A stretch of 63,755 bases of DNA, the filler included, from Perkinsus chesapeaki ATCC PRA-425 (lineage: Eukaryota; Protista; Perkinsozoa), in NCBI GenBank assembly GCA_013115145.1. It is 6 parts of 6 records of this genome, joined end to end, with 100 filler letters (N's around TTAATTAATTAA, not from the genome) between each part and the next. Parts side by side here need not be neighbours in the genome. Positions count along the whole stretch, not along the records: positions 25,234 to 43,618 come from JAAPAO010000664.1; 5 more parts are not named here. The stretch is one strand, 5' to 3'. Shown piece after piece: positions 1-63,755 of this stretch (positions are counted from its first letter, which is position 1; each line of letters starts with the position of its first letter). The position numbers and the translations under genes are program-made. The notes beneath the pieces are model-generated. The model was not told the DNA's origin. It was given only the letters and a program-made list of their open reading frames with translations, and searched no databases.

Positions 1-1232
1 ACGTAAAACCAATATACACTTATCTAGTCTGGTAAAGCCGTTTGTAGTCAATTAAAGTGGTCAGGAGTGTAGTAAGGTTTTACCGTTGTGCCAACCTTCT
101 CAATCAAACTGCGCGGCGGAGGTTGCGCCTAGTGGCTTGCTACTAACGTTGCCCATTCATTTATGCGCGCTCTGCTATTCGTAGGCTGTTTATTAATTTC
201 TGACGGCTACGAGCGTCTGCCGGTCCATTTGATGTTCTGCGCAGAGTCTGATAGCAGCATATAGAGTCTGATGTTGAGCCTTCTATAGCAGCCTAGCATT
301 TTTCCATTCCTATCTATATAAAACCAACCTGAAGCGACGATCGACTTCTGCGACTTTTTCGCCCACAGCAGCTGATGAAGCTGTATTCTTTTACTGGAGT
401 CTATTCGTAGCTGCGAAGAGTGCTTATCTTCCGGACTGAGTTCATAACGTATAAGTTGAACGACCCAACTTGGACTGCGACAGATTGCCTGTGTCAGCAA
501 GACCTATCATAACTTGTCCACAATTCATTACCGACGGGCCACCAATGTTCTAAAAGCCCGCATGGGAGCCTTCAGCGAAGCGATGCTCACGAAGACATTT
601 GGAACGGCGTCTTATTTTGAAAACCGCTACCCCTCTGAGGAGTTTACGCCTTCTATGGCCACTAGTACATCAGCGGATGCTGACAGTCTCTTTCGTTTGC
701 TTCTCTTGCTCGACTACTATTACTTAGCGGGTATAAGAGATTTGAGACCACACGCTAAGTAAGCCGGAATGGCCCCGTGGTCTCTTTCTAGTGATGAGTA
801 AACTCTATCACCTCTATCCCACTCTAGCAAACAAGTCCGAAATGGGTCAGCCAAAGTTGGGTGGTCGCTGTGCGTACGGCTGTGTTGTACCGATCAGACT
901 GATTGATGGGGCTCCCTCGCTGGTGTAGTTACTATTTTCTCACTCAACCTGATTGCTAAGCTGTCTATTGATCGAGGGTGACGGTTCTCTAATCAATACG
1001 CAATCTTCACAAGTCGTTTTTGGGCAACGTCGAGGAGCTAAAACGATTCCATGAAAAAAGGCTCCTCGCACTCTTATCGTGCTCACAGTATATCCAGGGA
1101 CCCTGAGTCAGGGTGTTACGGTGATCTTGTATATGACGACTAATAACACAATATAATAATGATATGTAACCAATGGGCGGTTGTTATACTGTTAGTGTAC
1201 TACAAGAATAAAGTAACTTAGTATAATGGAGA

Positions 1233-4200
1233 TTAGACACGATTAAAACAATTAGCTTGATGATGTCGTTCGCGATGGTTGTTGTTATTATTATGCAATC
1301 TATCATATAACCAATTATGATGACTAACACTATCAGATGGTGATGATGATGGAGATTGTGGTAAAGCCACTACAGGATCCCTGAATATTGATATGAGCTG
1401 CTGATATCACAACATTATTATTCTTACCTATAAAGAAGGTCCTCAGCCGTAACTGCCCCAAGTAGTTCACCACGGAAAGTAACAAAGCAAACCTGACACG
1501 AACAATAATAGTAGCAAAATGACGAACGAAAGATTTCAACAAACGTGAGATGGCCGTCGAGAGAGAGCTGGGCAACATTCCACTACAGTCCTCCAAATAA
1601 ACTTGGAATATTTTGAAATAATATCATTACTTACTAAATTATTTCAAAATATTTCAAGTTCATTTGAAGGACTGTACATTATAACCGCCTTTCATACTTA
1701 AGCTCGAAAGGCAGCGATGGCAAGCAGGAAAAGTTGACATATATAGTTATACAGCAACTATCGTATGTAACTGTTCACGCTGCTCATTTGTATCCCTGAC
1801 TCGTCGTCGTCTACCTGCTCTGAGTTGTACTCCATTCTGCCGTATACTTGTAATACACTAGCATCTGGTGGGCATGTCATTGGTGATACATCCAACCATG
1901 GTAGCATATCACATAAAGCATCAGCAGAATCATTAGGGGACATCTCACCACAGTGCTCCAATAATCTGACACCTCTAGCTGCCACTAAGATATCGATCAA
2001 ATATATTACTGATCAACCGGAGCTGCTGCAACAAGTATAGATCGTCCGCTTTCAGTGGACAACAATACTGGAACTTTGGGTAGGTGACAATCCAGAGTCT
2101 GAGAAAGTTTCCTGGCATAGGGAGGGGTGAAGCTCCAGTACATCGGGGTCGATGTCTCCTGGATGCTCCCATGCATCATCCTGTATCTTTGGTATATCCT
2201 TTGCAGGTGTCATTACGGCACACACTGGTAGCATTCCCCTAATCATCAACTTTATTAAAATAATAAGGCTCAAGAGTGTTACCTTTGCTGGTTGGTTAAT
2301 GCTGGTCTACCAGGAAGATTCTTACGCAATAATATAACATCGAAAATACTAGGTGATATCTGTCCTGATACCAGTACACCAGCAACAGTAGCAACACATA
2401 ATGGTAGTAACATACCACCAGTACCGAGACCTGATAGGATAAGATGATGCACAGGAGGGGATAGGGTGGGTGAGCGTTGTTACTAGGGGCAACCTCATAG
2501 ATGGCCACTAGAAGGGAAAAGCTTTGTGTTACTGCTGCAGCGAAGCCTACTGTACCAACCAGTGCTAATGATGATGGATTGAACTAATAATGAGTAATGA
2601 TAGATATTGTAGTTGAGACTTACGAATTGATCATTAGGTGTAGTAGAAGGCATAATCTCATAGGTAAGGCGGCCTATTAGAGCCCCTAATACATATGATG
2701 GTATAACTAAACCGGATGGTAAGGGTAGATTGAATACCAGTAATGTCATGGGTAACTGATGATGATGAAAGTGATGACAGTGATGACATAGGTACACAGG
2801 AATTCACAGCGCCCTAACGCCCTCACTACTTTAAATAAAAGGCATAGTACCCACTGATATATCGGGTATTCATCCCCAGACCCCAGAATAGATGCAAGAA
2901 ACTAGGAAAAAGAATGGTGATGGTGGTCGTACAATGATTACTCTGTGTTACCTGTGGTTGTAGGGAATTACCTAAGGGCGGCAGCTCCCTAGATATTATT
3001 GAATTAATAAGAGTTAGTATAATTAATAGGAAGAATATACAACTTTGCTTGGGGGATATAATTCTATGCCATGCTCTCATAATACGTCTACCTGATAAAT
3101 ATACTATCACTACCACTACAAAGGAGGAGGCTTCATTACGTATCCGTTGGACTATAGATGGCCTCCTATTGGTTGTAGTAGTAGTATCATGTGAACTATC
3201 ATCATAAGGCCATGGTGCGGTGGATTCACGTCTACGATATACACTAATAGCATCCGGCCGTACAAAACTAGTATCACCACCATTCTGATTAACAAGCAAA
3301 CTGCTTCCATCTGAACAGTAATAATAATACATCATATAAGCAATAACATTATTACTTCTAGTATCAACACCAATGGTAGCCGTAGCGTTGTTATCTTCAA
3401 CCCATTGCCTGTCTGGACCCCTCTGACCCTGTCTTAGCCCACCACGACCAGGTACCACTTTATGCTAAATAAACCGATGATTCCCATTTGCCTTCCGTAT
3501 TACCCTTCTGAAGCTTAAATGAGATGCCCAGAAACGTTGGAAGTCTGCTAGGAGGCGACCTGTCTGTGAGAAGGCTTTTATGAAATAACCCCCAAGCAAG
3601 CCAAGGATAACACCATAGGCAGCAAAACCGATAACCTGATAGAAGTGAGGGGGACAAGGAGATGGCATACTACCCTTACCCGTTGGGGGGACTCATAGTT
3701 GGTGAAATGGACCTCACTGAAGATGAATGGGCGGAGACCGACCAGGGGAGATGTTTTAACACAAACAAATACAAAGGACCCAACAACTGATGCTACCAAG
3801 CACATCCAGTAACTGACAGGATTAAAGTAAGGAGCTACGTAAGTATGGAAGGAAGAGCTACGTGTTGATGAAGAAATGATTTGATGTAACCTCTAATGCA
3901 AACAGTACCCCACCAATAGGTGCCCTAAAGATAGCGGCAACACCTGTGGCGACTGCTGCTGATAGGACTTGACGTCTGGTCTAAAGGGGTAAGCATATTA
4001 TTAATGAGTGGTATGAGTAGTAATACATTAGGTATCTCTCTGACACTTCTGAAGTATGGCAGTCTTAGTAGAGATGATCCAATGCATGCTGATATATGTA
4101 CCATAGGGCCTTCAGCACCTACTGGTAGCCCAGCTGATATAACCAATGCTAAACCTATAGATTTAGCTACCAATACACTTGGACGAAAGAACCTGGGAAT

Positions 4201-6006
4201 GATATAGTATAAAATCCATCCACACCACCACGGTAGTAGCGCTGTATGGGAGTATCCGGTCTTTGCTAAATCGACTTACTAAACAAGGTACTCGGTTCTT
4301 AAAAGAAGGGTGAAAAAACGTAACAAAGTCTTCATTTTTTCCAGACTCAAAATCCGCCAAAACCGCGAAACTCCAAATTAGAGCACATATTGCTGGGACA
4401 TTGTCCACTGTAAGCAGGGGGTCCCGGGACCATGTCACCAGGCCTCAAATTCGACTTGGGGGATTTTACTATCGTACACTAAAAAACCCGAAAACCCTAG
4501 TACACATTGTGTGGTAGATAGTTTGCACTCTGTCTATTACCCCAATAGATGACTTGCTCCACCTAGTTCACATTTCATCTCAGGTATACCGCTGCCCTCT
4601 GCTAATGGCTGGGCTATCATTAACATACGGCATGTTATGACTAATATTATATCCATTAATATACTTAACCATGTTGTTAAATGAGACTAAAGGGTTAAAG
4701 GAGTGTGTGGATAGGCTGCTGCAAAGACAATCTTCTACCTTTCCAGACACCAACAGTCTTACAATAGAGTCTATTACTGCTGACAGTATAGTACCTAATA
4801 GCAACAATAACAACGACAGTGCTCACAATAGCTTATCATTACCCAATACACTAGTTAATATAATAATGCACCACAGCTTCCTATAAGCGCTCTTCCCTGG
4901 CCGCTTTGGCATTAGCTTCCCTTCTGATAGTAGATGACTTAACGTATCAGCATCGAATTTCTGATAGGCACTCATAACTGTCTGGTTGCCCTCCTCCTCC
5001 TTTTATATACCTCCCACTCCTGTCTATGTTTCCTTTCCCTTGCCTCATATGACACTGCCTCTGGTGGGGTATGTGGCTCCACCACCCACTCCTCCATATC
5101 TCTATCATACCTATAATACCATAATAATAACCTACTACTCTAACCTTACATATTACTTAACAAAGCTCCTAAGGCCGCCATCAGGACATTGCTCAGTAGG
5201 AGCACTTTCAACTTCTTGCATTGACGCATAGTCCTCTGGCAGCAATGGTGTAGTAGCTGGAGCTGGCAGGTTAAATCGGCTACCATGGGGCCTGCCATCA
5301 CCACCTAGACTAGCTCCACGTATTAAACCTATTAATTGCATACCATGGCGGTCTAATGAGGTATGCTATTACCACTAGTATTAACTTTATCATTACTATT
5401 ATCCGATGAGTACCCTGTTGCTGCTTCCTGCTTATTATTATTAAGTGGGAAGTGTAATGATGCTCTCCTTCGAGCTACTGCTGATAATGCATTCTCCCAT
5501 TTACTACCATCACTGTGGGCAGCATGCTCAGTGAAGAAATTATTGTTACCCTTTTTGAGAGCTGATACCACAGACGCTACAGAGCCCCTTGTTACCTATA
5601 ATCCACCATTAATACTCTACACTACCAACAGTACTACCGTACTGTATGTGATTGTTGATGGTGTAAGTCCTGACTAGTACTAGGATATGATGATGACATA
5701 CTCCCCTGCTGGGATGGTAGTGATATAGACGCCTTTGGACTCTCTTGTATAGTAGGTAAATCATTTGACGGCAAACACCCCTCCATTGAAGAGCTCCTAG
5801 ATCCTACAATAGGAGCCATACCCACCCAAACACAAGTGAATATACTACCTACCATGAACAGGAGCACGTAACTGCCCCCCTACAGCAGTATTAACCCCAA
5901 GCCTCCTATGGTTACTAACATGGTCACCCTGCTCTATACTATCACCTGTATGTGATGATGATGAAGGAGGAGGAGGGGTTGCTGATGTCTGAGGAGGGGG
6001 AGGCAT
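1233..6006 (-). CDS. CLC-family chloride channel/transporter with C-terminal CBS pair and long low-complexity N-terminus (multi-exon, ends approximate)
   Basis: Manual exon translation gives [15 protein letters not shown] (~4570-4615, GSGIPE filter), [17 protein letters not shown] (~4080-4140, gating Glu motif) and [19 protein letters not shown] (~3580-3635). CBS2 is reconstructed as [27 protein letters not shown]|[20 protein letters not shown] across intron 1493-1814. Confidence 0.9.
1584..1676. mobile_element. Tc1/mariner-type MITE (89 bp, almost all TIR) in a CLC intron
   Basis: TA|CAGTCC...GGACTG|TA. 37-bp inverted repeats with 3 mismatches, 15-nt spacer, TA on both sides. Confidence 0.7.
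4255..4500 (+). mobile_element. Possible non-autonomous Helitron-like insertion in a CLC intron
   Basis: Compositionally distinct 246-bp block with boundaries A|TC ... CTAG|T and no TIR or TSD. The left boundary is soft and no subterminal hairpin sits at the canonical distance. Confidence 0.3.
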
Positions 6007-6099
6007 TAGATGCTCCTCCTTCTATAATAATGGTATAACAACTATAACCAAACAGCAGCTGGTACTAGTAGTAGGGAAAGGATATAACGTTGTTGTTGT

Positions 6100-9000
6100 T
6101 GTTGGGTTTAGTAATGTACTGTTATCATTACTGCCTCTTCTCTAGGATGTTATAATTTAACAACTTCTCGATCAGATCCACATGTGTCAACAGCATACGT
6201 CGACAGCAATACCTAATATAATAATAGTAAACACTATCACAGAGCGACAATAACGTGGTGACTAGCACAAGAGCAACTAGATGACAGCTGAGGCAGTCTC
6301 CACAAACTACAATGGTTGTGCTGCTGCTGAAGCGACGTGTCTTAAGCCCAATAGTTATAATACGAGAGCCTCCATCGTGGAAGTAGCGGCTTTCTAATGG
6401 TATAATATACTACAACTTTACTATACTACTTTATAATACTACTTTATAATACTACTTTATAATACTACTTTACGATACTACTTTATAATACTACTTTACT
6501 ATACTACTTTATAATACTACTTTATAATACTACTCTATAATACTACTTTACGATACTACTTTATAATACTACTTTATGTAGTTATTAATTAGCTATCATA
6601 CTATATACAACAGTATAACCAAAAACTAGACTAAATGACGATGATATAATATCCCCAATATCGTTCCCTTTCAGTAGTCTTCAGTACCTTTCCATTCCCA
6701 ACTCGGTAAGTGCCTGGCCTTCCGATTTACCTTCCTGTAATAGGTTAAGGTACTTGTCCCATTTATTACCAATAACCTAATAATAATACAACAACACAAC
6801 CAATAACACAGAAGTTACCTTGCCACATGTGAAACATCTAATAGGGATAATCATGCTACTGAGGGGAAGGAAGGAGTAACAACAACCAAAGTGAAGCTAC
6901 AATAGGTTAAATAATATTATTAGATCAACGCAAGCCATAGGGTCAACAACAACAACAAGTAACATTGGTCATGCGTTTGATGCCAATACGGGAGGACGAC
7001 TACACCTATCAGCCTCATCTCGCCATGTAAAGGTAGAGCTCATGTTAAAGACATCAGTACCTGTACCACAGTAATCAGGTGATACTATTATATAACTACT
7101 GACTTCTAGATCGTGTATCAGCCTTCCTCAGTGCTCTAGCTCTCTCTATATCCCAGGTTGGCACAAACTTCGGCCATATCCTCGATTTGGTATCATAAAA
7201 CCTACACTACTACCGATGTCATAGAGCTCTCTTATATAATCATTCACCGTTGTGGATGCTCCATTGGATCCACTCGTTTAGTCTGTATTGGTATATCCCA
7301 TGATCTCATACCGTTCCATCCGCTAGGCGGCTCTAATGGTTGCAAGGGGGTGTACTCATGGGCGGGCTTCCCTATTACCGGCGCACTCTACAGCCACTAC
7401 ATTGCACACCATGCCTGATACTATACTTTACCTTCCTTTGTGATACTAAAGCCTGTAGCCTCATCTCATCATGTGCCCGCTTTTTGGCGGCTATCTAACA
7501 AGGTAGAGGGATATTAATACCAAACTTCCGTCAAATCACCTGCTGCATATGGCCTCTAGTTTCACTATACATGACTGTATCATCATAACCAGGACCATCG
7601 AAACCCGTTATTCCCCTCGGGTGATGTCTAGTAGTGACACGCAGCCGCCTGAATAACGGGGGCGGCACTTCACCAGAATTGGGGACACCTGCCGACACAA
7701 AAGGGGACAATAATTGTGTCGCATCACCGTCGTCTCCGTACGTGTATCCGTGACCGCTATAATAGCCCTATCCTCTCCTGCTGGTAATGACTGTACCCTG
7801 CCTCCTAATGGATGTTGATAGCCATCCATCGTAGTAGGTATATCATCATAGAATGTACTAGCATTCGGTGACGATATGAAGGAATCACAGGCTACCAAAG
7901 ACCAGTGCCCCACTGGATAGCTACTACTACCGTCCCCTACATCGGTATCCAGCTGCTACTCTAGGCACAGCCGTGAACATAGAGCTGGCCTTCATTGTTG
8001 AGAACGGGTTAAATACATTACGCTCTGTTGATGCTATAGGATGTGATGACGATGATGACCTAGTATAACAACATGTAGGTAGTAATAAGATACTATCCAC
8101 TTACTTCTCATTAAGGCTGCTGTCAAAAGTCCCTGTAAAGGTAAGACCGTTATACGGCGGGTCTTCATTCCTACTATTATAAGTATATTACCATATATTT
8201 CATTGCCTTACACTGTTATATAGGACTGTAGTTGTATTACAGGATGATCAGCAGCACCAGTAGTAGTGTACCTATTCTGCCTAGTATTAGCAGCCATTAT
8301 CATATCATCATCAACTAATAACCACATTACAGCAGTGATCCCTCTCAACGCTGTAACTCCTCCAAGAGAGACTCGAGAAACAATTGCTGCCGCTTAATGC
8401 AGAGCCGCGTTGCATTATTAAATAGTACTATCGTCATGGACGGGCTACTGTAGACCTTACAATATTATGATACTAGTAGCCCTCCTTAGTGGCGATACTA
8501 CTATCTATTACAAAAGGGGAACGAGAACACTACTACCAACACACAACAATAAGAGGGAGGAGGAATTACTTCTTGGCTATAGCAGGAAGTGAATAACGTG
8601 GTGATGATGATGGTAATAATATTATTAATCAGGACGCATGACGACCATGACTTAGTGGTGATGGTTTATATAATATACATCCATATTGAATAGCAGCAGC
8701 ACTAATAAGCTACAACAGAACAGGTACAGGAACTACAGTAACAATAATACAAAAGGAAAGAAGTAGAAGACTGACATTAAAAGGGATAATAATATTAGAA
8801 CGAATAAGGGCGCACTGTATAAACAATATATACAGAAAAAGCAACCTACAACTAGGCATACCGAAGGGAAATGATTATGGTAATAGCGATACACAATTAT
8901 AACACTAATGATGATGGCATCACCACATACTGGGCCACTCTTCTTCCACAGTGTATCTCTATGGTAGGGGCTTGTATAGCATATTAGAACTACTGGGTAC

Positions 9001-9662
9001 ACAGCCAACCCCACCAGTAGTAGGTGAGGAATCAAGTACACTAGTACTACTACTAGTATCATCATAACTAGACGATGTGAACGAAGAGTCTGTTGTAGTA
9101 GCCACAGCTGGGCTAGTGGAGGTCGCCGCCGCCTTTGGAGGCGTTGGAGATCTACCCTCTTCTGTCGCAGCTGTAATTGTATCAACAACAGGAGGGGCCC
9201 GTCGGACTAGGCAGACTGGGCATATCACCTAACACCAGTGGCAATAACACTACAACAGCAGCCCACTACAACGACCTACTACTACTACCTGTGAGCCAAG
9301 CCAAAGTAGTAGTATAAGCAGAGCTATAGCAGCAGTAACACCATTAAATATAGCAGTCTTCCTCCATTCTGCCTGCTGCTCTGGTGAGATTGAATTGGTA
9401 TATACCTCCAATTGTGTGCCACACAAGCATGCTACCTAATAACAATCACCTTAACCATTTCATTTAGGGGTGTTAGTACACTAGCTGCACTAGTAGAACC
9501 AGCGTTGGCTACACAGCTATTACAACGATCACTGAACTCTGGATAATCGTTAACAGCAGGCAAAGAAGAGCATATCTCATTAACTATGCTTATGAAGGCA
9601 ACGCCTGAGGGAAATACGGTATGAATAAAAGCTGCTAGTACTAATACCTTCAGGAGGAGCAT
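6100..9662 (-). CDS. Multi-exon membrane protein: signal peptide, Cys-containing ectodomain, S/T-rich stretch and several hydrophobic segments; family not recognised
   Basis: Starts [22 protein letters not shown]. Exon fragments include [41 protein letters not shown] and [31 protein letters not shown]. The 3' end is uncertain and this may be more than one gene. Confidence 0.45.
6404..6577. repeat. 13-bp minisatellite (TACTACTTTATAA) x ~13
   Basis: Direct tandem copies with minor variants (TACTACTTTACGA, TACTACTTTACTA). Confidence 0.95.
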
Positions 9663-9749
9663 AGGGGCAAGTTATTGAATCCAACTGTGGTGTAGAGCAG
9701 CTGACAGTCGATGGTATTGAGGTGCAACCACCTATATTATATAGTGTCA

Positions 9750-10484
9750 TAGCCGGTGGTACAAACCTATAGAAACCATACTAACAACGGCCTATTGAAG
9801 AAGTAGTATATTACAGTTCAACACTGTGAGTTATGTTAGATGTACCAATATACCCACCATAAGATTCAATCTAAATATTTATACCATATTTCCGCCTAAT
9901 CACCTCCCTTACTACTACCTCGCGCTGTATCTCTTGATAGGTAAGATCTGACACTATACCAACACCATAAAAGCATATACACACAAGTACACCACAGCAA
10001 ATGACTGCCAATAGAGCGATGACAAAGAATGCCATTAACAGACCATACAAGCATCGATGATGAGACCTATAACCTCTGTTATATAATAAAATACCCTATA
10101 ATTTCCTACTTTAGTTTAGGAATGCTTCTTGTAGCTATTCCTACTGCAGCTACTAATGGGGATAAAATTGCTGCAACAAGAATGAGGTATACACTAATAC
10201 CAATAGGATTGGCAGGTATAACCAGATTAACACCGTATCTTTGAGCTAGGTCTGTTAACTAAATAATATGATAACCATGTTACCACCAACCCCCTTATAA
10301 CCTGTTGTCCAGTTAATCGAGATAGCAAGGATGTATCTACTTGGTCTGTTGATTGAAACCATATAGCTATAGCCCAACAGGCTAATGCTAATACTAGTAT
10401 AAAGTAAATAGTGGTATATATCACTCTACTGGGCTGCCATCTAAAGCCCTTCTTCTTCTGCGGTTGTTGTCTTATTGATGACAT
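9750..10484 (-). CDS. Small multi-pass (tetraspanin-like) membrane protein, multi-exon, 3' end approximate
   Basis: Exons give VIYTTIYFILVLALACWAIAIWF, PIGISVYLILVAAILSPLVAAVGIA and LYGLLMAFFVIALLAVICCGVLVCICFYG. Confidence 0.45.
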
Positions 10485-10671
10485 CACGTTATACTAAAGC
10501 ATATATAAATGCAATCATGTTCAACACAATACTATTATATATCAGATTGCACAGGGCTGGATCTATGATGGAGTTATATAATAATTAATGGAATGATTGA
10601 TGTCTTATGAATAATACCGCTCTTTGGCTTATCGCCTAGTATAGCCAAAGTAACATCCTCCTTCACAATTG

Positions 10672-11369
10672 TTACTCAGAATGCTTACCACCAGTAGCAG
10701 CAGCAGCCTAACAGGAGCGTATATAATGGCAGATAGCAGTCACTTACCGAAGGCTTAGCAGTGACCAATGGTGAAAGCTTAGCAGCATGGGTTAATGTGG
10801 GCTTAACAGCAAGAGAGTAAAGCTTGGCTGATCCACGGAAGTCGGGATAGAATAGGTATACCTAACAGAAGATACGAGAAAGATACTTAAAAAAAGACGG
10901 AAAGAATATTTATACCTGAAATCCGACTCTGAGGAAGTAATATAGTGGCACCCAGAATAGGAGGTTATCAATGACTGCCTCTACTAACATAAAGCCACCG
11001 AAGACAGTCCAATAGGTTAGTATGGCCTAACAATTATTATAAGATTAAGGAGAGAGCGGTATGATACCTTGGTCTGTTCATTAGTAGGGTTGGCTTGCTC
11101 AACCACTTGATAGCTTTTATAGACGGGATAACAGAAGCCCACCAGATTGCATACAGTGTTAACAGCAAATCCAGTTAATAAACAAAGGGAACCAACAAAT
11201 GCTCCGGCAAGGAGTGAGCACACTCCAACCTAAGATACCAATAAACTATCATAATAGGAATAATATGTATTACCGGTGCTAAGCCTGATAGGTCAGCAGC
11301 CTGCCTTACAGGGCCAACCTCATACAGTTTAGCGTTTAAATCCTTGATCTGTTTATCCATACCAGCCAT
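10672..11369 (-). CDS. HVA22/TB2-DP1 (REEP5/Yop1-like) ER-shaping protein
   Basis: Spliced translation: NLVGFCYPVYKSYQVVE, TYWTVFGGFMLVEAVIDNLLFWVPLYYFLRVGF, VYLFYPDFRGSAKLYSLAVKP. These match the family pattern YP.Y.S..A / WL.YW / P.YY..K / GA..LY...P. Confidence 0.9.
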
Positions 11370-11509
11370 TGATACTCAACTTTACCGAACTGACGACAGT
11401 TGTTCCTCGAACGTTTGCACTCGAAAAAAGCGGAGCGAAGCGATTTCCGTTTCACAGTTTTATTTTTGACAGCGCGAAATTGTATATCGCGTCACTTTCA
11501 GTTGATACC

Positions 11510-12520
11510 ATGACAGAAACTTCCCCAAACAACAGTTCATCATCGACAAATGTTAGGTTAGAGTTCAGTGACTTCTCCACTAGCACTCTACCGCCAATAG
11601 GAGGGGTTGATAATAATACAAATATATCTAATAGCCAAGGTAATACTGGCTTTAAGATGACCTTTAATCGACCTATTATGAATCTTTTATAGAAGTGTCT
11701 TATATATTCTGAACTTGAAAGTAACCTACTCTCGCTTTAGGTACTTTCTCTAACACCGTATTAGCCCATTCAGCTCATCCATGGGTATGTGTGTTCCATA
11801 TTATATTTAAGATAGCAGCTATATTCTCGTATTGGGTAGTCTACTGGCTATCAGGAAAAAGCTATATAAGTACACCCTACCACACTACCTTATTATCATT
11901 CTCCATTACCAGTTACATTTGTATGTACTACCACATGCCTAGCATTGGACTTCTGGACTGTTAAAAATGTAACAGGAAGGTAATAGTAACGGTCGTATCG
12001 AGCAGTGGGGGAGGGTGTAAGGTTATTAGGCTGCTGGTTGGACTACGATGGTGGAATGAATACGAGTCCAGTCCTAGTGATGATAAGGATAGTAAATCAA
12101 CATGGGTGTTTGAATCACAAAGTGAGGACTTTGAAAGATCTCTCAATCCCACCGATAAAACCATCTTCTGGGGAGCCCTGGTAGTATTAACACTTCCCTA
12201 TGTATTATATGAATATCATTAGTATATATTTCCTATATTCTGGATAGCTGGTGCCATTAGTAACCTTATATCATTCTCATTTGACTATGTTGTCCTTAAC
12301 ATAATGGGTATTATATTATCCATGGCGAATGTTGTTGGCTATTGGAAGTGTTCTAAAGGTAACCTCTCCATCTTTTACCTCAATACATCGATACCCTTTA
12401 TCAGAATCTCAGCGCAGGCTACAGTCATGGGCATCTCAGCAAGCACTGGGAGCAATGGGAAGTGGTGGACTTAGTAGCCTAGCGTCGAGGGCTGGTAGTT
12501 GGCTGAAGGGCTCTCGGTGA
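11510..12520 (+). CDS. TVP23: Golgi apparatus membrane protein TVP23/FAM18 homologue
   Basis: LALDFWTVKNVTGR|LLVGLRWWNEY...STWVFES...DKTIFWGAL is the diagnostic TVP23 sequence. Confidence 0.93.
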
Positions 12521-12580
12521 TCAATCCAACCATTGTTATCATTTCTAATCAGTACTATGTTGTGTAGTTAGTATTAATTG

Positions 12581-15100
12581 TTATATAGGACTTCTGTTAC
12601 CTATGGCCAAGTTCAACCGTACAGATCGTACAGAGCTAAATAAATTCGAAAGGGAGTAATATCCTTTATAGTGCGGGAGATGGTAGATATCTTTCAGTTC
12701 TAACCTAACATGGGCTGAATTACACAGTCTAAAGGATCGTATACAGTACCCGGACATGCCACACTCAATGCCACGTATTAGGCTATTATTAATACCTATT
12801 ATTGCTGTTGTTATTAGAAACTCTAGTGCAGCATATACCAGACTGTATGGCGGAGTTCTACTCACTTGAACGGTGCTTGGATTATGGTATACAAAGGGAG
12901 CATCCTAGACGACCGTAATAGAGCTAGTTGGATATGTACATAGGGTAAGTGACAGGTATGCAAGGCTGATAGGATGTAAGGCGACACATTTGATATTTGA
13001 ACGATGTGTACGGCGGAGGGATACTAGGATAATGAAGGAGATAACACAGTAAAGATTGGGATGATTTGACGGAAATATGGTATTGATAGATGGGAGAGAT
13101 CGGCTATATCAGAGCTATCGGATACGGCTAAACAGGAATATGTAGAAGGGCTAGAGCGAAGGCAGCGTTACTATGAGTAATATAGAGAGAAAGTCGGTAT
13201 TATAGGAAAGAGTAATGCAGGTACTTATCAGACCAATCCAAGCAGAAGGACAAGCAAAAGTTCTATGATAGACAGTATACACATATACTGGATAGGGTTA
13301 TCAATGTTAAGGAGGTATTAGGGCTACCATTGGATGATAATGAACAATCAAGGGTAATATAGTAATATAGAAGGTGCGGAGTTAGTGTAGGTTAAACAAA
13401 ATAAAAGGGGTGGCACAACACATAATTTGGATACCATAATAAGGACATTTACACATAGATTGGATGCTAATAATAAAGGGAAGTATAAGGACGTTAATAG
13501 CCCTATATTTGGTTAGTAGCTTTTGGTGGTTAATGATTATCATGTTTCTGAATGCACTGCATGTTGTGTTTTCTATGAGTATTATTAGTGTTATAATGGC
13601 ATTATAAATGGATGGGGTTGATAGGACATGCAAGAATAGTTTCTGGAGAGAGTAAGGGTGCCTTAGTGACCATGCTCTGGTATAGTCTACTATCTCAGTG
13701 ATCTCCCAAGCGCTAATCTATTCCTTCATTACAAGGAGCGTTATACCCTACCTGAGCTACCCCGCCATATGCCTAGTAAGCCCAGTAGCATCTTCCTGTT
13801 ATCTATTCTATAAGTCTCAGTGGCAGTAGTAGATGGTATTGGTGATTGTACAGGGCCGGCTGCAACTCTCGAGCAATGTGTTGAATATAGGGCTATGGGG
13901 CCTAGGAAGTATAATAATGATAATTATAAAGCACATAGTGCCCTTCTAGGGGTTTAATGACATGTCAAGCTTTAGCACAACTATTTGGTAAATGTATACA
14001 ATCGAGGGATAGGAAGATTATGACAGCTGTTACTAAGTACTACAGGGAGGGGGTGGTGCAGGAGGAGCGTAAAAGACATAGTTTATTACCTGTGCAGCAT
14101 TGATAGATGAAAGATTCCGAGTCTGGCGTCCATTCCATCAGACGTGTCCCAATTTGCGCGCCTGTATATGTTGTTGGTCCATATCATTATTACATTTACA
14201 TGTATGCCTTGTATCTTGATACATACGATGAAATGACATCGTGGAACTACAGGGTGTCCCAAAAAATGAGCTTTTTTGAATAACTTCCTCAGGACGGCGA
14301 ATATCTCGACGACACATGCGTCGTTCGAAAGCCCTCGAGAGTAACTTTCTAACGGCATACGGCCCATGATGATATTCGATTGGGTTGGCGAGAAATCTAA
14401 ATTTTAAAATTCCAAAAAATCGGTTTCAATGGAAGAGGTCAGATTTTGGCAATTGTAAAATTGGTTTGATACCACCTTGAGAGGTGATAATGAATGATCT
14501 TTAGCTGTCGGTGGTGAGATGTCCAATTTAAAGAAACTCTAAAAGGAAGCACCCTGTATATCAGACATTACCTATTCTTACATGTCAGATGGGAAGTGAG
14601 GTCCGTCTCTACTATGACAGATGATGCCAAACGAGAGTATCTGGCCAGTCTAGAGGTCGAGAAAAGACACTATATGTACTAATGATATCATGATCTGGTA
14701 TAATGGTAAGGATTTCAGGCGATTGGCTGATATGTGTTATTCAAGGGAACGTAGAAGGATGTATGATAGACAATATACTCACCTCCTTGACCGGTCTATT
14801 GCTATTAAAAAGTCACTAGGAGTAAGCTAATAATGGCAATAGTAATGTAATGGTAATAATAGATGGAACTACAAGAGCATGAGGTTGACAGAGATGGACA
14901 GAATAAGCGGGGAGGTCGATCCAGTACTATGGAGAAAGTTGTAGAGAAGTTACATGGTAGAAGGGCATCTCAAGAGGCCCGGGATTATAACTATGCCATG
15001 TATAAGTTCTCTGCTACTACTTGACATCGACATTATTAGTCATCCTTCATCAACATTCTTCTTGTGTTTGTTATTACTGTGTGATCCGGAGATTCTGGTT
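12581..15100 (-). CDS. Probable multi-exon hypothetical gene
   Basis: Alternating exon-like blocks and GT-AG introns on the minus strand (e.g. QSPEILTIIPDHDIISTYSVFSRPLDWPDTLVWHHL). No family recognised. Confidence 0.3.
14248..14558. mobile_element. Tc1/mariner-type MITE (307 bp plus TA duplication)
   Basis: TA|CAGGGTG (14250-14256) ... CACCCTG|TA (14550-14556). The internal sequence is compositionally unlike neighbouring introns. Confidence 0.75.
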
Positions 15101-15334
15101 TTATCGACTAAGTCTGTATCACTTGCCCAGCTCTTGTGAGCTCCTAAGACTGGCTCTCAGTTAATAGCCTCAAGCGGTGAGCTTCGAAGGTGTCGTAAAC
15201 AGTGTTTATCAAGTACATGGTATACGGTATGGAACAGTAGACCGCCAAACTGTAGTCCGTACTGAGGGACTTGTTGAATGGTATTATTACTCAACATACT
15301 AATATGAACTGAAACCGTACATAATGTATTTCGC

Positions 15335-16997
15335 TTATTCCGCTTTAACCTGCTTCTTCATTTCTACCTTCCCTTCCTCACCATTGATCTTCCTCTTCGG
15401 CTTTCGCACTAATCTAGGTAATAATACTATAACCATAATATGCCATATATGTCCAACAAAGTATACCGATCTCCACACAGCAATGGTGGTACCGAACTCC
15501 AGCATAACCTGACCTGTACCATAATAATTAAGGGAGAAGAAAGTCTGTGCCCAAGCAAAGAAGGCATATAAGGGATAGAGCTTGGCATAGGGAGCATTAT
15601 CACCATAGAACATAGGACCTATTAAATGCCTACCAAGGCTATCGGCAGTGGACTCGAGGATTGTACCTGATAAAGAGGAAATGGAACGAGGAACGCAAAT
15701 AACAAGTTTATATTAAATGGAAAAATATAAGAAAAAAATATTTCCCATTTTTCACGTTTTTTATCAATACGAATTTCTGGGAACATAGAGAGTGATGCTG
15801 CTAATACGAATGTAGCTGAGATACCCTGCCCCTCCCCTCCTTATTACATAGGAAAAATAGATAATATCCAGGATAAAAGCCATGCCAGAATGCACTAATA
15901 GTCCTTGTTATTAAGGTAGCAAAGTCCTTAGAGCTCATAAAAGTAATAAAGGATGGTTTAGTTACACGTTGGTAGACGTAATACTTCAGCCATTCAGCAA
16001 CACGTGTATTCCAATTATTGAGGGCCTCGGGGGCATTCAAAGCGAACTCCACATGGAAGTAATCACCATTCTCGGCACGCTTGAAGGTTCGAGTTTTAGG
16101 ATCGGACAGACCAAATCCACAGGCATCACCGACAGCCTCGCATAGATACCAGCAGAAGAAAAACTTAGACCGATAGGAGCTGACGGTGACGCATAGTAGA
16201 GGCACTCGGATGAGGAAAGGTAGATTAAGGAACCAAGATGATGTTACTGTTGATACTGGAATATATGTATTAGCAATAAGCATTATTATACCGCAACCGG
16301 CGCATTTGGCCAATGCCTTTAATGTAGGGGGTACGGTACTGATGTGACTGAGCTCGGAAAAACAACCACGAAGGTAAACCCAGTCAAGATACTCACGGCA
16401 GAAGAATACAGGGCCGGTAAGGGCACCGAAAAAACCGAATATATAAGATAGATATGATACTATATCTGGTGTCTGTTGTAGGCAGTTATTAAGCCTGTAT
16501 TCTTGTTCATGTTTCTTGGTAGAGAGGGGCTTGCCTTCGTTAAGTAGTCTACCGTCATAACAGTCATAGGCAAATGTAGCGTATTTAGCAGTGAATATCA
16601 TAAGGGGCAATGTTACGTCTAATTTCCATCCAAGATAATCAACCTTCATTCTCCATAAATGGAAGGCGCTAAGAACAGCCATACTGTTGATGGCTACTAT
16701 AGATGGTCTATAAGGGAATAGTACCACAAAGAGGTAGTTCATAACACTAACTAGTAATACAACCATTGTATTCCATGGACCTTGTAATATATAGGTTAAT
16801 CCTAAACCAAGGCCTAGACTAGTATACAGCCTAATAGTGCCGTTATTCAATGTACGGAACCAAAAGGATATACCAATACTTAACAATAGACAACCAAGTA
16901 ATACTATCTGGTCAGGTGGGAACCCTATACCATCAGCAACAGCATTAATACCGCTGTTTAAGGGGCCTGGTAAATGAGTAAAGTCAGAAGATGACAT
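15335..16997 (-). CDS. MBOAT lysophospholipid acyltransferase (LPCAT3/Ale1/Oysgedart-like)
   Basis: NNWNTRVAEWLKYYVYQR and ISAFWHGFYPGYYLFF (catalytic His), plus YLSYIFGFFGALTGP and many TM segments. Confidence 0.95.
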
Positions 16998-17348
16998 TAA
17001 CAAGATTCAAACAGCTTGTCAGCAACTCAATTCACCACAGGCAAGCACAATCTTGACATCTTGAACAGTCTTGAGTTTCCTTAATTTCTATCACACAGTC
17101 CGTCCTGTACTTCACGAGCGAAAATCTTCTTCCTTCTCCGTTACTCTATCGGCTTGTGTAGTTTTACTATATAATCTTCCTCCTTTATGCTCCCATACCG
17201 CTCTTTCCTATGATTTAGTTTCTATAAAGGAATACATCGTCTGTATGTCACTGCAGCGCCCTGCATCACCTTGTTGTTATTTAGCTTAGTTAAATCGCTT
17301 AATACAGTCACCATCAGTTGTATTTATCGCTTTATACTAATTTCCCCT

Positions 17349-18665
17349 ATGACGGTCGATACTACTGGTATTGAGCAGCTTGTAAAGGAGATATCCTTCC
17401 TTGAAGCATCTGGTCAAGCCGACCCTAATGCGCCTGCAGACAGTCTCTGTGATTTGTTCGCTCGTACCAACCCAGACCTGTTGGACTCCTTGGTTGAGGT
17501 TATGAATAGTTGCAGCCACATCGATGATAACGCTTCGACTGCTGCCCCATCTACTGCTAGCCCTGGTCCTGGCCTTCTATCAAGTGATAGTGATCTCAAT
17601 GCACATTACTTCCAGCTTGGCGGGAGGTTCCCCCCTGCACCCGCCTCGGTGGTCTCTGACTCTGAGCTAGCTTACCGTAGACAACAGCAGCAGTCTTTGT
17701 ATCATCAACAGGCTACTACTAATAACAGTAATGGCTCATCTGGTCCCATGGTCCCTGTTAATGTTGAAGAGCTTTTGCGTACTGGTAACGATACAAGGAC
17801 AACTGTTATGATTAAGAGGATTCCTAGGAGGTAACTTCATAACACCTTCACCACGTGATGATTATCGTATGTTATTAGGTACACTGTCGCCATGCTACGA
17901 GATGAGATTGATCGTCGTTGTCCAGCCCTTAAGAATGGCGGTTATGATCTATTATATCTCCCTGTTGACACAGCTAAGGTAAGGTGAAGGCTGCTGCTAG
18001 TAGGTACGCTGTTGTTATTAACCGTCCTTTAGGTTGCCAATCGTGGATATGCATTCATTAACTTCCGTTCCCCAAAGCATGTCCTCGTGTTTGCCTCTGC
18101 ATTCCAGAACTATGAATGGCCTGGTCAACGTGCCCATGGTCCGCATCAACCAGCTAATGGTGAAGTTAAAATCTGTGAGATTTACTTTGCTCACATTCAA
18201 GGTCGAGAGGAGACCATACGAAGTGTCGATCCTACTGGTAACAAGAACGCCACCTCTCCAGCCTACCAGAGCATCGGTGACGATAAGTGTTGGGTGTTGG
18301 GCTATAACGAGCCACCAGGAGGATTCCAACATACTAGAAGGGGCTCCAACAAAGCACGTAACTTTATGTCATCATATGGTATGGGCAACAACAGCAGCAG
18401 ATCTGGTTACTCTTCTCGTCGATCTCGTAATGACCAATGTATGGTATGTGGTGGATCTCCTTCATCTGGTACCTGTATCTGTGCCTACTACCGTGCTAAT
18501 GCCTCGTTATCTAGTCTAACACATGCCCAGATCAATCAGTTAGCTGCTGCTAGTTCTGCTGCCTCCCCTATGGTAGACCCCTATCAGTTCTCGATCAACT
18601 CACCAGAGTTCATTCCGGCATCTGCCTCTTCCTCAGCTAGTCCGAGTGATTACCGTTTTTACTAA
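17349..18665 (+). CDS. Mei2-like RNA-binding protein (single C-terminal RRM3/RRM_2), copy 1
   Basis: DTRTTVMIKRIPRR|Y...GGYDLLYLPVDTAK|VANRGYAFINFRSP...CEIYFAHIQGRE; two introns. Confidence 0.93.
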
Positions 18666-19832
18666 TAGGCTTTTTGCCCATTTGTATGACGGTTATTGTT
18701 ATTACGTCGGTTGGCATTTGCTTATCATCATAATGAAGTCTGCCCCGGTAGAAACCGTCATTAGTCAACTGCTGCGCATGATCCTTAAGTGGGCGTCCTT
18801 GCCCATAGTGTAGACTACTACTTTATCGCAGCCCCTTGTTCTATGTTCCTTATACTTAGCTTCCCCGGTACTTGTTGGTAGTTACCTGAATGAACAGTGA
18901 TACTACCATCATCATTCGTACCTTTCATCTGTTCCTTATCTATTTCCCAGTCACCATCGGTGGTCGTCATCATCATACCATCACCAGGCGTGTTGTTGTT
19001 GCATCTCCCTTCTGTAGACTATTAAGGGTTCATCTATGTGTTAGGGCATCTAACGTGTGATTTTACTTGATACCAGCGATTACTAGTAGCATCACTGTTA
19101 TCTGTCCACCTATAAGACGACATCCCTGCCTATCTGCGTCGTTTTTCAACCGGTCTTCCGACAGAAATACAATAGTACTAGCAATATATCCTGTAATGAT
19201 ACCATGTCTTTATGGTATTATCATTATGCTTATTGGTATGTATTACTATAGAGTAGTGGGGTAGTAGTACGGTCAGTCTACTTACCTGTTCTATTCTGCT
19301 ACAGATGGGTATCATCATAACATTCAGCTTTGTCGTCTTGTTTGCTTCATTGACTTCAATAATTTCTCGGGTTTATCCTTATGAGGTTAGTCTTTGACCG
19401 ACTTCCTAGTGCGAGTTTAGTAGGGTATAGTACTATTTTTGCTATCCTTACTCGTAGGTAGATTGAACCCTAAAACATCATCGTCATCATGAGCAACAAC
19501 AGCCTTCTTTCAACTACCATTGTATCATCATTGGCTCAGCCTTGGGCGCTGAACTAAACCTTATGAAGGATATGCTCTTCATTGGCCTAGTAGTACAACG
19601 ACCTTCATTCCTTACCAACCAGTGTGTTGCTCATCACACAGTAGCCTGTTGTTGTTGAGCAGCTGCCTTGTGATGTTGTGTAGGTGTGCTAAATGCAATT
19701 TGCCTTTCGTCGAGCTATTCCTGTTTCCTCCAGTATCTTCAAGCTGCTTTGTGTAAGCTCAATTAGTACAAGCTTTCCTCATCTTTTGATACCTTATCGG
19801 AATAGGCATTTTTAATTGGTCAACTTTTAATC

Positions 19833-20602
19833 ATGTTGATGAATGGTATCATATCTTCGTCGTCGTATGATTCTAATATTGTCGATGATGCTAGTAACTT
19901 GTGGGAGATATTCTCCTCCCATCCAGAATTAGTATTACCTTTGGCTGCACATGTTGGCCGTTTACAGCTTGATGAAGGCCCTCTTAATAAGCCTCTAAAC
20001 CGGTCTAAGGATTTGCCTAATTCCAGTGAAGGGAAGACTACCGTCATGATCAAGAGGATTCCTCGCACGTAATCAAGTCGCTTTAACCGCGCGTTCATTT
20101 TATCTTCAGTTATACTGTGGCAATGCTGCGTGACGAGTTGGAAGCTGCCTGTCCTATGATGAAGCATGGAGGTTACGATCTTTTATATCTTCCAGTTGAT
20201 ACGGCTAAGGTAACTGTCATCTAGTCGGCTAGTGTGTTTTAATTGCTTGATCAGATAAGTAACCGCGGTTATGCATTTGTTAATTTTACATCTCATGAAT
20301 GCCTTTGTGCTTTCGTCGCTTCTATGCGCAATCGTCCATGGCAGAGATTCTCTCCTGGTTCTAAGCGATGCGCAGAAATCTATTTTGCTCATATTCAAGG
20401 GAGGGAAGATACTATACGTAACGTTGATCCCACTGGGAGCAAGAACACTACTTCACCAGCGTATCAGAGTATAGGTGACGAGAATGTCTGGGTTATGGGT
20501 TTTAATATCGAGCCTGAGTTAACTCTGGCTGGTGCACATCATCATCACCATCATCATCCTCAACTGGGTCTTGGTTGGATTCCTCCACCACGAGTTCGTT
20601 AG
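19833..20602 (+). CDS. Mei2-like RNA-binding protein, copy 2 (tandem paralogue)
   Basis: GKTTVMIKRIPRT|...GGYDLLYLPVDTAK|ISNRGYAFVNFTSH...CAEIYFAHIQGRE; same intron positions as copy 1. Confidence 0.92.
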
Positions 20603-20929
20603 AGTGGTAATTGTTATGGTGATATAAACGTAACATTGTCCGTGATGATCAGTATCCATCGCTTATTATTGTTGCATCCTCCTTTGGCCTATGCCTGATG
20701 TGATGGTGACATCTCTATTTTAACTGCTTCGCTTTTGGCAAACCATTACCCGTATAAGCGTCATCGGGTTATATTTGTTGGGTCTATATGCCCTGTAACA
20801 ATGATCTTTATGCTTCGTAACAACAACAACATCATCATCAATCTTAGTGTGATAGTGTGATAAGTCTCATAATTTAATTGCTTTGCGTTCAAGTAGACCA
20901 TCCCCATATATCATCAGTAATAACCCTGA

Positions 20930-22516
20930 TTATCTGATCCAGTACTGATGCGATTTCGCTATTTCCAGGGACACTATAAAACACAACACAGGAACCGCAG
21001 ACACCAGCAATAAGGCGCTGATGATCGAATCATGAAGTGTGATTAGTGAGTACTTTAGTAACGAGGTAAACGTCGGACAAAAAGTCCAATCCTCGGCAAT
21101 ACAGGCATTCAACCTGCCAACAGCTTCAAACGGGCAGCTGACATGCTGCGCTACCTCGAACTTCCGGCGACACGAAGTGAGATAGGCTACATCATCGGCA
21201 ACGGTCTTGGGAATATTTGTGGTATTTGAAGACAGTCTTTTTAAGAGAGTTTCATCGCATGATGACATCTCGATACCACAAGCATGGACAGGGATATCAT
21301 ATCTGAAAATGATGTTCAAATGATCCACTAGGCTGGACACCAGACTGTTTAATGTCCTTATGGCTTAGCCCAAGCCACCTTATTCCTGTAACACCTCGTC
21401 TGTAGGATAGATAGATATGTATACCATGGGGATCAAGATCACCGAGGTACCATATAGGTAGCTCTAAATTGCTCTAACAATCGATACAGTGTCGTAAAGG
21501 ATTCAATAATACCTTACCTGCTGCTTTGATACTTTTTGTAGAAGATTGAGAAATCTGATAGTCCTATAGTCAGGGTAACCACGTGCAGTAACAATAAAGC
21601 ACGGCAATCGGCCAAGGAGGAGATGTCGGCCACCTTGACTGAGTACCCTCTGACCATCGCAGCTTGTTGCAACTCTCTCTGTATCTTACTTGGAACACCG
21701 TATCTTTTTCGACAACAATAACATGTCGAGCTGACGAGTCAAATGCTGCGCAGTTCGCCACAAGGCTCTGCCACAAGAAGAGTCAAGAATCACGTAATCA
21801 AGTAACTTACCTCTGTTATTGTAATGCCTTGATCAGCTGCTTCTGTATTAAGTGTCAGGAGTTCCTTACGGGCATCATCAATACCATCGTTTGAGATAGC
21901 ATAAAATGTGGTATCTCTCGGGCCAGCAATGAGCCCTTTAGCGGTGCTCAGTATGCCAACTTCTAAACACTCTCGTGCATTCTCAACACAACTGTAGCAA
22001 ACTGACTATGTCTTTCCGTTTGGAGGATATCAACTGCCTCCATTAGGCGGGAGTTGAGGCGTGCTTGTGATGTGAACAGTTGTTGATGTGATCTAGAGGA
22101 ACCGAGGGATCTATAGAACCTGAAAGGGCAGGTGCAATATTCCCAGCGCCACATCAGCTTACAGTTCTCGCTGTGTAGCCGTTCGGCCATTTATTAATAA
22201 CTGTTGTATGATTTCAAATACATACCAAAGCTGACATAAATGCTTAACTCCTATTCCAGCACTGATGGTTATCTTCCTACTGCTATCACCACTGCACAGT
22301 ACCTACTCTCACAAACTTCTTTTTCTACGGTTCGACGCTCCATACAGGATGCCTTCCATCGCATGGACAGTTGATGTCGATGCAAACTGTTGCTCTGGAT
22401 TTATCGTTACAGTTTAGGCCTATTAGGTCTGCGTTCTCACAGAAATTAGAGAGCTTTTTAGTTAGTAGCCGAATATGTGTGAGAACTTCCGATTGGCTAG
22501 CTTGATGGGCTGTCAT
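20930..22516 (-). CDS. SPO11: Meiotic recombination protein SPO11 / topoisomerase VIA homologue
   Basis: Spliced TATQREL|FYR (catalytic Tyr codon 22113-22115, intron 22120-22162), LFTSQARLN, GILSTAKGLIAG, TOPRIM VIVVEKDTVFQ, CFIVTARGYPDYRT and YLGDLDPHGIHIYLSYR. Confidence 0.95.
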
Positions 22517-25062
22517 CGACAATGGAGAATGACTGCAAAAATAATCAAAATAAAATATTACAAAATAAAATGCAACTTAGTAAAGGGAGCTTCAAAACCT
22601 CATGAACAGCTTTGATCTCCGGTATTTCCTCATCGAGTGAGCATGCTTAAATGAATCTTTGTGAGATTGTTACCTATAACATGAAGAAAACGCTCCTCCG
22701 AGGAGCGAGGAGCCTCCTCGCTTTTGAGTTCGTGAGCAGCTCGCGTTGAGGTCCTCAACTTGAGGAGAATTCACTAGATTGCTCAAATGCGTGGAGGGGA
22801 TCGCGGAACAGTCAAATTTTCTTTCGTCTGAAATAGTGATGGCTAGGGGTTTTCCAGCCTTCTGATTAACATAGGATGAGTTTTGAGACGTTTCTCTCAC
22901 TCCAAACGCCCTCAAATCAGCTGGGAATTACTGGAAATTTGTTGTTCCTCAGCAATGTCTCCGCATCTCGATAGGGTTAGTACGCGGACAGTTTTCGCGA
23001 CATGATTCGAGCCGTGTCAAAACGCGGAGATAGTACATTCAACGATGTACAATGCACTATCCAAGTGCACTACGAACTTCGTACTAAGTGCAAAGTTCGT
23101 ACACAATTCGATAAGTCTACAAATTCTCAATATAACGGGACTCTCGTTGTTGAAGGGACATCTGGATTTGGGACTCTATTAGAGTCACTCTAAACTAAAG
23201 CCGGGTGTGAAATAGAGAATGAAGACAAGTTGAGAATGATTACTGAGTTGAGACCCTCACAGCCGCTACAGGTCATCGAGTTAGTAGAGTCCGTTGGACG
23301 GATGGGTCTCCACTTGATTCTGATCTCAAACTGCCGCCGAAACCGCACTAGTCCGGTCTCGGATTTGGAGTATAGATTCGGAGTCGGATTGAAGTTTGAT
23401 TCAAATCGAAGTGCACCACAGCTTCATCAATGATGATTGATCACACTATACTTGCGCAGTATGTTGAAGCCACTGGCTGTCACGCAGTCACCTCCAGCGC
23501 CAGCATGTATCACATCAACCATCGTCAAGAAAATCTCCTAGTCAGCTGCTACCACGATACTCGTGGCTCGAGTCTTCCTCGAGCCATAATTCCTTGTTGC
23601 ATGCGAAGGTAGCAGACTCGGAGTGGTACAGGCCGAGATTTTCTGACACCCAGTGGTCCGAATCTGAGGGCAACAAGAGTCTGATAGAGCCTAAGTCACG
23701 TTTTATTGTCGCGCATCCTGTAACTTGGTGCTCTGTTAGACGGGTTCAGAGGTCACCAACAGTAGCATGCTCAAGAGCGACTGAATTTGTGCGTAATGTA
23801 ATCTTCTCAGGCCCGGAGTCTAGATAAACTGGAGCCAGTGTTTGACCGGACGCGCTGCCCGAGGTACCGATCATCCGTAGCCGCCGGGTACTAGCCGGGC
23901 AAAGAATCGCTATTTAGACTAATTTAACAGACTGGACTAAACAGTTTAGTCCAGTCTGCTGCACGCAGCTTATCAGCAGCCCTTCCAGAGAGCCGATCCA
24001 GCTCCATAACCGCCTGATCGCATAATCTCCCTAATCGATCGGGGCTCCCGATCCCCCGCGGTTCATGGTCTGGAGGGACTCCATCCATTAATCAGTCCTA
24101 CCGTAGACCTCGTTGGCACAGACTGTGCCGCACAGCTCTTTTCCGGGAAAGTGTTCCCACGCATTCCGTGAGTCACAGACTGTGACACATAATTCCTAGT
24201 AGGATTCTCCTACGCATGCACCAGATCGGCTCGACCCATGTTTCGCCATTGGCGATCTGGTCGAGTCCATCTGGTGGCGAATCGCCATCACATAGCACGC
24301 CGGAATAGCTCTAGAATCACACCCCGCTTCGAACGAGTGTAACTTTCCTCGTCAAGGAAAGTGTCCTCCGAGGACACTGATCCCGGCGGAGAATGCTTGC
24401 GACTTTATGAAGTCATCGTATAATTTAGGGGACTGGCCGTTTGCTCTAAAACGGCGAACTTGACGGTGCTCCCAGTCAGTCCATCTAATTTTATTCCAAC
24501 CGCAAGACGCCTGAAAAAATTGTAGGAACAACATTGTAGCAAAACCATACGCAAAGTATGCATTATTTCCAACTCACATTTCTATCTCTTGACGTCTGTA
24601 CTCCAATCTCTTTAACCTTCACTTTTTCTGAAATTCACGCATTCTTACGTTCTTACTTCCTTTCTTCCTCCCTTGCCTTTCTCATTCTTCATTCTCGATG
24701 TCCTCGAGTCCCGGAACCAACGGATGTGAAACTTGAATCAGCCTGACTCAGGCTGATTCGGCAGAAGCCTCTACTAAAAATTAGTGAAGCTGAAACAAAG
24801 TCCAAACGTCGATGTATGCGAGCTTTGCAGAAGTCCCTCAGCGCGCTAACCAATGGTTAGTAACCATAGCCCTCCGGCAACGTCGTCAATAGAAGGTCTC
24901 ATCACTCTACCCCGTAAACCCGTATTCTACCGAGAGAAAAATGGATAACAATCGTTTAGTAAGCACAGGGTACCCTGTTGCGCATCGAATAGAGTAGTCG
25001 GACTAACCTAGTCCGTACACTCGATGTCAATTGTGTAAGTTACACAATTAGTGGCACAGTGG

Positions 25063-25063
<1 letters not shown>

Positions 25064-25133
<70 letters not shown>
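25064..25133. repeat. 70-nt poly-G at contig end (probable sequencing artefact)
   Basis: Homopolymer abutting the N spacer. Confidence 0.7.
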
Positions 25134-25233
25134 NNNNNNNNNNNNNNNNNNNNNNNNNNNNNNNNNNNNNNNNNNNNTTAATTAATTAANNNNNNNNNNN
25201 NNNNNNNNNNNNNNNNNNNNNNNNNNNNNNNNN
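25134..25233. other. Artificial contig spacer
   Basis: 44 N + TTAATTAATTAA (stops in six frames) + 44 N. Confidence 0.99.
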
Positions 25234-26871
25234 CTGGAATGGCTAGTAGACACTCACACAAATGGGACATCGCTAAGAAATACAATTGTGTAACACTCAG
25301 TCTACAGTATGCTTGTCAGATTTAGTTGGGGTCTCCATGGTGATGATGGTAACTTGTTCCATGGTAGCGGATTGCATCATTCAACAGCAGCCTTCAGCAG
25401 ATCATTTGGACCTGGGGATACCATTGGTGAGATGCGACTTGCATCTTAGGTCTCTCTGACCCGTCTAAGAATTTCAGTAATCTACCTTTTTTTGATGGCT
25501 CTAAAATGCTCTTCCGCTGGCCTCGGGGCGAGGGGAGTACTTCTTGCACTAGTTTGGACTCAAAGGACTCAGGCAGTATAATTAATCGCTCGCCTGGAAT
25601 ACCGCGCCGTGAAATTCTTGCTTGTGTAAAATTAGGGAACCGATGATCGTAGTCTCGCCACCATTAGAGTGACTCCCTTGGAGTCGTGAAAAGTATCGAA
25701 CTGCGATGCATTAGACTTCATACTTTTCAACGGGTTTCTTTAAGAGAAATTTCTGATATTTCGTACTCGATAGAGAATCTTTTCTGTCACGTATTATATC
25801 TTGAAACACTTTTTCTAGCCCGACGAACAAATGTAATGCTCAATGATCCCCTGGCCGATTCAGAATTGCTGAATCAGCAGGCACCCGTTTACATACACTT
25901 AACATGGCCGATTCTTGTCCATTGTCGAACTTGTTCGATTACCGCATGTCCTAAGACGAATATAAAATGCTTTTTCCCCAGGTTGCGGGATTAACTACGA
26001 CAAGAATACAATATTCTATACCCTTAATGGAGAGTACATCGGCGATGCCTATTCTTTCCATGGTCAGCCTTTTAGAAGGCGCTTATTGCCGATGATCGGA
26101 CTCGGCACCGAATGGACGGTGAAAATTAATCTTGGACAGGACCAGTTCCTCTATCGCGAGCTGCCATCACCGCTTTCTGTTACACTCAAGGACCTGGCTG
26201 ATTACAGTATATCAAATGGGTGGGTGAGGACAGTTAAAACCGGAAGGGATGGCGCGATGAGGATAAGAGGCTCGATTGTAAGAAGACTCATGATGGCAAC
26301 AAACGAGAGTGATAGAGCGATCGCCAGCACGCTCCAGCCAGCGGTGACCCAGTTTAGCTCAGATGAAGAGGGAGGTGATGACCGGGCAGAGCAGCTAAGC
26401 GACGAAGACGTTCTCCTGTTTGGGGATGATGTAACTAGTGCAGACCCCGAGGATGATTCGGATTATTTTGGTGATGAGTGGATGAATGACGTCGGAGTTG
26501 GGGAGCTCCCATTTGATATTGAAGAAGAGATGCATGATGATGGACGATACTTCGAGGTTATACCTGCGTTTGATGATGACTTTGATCTGATACCTGGCCA
26601 AGTCGACATGGTCGAGGTCGATGGGTATGATTTAATTCCCAGTGATGGCTTGGATGTTGACGAGTATGATTTCATTTCCAGCGATGGCTTGGATGTTGAA
26701 GAATATGATTTCATTTCCAGCGATGGTTTGGTGGATATGGATGAACTTGGCGGGGTCATCAGTGAATCACCATTTGCGGATGTCTCGGAACCTGAGCCGA
26801 TTATAGTATCATCTGGTGACAGTGACGACTTCGACGATATGCCAGTCTATTTTGAAATAACGTCTGATTAA
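25234..26871 (+). CDS. SPRY-domain protein (RanBP9/Ssh4-like) with long acidic tail, 5'-truncated by the spacer
   Basis: SWGLHGDDGNLFHG...FGPGDTIG (~25325-25428) and RRLLPMIGLGTEWTVKINLGQDQFLY (~26075-26155) match the SPRY start and end motifs. Confidence 0.8.
26626..26736 (+). repeat. 39-bp coding tandem repeat x ~3 (YDFISSDGLDVEE)
   Basis: Units start at 26626, 26665 and 26704. Confidence 0.9.
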
Positions 26872-27766
26872 GAATCTCTCATTGTAATATTCACTCACTC
26901 TCATTAACTATATAATGGAATCATTTTCTCCCAGTTCAACAACTATCATCATCTCATTTTATTGATACGTTTCGGTCATTGTCTGATTTGTTGTTAATAA
27001 TTGAGTTGTACTGTGGATGAAGAACACTTCATCAGCTGTTGTGTATCAAAAACGGGAGCAATCAAACCAAGGTACAGCTTAGTTGAGATGCTCGTTGGAG
27101 GCAGTCGTTGCGATCGTCCGCACAATTAGGCATACCGATGCATGAGCCCTGGCACTGCCAGGCAGTATAGTCTCATTTACCCTGAACTAGAAATTTCCTC
27201 TAGGAATCCTAGTAATACCGTGGTAAAAGAGCATAAACCAGGTTACCCTGGTTACCAGGGATACTCCCAGATTCTCTGGGCTTCGAAAGTCAGGCTGACT
27301 TTGAAGAGCACCGCTAACTTAATCAGCGTAGCACCCCGGGTGGGATTTTCTCCTTCCGACATGCCAAAGAAAGAAAGGAACACCGAACAATCCAACCAAG
27401 ATGTTTGTTTGAGCCGTGCGCCATTCCGCAGTCAAAATGGGGGCACGCGCTCATCCCTCTATGACTTGGCTTACGACATTTTAACGCGCTAATGGCAAAC
27501 GCGATCACCGTGGTCGTAATTTACCATGTTTAAAAGTATCGTTGATAGGGAAGGAGCTGGCTTGAACTGAAGACTGGTAGCAGGTCAATGGCGAGCGAGT
27601 ATACTTCCCTTCTGCCGTTCCTGTCTCCTTCGAGCGATTTGTTATTTCCAGAGCTATAACTTAGTTCGGAAGTGAAGATATCTTGTAACTTCTGCGCTGA
27701 GTGTAATCGAAATTCAAGATCATCCGTAAGACTATTACAGTCTGTATTTTATAGATATTCAAGGTA

Positions 27767-28860
27767 ATGGCCCTCCTCTCCAAGTTGGTATCCTGGGCAA
27801 CCCTCGGTTTCGCTAACGGATCCCCAATATCCTTACCTTTCAAGGATAACAACGTCATCTTAATGCTTGATGGTTAGCCAACCACCCTTTATTTGGATAC
27901 TGGGTCACCAGCTAGTTTCGCCATATACGGAATACGAGAGACGCTATGGTCCGGGTAGCTGCAGCACTCTTGGAGCCTGTTTTTTCTGTACGTCTAGCAA
28001 TCCCTGCAATGGCACCTTTAAAAGTATTGTAATTCACTTCGGTGATGGTCATGTTTACAAATTCGTGGAGCACAAAGTTTCTCTCGGTTTTGGTAATGTG
28101 GTAGTCCCCGATTTCAGGATCGGCTTGGCGGTCGACTACTACAACAAGTACGGGAGGGAAGTTAGAGTTCGAGGTTTTCTTGGGCTCTCATACAGCCTCG
28201 TTAGTATTCCTGTGACATTTCTAGACCATCTGCGTCAGCGCAATGTTATAAAGGATCTCGCTTACTCGGTTCGTACCAACGGAGCCGCCTTATCCTTTGC
28301 TGGTAATATCACATTGGATGATACACGCATGACTGAAAGCAGAGTAGTGCGTCGTACTAGAGACCCAGCAAGTTTTAAACAATGTGTATCCATTCCCCTT
28401 TGGCCAGTGAGGTTTCTCGCCAGGCAAGGTGGGCTGCTGAATCGGCATTATATGGTTTACGATGAAAAGGTGAAGAAGGACGGACCCTACCAGGGCCACG
28501 TGGATACTGGTACAAATGTTATCGCTATCCCTGAAAGTGACTTTGACTGTTTCAAACGAGTTACAAAAGGGATTTTACGGTTTGAGCGTTCCTCGGGGAA
28601 TTACGTGGTCCACAGAGAAAATGTTTCTCATTTACCTACACGCATTCCAGCTCGGAGAAGCACCCAACCAAATCGATATTAGAATTCACGCAAGGCATTA
28701 CGCTTCTGAGTGTGGGCACAGGCGATGTAATGTAAGAGTTGACAATACTCCTATGGCGGAGCCTATACTGGGACATCCTTTCTTTTATGCTTACGATGTT
28801 GGATTTCATCTTTCTGGTGAGAAACCATACATTACTATTCAGGAAAGTGTTAACTACTAG
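27767..28860 (+). pseudogene. Pepsin-like (A1) aspartic protease pseudogene
   Basis: MALLSKLV...MLDG*PTTLYLDTGS carries a premature TAG where the paralogue has Q. Frameshifts at ~27925 and ~28638 relative to the paralogue. Second motif HVDTGT. Confidence 0.85.
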
Positions 28861-30066
28861 TACTGTACGGTGCCTGAGGGAGCAACCGATGTTTATCATC
28901 TGATGAGCTGTTGATGTGTGCAATTAAAGATTATTAATGACGAAAAGGTGTTCTTAATATACTTTGCGGTATAGAAGAAAACTTGTGTTTCTATCTCGTT
29001 CAATTCGACGCTTCCACTTGCCAAATCTAGGTTTGGACAAGTAAATTGGCATCCTTCCTTTTCCCTACTTTCAGATTCGAATAGAGCCGTTGTAGCATCG
29101 AGGTTGCTACTCCTTTGCACAACTAATAGTGATGTTGTGAATACGAGTTATAAACCTCTCAAACGCACTTACTCGTCCTCACTCATATACATACACTGCG
29201 TATGATACACAGTTATCAGCTTCCAGAGTACCACCGTTCAATCTCCTACTACTACCAGGGTTTCACATATACACCTGTGCAGTGCATAGGTGCACACCCT
29301 CACTATTGTTACGACAATTCACATACTCTCCGGGATATTGCGTCGTATGACTTCTAACACAGAAGATTGTTGTGTCTACGATTGTGTTCTAGCTTAGCGC
29401 TGATCTGTTACTTCGCGCCTTCTTTCCAGTTTATATTTTTCCCGTTCCCTTTTTGCGTTGTTACATAGGTAATGCATTACGCATATATAATGCATAGTAT
29501 GCATGACCTATGCGTCTTCCTTGTAGTACTAACTAGGAAGACTTCTAGTGCTTTCTGTGTTGATGCCCACTATAAAGGGCGCAACTTCTTACTCAAAAAA
29601 TATCGCAGATTTCACAGTAGGTTAAATCTTCAGGTTATTAAGAAATAACACAAAATGGCATTTTTAGCTTGAACTACAAGCCTTCAAGTCATCTCCTTAA
29701 ACATTAGATTCTCTCATTCCATTCCACAACTACGACTGCCGGATTTCCTCGCTGGGGAGCTTAGGTACGGAAGAACGATGATTGGCACACGATGATAATG
29801 TAGGCTAGATCATCAAGGGCGAGCGCATAATTCGCTACCAACTTCCCCGCTGAACCGTAACCGTTTCCATCGAGCGATATATCATTTCCATTACTGAGAG
29901 GACGTGAAGGTAATCGTTAGTAACAATTTGTTACTAGGATTACGGGCTTCATGGCATATTACATGCGGAATCTGCGTCAACAAATTGGCGCAATTCTGAT
30001 TCAGATTCAGAATTTCTGAATTGTTGCAGACTATTCCGCTTTTTGAGACGATAGTTGATCTTAATA

Positions 30067-31179
30067 ATGGCTCCTTGGTCCAAACTAACCATCCCCGCAG
30101 CACTGGGTTCTTCTACTTATTGTTTGCCTATATCTTTACCTCTCGCTGATAACACCATCACCTTGTCCCTTGATGGCCAATATATAAAGCTCCTAACCGA
30201 CAGCTGCAGTTCAGCAACGTTGGTTGTATACGGACCTGAATACGAAAGGTTGCACGGTGTAGGAAGTTGCAAGACTTTCGGAAGCTGTTACTTTTGTAGC
30301 ACTGAAAATCCGTGCAATGATCTACTGCAACGGAAGAATTCCACAGGTGAGTTCGGGGACGGTGACGTATACATTTATGTCGAACACACTCTGTCCCTTG
30401 ATATCGGTAACATAACAATCTCGGATTTCGAGGTCGGCTTGGTAATCTACTCTTACAACGTTTACGAGGAAAAACCACATGTAGCGAGTATTCTTGGTTT
30501 AGCTTTTGGCCTCAGCGAGCATCCGCCGACATTTCTAGAACAGCTTCGAAAGCACGGCGTGATTGGCAGTCTCTCTTACTCGGTTCGTACTAATGGAGAC
30601 GTGTCAACCTTGACTGGAAACATCACATTGGATGATACGAGCCAGATGCGAGTTGGGACAGACGTCCGCCTTACCAGAGACCCGGCAGAGTTCAAGCAGC
30701 TTGTTGTCATTCCGCTTTGGCCAGTGAGTTTCTTGAACAGTAAAGGCGCACTGCTGAGGTACCGTTATGTGGGCTACGACACGACCACGAAGAAAGATGG
30801 GCCATCCCTGGGTTACGTCGACACTGGTTCAAAAGGGATTCACCTGCCAGAAGGAGATTTTGACAACTTCAGGAGAGTTGCCGATAAGTTTATACGATTC
30901 AGTCGTAAGTTAGATGTCTATATAGTTGGAAAGGAAAATATTTCTCATCTACCTGTACTCGCACTCACTCTCGGAGAAGCACCTCATCAAATCGATATCA
31001 GAATTCAGCCGAAGCATTATGTTTATCGATGTTCACGCAGAAGCTGCACTGTGGGTGTTTTCTGTTATTCCCTTGGGGAGCCTATCTTGGGGCATCCACT
31101 ATTCCATGCCTACGATGTTGGATTCTACCTTTCCAGCGACAGGCCATACACTACCATCCAAGAGAGTGTGAACTACTAG
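30067..31179 (+). CDS. Intronless pepsin-like (A1) aspartic protease homologue with altered first catalytic motif
   Basis: N-lobe KLLTDSCSS, flap FGDG, SILGLAF, C-lobe YVDTGSK and PILGHPLFHAYDVGF. Confidence 0.88.
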   Translation: MAPWSKLTIPAALGSSTYCLPISLPLADNTITLSLDGQYIKLLTDSCSSATLVVYGPEYERLHGVGSCKTFGSCYFCSTENPCNDLLQRKNSTGEFGDGDVYIYVEHTLSLDIGNITISDFEVGLVIYSYNVYEEKPHVASILGLAFGLSEHPPTFLEQLRKHGVIGSLSYSVRTNGDVSTLTGNITLDDTSQMRVGTDVRLTRDPAEFKQLVVIPLWPVSFLNSKGALLRYRYVGYDTTTKKDGPSLGYVDTGSKGIHLPEGDFDNFRRVADKFIRFSRKLDVYIVGKENISHLPVLALTLGEAPHQIDIRIQPKHYVYRCSRRSCTVGVFCYSLGEPILGHPLFHAYDVGFYLSSDRPYTTIQESVNY

Positions 31180-32241
31180 AAATAACGTGTATGCTGTACG
31201 CCAGTGCATCGGTGTTGATATGGTTGGAGCTTGTTATGGTACATAGCAAGCAACTGAGATTATCATGCCTAATTGATAAGCATTAAGGCTTTCGTGTGTT
31301 ACCAGTAGTTGTGCATGATTGTAAAGGTGTATCAAGTTTGTTGCACGTGTCGCGTTGCTTATTCTCGTTCTTCAATGTAATACCTACCACTACTCAACGC
31401 GAAATACGACCTGCCAACTACGCCGAACCTACTACGCCTTATTAGGTAGAGCCTGCGAATAATGTATGAAAAGAACGTGCTAAGCAATAACATTACAGTG
31501 TAATGATTACACTACTCAAGGTGCAGTAATTCCACGCACCGTATGCCTGCGCCACAGAAAGCGTGAAACTTGTCGGTGGCATTAACGATCATGAATATGA
31601 ATTCTTCATTGCTGTGTGATGAATGGGTTCGGTATCCACATAGAGAGGTTACAGTAGAGATCCCTACCGGAAATAAATCAAGTTCTTGCGTGCAGATCTA
31701 GTATAATAATAGCGTAACATTAACAAAGTTGCCCCATCTCATGGGAATTGCACCAAACCTGAAAGACCTTTTAGAGCCGTTCTCAGTATCTTGCTACCGC
31801 AGATAACCCGTTGCGAAGAGCAAGGTTCGGCGCGCGAAGTCGGTGAGCTGTGTGGCTTCACTGCCCTTCTAGTGATAATGTGTTGATGCTATGGAGAGTA
31901 AACTGTTCGTCAATCCCCTTCTCGGCCTATTCCATCCATCACTTCCCGTTAAACATGGAAGATTGGCTGATCCATCGAAAAAACGAGGTAAACTACAACT
32001 TTTCCATTCCATCCTGTCTGGAAATGTTGTCCACTTAACCCCATTGTGCAGACCAGACGGCTAAGATACGGATTCCTCCACAAGGAGGTATAACATACGA
32101 TCTCTGTCTTGACTTCCTTTTCGGAGACAGCGACGTTCACCCTATTAAACCGGTGATATTATGTGGACGTCGTGAAGGAAGGCTCCTTGGAGGGATGCGG
32201 AGGAATTTGACACGGGATGCAGGTCACGCTCGGGACCGATC

Positions 32242-35200
32242 ATGGAAGTGCCTAAGGTTACTTCAGGCACGGGAGCTTCTCCGGAAGATTCGGCCTATGC
32301 TGAGGACATGAGCTACAGTGGGGTTGACAGACCATGGAAGGTACATTCCCGTCAGTTCCGTGACAGGAATCCGGTCTTGTGGGCCAACTTGGACGGCCAA
32401 GGCATTGAGCGTCTGGCAATCGGCGCATTAGCAGTGCATGAAGCGTGGTGTGAAGTTTACATCACGCTCCGTCTCGATCTCAGTGGGAATCTGGCTATAG
32501 TCTCTTCCGATTGTCAATATTTCGCTGATTCATCGGCAAGTAGTGCTATCGACAAGGGAGTATATTGGATCTTGTCACGTTACTCGTATGATATGAGTCC
32601 TATCTCAATGACTCTATCAATTACTACTATCTTCATCGATAACACATATGATTATTGGTCAAATAGGTACGACTGAGGTGGTGGCTGATGATGTACACTA
32701 CCTTTACTGAGGGTCTCGAGGAAGGCTTACAACTCAACGTACCGCTCTGGTGATACAGGAGTGCTCCGCATCCCTGGTTATAGGTCGTCTATTACATGAA
32801 GGAAGACCTGCTGATGTCTCCAGCCACATCGGCTCTCATTTGGGGTATCAGTAGAATACCGTGGCTGCTCAAGCCAATACTAGCGTAACATATGCTTCCT
32901 AGCATATAACAAGCCTGTCTGGGTATAAGCTATCAATATGTTAAACTTCGCGATTAGTTCTCCAGACATCTCAACAAATTGCAAAGCCCAAGTTAGACTG
33001 ATGGAACTGATTGCAAGTGTTGTCGATTAGGTTCATATCGGACTCCATACCGATTTTTGGATACCGCAGGAAGCCTTACCTGATAGGCTCGGCAGGCGTT
33101 CACGTTAGTAAGCGTCCTGCTACTGACGAGGTTCATTAATGGCTCTTGTAGTTTCCCTATGCCTTCTCAGCCTGTGCCATGCCCCTCATAGTTTGATACT
33201 GCCATTGCTGTGTCTGAGCCTGAGGTCAACTGTGCGAGCGTGGACAGCTGCGATCAGTCAGGCTATTCTGGTGAGTCCAACTCGATACGGTACGATACAC
33301 ATTCGCCGTCTGTTATCAAGGACAAGGGCTGAGGTTCAGCCGCTGAACCCTTAGGCCTCTGATGCGCGAAATTATCACTAACTTATTGACACCATTCAAT
33401 CCAGTCAAATTGCTACCAGAATTATATCGTCCAAGCTGTTCTGATTAGCAAAGCATTCCTTTGTATTGTATTGAATTCACTGTGTCTATGGTACAATACT
33501 AACCTACATATGAAATAATAATCAGGTCGAAGATAACCAGGGCGAAGGCAGAGAAGCGATCAACAACATCGTGGCAGATTTCTTCTGGGTTCGCGCCGTT
33601 GGCATTGTCATTTCCAGCTATGGTACAGGTTTATTACTAGAGGTCTTCAAGCCACATACGTAAGACACTTTGGCTAATGCATTACACTGCTTGGAAAGCC
33701 ATGCTTCGCTGTTCATGGGTGCGCTAAGTCGGGCCGCAGCCAGGACACCCGGTGTTATAATTGCTTCAATTGACCCTTGGCAGCTTGAAGTTCAAGCCTT
33801 AAACCGTAATTGGCAGCGGATCGTGGAAGCATTGTTCTCTACTTCTTTTTCCTCGATCCGTCTCTCCACAGTGCAGTATGCCCCTCAAAAGTGACCCCAG
33901 TGGGATCACACCGTGTAAACTACCAATGGGGAGAATTCGCCGAGTACTCTAGACTGACCTGAAGACACATTCACTGAGAAAATACGGGAGTTGTCTTTTC
34001 CATACGATAATAGTATATGTACTAGCAAGGTGGAATCGCTCCACTCAGTGTATAATCCTCGGAAAACATTGCCGACTGTAGTTCTTCGTCACTTTAGGGT
34101 CTTTGTATTATTTTCCCTTTTCCCTGCCACAACTTGCATAACAACATGGTTCATGCACGAAGACCCGTTCCATGTCGGAGTTGAAGGTCCGATTGCCACT
34201 CCGTCTGTAATGCTACCTCACTTTGAGTCGGCTAGGTATTGAAAGAGGACAAGCCTCCTCAACAGCTGGAGAAGCTCCCTCACTTCGTAGCCATCTGGCA
34301 AGGCAGTACAGAGAGATCTCCGAGGCTCTGGTAAATTGCTCAAGAGTTGCTACGCACCTCGTATTTGCTGGTTTCAGGGAGCAAATAGTACGCTCACAGC
34401 GAGCTTGGTGTACTTCTTTTTTTATATGTCCGGTCCGAACTATGACCAAGCTCTTTATTACTATTATATTGATAAGCTGGGCTTCTCCCCGGAGATTATG
34501 GGACAGGTTCAAATGTTCAAAGGGACAGCACGGCTGACCGGTATGGGAATTGATGAGAAACCTTCGACGATTGCTCTGCAGGCCCGCTGCTGTACAAATT
34601 CTTCCTCTCGAGCGTACCCTTCAGTTCCCTTGTAAAAGGTTTGACGATCGTCAGCCTCCCGCTGTAGACAGTTCATCAATAGCACTACAGAATGCATTAT
34701 AGGTACATGTTGCCAGCGCTCCTCACTACAGGAGTGAGTCGCCAGCTTGGCATACCGGATGCGGCGTTTGCAATTTCCGGAGAATATGTTAGAGAGGCTG
34801 TCCTGTAACATGCAGTGAAAGGGAATCGTAGATCATACTCTACAGGAATATCCAAGTTCTTCCACCCATAGCCTTGGCGACGAAGCTTGCGCCTGCTGGT
34901 TTGGAAGGGACGTTATTCTCTCTCTTTACGACAGTACAGAGCCTTTCAGCTGGAACATCGAGGCTGACTTCCTGTAGTGCTTTCTAAGTGACCCCCTCAC
35001 CTCAAGCGTTTTTTCTCAGCTGCGGCAATCGCTATGTTCGGGGTTAACTCTCCGGACTTTCATGGTATCACAGCCCTCATATTTTTCTGTGGGATGAGCC
35101 TGCTGGCACCTTTGCCGGTAAGACTTGATGGTCATGTATAGATTTCTGGAGTCTTGGCTGTTGGTCTGAATCAAAGAACGGGATAACTTTGACAAGGGCT

Positions 35201-35358
35201 CCTTGTTGGGTAGTGATGAACAGGTTCTGTCTGCGATGCCAGAGGACGAGGATCAATCGGCGAACGAAACCTATGCTGTAACCGAAATCATAGAGAATCA
35301 AACGGGAGAGTCGGCTATTGACGCTCATTCATGCGCTCCCATAACCGCCTATGAATAG
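32242..35358 (+). CDS. Folate/biopterin transporter (BT1/FBT, MFS), multi-exon; start uncertain
   Basis: VVYYMKEDLLMSPA, RIPWLLKPIL, FISDSIPIFGYRRKPYL, DQALYYYYIDKLGFSPEIMG, LGIPDAAFAI and ALATKLAPAGLEGTLFSL. Confidence 0.88.
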
Positions 35359-37025
35359 GAGCACCGCCATCGCGTCAACGGCAAGTAGCTCACACGGTTT
35401 TTCTTCTTCGGATGAGCTGTTAGAGATGGTGGGTCTTTCGGGCCACACCAGCCATAGTTGAGTTTTCAGAGCTCGGCAAGACCGATGTCGCCCACATTAG
35501 GAGAAGGACGAAGATTAACAGTGTCCAGCGTGGACTAGGATACATGCCATGGATCACCCATGATGGATCTCCTTGCCTCAACCATGTCAACGGTTTCCTG
35601 ACGCTGCGTTGTGTATGTCATAGTTGGATAGCTCGAATACAACAAGGAAGTCCTTTGAAGAAACCTGGCCTTTAATCGAGCGCTGTCCACCATGCGAGCA
35701 TGTGCCACATTAGCGGAAGACATTTGAGCGGAAAGTCGCATAAAAGTCTCTCGAGTTAGAGAACACAGTTGGCCCGCCGCGGTAGAGCGGCACAACCTTC
35801 TGCTGTATACACACCATCAAACCACAGTCTGAGAGACAGTGTCTGGCTAATACTCCAAGCCTCGAGAGGAGAACCACAGCGAACGAGATAAACGTCTAAC
35901 CGCGGTAATGTCGTCAAGGGCTTGACCCGACTAAGAGTAACAGAGGAGCCTTTGATGATTTTCAATTCAAGCGCATTAAGAACGCTCGCTCTAATGGAAA
36001 GGATACGTCGGAGGAAGGATTGAAACTCTTACCCACACTTTTGCTCCCACTTTTCCCGGTTATTCTAAATTCGTAGCTTGATCTTCGGATGAGTAGGTGC
36101 GGCACATTTTGGCGTCCTGAGGGCACGAGTGCAGTGCTAGGGTTGGTAGCCAGACTTGACCTGGCCCACCCAGAGCGGATTGGTCCAGTGAAAGAGCATA
36201 ATAAACTAACGATGAGCAATTCCTCAAGAGACATCGACGACATTGAGCAAGAAGACACTAACGGCTCCCAACAACTCCACGTCATGGCGAACCAAATACT
36301 ATAATGGATTAGAGAGGTGCTGCTGACATTCTGTATGCGTGCGAGTGTGTGCGTGCTATCGCAAGGCACGCGTGTGCAAGCCGCCGTTGGTTTTCATTGT
36401 ATTAGCTCTGTTGTATACTAGTGCTGTTGAGAGGTTACTCATTGTCAGTTGGTTCTTGCGTGCGTACTTGTCTTCTGCGTCGGTAAATCCACAACATTCG
36501 TAACAATTTAGGTCGTTAAAGCCTTTGAAATAATGAAGTATTTCAACTACTGCTTCTTCATCCTCTCCGGTCTTGTAGAGAGCAAACGTATTATCTATCG
36601 GAGCTGTGAAAAGCGTGACACGTTCTACAAGCAAAGTGCCCTCAAACTCTATTGTCAGGAGGATACTGGAGGGATTCCTTGTTACGTCGCAGTTGACTTG
36701 GATGCCGGTCCTAATGTGAGTTACTTTGCACACTCATGCGATTATAAAGCTTACTGCGCGTTCCCAGTCTACTTCACAGTGGTTGCGGCGCTCCGAAAAT
36801 TTGACGTTTTTGATTTAGAAACCATTCTTAATAGTTAGTAGCTCACTTTTGAAGCCTTCAAATCAAAACAAAGACTCTCGAGTTAGGAGTCTCGGATGCA
36901 CGCAAACCACAGGCTAGACTGTAGTACAGTCACTGTTGAACAGTGACTGTACTACTTTCACATGGTAGAACTTCTACCATGTGAAAGTCTCCCGGTAACT
37001 AGTCATGGTAAACAGTCCACTCCTA

Positions 37026-37834
37026 ATGTTTCTGTTTTCGATAAGAACCTTTCATTATTCAAGAATTCCACCTTCGAGTAGCCGAAGCTGCTGTATCTGT
37101 TTCAGGCGGTAGTGGGATTCATTACGATTACTATACCATACGATATCCCCGAGTTAGAAGAATCTGATGTCAGGAAAATGATGTAGGCGCAAAGATCAAG
37201 CCTCGTCCTTGTGTGCCATGCTTGATACCTCAAGGGTCATCGTATCCTTTGTCAGGCCTGGTGACAAGAAGAGGAAAGGTATATTCGGCACGATTGAATG
37301 TGTAAGCGAGTTTTCCTCATCATTAATAATCCAGGAACACCGCTGACGCTTCGATTCTCAAAACAAACTAATAAAATATTTGGCAGACTTGCAATTCCGT
37401 GGAGCGGAATATTTTTAGACCCAGAGTTTTATCGATATTCGGAATAGAGCTCGAAATCTGAGAAACTAGTGATATTGCTTGTCAGTTCGAGGTTTACCCT
37501 GATTACAGAGGACAAGGCATCGGTGCCGAGCTACTCCAGAACAGCATCAATCATGTAAGCATATCTCAATAGTATTTATTCAATACCGTGGGTTCCTTAT
37601 TGTCAAGCATTCCGCCCCCATGCTCGAATTTAAGGTATTCCTTCAGGGTACGACTACCCCTAATTTCCTTGCTATGACCGTGCATGTTCTCCGTAAAGAT
37701 GCACGCGCAATGGGACTGTACAAAAGATATGACTTTGTCGAAGTCTTCAGTAAGTCTGTTACACTGTCGTTCGAAGACAACGTGTAGTGTTTTCAGAAGA
37801 TGAAAACTACTTCCACCTCGCTCGGTATTATTGA
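37026..37834 (+). CDS. GNAT-family N-acetyltransferase, multi-exon
   Basis: Motif A FEVYPDYRGQGIGAELL (~37485-37540) and motif B TVHVLRKDARAMGLYKRYDF (~37675-37735). Confidence 0.78.
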
Positions 37835-40145
37835 TTGTGTGTGGCGCCACAAAAGCAATTTTGAGATCTCATTGGCATCGGCTTATGGGCTACTCCCAAC
37901 GGGGATATTCTCGGATTCACTCATGTCTAAAAGTGCCCCACTGCTCCTACCTTTCAAATGATAGTAACAAATACTTTTTATTCTTACTTAGACAGAGCTA
38001 CTAAGTACCCGCTACTAGCATATCACTAGTGAGTCAAAGCCGCTGAGTTATGATAGTTCTGTAAGTGGAGTAATAATATCCACTGTCCACTACTAGTGGA
38101 CCACTAGGTATACAAGCAACACTTGCTAGTGACAATAGTGTACTGGTGAAGACCGAGAACAAGCTCGTGTCCTTCCGGTTGAGAATTCGTTTTAGGTCTA
38201 TGTCTGATAGAGCGAGTTCCGGGACAATCTTGAGCGTCGGTAGAGAAAGAAAATTAACGAGAATTGTCGAAATCTGAGAAACTTAGTCACGTGGCCACCG
38301 ACGAACGTGAGTTCGCCATCACCAAGTGGGAGACACAAGTATTAGTAACAATGACAAGAAAATTAGTAGCGGGGGTACCCTGTCATTGCTATCGGGTTAT
38401 GCGAATCACTCTCAAAATACCTCCTAGTGCCAAGAATATCGGGTAAAGAGATCAAAGGCAGCTCGATGAGGTCCACTAAAAGTTACGCTCGTGGAACTGC
38501 ATGAGACTCAATCGTTCTGTCGTAAGCGGCAGCCAGATGGGAAGTATCCATTCTGACTGCCTGAAGTGATCAGGCTTGAGTCGTGTGACTCACACGATAT
38601 GCGATTTTGGGAAAAAGCGCATATGTAGTGAAAAAGGGTAGCAAGACTTGCTGAGCAAGTATTTCTGGAATTCCTGGTTCCAGTCAGACTGGCAGTGCCA
38701 GTCAGAGGTTCTGACTCAGAACCGCTGCACTCAAGCTGCCATAGTTTTCCAAGCTAGGGGCAAATGACAAGCGCTATTGCACAAGAGAATCAGGAATGTC
38801 AATCCGGGTCCATGATGGACCGTGACGGTCCGACCGTCCATGCATTCGATGGAATGCAGACTCTGCATTGGAGGGTAATACGAGTTTGTTCGACAAATTT
38901 TGTCACGATATATCTCGTTGCAGTTTGTTCAGATTGAATCATTCCTATGCCTACAAGGTCCGGGGATTCCCCGATGACATCGGGTGAATAATAGCATTGT
39001 TCTCTCAGGTTACGCCGTAACCGTAAGCGCAGACTGCTCTAACAATGGAAGCTTCATAGTGAAACAACTAGGCTAGTGAGTTACTGGCAGTGAATCACTG
39101 CCAGTGACGCAGCGTCACTGACGCTGGCCTTCTCTATCGGCTGTAGTTCGCACTACACTCGTGCTGCCACGAGTGTGGCACGCTCGCAAGTCTCCACTTC
39201 CCCAAGCACTTGTGATGTCGATTTTTGACAGCATCAAGTTGTGCGGCACAAGCTGGGGGTCGCACAAAAAGTCGGCTGCTTAGAGCAGCCGCATTCAGCC
39301 TCACTGGACTCCAGTGGCTGGACTACTACTCTTGAGAGGGCTACAAGCGAATGCGGGCACAAATTGTATCTTTACTACCGTACAATACGATTACTATTGA
39401 TACCGAAGGTCCTGATGCAGCAGTCCTGGATACTCATAGGGTTAGTATCGCTGCAGAGAACTGTGATGGCCTGATCTTTGACCAGACACAGTCACATGAG
39501 GAATACTTGTATAAGTAGCCTCGAACGTGCCAGGTAAGCTGCGCAAGGTAAGAGTAGTGTATATCGTGAAGCCTTGATTGTCATAGTGACAATATCACTG
39601 ACAATTTTTCAGGGCCTGAAATGGCTGCAGAATTGCAACGAGCGTACGGTTTCATCCGCGCCTTCATGACTGTCATGACATGACATGATGTCTTCATCAT
39701 GGTCAATCTATGGTAGAGACATTACATATGTCGGAGTGAACCCAGCGGGGTTCGAAGCTCACACTTCTACGTACCGCTAATAGTGTCCCCATTGGAGACC
39801 CCCCAAGTACCAAGTCAATCACCGCGCGCTCCGTATAGCGTATACAGTATCCGGGATACTCAAACGGCTACCGGTTTCTTCATTGCTAGCCGCACAAGCG
39901 GAGCGAGTCACACACCGCGTGTTATGCTAACCGTGACACTGTCACGGTGTATATGTAAACGGTATGAAGATAGGACAGTTGGTAATATAACCAGTTAACC
40001 TATTACATAGTCGCTCGTGGGAACTGTAATATACCCTCATGCCTGCCAACAGGAAACCTCTTGTGCACAAGTAGATGATGAACGTGTAGGCCTTTGAATC
40101 GGTGACACCCACGCCGCGGAGGCCCTTGACGAATTTTGGCGGACG

Positions 40146-40215
40146 GGATTTTTAGCTTGCGCGAAAATTGTGTTTTACGGGGGTAATGCACAATTTTCGC
40201 GCAAGCTAAAAATCC
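40146..40215. repeat. Perfect 27-bp inverted repeat with 16-nt spacer (MITE-like hairpin)
   Basis: GGATTTTTAGCTTGCGCGAAAATTGTG / CACAATTTTCGCGCAAGCTAAAAATCC. Confidence 0.85.
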
Positions 40216-42260
40216 ACCCCGCGAAAATTCAACGTGGGGGGTAAAGTGACTTCTGTGACTGCGTCTTGGTAGTATCAAGTTGATACATCCGTATTTCGCC
40301 AATAACTGCGGGCGGGGAACTGGTCGTACTAACCACCGACCGGCAGTTTGGCATCCCTATCATGTCATGATAATCATGATGATACTATCACCATGGTCTG
40401 GCGTAGCCTAGGGATTCCCTGGTAGGGAAGTTTTCTGGCTCGTCATATGGCCGGGCCCTGAACTGTTCCACTCTGCACGAAGTGCACGAAAAGCTACTTA
40501 GCCAATGAATTGAGTCCTACAACGTATCTAGAGCGAAGGCGACCGCCGAGGTCTTTGTGATATAGTTACAGCATGAGTGCTGAGACGATCGCTGCACGGC
40601 GTGCAGTGTTCATCTGTGTACTGTGCTGTGCTCATCGTTGCCGGGCAACTTGACAGCGCTAACTTGGCACTGCCAAGCTACGCGAAACGTGGGGTGCATC
40701 GGATTCACTGTATCATATCAAACAGGACGTAAACTAAACCGTTCCATGGTAATCGTAGCACAAACCATCCGCAACTCTCACGCAATGTGTCACACAATTT
40801 GTGTGATATCGTTGGCGGGGCCAACTTGGCCAATGATCTCATTCAATCTCCGTCAGCCAACTGGTGTTCAAGTCGTCAATACCAATTGACTGGCGGAGTC
40901 TTGAATTTCGAGATCAAGTTTTCTTGTTCGTCCGACGCAACATCACAATGCTGTTTTTTATGATTTTGAGAGCCTCGATCTCGCACCATAGTTAGTCTCA
41001 TAATGCGACTCACAATATAACTGAATGATTAACGGGATTGAATGATGGGAACTAACTGCAATAGATATGTAGCAGACAGTACCCACCGAGTGCATACCTC
41101 ACACTGCATATGGAGCAAGTTACAGGGGCCGTGCTAGATACTTCCCACTAAAAAGTAAAACTAATAAAGTTTCTATATGCAGGTGGGATGTGATTCCCTG
41201 CGAGAGCTCAGTATCTCGAGAATGTAAACCCACACAGGTTATCCGAGTGGTTCCTAAGACCCTTTGGCTAAGGCCGCTGGACATCCGGGTCTACCCAGGC
41301 CTCTGCCACCAGAGAGGACAGTGGTACCGTCACTGTGACGGCGTCACAGTCTGCGACTTACAGTACTTCGAAGGAGATTAAATTTCCGGGATTCGCGTAG
41401 CCGAATTCGTTTCGCAGGAAGCGAGGATTCTGGATGGCTCACGGTGAGCGGCTCACCCGCAGTACGGTCTCGGCACTGTCAATTGATGGCTTCAGTTGCT
41501 CGGAACTATTGGGTCCTCCTACAGTACGACGCCGAGCCGTCGACTGGTACTATACTGCGATGACCAACGGGTGAGTAGACCGGTCCGGCTCCAAGTTAAA
41601 TTGCTTAACGACGGTTTAACCGGGAGGTAGCCCGTTCAACGGGGAATGTTGACAATCTCGTCCATCGAGAGGAAAGAGATCGAGGTCTTTAGTTCACCGA
41701 CGGTGAATCACCGTGAACTGTTCACGACATGTATAGGATACATTGTATCTTTATTCCTTTAAAAAAGAATGCCCTATCCTCAATTGCTGCAGCAGCAATA
41801 AAGTAGACTACGGTCAATAGTCCTGCAGCTGTACTGAACACGTGTTCTGACAGTCAGAATCTGGAAATCCCGGGATTAAATCGGGAATCCCGATTCGGGA
41901 TTCGCTAAGGACTGCTCCGGGGATTAGAGTTCCGGACAACACGAACCATGTTGCACACTGTGCAGTCCACAGTTGGAAAACTTGTTACTAATATGCTTGT
42001 CAGGGTTACTAATACTTGTGTCATCCACTTCACCTCGCACGAATGACCGGACTAAGTTTGGTGGACTGGCGAACACAAAACCTGTACTGTAGGTCTCCTG
42101 TAGGTTCCTGTTCGCCTCACTGAGCCTTTTAAGTTCAAGACTTAAACGTTAGAGCTATGGTATGGATGTTCAGTTAACATTGTTTACTGAGCATTACATG
42201 TGCGCTCTACGTGCAATGTGTTTATATCACATTGTAGATATTTTTCTGCTGTTCACTCGG

Positions 42261-42727
42261 ATGATCTACTCACTTAAACTACTCCTTCAACTATTTATCC
42301 TAGGGTACGTCAGTAGTGGTTATGAATATCCCCGACAACCCTATCCTATCAAGCCTTATGATGGTACGTATGGTGTGACTTACAAGAACCCTTTGAAAGG
42401 GTCCCTTTCCTCAATTTGAGGGTCATTGTCAACTCGCCCGATCAAACTATGCAGATCACCTTCAGCTGCGGCTCTGGTGCTAGGCCATATGATTACACAT
42501 TCAAGTTCGACGACGTTGGTGACACTCTTGACCTTGATGTGGTCTCCGGCGGTACTATCATTGAACCGTACAGGGACATGCTGCGTCAGTTCGGTCAACG
42601 TTGCCCGTGGTTTGAGAAAGGACCGCCTGTCATGCCAAGTCTACAGTACTACATCGTGAATGTGGCGAACAATACTCTTAAAACCAGTATAACTCAGAAG
42701 GCCGTCTATTTGATGAAGCAGAAGTAA
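42261..42727 (+). pseudogene. Small secreted-protein gene with a single frameshift (or sequence error)
   Basis: The signal-peptide frame MIYSLKLLLQLFILGYVSSG...YDGTYGVTYKNP stops at 42419. An overlapping frame continues ...RVIVNSPDQTMQITFSCG... to 42727. Confidence 0.5.
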
Positions 42728-43618
42728 ACAAAATAACGAAATCGGCCTCCGAAATGGGTTGCTTGCACCAGGTCATCGTACACGGTTAGGAGCACCAAGT
42801 TATTCGGAGTGGCTGATTCTACTTTCTGCAGGTTTATGTCGATTTTCTTTTACCTATTAATTCTATTATTATTGCTTTTGGAATCGGTCTCAGACTTTTT
42901 GTCCAGCAACTCTCTGTTCAATATTTAACCGTTCGTAATGCGCAGATAGATGAGTGGCCGTAATGTCGAGGAAAACCTTTCTATGGATTACACGGTATGG
43001 AAAACTCAGTATCCAATACTGTTCTGTCAATTGGTATAACACAACCTTATCTGGGTATTGCGTTTACTGATGCGGGCAGATAGTGATAGTTCATCCCCAC
43101 ATTGTTGAGTTAGTAACTCATTGAGTTACTAACTCCGAGTTACGTAGTAATAGCGATCACCTCTAGAATAGATTGATCGATGAGAGACATGACTATCGCG
43201 TTGCTTGAATCTATTAGCCATTCTGTAGTGTCGCAGAGGCTGCAATATAGATCATAAAGGTAAACGCAATACTCTTGGCTAAGTAGAGAATGAAGACAGA
43301 AGGATCGAAATTATAGTCTTGAATTCATAATTTCATCGGTAATTACTGATATCAGTGTTGTTGTACTGTATTTATAGCAACGCTTGTCCGTTTAACTGAT
43401 CTGGGTTAAAATGGGTAAAAAGACGTCATAGTAGTATTTTGCACAGGGCGATAGCACGATCGCTGAGATGGTTCTACGAAGAGAGCCACAATCGGTGTGG
43501 GCCTTATAAGAGATACGAAATGTTAAAGTACTGGATGAAAGCATCTCTGTTCCATCTCGGAGATGGAAGTGGGAAAGTTGCGAAACGTGCTTTACTTCGC
43601 TCCGTCGTGACATCAGTT

Positions 43619-43718
43619 NNNNNNNNNNNNNNNNNNNNNNNNNNNNNNNNNNNNNNNNNNNNTTAATTAATTAANNNNNNNNNNNNNNNNNNNNNNNNNN
43701 NNNNNNNNNNNNNNNNNN
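43619..43718. other. Artificial contig spacer
   Basis: 44 N + TTAATTAATTAA + 44 N. Confidence 0.99.
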
Positions 43719-43845
43719 AACCACCTCCCAGGGTATATTGAAGTTACTAAACCACCTCCCAGGGTATATTGAAGTTACTAAACCACCTCCCTGGTGAAAC
43801 TGAAGTTACTAAACCACCTCCCTGGTGAAATTCAAGTTACTGAAC
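43719..43845 (+). repeat. 31-bp tandem repeat (AAACCACCTCCCAGGGTATATTGAAGTTACT) x ~4, degenerating inward
   Basis: Period 31 (43721, 43752, 43783, 43814); truncated by the spacer. Confidence 0.95.
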
Positions 43846-45193
43846 CAGAATCTTAACGTAAACTTCGCTCGCCTGTCGTTGGAAAGGTGTAGATCGTCAA
43901 GTGCTTATCTTACGCACTAACTATTCCTCAGTACATTATTGACACAAATGCATGACATGCACAACATTCTGTCATCTACATGCTTACCTTTATCAGATCA
44001 TCTATCACTTGTACCCGTAGGCTACGGGTACGAGTGATTCACTCGGAGTGAAAGATGATTTTGTACGGGACGTAGGTAACCTACGGTAGGTGAATGGAGG
44101 TCAAATACTGTCCGCTTTATCATTACAAAGCATTAGATGTCATTCAAACCCATCGACAGCACGAATCCTAATGTTTCACGTCCCAATATGCTCAAGTATT
44201 GACTTATTTTGCTTGAATTTCATACGACTGGCTTGCAAAAGTTATGCTCCGGGCGAGCGGAACCATGCTTGCTTGACACCATCCGCTGATGATTGGATCG
44301 ATACCGTTACCCGTGAGAATTCGGTTGACCGTGTGCGGACACTCGGCACTGGTAGCTACCCGATTCTGGTAACCAAACTGTTATACTCGTCGACGGTTGA
44401 CCGTCAACCCGAAGTCACGGACTATAGTCGCGTGCCAAGAAATCAGGTGTATGACCTGTTTAGCATAGTCGCGCTGCGCGGCCTTTCTCGAGGCACCAGG
44501 AAGCATTTGCTGGTGGGCGGTAGACGACGGACTAAACGGACTTATTACAAGCGCAACGAAATGCATAATTATGAAGCGAAAAGGAAATGGTGGGAGGTGC
44601 AATAGGCAGTGCACTCTGGTTTTGCGCCGTCTAGTTGTGTAGCAGCCGTCTGTTGCCGTACTGTATGCAAACTGTTATCATTTTAGTTGTATCACACCAA
44701 CATGTCTACTCTTCCATGTGTGAAAGAATTGTGGATCTGCTCAACTGTGAAAGCCTACAATGTTGTCACGCTTGATTGTTGGGATATCCTAGATCATGGA
44801 TTGTTTCATAGCTGAAGTTCTGTCGAATTTGACGCAGTAGGGTGGGATATGTGGAGGTACTGCAGGAGCAGGCTTGGAATGGGAGGATGCAGTGATGCGT
44901 AAGAGCAGCTGAAGGGACTGGATACTCCTGCATTCGGGTCCTAGAGAGCCACCTATTGTGGCATTTCCACATTAGGACTCACGGCCAGTTGCCACACTTT
45001 ACCGTTCCCCTGCCAAACTGACGTCTGCTAGGTGCCAGATGTTCTATAACGCAAACAAAGCTCTGGTCATTACGTTTAAATCTTTTTGCTGTTGTTGAGC
45101 ACAGTTGGGAGTTCAGATGGAACGTGTGGTAGTGTTGCTTACAACGCTCTTGTATCCTCTCTGTCCGTTGCTCTATAAAGTTCTGCTTTGTAA

Positions 45194-46777
45194 ATGAGCC
45201 CTTCAACATTGTCCCATCGGCGTGAATCAAATTCCGACGCTCCGACCGCTACTACCGTGAAACGTAACGCAGCCGACCATGATGGAGATGGACTGAGCAG
45301 CTTTGATGAGTCCACTGAGTTAATGTGTCGGATATGCTTCAGTCCTGGAGAGAACAAAGGAAATGAGCTGATCGCTCCTTGCATGTGCAAGGGTTCCCAA
45401 AAGGTAGACAACATTTTGACATCTTACTTAAGCGTAATTGCAGTGGGTGCATGTATCATGCCTTCGACGATGGCAGCGCACAATGCAAGGACTATTCCCT
45501 GAAGATATTGGTAATGAACGTGCCAGAAAATGCGCCGTCTGTCAAGTGGGTAACGGTGGTTAGTCCCTTCTTGCTAGCTTCATGGTATTTAGAGTCGGTT
45601 CAGTCTCGCTCCGCCGGATAGGCCTCTGTGGGAGAGGCTCTGGGCGTTAACAAAAGACTCCGTATTGACCATAGTTACGATAACCTTTGCGATATTCCTT
45701 AATCGGTCGCTGGTCATTGTAGCATCAGTTGCTGTTATGCTCGTCTTAGCCTACAGGTAGAGATCGCATGTTCGCTCAACTCATATTTCTTCAGGTGTCC
45801 ACTTGTCTGTGCCGCCATGGTTATCGCTATTTGTGCGTCTCTCCATTCGTTTGGCATTAGGCCAGTTATCACGCATGATGACGAAGGGGGATTTCGAGTC
45901 GCGCTTATTCGGCATGGTCCTCCGGTCGACAACTTTCATAATGGAGCGCTGCTCATTGCAAATGACAACTTCAGTGAGTTATCCGTGATATACTCACCTC
46001 GCATTTCACCACTTGCTCGTTAGTCGGGCCTGGTTCGATCTTCTTTCGGAGCGTGATGCTCGTCATAGAGCACGATCACCTTGGCTCCTTGGCGTTGATC
46101 CTCAATAAGCCTCTAGCAAGATCCTCAATCACCGTCTCTCACGAAGAGGAGGAGAAGGATATGGAGTTCCTTACAGTTCAAGGAGGGCCAGTTCGGATAA
46201 ACGAACAGCGAAGAGTGCGGCGCGTTAAAGACTTCGCACCCATTTTCGATCCTTCAAACTCTGTATTGGTTAACGATCCTTCCTCAGATCATTCATACAG
46301 CACCAGGAGTTCCAGGTGCACGAGTGATTCTCCGGTCGCAAAGACAAGATACCGTTGTATATCTCGGAGGCGAGATATCCAGTGTTACCGAGGCCGCTGT
46401 TGGGCAATTGCCGAATGCTACGCACGAAGTTAATCACGATGAGGATGAAGATGCTCGAGCGATCATATTTGATGGTTGCGCTCGGTGGTCACCGGGCCAA
46501 CTTCATGGGGAGCTCAGAGCTGGTTCTTGGAGGTGGCTCAACCCACCGTGGCCGGAAGAAGTATGTGGTAGACTTGCCAGATCGTTTGCAATATTAACGT
46601 GGCAGTCGATATCTGCAACAGTCGATGATTATCCAATCATTTGCTTCATTTCAGATTCTGTTGAGCGCTTTTAAGCAGCACGGGGCAGCTGTTGACAACG
46701 GCGAGGCCATGCACAGGAATATAATGAATAACTACGGAGGGCAGCTTTTGGAGTTTGACGCTGATCGTATATTGTGA
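45194..46777 (+). CDS. RINGv (MARCH-type RING-CH) - TM - DUF179 (AlgH/YqgE) fusion protein
   Basis: CRICFS...LIAPCMCKGSQK|WVHVSCLRRWQ...CAVC, then hydrophobic segments, then FFRSVMLVIEHDHLGSLALILNKP, QGGPV and FDGCARWSPGQLHGELRAGSW. Confidence 0.85.
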
Positions 46778-46982
46778 AGAAGCGTAGAAGCGTTACAGAT
46801 TGTACCATAACCCTCTATGTTGTTGTCACAAGTTCTCATACAATCCTCCAGCAACTATCGTGAAGCTCACCAACTTTATTTTCACTATTACGGATATTGA
46901 TTTCTCATTTCACTACGAGGCGTTGTGTTTCCACACAGTTCTCTCAGGGATCGCATTACTTCAAGCTGTAGTGTACAAGTGT

Positions 46983-48003
46983 ATGCTTGTTGAAGCTAAT
47001 GGCCTTACTTTAACGAGAAGGTCTTTCGCAACATGGTGTGCACCCTTCATTTACCCCACCTTGGAGGATATCCTCGCAAGAGATGGTCCATTGCCACATA
47101 CTCTAGTCATGGCGGATTCAATAAAGTATCTTTATATTCAAAGTCATTCGTCTGCGCTGATGTTGCCTCGTTGGGTTGTCGTCTGTCCAATCCTATTTCA
47201 CGCGATCGTTGAATACCTTGAAGGCCCCAACACTATAAACACGCTGTTAGCATCAATTGGCCATTCCAGTAGACTTTATTTTGCATGTGTAGAAGAGATG
47301 TTGATCTCCTCGCAGGTTTTCAAGTAACGGCGGTAGCATCCTACGGCACAGTTATCTTCTTGGAGCATCAGGTGTACTTTTCGGCACCACTCAGGGGAAT
47401 GATTCTCGACTGTCGATGTATGTTATATATTAGTCGTTATAACCCTTGCCGCGGTATCCTGCATCAGGTCGTGGGCAAGGTCTGCCTTGAGGATGTCTAT
47501 GTGCTACAAGCGGGGTGGCTGCCCTGTGGTGCTGAACTGTGACATTATTTCAGCGATCGAGACGCTCAAGACTGAGTTAGGCTACATCGTGGCCGTCAAT
47601 GCTAGCGGTTATGTTGGTAAGACATCTATGAAGGTGAGCTTTAAGTTTAGTATTTCTTGTCGCAGGAGGTAATGTACATGAATTTAGTTTTGTTCCAGGC
47701 CAGTGATCTGTGCTGCAAGAATTCAAGCCTTGATTTCATTTCGAAGCCAAGAGTCCTTTTCGTCACTGGCGGGGAAGAACCATTGAAAGCGGATGAGTTG
47801 GTCGAGAAGGCGGACGTTACGTGGAAGGTGAGTAGCTCATCTCGATTCAATGCCCATTAGCAGCGTTAGGTATCTGCTCTACCTCCTGCTGAATTCAGCT
47901 ATAATGTAAGCTGCGCTTTAACGTTAGCCCTTTATGAAAGATTCAAAGTAACCCGAGATTGGCCCAGTCCATCTGCTATACCACCTACTTGCATGCCGCC
48001 ATA
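46983..48003 (+). CDS. SpoU/TrmH-like (SPOUT) RNA methyltransferase homologue, copy 1
   Basis: PHTLVMADSI|..NGGSILRHSYLLGAS, RVLFVTGGEEP, ADVTWK and FSYNVSCALTLALYER. N-terminus MLVEANGLTLTRRSFAT. Confidence 0.72.
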
Positions 48004-48096
48004 GTGCATCTTGTTTCCGCCGTGTTTCAGCGTTTATGGAGCTGAATGTTTGCGTTCCTCCAAGTGCAAGTTGGTCAGCTTCCGCAGCCTATTTTA

Positions 48097-49320
48097 ATGT
48101 TTTCTCGAAGCTTCCAGAGTGGTGTCTCGCCTAGCGTGGGTCGACGTCGTTGCTTTTCTGTATGGACGGAAAAGTACACAGGCGCGTCCCTCAATGACGT
48201 ACTGCATGGCGGCGAGTCTGGCGTTAAGCCACACACTTTGATTCTTCTCAACGACGTCGAGTAGGCTTTGCGTGATGCACTTGAGGTCTTCGATATCCAT
48301 ATCAGAAACCCAGGAGTTGTCGCCAGTGTTATACGAAACTGCCATTTGCTGGGAGCGTCCGCTGTTATCCTAGGCAGCACCAGGGGAGCATCATATACAC
48401 AGTGAGATGGGAAAGCAGAGAGCCTATCATTTGAGGATCTCAAGATCATGGGTTGTCGATAAGGTCGCCGTCGAGCTCACCGTTCCCGCTGGATGATCTC
48501 CTGTGCAACAACCATTAAAGCAGATGTTGTCGGACCTATGCTGTCTACGGTTGTTCTTGTCCTAGTCCATACGGCGCACCTGATGCTGTCGCTTCTCAAC
48601 AATAATCCTCCAGCTTCGAACTGTTGTCAATCTGGTTTCAGCTTTATCTTTGCTACTTCGCAGCTTCGTATTTAACTCCTTTGTTTCCCACTACTCTAAC
48701 CTTTTCCTCGTTCGTAGGTCCTTCCTGAAGACTTGCCTTCGGCACTCAATGGTTTACTGCTTCGGAGGACCACACCTTATTTCTGGCGTCGAGTCAATAA
48801 AGACTATTCGTATGCTTTCCTCGACTGACTACGGTTATAGTGTAGGGACTCTGTCTTATGAGCATCTGACCGATAATGTGAGTCATTATCATTTCCCGTT
48901 TTCACGTACCTCTCCTTCACGTGGAGCTGTGGCTCTCCCTGGCCCTCCGGTCCTCACAGCAGTTGTTGTCTACTATCAGGGAATCCCCACTGTGGACCTG
49001 AGTGACGCGGCGGACAAGTCAGGTTTGCTGAAGAACTCTTTCTTGTTGATGACAGTTGATGGCTCACGTTCCACCCCCGACGACCCTCTCAGTTATGAAG
49101 CCGACTTTCGTATGCAAGTAGTTGTGTGAACCGCGACTCTCGCTTCACTTGTGTATATCAGATGCCGTTTGATCTTGGTATTAACCACAGCTTGGCAATA
49201 GCTATGCTGCAGCGGTATAGGCTTACCAAGGAGTGGCCGAGGCCCCCTGCATGTACACCTACCGTTCTGCGGTACCCTAATGTATCCAAGACCGACATTT
49301 CCATGAACCTTGTTTCTTGA
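48097..49320 (+). CDS. SpoU/TrmH-like homologue, copy 2 (most degenerate)
   Basis: PHTLILLNDVE|NPGVVASVIRNCHLLGASAV, FLLMTVDGSR and FDLGINHSLAIAMLQRYRLTKEWPRPP. N-terminus MFSRSFQSGVSPSVGRRRCFS. Confidence 0.68.
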
Positions 49321-49383
49321 CGTGTTTCTGGAAGGAAATCTCTCTCGGTGTTCTGGCATGTTGATCAACTGCTTTTTGTTCTC

Positions 49384-50360
49384 ATGATTGCATGGAGATG
49401 CCTCTTGAAGGCTCGGCAGGCAAGAGGCCTCTCGTCATTCGCTGGCTCCTTCTTGGACAACACTCTGAATGATATACTTCGTACCGATACTCCACCACAT
49501 ACACTTTTGCTTCTGGATGGTGTGAGGTAATTAACTCGGTCTCTCCATTATAGTACTTGAGTCGCTTGGGAGGTACCCAGGTAACGTTGGCAATATCTTG
49601 GCCAACGCTGGCAAGCTTGGATGCTCCGCAGTGTTAGTTGGTGACTCTCGAGGCGCCCAACGATACTCGAGGTGATTACTCTGTACGGTTGAATTCGCAC
49701 GATGCTTGTTTATGTTAGAGACTTTGCGTTGTCGGCTCTGTGCTCATCTAATCTGGTACGTCGTGGCGGCATACCTCTTTTACTTGACGTCGATTATGCA
49801 AGTACAATTCGTTACCTGAGAGAGGAGTACGATTACTATGTTGTTGTTGTGGAGAACAAAGAGGTCGCCATTGAATATAATGTAAGGGTGGATCAGTCTC
49901 CTTTTGGGTTTTTAAGGGTGGTCCACGCCACCAGCGTCTCCTTCTGAACGCTATCTGGCAGTTACCGTTTGTCGACCTTAGCTGTGAGGCAGCTGTCCAA
50001 GACGTTCTTTCTTCTAGTCGGCTTTTACTAGTTGGTGGAGGGGAACTTGAAGGCGTTGGTCCTTCCATTCCACCGGCAGCGAGTGTGATACTAAGCGTAG
50101 GTTAAGACAGTTTCACAGCGGGTGAGGTGTCGTTTCAGATCCCCACAGTGTTCGACCACCACCACAGTTACAACGTATGCAGTGCTATGACTCTGGCCAT
50201 GTTTGAGCGTTACCGACTAACCAGAGACTGGCATCGTCCCCCTTGCATTCCACCTCTGCTCGATACCGAATTATCTTCATTGAAAGCCGAGAGGGTGCGA
50301 GCTAGATTAAAGGAGCATGACATTGTTTCTGATGGCCAAATTCAGTTCCCTGTTTCCTGA
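49384..50360 (+). CDS. SpoU/TrmH-like homologue, copy 3
   Basis: PHTLLLLDGV|..GNVGNILANAGKLGCSAV, LLLVGGGELEG and HSYNVCSAMTLAMFERYRLTRDWHRPP. N-terminus MIAWRCLLKARQARGLSSF. Confidence 0.75.
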
Positions 50361-50409
50361 CTGGCGACAACTCGTGTTGCCTCTTCAAAGACCACGCTAG
50401 CGTCCGCAT

Positions 50410-51390
50410 TCATTGGATTTCAGCTCCTATGCTACTTGTTTCACGGTTAGCATGTTCTCGGAGTTCCGAAAAATCTTCTCGAGCATTAAAACGGAAAGCT
50501 TGCCGCAGACCATAGTTCTGCTTGACGGGGTGCAGTGAGTAGCTGACTGTAGTTTCAAGGAGGCTGCGTATAGGTACCCCGGCAACGCAGCAAGGCTCAT
50601 ACGGTATGGCCACAGTTTTGGAGTAACAGCTGTTATCATAGCCGAGCAAATGCTTACCGAGTGAGGTCGAGCTCGTAGTCTATGTTTTAAAAACCTTCGC
50701 TGCGCCGTCCGATATATTCCCATCGATTGCTCATTTCACGCTCGATACGTTACCGTTGAGTTAGGTTGCCGAAGTGGAGCCGTTTTCAGGGATTTTTACC
50801 GCCGCACGCTCGAGTATGCTCATTACAGTGATCTCGGTGGGCCAAAGATTAGTGGTGCCATCAATCTTCTTGAGGTCACGAACGTTCTGAAAAATGACTA
50901 CGGCTACACAGCATGCGCGCTGGAAAATAAGGAAGAGGCCATCGCCCTTGGGGTAGGTAAGCAGACTTGTGTTGTCGTTCTTACCACTGTTAGTTTTACC
51001 AGGTCCCGTGGATTGACTTGACCGACACGTCAGCCACTTCATCGTACTTGAACTCTCCACGCATGTTGTTCATTGCTGGAGGAGAGGCTAGTGGGGTATC
51101 GCATGACATATTGGAGATTGTCGACTGCGTTATGAGTGTGAGTTTTCGATAATGTCTTTTCGGTGGAGCAGTGATAGGCTCAACGCTTTGTGAGCAAGCG
51201 ATGCCATTCGAAGCACTTTGCTGTAGATACCAACATCCATTGGCACCCATCATAGCTTTAATGTCAGCTATGCGTTGTCGATAGCTCTCTTTGAGCGCTT
51301 CAAGTGCACGGATACTTCGTCTACGACCATTCGAGAGGATAGTGTGGAATAGGCAACACCCTTTGCCAGTGGTGCATGTGTTTCAACAAC
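50410..51390 (-). CDS. Hypothetical multi-exon gene
   Basis: Exon-like frames such as MKRLLKHMHHWQR and RSIRALEALKESYRQRIADIKAMMGA, with GT-AG introns. No family recognised. Confidence 0.35.
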
Positions 51391-51477
51391 CGTTTCATAC
51401 TCTAACGTTTGACGTGGAGTTTGATTTACTCATTCATAAATTCTTCAACTGTATAGTTCTGACTTACCTCCTCGTAA

Positions 51478-52790
51478 ATGAGTAGCAGTCGAGCCCTCAT
51501 CCACGCCGCTGGGGAGGGCCTTCTCACTTCGGCTGCAGCCCGCTGCTCGGCGAGTGATGTGATACCGCGAGCAATGACTGCTGAGGATGTACCACGAATA
51601 GCATGCAGGACACTTCAGAAGATGACCACCAGCTTCGAGTGGCTTGCCAGAAGAATCTCTTTATCCGGGCAGATGTCCCGCTCGCAGGTGCGGTTTGGTT
51701 GGCCAGCACACGTTCACATTGTTGATTCTCAGGCAGAAGCAGCCATAACGAACGGCGAGGTTATTGTTGACGGGCAGGTGGTCCGCCATAACGTACAAGT
51801 ATCAGATCATTGTGACGTGATATGTCGAGACCAAGCAGTAGAGCCACCTGGGTAGGTATTCTCATAACACTCGATTATTATAACAATAGGGACCCTAAGA
51901 TTTGGCTTATAAATAAACCTAGAGGTGTCGTCTGCAGTGCTACACGAATACGTGGTCTCACCACCCTACCTGACCTTTTTGAGATATGGCACAAACGCCG
52001 AGTAACTCAACCTGATAAACTGTGGTACACTTCACTGCTCTTTCACAGGCACACGAGCTGAGTCATAATATAAACAACGTTGATGTGATACCACCTCACT
52101 TCATCGTTGTCAACCCGATCCCTATCATGTGTTATGGTCTGGTTGTTCTCACTAATGACGGTGAATTCGCTCATAACTTGACACACCCTCGAAGCAAGGT
52201 CCTTAGTAAGTTTAGGTGACCTTTGATTAGCCATGCGTCGATGCAACTCTGTCAGGTGTTTTCTTGCTACGAGTTAAAGGACGGCTGCCGGAAGATCGAT
52301 TTAAAAGTTGGAGACGAAAGGAGGGCGTTCAAGTCGGCAATGTCGACTACGGTCAAGTAACGAAAGGGTAGGACAAACTTCGTGGAGATCTACTTTAGGT
52401 GTTCGTGGGTATCGACAAGCGGCCTAGCGAGGAGGTTACCTGGCTTCGGGTGAGGCTCGTTATGACCAAGGATAAAAATCTTGTGAAGCTCTTTCGAGAC
52501 ACTTACAAATTGCGGGTAGCTCCAGAAGACGTTCCCAGAGGTGGAAGAGACCCGCGAGTGATTAGGTCACGAAGATCAATTCTAGCTCTTTTGGGCCTTA
52601 CCGATCGAGTACAGCGTACATTGACTACATCTGTCCCCAACCGGTAAACACCCACGTCCGACATCTGGCTCCGAGACGGATTGCACGAGATGCTCTGATG
52701 GCTGCCAAAGGTGTGACTGGCTGCCTGCTGACTCTGCTGTAGAACCCCTTTAGGCACTCTGGTTAATCCTATAACTGGTGAGTTCGTATC
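51478..52790 (+). CDS. S4 + RsuA/RluB-family pseudouridine synthase homologue lacking the catalytic Asp; 3' end approximate
   Basis: S4: SRSQAEAAITNGEVIVDGQV. Core: WLINKPRGVVCS, VVNPIPIMCYGLVVLTNDGEFAHNLTHP, VFLLRVKG, TWLRVRL and SFGPY. Confidence 0.85.
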
Positions 52791-52846
52791 CATCTTCGAT
52801 CAAGCCCGCCATTCACTGGCTATCGGAGAAGCCCCACCGCCTCAAA

Positions 52847-52946
52847 NNNNNNNNNNNNNNNNNNNNNNNNNNNNNNNNNNNNNNNNNNNNTTAATTAATT
52901 AANNNNNNNNNNNNNNNNNNNNNNNNNNNNNNNNNNNNNNNNNNNN
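52847..52946. other. Artificial contig spacer
   Basis: 44 N + TTAATTAATTAA + 44 N. Confidence 0.99.
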
Positions 52947-53335
52947 TCGATGAACCCTCAATTGCATATCTGTATGCCATGCTCACTTTAGCAGGGTTCT
53001 TTATCGGTGGTGCGGCTAATGTTGTATCTTCCGCTGTTTGCACCGACTTGGGCCGGCGGGATGCTCTTAAAGGGAATCGAGATGCTGTCAGCCAAATAGC
53101 AGGTATCATTGATGGTGTTGGTGCATGTGGTGCAGCTATCCAACAAGGTTTAGTATCTTGGATAGCTACTTACAGTTGGGATGGTGTATTCATACTCTTG
53201 CCCGCGGCTCTTGGCATATCTTGTGTGCTGATAGCCAGGGTAGCATACCAGGAAAGCAAAGCTTATATTACCACTAGATATCGTCGGAAATTGTCTTCCG
53301 ACAACGTAATATTGCCGTCAAAAGTCTCTTCATGA
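52947..53335 (+). CDS. SLC37/GlpT-like sugar-phosphate MFS transporter, copy A (3' part only)
   Basis: GFFIGGAANVVSSAVCTDLG...VSQIAGIIDGVGACGAAIQQ, near-identical to the copy B C-terminus. Confidence 0.85.
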
Positions 53336-54173
53336 GCTTGTTATGTAAATGGCGTGAGCAACTGTTTTTAGTGCGATCGTGTTTATATGTATCCATGACG
53401 TATTATCTTGGAGTAGCCCGGGAATCGTTCCACGTGAACACCGGGGAGCCTCTTCATCATACATAAAACGATATTTGTGTTGGCTTGTAGTTATATCACA
53501 TCAACAATCATCAACGGGCCAAACTTAAGATACCTAATTCATACCTCAAGCGTTGTTCTTCATTGCGCCGCGCCCCCCCCCCTGTACATGCGTGCACAGC
53601 TGATTCCCCTTGCGAGAGTAAGTTTGAGTAAGAGGAAGCCTTTACTGGCTCCCTTGTTGCCTCGCGTTGGTCTCCTTGAACGAATAACAACCAACACGTG
53701 GCCACACTGATCCTTGTCTTACCTTGAAATAATTACAGAATCGACGCTGTCGGGATATCGTGTATGCCTCCTGGTGTGCACACTGCAGCCTCCTGGCTCA
53801 CCTACCATCACAAGATCACCACTTTTAAAAGTGGATACGATGCTTCGTAGATCCATCATTCATCCTACTACTGTTTTCCAACTTGGGGTTCTTGTTCGGA
53901 AGCACGGCGATGTCACCGCTTACCTGTGACCGCCACAAAGCTACACTTAGTTGTACAACTTATCCTCAGACCGCTATCTTGAATCGGTGGATCATCACTA
54001 ACCATACACCGTTACGAGTACGACGCTGTCTTCAAGCCAAGCAGCGAGTAAGAGATCAACTGAATCATTAGCGTCTCCGCGTTACAACTGGTGTGCCACA
54101 ACGTGACACTTCGGTCACCCATGAAGCGCGTCACCCTCGTTGGCCCAACACAGTAAAATTCGAAGCCTTTCTC

Positions 54174-55592
54174 ATGTGCGCTCCATTGAGAGCTCAGCGC
54201 GGGCGCTCACAGGTATGGTCTCAAATCGTTGCGTTCGTTTTGACGTTCTTGGTGAGTGTTATGATCCACGCAGCCCGCAAGTCGATCTCAAGCGTGGCGC
54301 CTCTCCTTAAGGACTCTCAATTTGGTTACCCTACTACCTTCTTCGGTGTAATGGACCTGGTGTTCATGCTTTCCTATGCTATTGGTATGATATTCACCAC
54401 TGTGCTTGGGGACATATATAATCCGTTAATTGTAACACTATTAGCTGCAGCATTGGCTGCTATGTTCCAATGCATACTCGGGGTTCTGGTGATCTTCCTT
54501 TATACCCCATCGTATTATTACTTCTACTATTTTATAAATGCGTGCATAGGTGTTTCACAGAGTCCAGTTTGGCCTGCACTTATAAAGGTTATGAGTGACT
54601 ATCTCGGCGTCAATCACTCTGGTGTACTATTCGGTATTTGGGTCACCAGCTCTCCAGTCGGGAATATAGTTGGAGCCAACCTAGCTTCCCTTATGCTCAT
54701 TCTTTTCGGCTCCAGTAGCAAGGCTGTGATACCGGGTACCTTCATAGCTGCGGCGATCTTACTGGTTCTCACCAGCACAGTGACTTACTGCGCCGTGTCA
54801 CCACAGCCTGCGTCTGTAGACTCACCGGCCGCAAGCCATGAGAAAGAACGCTCAGAGTCCAGATTGGCTTCCTCAGGAAACTCCTGCGATAGCTCTCACG
54901 TAGAGCAGGCAGGAACCTTCACTCCCTCAGATGAGGGGAAAATAAACTTCTGGCGCGCGTGGTTCATTCCCGGTGTGATAGTCTACGCTATTGTGACCGC
55001 GTGTGTTAAAGGGGTTGCATATGCCCTATTTTTCTGGCTTCCATTATACCTATACGAGCATGCCAGCATAGCTCCGATGCATGCAAATGTCATGGATACT
55101 GTTTACCACGTTGGTGGAGTCATTGGGAGTCTTGCCTGTGGTTGGCTTTCTGATAGAATGGTCGATGTTCCGGGCTCCGGAAGAGCCCCTGCACTGCTGT
55201 TATTCCAACTACTCGCTCTCATAACTTTATCTTTGATGCACGCGCATCAACCTACTGTAGCGTACCTCTACGTCATGCTGTCCCTGGCCGGTATCTTTGT
55301 TGGTGGTGCTCATGCTATCCTATGCTCTGCGATTTGTACGGATCTAGCTCGACAGGATGCCCTCAGAGGGAACCGTGCTGCGGTCAGTCAAGTGACTGGC
55401 ATAATCGATGGTGTTGGTGCATGTGGTGCAGCTATACAACAAGGTTTAATATCTTGGATAGCTACTTACAGTTGGGACGGTGTATTCATACTCTTACCTA
55501 CCACATTGAGCTTGTCCTGCTTACTGCTAGTCAGGCGAGGATTCGCCGAGACTAAAGCCTTCATCATGAACTTGGGGACTAGTTCAATATAA
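54174..55592 (+). CDS. SLC37/GlpT-like (OPA family) sugar-phosphate MFS transporter, copy B, intronless
   Basis: HAARKSIS, FFGVMDLVFMLSYAIG, QSPVWP, GIWVTSSPVGNIVG, KGVAYALFFWLPLYL, GWLSDR and VTGIIDGVG. Confidence 0.93.
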   Translation: MCAPLRAQRGRSQVWSQIVAFVLTFLVSVMIHAARKSISSVAPLLKDSQFGYPTTFFGVMDLVFMLSYAIGMIFTTVLGDIYNPLIVTLLAAALAAMFQCILGVLVIFLYTPSYYYFYYFINACIGVSQSPVWPALIKVMSDYLGVNHSGVLFGIWVTSSPVGNIVGANLASLMLILFGSSSKAVIPGTFIAAAILLVLTSTVTYCAVSPQPASVDSPAASHEKERSESRLASSGNSCDSSHVEQAGTFTPSDEGKINFWRAWFIPGVIVYAIVTACVKGVAYALFFWLPLYLYEHASIAPMHANVMDTVYHVGGVIGSLACGWLSDRMVDVPGSGRAPALLLFQLLALITLSLMHAHQPTVAYLYVMLSLAGIFVGGAHAILCSAICTDLARQDALRGNRAAVSQVTGIIDGVGACGAAIQQGLISWIATYSWDGVFILLPTTLSLSCLLLVRRGFAETKAFIMNLGTSSI

Positions 55593-56227
55593 GAATTCCG
55601 CAAGTCTGGAAGGCTTGGATTGTATGTACGTAATTTTTCATGTATTAGAAATAAAATGTAACGATCTCAAAACTCCAATTGTTCAATACTTCAGCCACTC
55701 ACATTTCCAGTTCATGCTTTGTATGTCATCAGTTGACTTCTTTTAATATCAGTACCTTACCTGAGTCACTTGTCAAATATTTGCGTTGCCTAATTTCAGA
55801 GTAATACTCGAATCACGTGGTCTTCCAGCTCAGTTTTAGCACGGCAGCTGTTCGTAGGTGGGTTGATCATTGTTAAAGAGCCCAGTCAATGACAGTCTTC
55901 CCCCTGAACGTCGCCCACTTGATTCCAAAGCCGCGGTTGTTTTATCAGCTATTGGCTTTCTCGTGGACGTTTCTGGTTTTCGCTCAAGTCCATTCCACTC
56001 ATAAATCGATCTCTTCTGCAGCTTGTCTCCTCAAGGGTCCCGAGTTTGCCTATCCCACTACATTCTTTGGTGTTATGGATGTCGTCTTTATGCTGGCTTA
56101 TGCCATAGGAATGGTTTTTACTGGAATACTCGGTGATGCGTATAACCCGGTCTATGTTATGCTAGGAGCCGTTATTCTGACAGCTCTAGTGCAATGTATC
56201 TTTGCTGTGCCACGCGTTACTCGCCTT

Positions 56228-59200
56228 GGGTAACGACAAAAACCTAAGGAAAAGTGATAAAACCTAAGGAGAAATTTAAGGAAGTCTTCGCGCGCGCCCA
56301 ACGGGAAAAGTTAAGGAGCTTTTCTCGCTCGCCATGTCGGTGACGTCATCGTCGTTCTTGCGCGCCTTGAATTGGATCTTCGATAATGGCATTTCTTGGC
56401 ATTTGATCATTCTGCATTGCCTGTCAGTATTCTTTCGCTTAAAGCGTTAGTTCCGCATGAAGCCACGTACGGTTTACGGCCCACCTGTCCGGACATTGTG
56501 GTTCGAAGGTGACTGGCTGAAGGCTAATCAGCTTTGGCCACAGGGCAAAATGTTGAAGGAAAAGCTGGAGGAACTGAATGGTTTGAAATTGGTAGCTTAT
56601 GGATCGAATCACAAGAAGGTGAAAGAGAAACATGATTACAATATCTTCAAATGTGCCTCACATATTAATTGTGAGTTTAAGGTGGGTAAAAACAGAGTTC
56701 GCTTCCATGTTAGTTGAAACTTTCAACTACCATACTATCTTAACCTGAAAGGGTTAAGGCATTAGTAAGTAATAATTACCTGCGTATTGTACTCAAGCAG
56801 CAGTGCCGCGGCAGCACCGAAATGTAGTTACGATGGCAGTGCAATCATGGCACACAACTGGACGATTCCAGTACCCGTTTTGAAATGATTACCTTTTACT
56901 AATATCCTACAGACAATGGCCAAGACCCCTTTTCTCTTTCAGATCAAAGCCCTACATAATATTTCGCCAAGCGGCCAGTATGGTGCTGAAATAATGTATT
57001 CGTTAACCTGTCATGCGAGTGATCCTGTACCGGCTACCGGCAAAAAGTACATTAAATTGCCTCCTAATGTATACAAGGAAATGAAACAGAAGCTACAAAC
57101 GCAGAAGCCTAGCAGCGTGCACGGAGAAGTAAGCAGGACCTGTGGGTACTAGAGGCAATTTGTGTATGGGAGTTCCACACGTCTCGATGGGGCTCACTGA
57201 GCGAGTCTCACTGATAGAATTTCATTCCGCGTCAATCCGGCTGATCAATCCGTCGAAGATTGAATGATCGTTCAGATGTACGCTGTTCGGCCCTGCCTGG
57301 CGTATAAATTCCCTGGTATCGCAAAAGCTTTTGCAGGCCGATTTCCAAAGAAATTTTTCTCAGGTCAAAGATCAGATGCCGAAACGATTTAAAGAGCTAA
57401 CTACAGCTATAGCTGATAAGGAGCAGCCCAAACCTAGCACGAATCCGGGTTGTACTCGCCCAGCACCTGATCCTTCCCAGCAATTTTATAAGCACTTAGT
57501 AAATATACGTCGCCATATTAAAGCTTCCAACAAAAGTCCTATATATGACTCTGATGAACTGGCGGAGGCAGTCCTTTCTGCTGGCTTCACCAAAATGGAC
57601 GACGCATCCTTGGTAGCTTTCGGTCAAGCGATTAGGGATACTGCGTATCCTCTAAGACATTCTGATAAAGTTCCTACCGTTTTTTGTAACCTTGGGGAGA
57701 AAATGGTGCAGTCGGCCGATGGAAAGGCCACTTTGGTAATAGTTCTATCATCTACGATAGGACTTGTCAATCTCTATAATACTTTCGAAGGCGGCGCACA
57801 GTCGCCTTTCCTGGGAAAATTGATTGGCGCGATGCGATTTCGCTAAACATAACATCCGCCCGGTTATTTGTGCAGACGGCCACTACCGGAGCTTCCGGGG
57901 CTGCCTGGGAGTGCTCTCCCTAGGCATAGGACACCTTGGAGGGCTCGGAACCGAGGACAGTGCATTCACCTGGAGTTTTGCTCCTGGGCTTATGGCAGTA
58001 ACCATTTCTGAATCCAAAGAAGCAACGAGTTTCCTGTTAGAAACGCTTCACAGAGTCATCTCTGCTTTCCATCCTGAGTCCCCCACAAGCCTCGAGCCGG
58101 CGATCTCTGTGTGTGATTCTCATAAAGGTCTTATAAGCGGCATTACTTCGTACTACGAAGGCCGCGTGCAAGTGATACGATGTCAGTGGCACACTGACGA
58201 AAGTGCCCGAAGGACAAAGACTGGCAGCGGTCGTACTAAAGAACAGCTGATGGGTTATGTGAAAGAGAAAGTGCAAAATTTCTACTCATGTTCCGGTGAG
58301 CAAGCCTTCCAGATATATCGAGATTTGGTTCTTGAAGAGATGAAAGACCTTTATGGTGAAGACATCTCCAAACACTTCGGGAAGTCTTGGGATTCGTCTT
58401 TTGGTACCTTTCACTCTTCGGCAGTGTGGGATTTCGTCGATGACGAAAAGATAACTGGATGCTGTCCACAGTATAACAATGTTTCGGAAGGCCATTTTGC
58501 CCTTCTGAGGAACCGCTTTTTGGATAATAAGCGGCTGTCTATGCGTGAATCTTTGGAAGGAATACGGATGTTTCTGGGAGCTGTCGGTGACTTTGGGTCA
58601 ACGAGCCGTATACACCACCAGTCATCTGGTAGTATGAAATACGCCCATCCGAAGATGAGGATCAAGGCGACGCAGAGGCTGCAGAGTCAGAAGGATGGTA
58701 TCGAGGCACTTTGCAGGGAGATGGACCCTTCGCCATCAGGCTGTAGGGTTTTCTGTGTCAACAGCTCTAAGCGTGCGACTCAACCCCTCACCTTGGCTGA
58801 GTGTACACGTAGGGTTGAATACTCGATTTGCCCAACCCCTGGCGTTTTTGCGTCCCCGGCAGAATACGAAAACGGCATTCTGGGGATCCATGAGGTGGTA
58901 GTTAAGCCTCTTTGTTCGTTGGGGGGCTGGTGTTCGCCGGTATGCTCGTGCCTGAGTTTCCGAAGCTACCTGAGATGCTCGCATGCCTTAATCGTGAGTG
59001 ATGTGATGGAAGGCTGTGTGACGGGGCCCATACTATTCCCAGCTAACCATAAGGGTAGACCAACAATTAGCCGTAACCCTCTAAAGAGACATAAAACGGA
59101 TTGCGAAGCTGCTGCAGCTAATTCTTATAAGCCGGTCGAATCCACTATCTTCCATGAGGCTCCACCCGTGGGTCCTGCCCCACCAGCTAGCCTCATCAAG

Positions 59201-60476
59201 ACTCGAGTACTTCCGGTGCCCACAAGGACACGTGGTCCGTCACAAGTTATCCCGACGTCCACATCTCCGAAGGCCATCAAAAGGTATGCCGAGCGTCGTG
59301 AAGGTAGGTAACAATCGTGGCCCACGAATCGCGGGTAATTCCCTTTGCCTCTCAGTCCTCTCTCGCCGCAAAAGCACGAAAACGGGACGCCATGAACCTG
59401 GAAGGTCATCAAGTAAGGGAGGAGCACATATTTGTCGATCATATCATTGTTATTCTACTTGACCTGAGTTGCCAAGTTCTGTTCTTCAGGTTCCAAATCC
59501 CCTGGACAACCATCCCAAGCGTCTCAATCTGAATTAAGTCCTCCCGATAGCATCGGTAGATTCAACTCTCAAGATAACCAGGGTGGGCAGCTGGCAGGTG
59601 ATATTGTAAAAAGCGTCTCTGACAGAGACGCTGGTTGATTGAGATGAAACAGAGAGTCTCTGTTTCATCTCAATCAACCCTTGTGACGTAGTATTCTATG
59701 TCTCTCCACAGATGCTGGATACGTTTTCCTGGATTTCTCTGCAGAGGAACTGTACGGAGAAAACTACTCGGCAGTATTGTCAGGCACATACGACACATCA
59801 CAGGTAATATCTCGTCGTATCTGAATCTTAGTATCGATGTGTGCTCTGTACGATAGTGCAGTGTAAAGACCGCAACGGTACTACGGAAGTGTTTGCTTTT
59901 AGGCGCAGCATGAGAATGGGGAACCTCTGTAACTCACACCTCGACAACAAGACGTGTTTCGAACGACAAGACTAGAAGTGTTCCTTTGATTCGTTGTTCT
60001 TCAGCCTGATGTCCTTGCTCTTACCTATTATGCTCATTAGGGTAGTGGCACTACCTGAAATGTAGGTTACGTAACGTAGCTGCTCAAAAGTTTCTTTTAT
60101 CTCTCACGGTGAATTGTGACTCACGATTCGTTAGATAGTACGTATCTTACTGAATGCAGTACAGATCGTTTATATCAAAAGTTTATTGCTTTCGTTGGAA
60201 GTAGTTCAATGGTACTTTTGATTATGGCTTTCCGGGATTTGGACACAGTAGGGGCTAACGATAGGGTTAAGCGTTATGTTCACTCGTCAGTAACTAGCGG
60301 TTGGTCTGTACGTGACACCTATGTAGAAATTCAGCAGTAGGACGGAGAAACAGTATACGTAAGTTGGACAATACGGCTCAGTGAACTTCAGCGAATAAAG
60401 CTTCAAACCGAAGGAATGATCCTTAAGTTTTTGTAAAAGTCCTTAAGTTTTGGTAGTTTACCTTAAAAAACTGTAT
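56228..60476 (+). mobile_element. Mutator-like element (MULE), ~4.25 kb
   Basis: Imperfect TIRs GGTAACGACAAAAACCTAAGGA (56229-56250) and, reverse-complemented, GGTAAACTACCAAAACTTAAGGA (60440-60462). 20-bp-period subterminal repeats at both ends. 11-bp direct repeat TTACTCGCCTT at 56217-56227 and 60477-60487. Confidence 0.85.
56457..59311 (+). CDS. MULE (MuDR-family) DDE transposase with SWIM zinc finger; N-terminal part spliced or frameshifted
   Basis: PVICADGHY (D1), VCDSHKGLISGI (D2), IRCQWH (CxxH), NNVSEGHF (E) and SWIM CSCLSFRSYLRCSH. N-terminal KCASHINCEFKV. Confidence 0.88.
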
Positions 60477-60881
60477 TTACTCGCCTTTGTAGGATATCGC
60501 GGCGTGTCGCTAGCTATTGTGTGCTTTGTGACATTGTGTGCATATCATAGTCTCCGGATGAGCAAGCCCATCCTTCCTACTATTCATCAGCAGGTGGCAG
60601 TGTAGTATAATAGAACTCAAATCCTTATTGCTCAAGGGTAGAAAGACTGAGTGTTTGGCAACCCGGGGCACGACGATCAGCCATATGGCCCGTGCTTGTC
60701 AAAGGCATGGGTAACTATTTCGGTGATATGCACTCTGGTATCATCTTCGGGATCTGAGCCACAGCTGCTGCTGTCGGAAATATTGTTGGAGCGAATCTGG
60801 CTTCATTGATGATAGTCTTCTTTGGTGAGAGTGGTCGAACAGTCATCTCCGCTACATTCATCACTCCAGCTGTCATTCTCG

Positions 60882-60981
60882 NNNNNNNNNNNNNNNNNNN
60901 NNNNNNNNNNNNNNNNNNNNNNNNNTTAATTAATTAANNNNNNNNNNNNNNNNNNNNNNNNNNNNNNNNNNNNNNNNNNNN
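60882..60981. other. Artificial contig spacer
   Basis: 44 N + TTAATTAATTAA + 44 N. Confidence 0.99.
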
Positions 60982-62046
60982 TCATGATTTTGACCGGCCA
61001 ATCCTTGATCACCCGGGTCACACGTGTCCCGAGTACTCTCCGATTGACCTCGCACACAAAATCTGTGCGCCACCAAAATGACGGTCTCCTAGCTGGAGAA
61101 TATAATTTTGGCCCTTATTCGTCCCTAGCTGGAAAACACAAAAGCATTCGTACAGGCTATAATGTTTTCGTATCTTGATATTAAATCAGGATACGGGAAC
61201 CATGTAGCCTATAGTATAGGTCGTATCGGCCCTATACGAAGCCTATAAGGGTAAGTATTGGCTTGTATCAGTGGTTACCGTTGTGGACTCGACAGGCGAT
61301 GATATCAGGCCCACTCGATAATATTGAGCGGGAACTCAGCAAGTTGTAACACCGCCGCATGCCGGCGGAGCGGAAACAATCAGTCTTCCTTCTGTGGAAC
61401 GATCTCCATGGAAATTTCTCTGTATTGCCTGTCAGTCCTGCCAATGATACGAAGTGTTACGGTAACTGTTACCGCCAATTTCACGAGCGGCTTTATCATA
61501 ATGTACTTGGAAAAAAGCAGCAGTGTACGTAGACTATATAACGTAGCTATCGAAGAACGTTTCAGGTAAACACGTACTGACCAAACAATGGCTATGCGAT
61601 TGTCAGCTGTCACAGCTTACGGTTCAACATCATAGTGAAGGTCGAACCCGCGCGGATCTCTCCGCCAGAACATGAGCCACCACTCGGTCAAACGGACTGA
61701 TAAGTGCCTGTTTTCTACCGCTTCGGAAGCGGCGCTGAAAGCGCCGCTTTAAAGAAGTGAGAATATCAATACTATTGATTCAATAGAAGTGATCAATAGA
61801 AGTGAGAAAGTTTCTCATTTAACGAGGAAGCGGCGCTTCCTCATTTCAGACTCGTCTGAGGCCCTCCCTTTCCGAGAGTATCGTGCCTATCAGTTTAACC
61901 GATTCAGCCACGGTACCGTGAAGACGCTATACACCTCTTCAACGCCTATTTCGACAATAGTAACTTTAATTTTGACGGGCGAACGAAATTTACGTTAGGA
62001 TTCTCGTTCAGCAAGTTCAATTCCACCTAGTACTGCTAGGGTAGTA

Positions 62047-62154
62047 GGTGGGTTAGTAACTTCAATATACCCTGGGAGGTGGTTTAGTATCCACTTCAAT
62101 ATACCCTGGGAGGTGGTTTAGTAACTTCAATATACCCTGGGAGGTGGTTTAGTA
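62047..62154 (-). repeat. Same 31-bp tandem repeat as 43719-43845, reverse orientation, x ~3.5
   Basis: AGTAACTTCAATATACCCTGGGAGGTGGTTT copies running into the spacer; one unit has a 3-bp insertion. Confidence 0.95.
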
Positions 62155-62254
62155 NNNNNNNNNNNNNNNNNNNNNNNNNNNNNNNNNNNNNNNNNNNNTT
62201 AATTAATTAANNNNNNNNNNNNNNNNNNNNNNNNNNNNNNNNNNNNNNNNNNNN
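62155..62254. other. Artificial contig spacer
   Basis: 44 N + TTAATTAATTAA + 44 N. Confidence 0.99.
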
Positions 62255-62256
62255 TG

Positions 62257-63753
62257 GTCGAGAGCGACGGCGTTACTAGCCAAGAACTTGGCGTAGATAG
62301 ACTTCGCTGTCGCAATGGTTTATTAGCCTGGAACCAGCTTGACACCAAAAATGTTAAGCTCTCCAAGGCGGCCTTTCGCCGCTGGAACGCAGCCCTTGTT
62401 GATCTGAACAAGTGGGTTGTAGACTCAGCCCGGCCACAATTTGTGGAATGGGAAGAGCAAGATGGTATCTATTGCCTTCGTCTCTATGCTACCTTAGAGC
62501 GAAGAAGCAAAAAATGGCAATTCAGCGATGCACTTGATGAAGAAGGCCGACTCTACGACATCCTCATAAGCTCGCATCATATGAAAATGCCATGGGTTAT
62601 GCGTCGAACTCTACTTGTTGCTATTGTAAAGTCGAGGCCACGAGCCTGGCACGAGGACTTAGCCTTCTCTAATCTGATCACATCTCTTGATGAGATTGCT
62701 GACTATAGTGCTTTCATTCTGGCACTTACTAATGCTGCTAAGCAAGCTCAAGTCGATAGTCTTAATGAATTCTTAGGCCCAGTCGAGAGCAAGCGATCTT
62801 ATGATGATAAGCAGGATGATGCTGCTGCGCCTGAGCATAAGAAGACTAAGACCGAAAAGTCTGACAACAAGAGCAGTGATTCGACTAAGTATTCCGACTC
62901 CAAGAAGAATGGCTATAAGAAGGATGGTCGATGGGCCTACTTCAAAAATAAATGGCACTGGGTCCCCAAGAAGAAGTACAATGAGAATTCGGATTCCTCC
63001 AATAAGAAGGACTCTAAGTCTGATTCCAAACCTCAGTCCGAATCTAATGGTAAAACTTCCTCCACTACTAGTAAGCCTACTTCTTCTTCGTATTCCCAGG
63101 ATAGTGTTGCGTTAAGTTTTGATATGGGGGACATATCTTTATTCGTGCGCGAAGGATATGTTACTAGCTCATTCGACCGTACCAGAACAACTAAATGCGT
63201 AATAGGCTTTGATACTTTAGCCGGGGTCAATTGCGTTACTCAAGAATTTGCTGATCTAGCTGGCCTTGAGACTATCTCATTAGACAAAACCACATACTTG
63301 AAAGGAGTTGGGGATAAACCACTCACAATAGAACAACATGCTTTTGCTGTACTGAAATACGCAGGGTACTCGGTCAAACTTGACTTTTGGGTCATTCCAC
63401 AATTACCTCGAGGTATCGATGTAATCATCTCGTATGGCGATATACCGAAATTCGGTATTACCATTACAGAGCAGTCTCACTCAGAACCCAACCAAGGCGG
63501 TTTTCAAGCATCCCTAGAACAGCAGCTCTCAGCTGCACTAGCAGAACTTGAATCGGAAACCGTCAATGAAAATAATGGCTGGAAAGCACTCCCAGGTGCT
63601 AAGAATTACCGGGGAAGAGTTAGACCAATTACTTCTAAAGAAGTACATGATACTAAGAATCAACAATTCGTATTCGAAATACCATGGTCTAACCCACCTG
63701 ATCAGACACAGAGCAAACCGTCACTGAGTCGGGATTATTCAGTTAATCTGATT
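62257..63753 (+). mobile_element. Open-ended 499-codon ORF resembling the gag-protease region of an LTR retrotransposon
   Basis: No stop in frame from 62257 to the window end. A helical gag-like part and a K/S/D-rich linker are followed by retropepsin-like IGFDTLAGVNCVTQEFA...GIDVIISYGDI, then FVFEIPW as seen before RT in pol polyproteins. Confidence 0.6.
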
Positions 63754-63755
63754 AA

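Follow-up and report, generated by a model that had tools for sequence, protein, structure and literature searches.

Intergenic DNA of Perkinsus chesapeaki ATCC PRA-425 carries, at positions 38085-41903, many perfect palindromes centred on a single base, which raises the question of what they are and which process writes them. They were noticed in a sequence-only reading of the window, i.e. the whole stretch of 63,755 nucleotides composed of six joined parts of assembly GCA_013115145.1. That reading counted about 25 of them by eye and proposed that an iterative, sequence-independent fold-back process adds non-coding DNA to this genome. We have addressed the question in the part of the window that includes this range (positions 25234-43618, 18.4 kb, from JAAPAO010000664.1; hereafter the piece) and in loci of other Perkinsus species. 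Individual features are listed in Table 1.

Palindromes with a one-base centre

Perfect inverted repeats with minimal spacer were counted in the piece and in 50 dinucleotide shuffles of it. With a 1-nt centre, 56 have arms of at least 7 nt, compared with 1.4 in the shuffles; for arms of at least 5, 6 and 8 nt the counts are 97, 75 and 23 against 19.9, 5.5 and 0.26. This is the only enriched spacer class in the piece: at arms of at least 7 nt no palindrome was found there with spacer 0 (0.94 expected) or spacer 2 (0.90 expected), and the anticipated peak at 1 nt is therefore present. The range 38085-41903 alone holds 37 such palindromes, more than had been counted by eye, and all eight examples singled out earlier are present at their coordinates.

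Arms come at a set length of 7 nt, and the spread of lengths (7 nt in 33 palindromes, 8 nt in 13, 9 nt in 6) represents 7 nt plus chance extension. The arms are mutually unrelated and the centre can be any base (G 20, C 14, T 11, A 11), both as originally described, and a repeat search among the arms revealed no sequence family. The chaining of palindromes was also confirmed, with an added regularity: among those with arms of at least 5 nt, centre-to-centre spacing peaks sharply at 7 nt (19 pairs), while any other distance up to 30 nt is represented by at most 4.

A 22-bp unit built on an 8-mer

The odd-centred palindromes are mostly parts of one stereotyped 22-bp structure, and not free-form. 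Where an 8-mer T once stood, the sequence now reads T(1-7) + revcomp(T) + T(2-8); 22 bp stand for 8, and 14 bp are added. We scanned the piece for T(1..t-1)+rc(T)+T(2..t) at varied t, with 100 Markov-1 resamples as a control. At t=8 the scan disclosed 10 perfect matches, 17 with at most one and 37 with at most two mismatches, against 0.00, 0.00 and 0.04 in the resamples. In the piece, t=7 and t=9 gave no perfect match, t=6 gave one (Table 1), and the t=5 form is slightly enriched (3 perfect, 0.27 expected). The peak at t=8 holds also in loci of P. olseni and P. marinus. The inverted block measures 8 nt in essentially every case, and both turn bases are set by the flanks. Nineteen loci have perfect X-n-X'-n-X cores, and at 32 of their 38 centres the base is complementary to the one at the outer end of the 8-mer, where chance predicts 25%.

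Greedy collapse of the units reconstructed 40 events in the piece, adding 560 bp, and none in ten control sequences. The range 38085-41903 accounts for 22 of them, about 6 per kb, which add 308 bp (8%); there, 31 of the 37 palindromes with arms of at least 7 nt fall inside 22-bp footprints with at most 3 mismatches. Across the piece, 14 of the 56 have no recognisable third block, and most of these have arms of exactly 7 nt. The events are nested, because collapse of young footprints exposes perfect older ones. An iterative process that adds non-coding DNA is thus upheld. Fold-back at arbitrary DNA ends irrespective of sequence does not agree with these data, and neither does snap-back synthesis, since 7 nt is the set value for both arms and spacing, the centre bases are templated and every unit needs the same 8-mer twice.

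Longer palindromes can be resolved in the same manner. Footprints at 39087 and 39104 jointly account for those with 11-, 9- and 8-nt arms in the sequence-only reading, and the nested footprints at 36917 and 36931, with 1 mismatch each, build a palindrome with 17-nt arms. Adjoining the latter palindrome is a solitary one, also with 17-nt arms (36954-36988), which we read as a long P-tract.

Table 1. Footprints, nested pairs and related sites in the piece, in order of position
Feature	Position	Strand	Sequence or composition	Basis
6-bp-unit variant	27150..27165	.	TGGCA CTGCCA GGCAG	sole perfect t=6 match
Perfect footprint	31491..31512	.	CATTACA GTGTAATG ATTACAC, target CATTACAC	model scan
Chain in putative acetyltransferase intron	36917..36988	.		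palindromes, spacing, collapse
Gene-free region	38085..41903	.	37 odd palindromes, arms at least 7 nt; 22 events	
Perfect footprint	38086..38107	.	TCCACTA CTAGTGGA CCACTAG	model scan
Nested pair	38807..38842	.		model scan and collapse
Younger of this pair	38817-38838	.	perfect, GGACCGT GACGGTCC GACCGTC	
Older of this pair		.	GGTCCAT GATGGACC GTCCATG, 1 mismatch	visible only once the younger is collapsed
Two overlapping footprints	39087..39125	.	39087 (1 mismatch) and 39104 (perfect)	
Perfect footprint	39104	.	GTGACGC AGCGTCAC TGACGCT	model scan
Perfect footprint	39664..39685	.	TCATGAC TGTCATGA CATGACA	model scan
2-mismatch structure	~40357	.	CTATCAT GATGATAC TATCACC	seen after collapse of 40358..40379
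Perfect footprint	40358..40379	.	TATCATG TCATGATA ATCATGA	model scan
Empty target site in reference	41025..41032	.	ATGATTAA	haplotype comparison
Perfect footprint	41327..41348	.	CCGTCAC TGTGACGG CGTCACA	model scan
Decayed events	41343 and 41373	.		haplotype comparison
Nested pair	41691..41726	.		collapse
Younger of this pair	41693-41714	.	perfect, TTCACCG ACGGTGAA TCACCGT	
Older of this pair		.	second perfect 22-mer, AGTTCAC CGTGAACT GTTCACG	collapse of the younger
Perfect footprint	41880..41901	.	ATCGGGA ATCCCGAT TCGGGAT	model scan
Perfect footprint	42388..42409	.	ACCCTTT GAAAGGGT CCCTTTC	model scan

The 40 inferred 8-mers all differ from one another, which speaks against copies of a MITE or other dispersed family whose arms are fixed. 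When the 40 inferred targets are symmetrised, position 2 is T, and position 7 A, in 46% against a background of 27%, a weak bias in a small sample, though in the direction of nTnnnnAn, the target consensus of the Ac/hobo/Hermes group. TA at positions 4-5 of these targets, as in the Buster-type consensus nnnTAnnn (PMC3499496), is not enriched. We have also compared mismatches among the three blocks, looking for divergence of the target duplication while an element is resident and for mutations that the inverted block has in common with a flank copy. The counts of 28, 21 and 14 do not differ significantly and come from a biased selection of candidates.

With regard to genes, none of the 40 events lies inside the single-exon aspartyl-protease coding sequence or the SPRY gene span, and seven are located within the spans of the BT1 and acetyltransferase genes. 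Because both spans far exceed their coding sequences, we infer that these seven are intronic.

Haplotypes, related species and candidate elements

Comparison of haplotypes revealed alleles that differ by whole 14-bp units. At 41025 the other haplotype has 14 additional nucleotides, forming the footprint ATGATTG TCAATCAT TGATTAA (1 mismatch) over the empty site of the reference; the underlying insertion, TGATTGTCAATCAT, is present in the Logan contigs X1, X2 and X3. The reverse was observed at 41327, where the reference is filled and the second haplotype shows CCGTCAC+A, an empty site as predicted. The second haplotype is 42 bp shorter over 41333-41393, corresponding to the events at 41327, 41343 and 41373. 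The suggested polymorphism of single against duplicated sites was thus found in both directions. Logan contigs, derived from runs of two samples in two studies, reproduce the region with its palindromes, and over 41188-41924 X1, X2 and X3 show no differences.

Loci of P. olseni contain 2-3 perfect footprints and 6 with at most one mismatch in 6 kb, and P. marinus has 2 perfect footprints in 21.8 kb, compared with none in 27 kb of an oomycete control. One P. olseni footprint is perfect in locus L004 and has 1 mismatch in L003. These two loci, ~1% diverged, show no indel at any footprint and are silent on polarity.

A resident element was sought in Perkinsus sequence totalling about 65 kb. No pair of terminal inverted repeats (at least 9/12 nt) bounded by an 8-bp direct repeat occurs in the window, and the P. 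olseni loci gave only three weak, chance-level 9/12 terminal-repeat matches; a convincing combination of 8-bp duplication and terminal inverted repeats was found neither in the piece nor in four other Perkinsus loci. Pfam detected no transposase domain in local ORFs, and Rfam gave no match. Among candidates, a 45-nt inverted repeat (38324-38368 / 41986-42030) was rejected as element ends, its flanks sharing only CACC instead of 8 bp and a third copy, at the contig start, remaining similar to it beyond the supposed terminus. The 100-bp palindromic repeat at 40131-40230 was discarded as a MITE for want of a target duplication. A hidden transposase in 38040-42035 was likewise dismissed: with the footprints collapsed, open frames grow to no more than 157 and 121 codons, and their translations do not resemble coding sequence. 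Our literature search found no paper on hAT elements in Perkinsus and no account of palindromes, odd-centred or other, in this genus, consistent with the impression that the phenomenon was undescribed in the lineage.

Origin of the 22-bp units

The palindromes are probably the scars left where a cut-and-paste DNA transposon of hAT-like type was excised. Insertion by an 8-bp staggered cut, established for hAT elements, would duplicate the target T = t1..t8. On excision the transposase, again by analogy with hAT, would cut one strand 1 nt inside the flank and the free 3'-OH would attack the opposite strand, so that each flank would be closed as a hairpin whose unpaired tip would be the complement of the target-duplication base adjoining the element. 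Host nucleases cutting the hairpins off the tip may then leave a prefix of revcomp(T) at the left end and a suffix of it at the right end. Because these two tracts are complementary strands, they could anneal by microhomology, and fill-in would give one product at any nick position, T(1-7) + revcomp(T) + T(2-8), with two overlapping odd palindromes whose arms measure 7 nt and whose centres are separated by 7 nt. The repair route would accordingly be microhomology-mediated end joining. As a footprint comprises three overlapping copies of a favoured target, new insertions would tend to enter old scars, producing chains and nesting, and point mutation would later erode them. The 14 palindromes that have no third block would be covered by annealing only via secondary loss.

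Each unit requires two copies of one 8-mer, and this points to an insertion with an 8-bp stagger, followed by excision. The 8-bp duplication and a centre base complementary to the flanking base are hallmarks of hAT activity (PMC5873905; PMC3499496). The piece exhibits two duplication copies with the peak at t=8, complementary centres and empty-site alleles, and the earlier lead towards a hairpin-forming hAT-type enzyme fits the 8-bp unit and the centres. Counting against the hAT reading are the weak target bias, the lack of an element or transposase domain found locally, and an event density in 38085-41903 that far exceeds any known to us for transposon footprints.

Hermes transposase was reportedly found, by Zhou and colleagues in 2004, to nick 1 nt into donor DNA and close the flank as a hairpin; PMC3499496 cites that study for hairpin formation by hAT enzymes. 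An odd hairpin tip is then predicted, and with it a single centre base complementary to the flanking base, as seen here. The Hermes case differs in being biochemistry on a defined element, while the Perkinsus system is known from sequence structure. Palindromic additions by off-centre opening of flank hairpins are shared with V(D)J recombination and Transib. There, however, the nick is placed precisely at the border, so that the palindromes lack a central base, and 5 bp of target are duplicated. P nucleotides of the RAG/Transib type are contradicted by the absence of spacer-0 palindromes with arms of at least 7 nt and by a main peak at t=8, not t=5.

Footprints of Ac/Ds, a hAT element, have been studied in plants, Saccharomyces cerevisiae and Candida albicans, according to PMC5873905 (Coen 1986, Yu 2004 and Lazarow 2012 cited there). 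They resemble the Perkinsus units in keeping both 8-bp target-duplication copies, in microhomology joins and in P-nucleotide tracts centred on the complement of the element-adjoining base, with arms of up to 20 nt in yeast (PMC5873905). However, they are variable, usually of a few nucleotides, and come from single reporter loci after induced excision, whereas in Perkinsus one full-length product dominates, several times per kb and nested, with no donor element seen. In rice, where DNA-transposon excision has likewise been viewed as reshaping non-coding DNA, nearly all of 94 excisions across most of the genome carry deletions or foreign filler, and none has a stereotyped inverted triplication (PMC4423477). 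Inverted repeats of Amoebophrya introners differ in being intron-terminal and grouped into sequence families.

Short-range template switching in replication or break repair, at a 7-8 nt scale, is an unlikely source, although the best placed of the alternatives. A forward copy, 8 nt on the complementary parental strand and a return would give forward-inverted-forward sequence without a mobile element. The 22-mer is formally an inverted triplication, and the same topology, with perfect hairpin-forming repeats made in one step, is known from template-switch mutations of the Loytynoja-Goldman type (PMC5453318) and from origin-dependent inverted triplication (PMC4689423). A switch to the opposite strand one base ahead would also yield complementary centres, and the failure to find a transposon fits. 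Those events, however, vary in length and have neither an 8-bp unit nor a target bias; there is no known reason for exactly 8 nt, an nTnnnnAn-like preference is not predicted, and microhomology-free turns at both ends of every event are not required. The four-point model, with variable length and switch points, is ruled against by the nearly constant 8-nt block and flank-fixed turns.

Slightly less probable still is an endogenous hairpin-forming nuclease without a persistent element, e.g. a domesticated hAT-like transposase that breaks DNA with an 8-bp stagger and closes the flanks as hairpins, or that puts in and removes a tiny or transient substrate. It would leave the same structural signature as hAT excision and account for dense scars without a resident element in the sequence inspected. 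The genus does contain transposase genes that have persisted with no recognisable element ends: P. marinus has Merlin-like transposase ORFs that lack terminal repeats and target duplications (PMC8101967). Yet two copies of the 8-mer must precede the hairpins, for which ordinary insertion is the simplest supplier, and no candidate gene was identified in this analysis. We know of no precedent for such a nuclease.

Selected functional motifs, i.e. binding sites of dimeric proteins or regulatory RNA or DNA hairpins, would agree with the concentration of palindromes in non-coding DNA and are very improbable, as arms are unrelated, the structure has three blocks instead of a simple dyad, a 1-nt loop is unable to form a hairpin, copies decay by point mutation (the P. 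olseni footprint above) and are present or absent between haplotypes, and Rfam has no match. An assembly, amplification or sequencing artefact, for which no supporting evidence was found, has practically no chance of being the cause, because identical contigs come from two samples and two studies, the separately made P. olseni and P. marinus assemblies show the same structures, three species from different projects being involved, and haplotype alleles differ by entire units.

Transposon excisions normally leave no recognisable trace. If the hAT-like reading is true, this genome keeps a countable archive of them, with ~40 legible in 18 kb together with their nesting order and haplotype polymorphism, and a cut-and-paste element lengthens non-coding DNA by its scars and not by copies, to ~8% of 38085-41903. 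The uniform excision product suggests that hairpin-capped breaks are repaired mainly by microhomology annealing in Perkinsus. More tentatively, and with a good deal of doubt, the genus may harbour a very high-turnover hairpin-forming cut-and-paste system, either an unusually mobile hAT-like family or a domesticated enzyme without a stable element, whose 14-bp inverted triplications would be a major ongoing source of intergenic and intronic DNA and of haplotype divergence, with repair almost wholly by microhomology annealing of hairpin-derived tracts. Transfection and genome editing have already been reported for Perkinsus, a parasite of oysters and clams. The scars create many perfect hairpin-forming repeats, and the 14-bp units are likely to make short-read assemblies of Perkinsus fragment; they can also be used as clean strain or haplotype markers.

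Odd palindromes and the 22-bp structure

Perfect inverted repeats were tallied per spacer length (minimal spacer) in the complete 18,385-bp contig JAAPAO010000664.1 of assembly GCA_013115145.1, with 50 dinucleotide shuffles as control. Repeats with a 1-nt centre, termed here odd palindromes, number 97, 75, 56 and 23 at arms of at least 5, 6, 7 and 8 nt, while the shuffled means are 19.9, 5.5, 1.4 and 0.26. At arms of at least 7 nt, none was observed with a spacer of 0 or 2 nt (0.94 and 0.90 expected), and the slight excess at spacers of 3, 4 and 5 nt is as expected for decayed or compound copies. The palindrome excess that the sequence-only reading had reported for 38085-41903 is substantiated by 37 odd palindromes with arms of at least 7 nt in that range, and the spacer count it had proposed, against dinucleotide shuffles, places the excess at 1 nt. 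All four bases occur at the centre, as it had also stated. Arm lengths at this threshold (7 nt in 33 palindromes, 8 in 13, 9 in 6, 11 and 14 in one each, and 17 in two) are not smoothly spread; they comprise a minimum of 7 nt and a roughly geometric chance extension.

The distance between adjacent centres has a sharp maximum at exactly 7 nt (19 pairs; four or fewer at any other distance up to 30 nt). Two 7-nt-arm palindromes with centres 7 nt apart make up one 22-mer, a-X-b'-X'-a'-X-b, where |X| = 6. Equivalently, an 8-mer target T = aXb is exchanged for T(1-7) + revcomp(T) + T(2-8). The contig was therefore scanned for T(1..t-1) + rc(T) + T(2..t) with unit lengths t = 4 to 13, using 100 Markov-1 resamples as control and scoring t = 8 mismatches out of 14 constraints. 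For t = 8, the scan disclosed 10 perfect structures, 17 with up to one, 37 with up to two and 56 with up to three mismatches, compared with resample means of 0.00, 0.00, 0.04 and 0.88. Neither t = 7 nor t = 9 gave a perfect match in the contig. One perfect 6-bp-unit form was found at 27150-27165 and three perfect 5-bp-unit forms in the contig (0.27 expected), with three more in the P. marinus locus; these could stem from another element family or from repair taking a different course.

Centres of 42 of the 56 palindromes with arms of at least 7 nt coincide with a centre of the 22-bp structure (up to three mismatches). The third block is absent in 14, the majority of which have arms of exactly 7 nt; our explanation for them is subsequent hits or deletions, demonstrated in the single case at 38814. 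At 36954, a solitary palindrome with 17-nt arms is in keeping with a long P-tract.

Templating of the centres was assessed at 19 loci from three species in which X-n-X'-n-X is perfect for a 6-nt X. In 32 of 38 instances (25% by chance) the centre is complementary to a flanking base, the first centre to the one that follows the third block and the second to the one that precedes the first, which rules out untemplated addition. Simple self-snap-back of a 3' end is likewise ruled out, because a strand could not copy a base it had not yet reached; the snap-back synthesis suggested in the sequence-only reading is not supported.

Nesting and allelic variation

Each 22-mer was turned back into its 8-mer, best first, followed by rescanning, with ten control sequences processed alongside. 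This collapse yielded 11 events at 0 mismatches, 20 at up to one and 40 at up to two, the last accounting for 560 bp of the contig, and no events in the controls. Collapsing the perfect event at 41693 brought out a second perfect 22-mer at 41691, and that at 38817 completed an older event at 38807, while the 17-nt-arm palindrome at 36921 is composed of the events 36917 and 36931 by nesting. Since the chance of a perfect 22-mer emerging after a deletion is about 4^-14, the reconstruction undoes real, successive events, and the chaining of palindromes noted earlier from the sequence is explained as their nesting. The range 38085-41903 holds 22 events, about 6 per kb, which contribute 308 bp or 8% of its length; this density is, to our knowledge, well above any known for footprints.

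Logan contigs from two samples were compared with the reference over 36800-42700, which they reproduce exactly over long stretches. A second haplotype, or close paralogue, was present in all three DNA runs at 39126-39731, 40061-40138 and 40985-41172. It is strongly diverged (56 differences plus 12 gaps within 604 nt of intergenic DNA) and also skips 52 nt (41068-41121) and 273 nt (41530-41804). At 41025 it carries 14 additional nucleotides (TGATTGTCAATCAT), and so reads ATGATTG TCAATCAT TGATTAA; the reference shows just the 8-mer ATGATTAA at this site. The reverse was found at 41327: over 41333-41393, the other haplotype has 17 nt against 59 nt in the reference, and the 42-nt deficit corresponds to the perfect event 41327 together with two decayed events flagged by the scan at 41343 and 41373. 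There the other haplotype reads on as CCGTCAC+A, the predicted empty site. At 41851 its next base is T, as predicted for position 8 of the target at 41845; another 14-nt insertion, at 39040, could not be assigned to the structure. The haplotype comparison for single-arm versus duplicated sites, likewise proposed beforehand, revealed 14-bp allelic differences both ways, indicating that after the haplotypes separated the process was active in each lineage, in whole 14-bp units. The event rate per site, roughly estimated from these data, is about 1-2% of the substitution rate and would be compatible with one family active over a long period.

Read-set contigs also turn to unrelated sequence exactly at footprint block boundaries, at 36847/36848, where a solitary palindrome begins, and at 39101/39102, where the inverted block 39094-39101 ends. 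These may be further insertions or rearrangements at old scars.

Occurrence in other genomes and probable origin of the structures

Structures of the same form occur in P. olseni and P. marinus.

The 22-bp structure and odd palindromes (arms of at least 7 nt) in other loci
Locus	Length	Perfect 22-mers	Up to 1 mismatch	Odd palindromes
P. olseni L003	6 kb	2	6	8
P. olseni L004	6.5 kb	3	6	11
P. olseni L002 (gene-dense)	12 kb	0	0	0
P. marinus L005	21.8 kb	2	2	7
Oomycete control L006	27 kb	0	0	1

Palindromes with spacers of 0 or 2 nt are absent from L003, L004 and L005, as are t = 7 and t = 9 forms from L003 and L004. In the latter two loci the structures are intergenic with one exception, L003:1460-1481 (one mismatch, GCTCCAA GCTGGAGC CTCCAAC), which falls within the final 40 nt annotated for an aspartyl-protease CDS (gene 201-1499). 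Either the C-terminus was changed by a scar or the gene is wrongly modelled. Ordinary decay is shown by one P. olseni footprint, perfect in one assembly and point-mutated in the other.

The 22-mers are probably excision scars of a hAT-type cut-and-paste element, as their features match the expected scar. In work on Hermes, the first nick is reportedly placed 1 nt inside the flank, so that the hairpin tip would be a single unpaired base. Both hairpins would be opened some nucleotides off the tip, leaving a prefix of rc(T) on the left end and a suffix of rc(T) on the right, on opposite strands. These tracts could anneal in register, and fill-in would give T(1-7) + rc(T) + T(2-8) whatever the nick positions, hence a single dominant product with 7-nt arms, 7-nt spacing, 1-nt centres and templated centre bases. 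Elements of the hAT type produce 8-bp target-site duplications and are excised via hairpins on the donor flanks (PMC3499496); arms of up to 20 nt and microhomology-dependent joining are described in yeast (PMC5873905).

The inferred targets are weakly biased to T at position 2 and A at position 7 (46% versus 27% background), with no enrichment at positions 4-5. The target consensus of Ac/hobo/Hermes-type elements has the same direction. Replication template switching yields an identical topology but does not explain why the inverted block is fixed at 8 nt or why the targets are biased, and we consider it unlikely. The scan for a segment with an 8-bp duplication and terminal repeats found no convincing case in the contig or in L002-L004, and local ORFs have no transposase domain. 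A domesticated hairpin-forming enzyme acting here without a stable element is an unlikely alternative. Selected motifs are highly improbable, as the sequences are unrelated, the structure has three blocks, copies decay and alleles differ by presence or absence. The probability of an artefact is negligible given reproduction in independent runs, occurrence in three species and allelic differences in whole units.

The mechanism belongs to a known kind; the stereotypy, density, nesting and share of non-coding DNA appear to be new. The literature searched on Perkinsus palindromes, inverted repeats and hAT elements, and on odd palindromes, yielded no description of such structures.

Nearby repeats and genes

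Inverted repeats of 45 nt (87%), 3.6 kb apart, bracket the footprint-rich region at 38324-38368 and 41986-42030; read depth is raised at the right copy. A third copy lies at the contig start (about 25290-25345), where similarity extends past the arm. The two bracketing repeats carry recurring ATTAGTAAC-like motifs and have CACC flanks on both sides. A near-perfect 100-bp palindrome at 40131-40230 (repeat to about 40239; 48-nt arms at 88%, 4-nt spacer) looks like a dispersed, MITE-like repeat: read depth is several-fold up in two of the three contig sets (X1 and X2, not X3), and contigs ending at 40131 and 40239 lead to other genomic contexts. It has no recognisable target-site duplication. Neither repeat could be tied to the scars.

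Called genes of the contig, in window coordinates
Gene	Position
SPRY	25320-26871
Aspartyl protease (Asp)	30067-31179
BT1 transporter	31891-35538
Acetyltransferase	36533-37834

Gene calls are absent between 37834 and 41179, where the retrieved locus ends. The best relatives of the aspartyl protease are P. olseni proteins (35-37% identity), and the SPRY protein shares 66% identity with a P. marinus protein and 99% with an MMETSP transcript. These values place the contig in a Perkinsus species distinct from both, presumably P. chesapeaki. The called protease has a tandem paralogue upstream, at 27867-28860 (direct repeats, 71-75% identity). This upstream copy consists of two overlapping ORFs and does not appear in the gene calls, which may reflect a pseudogene or the presence of an intron. 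Within the SPRY-domain gene, a 39-nt (13-codon) unit occurs three times in tandem at 26614-26730.
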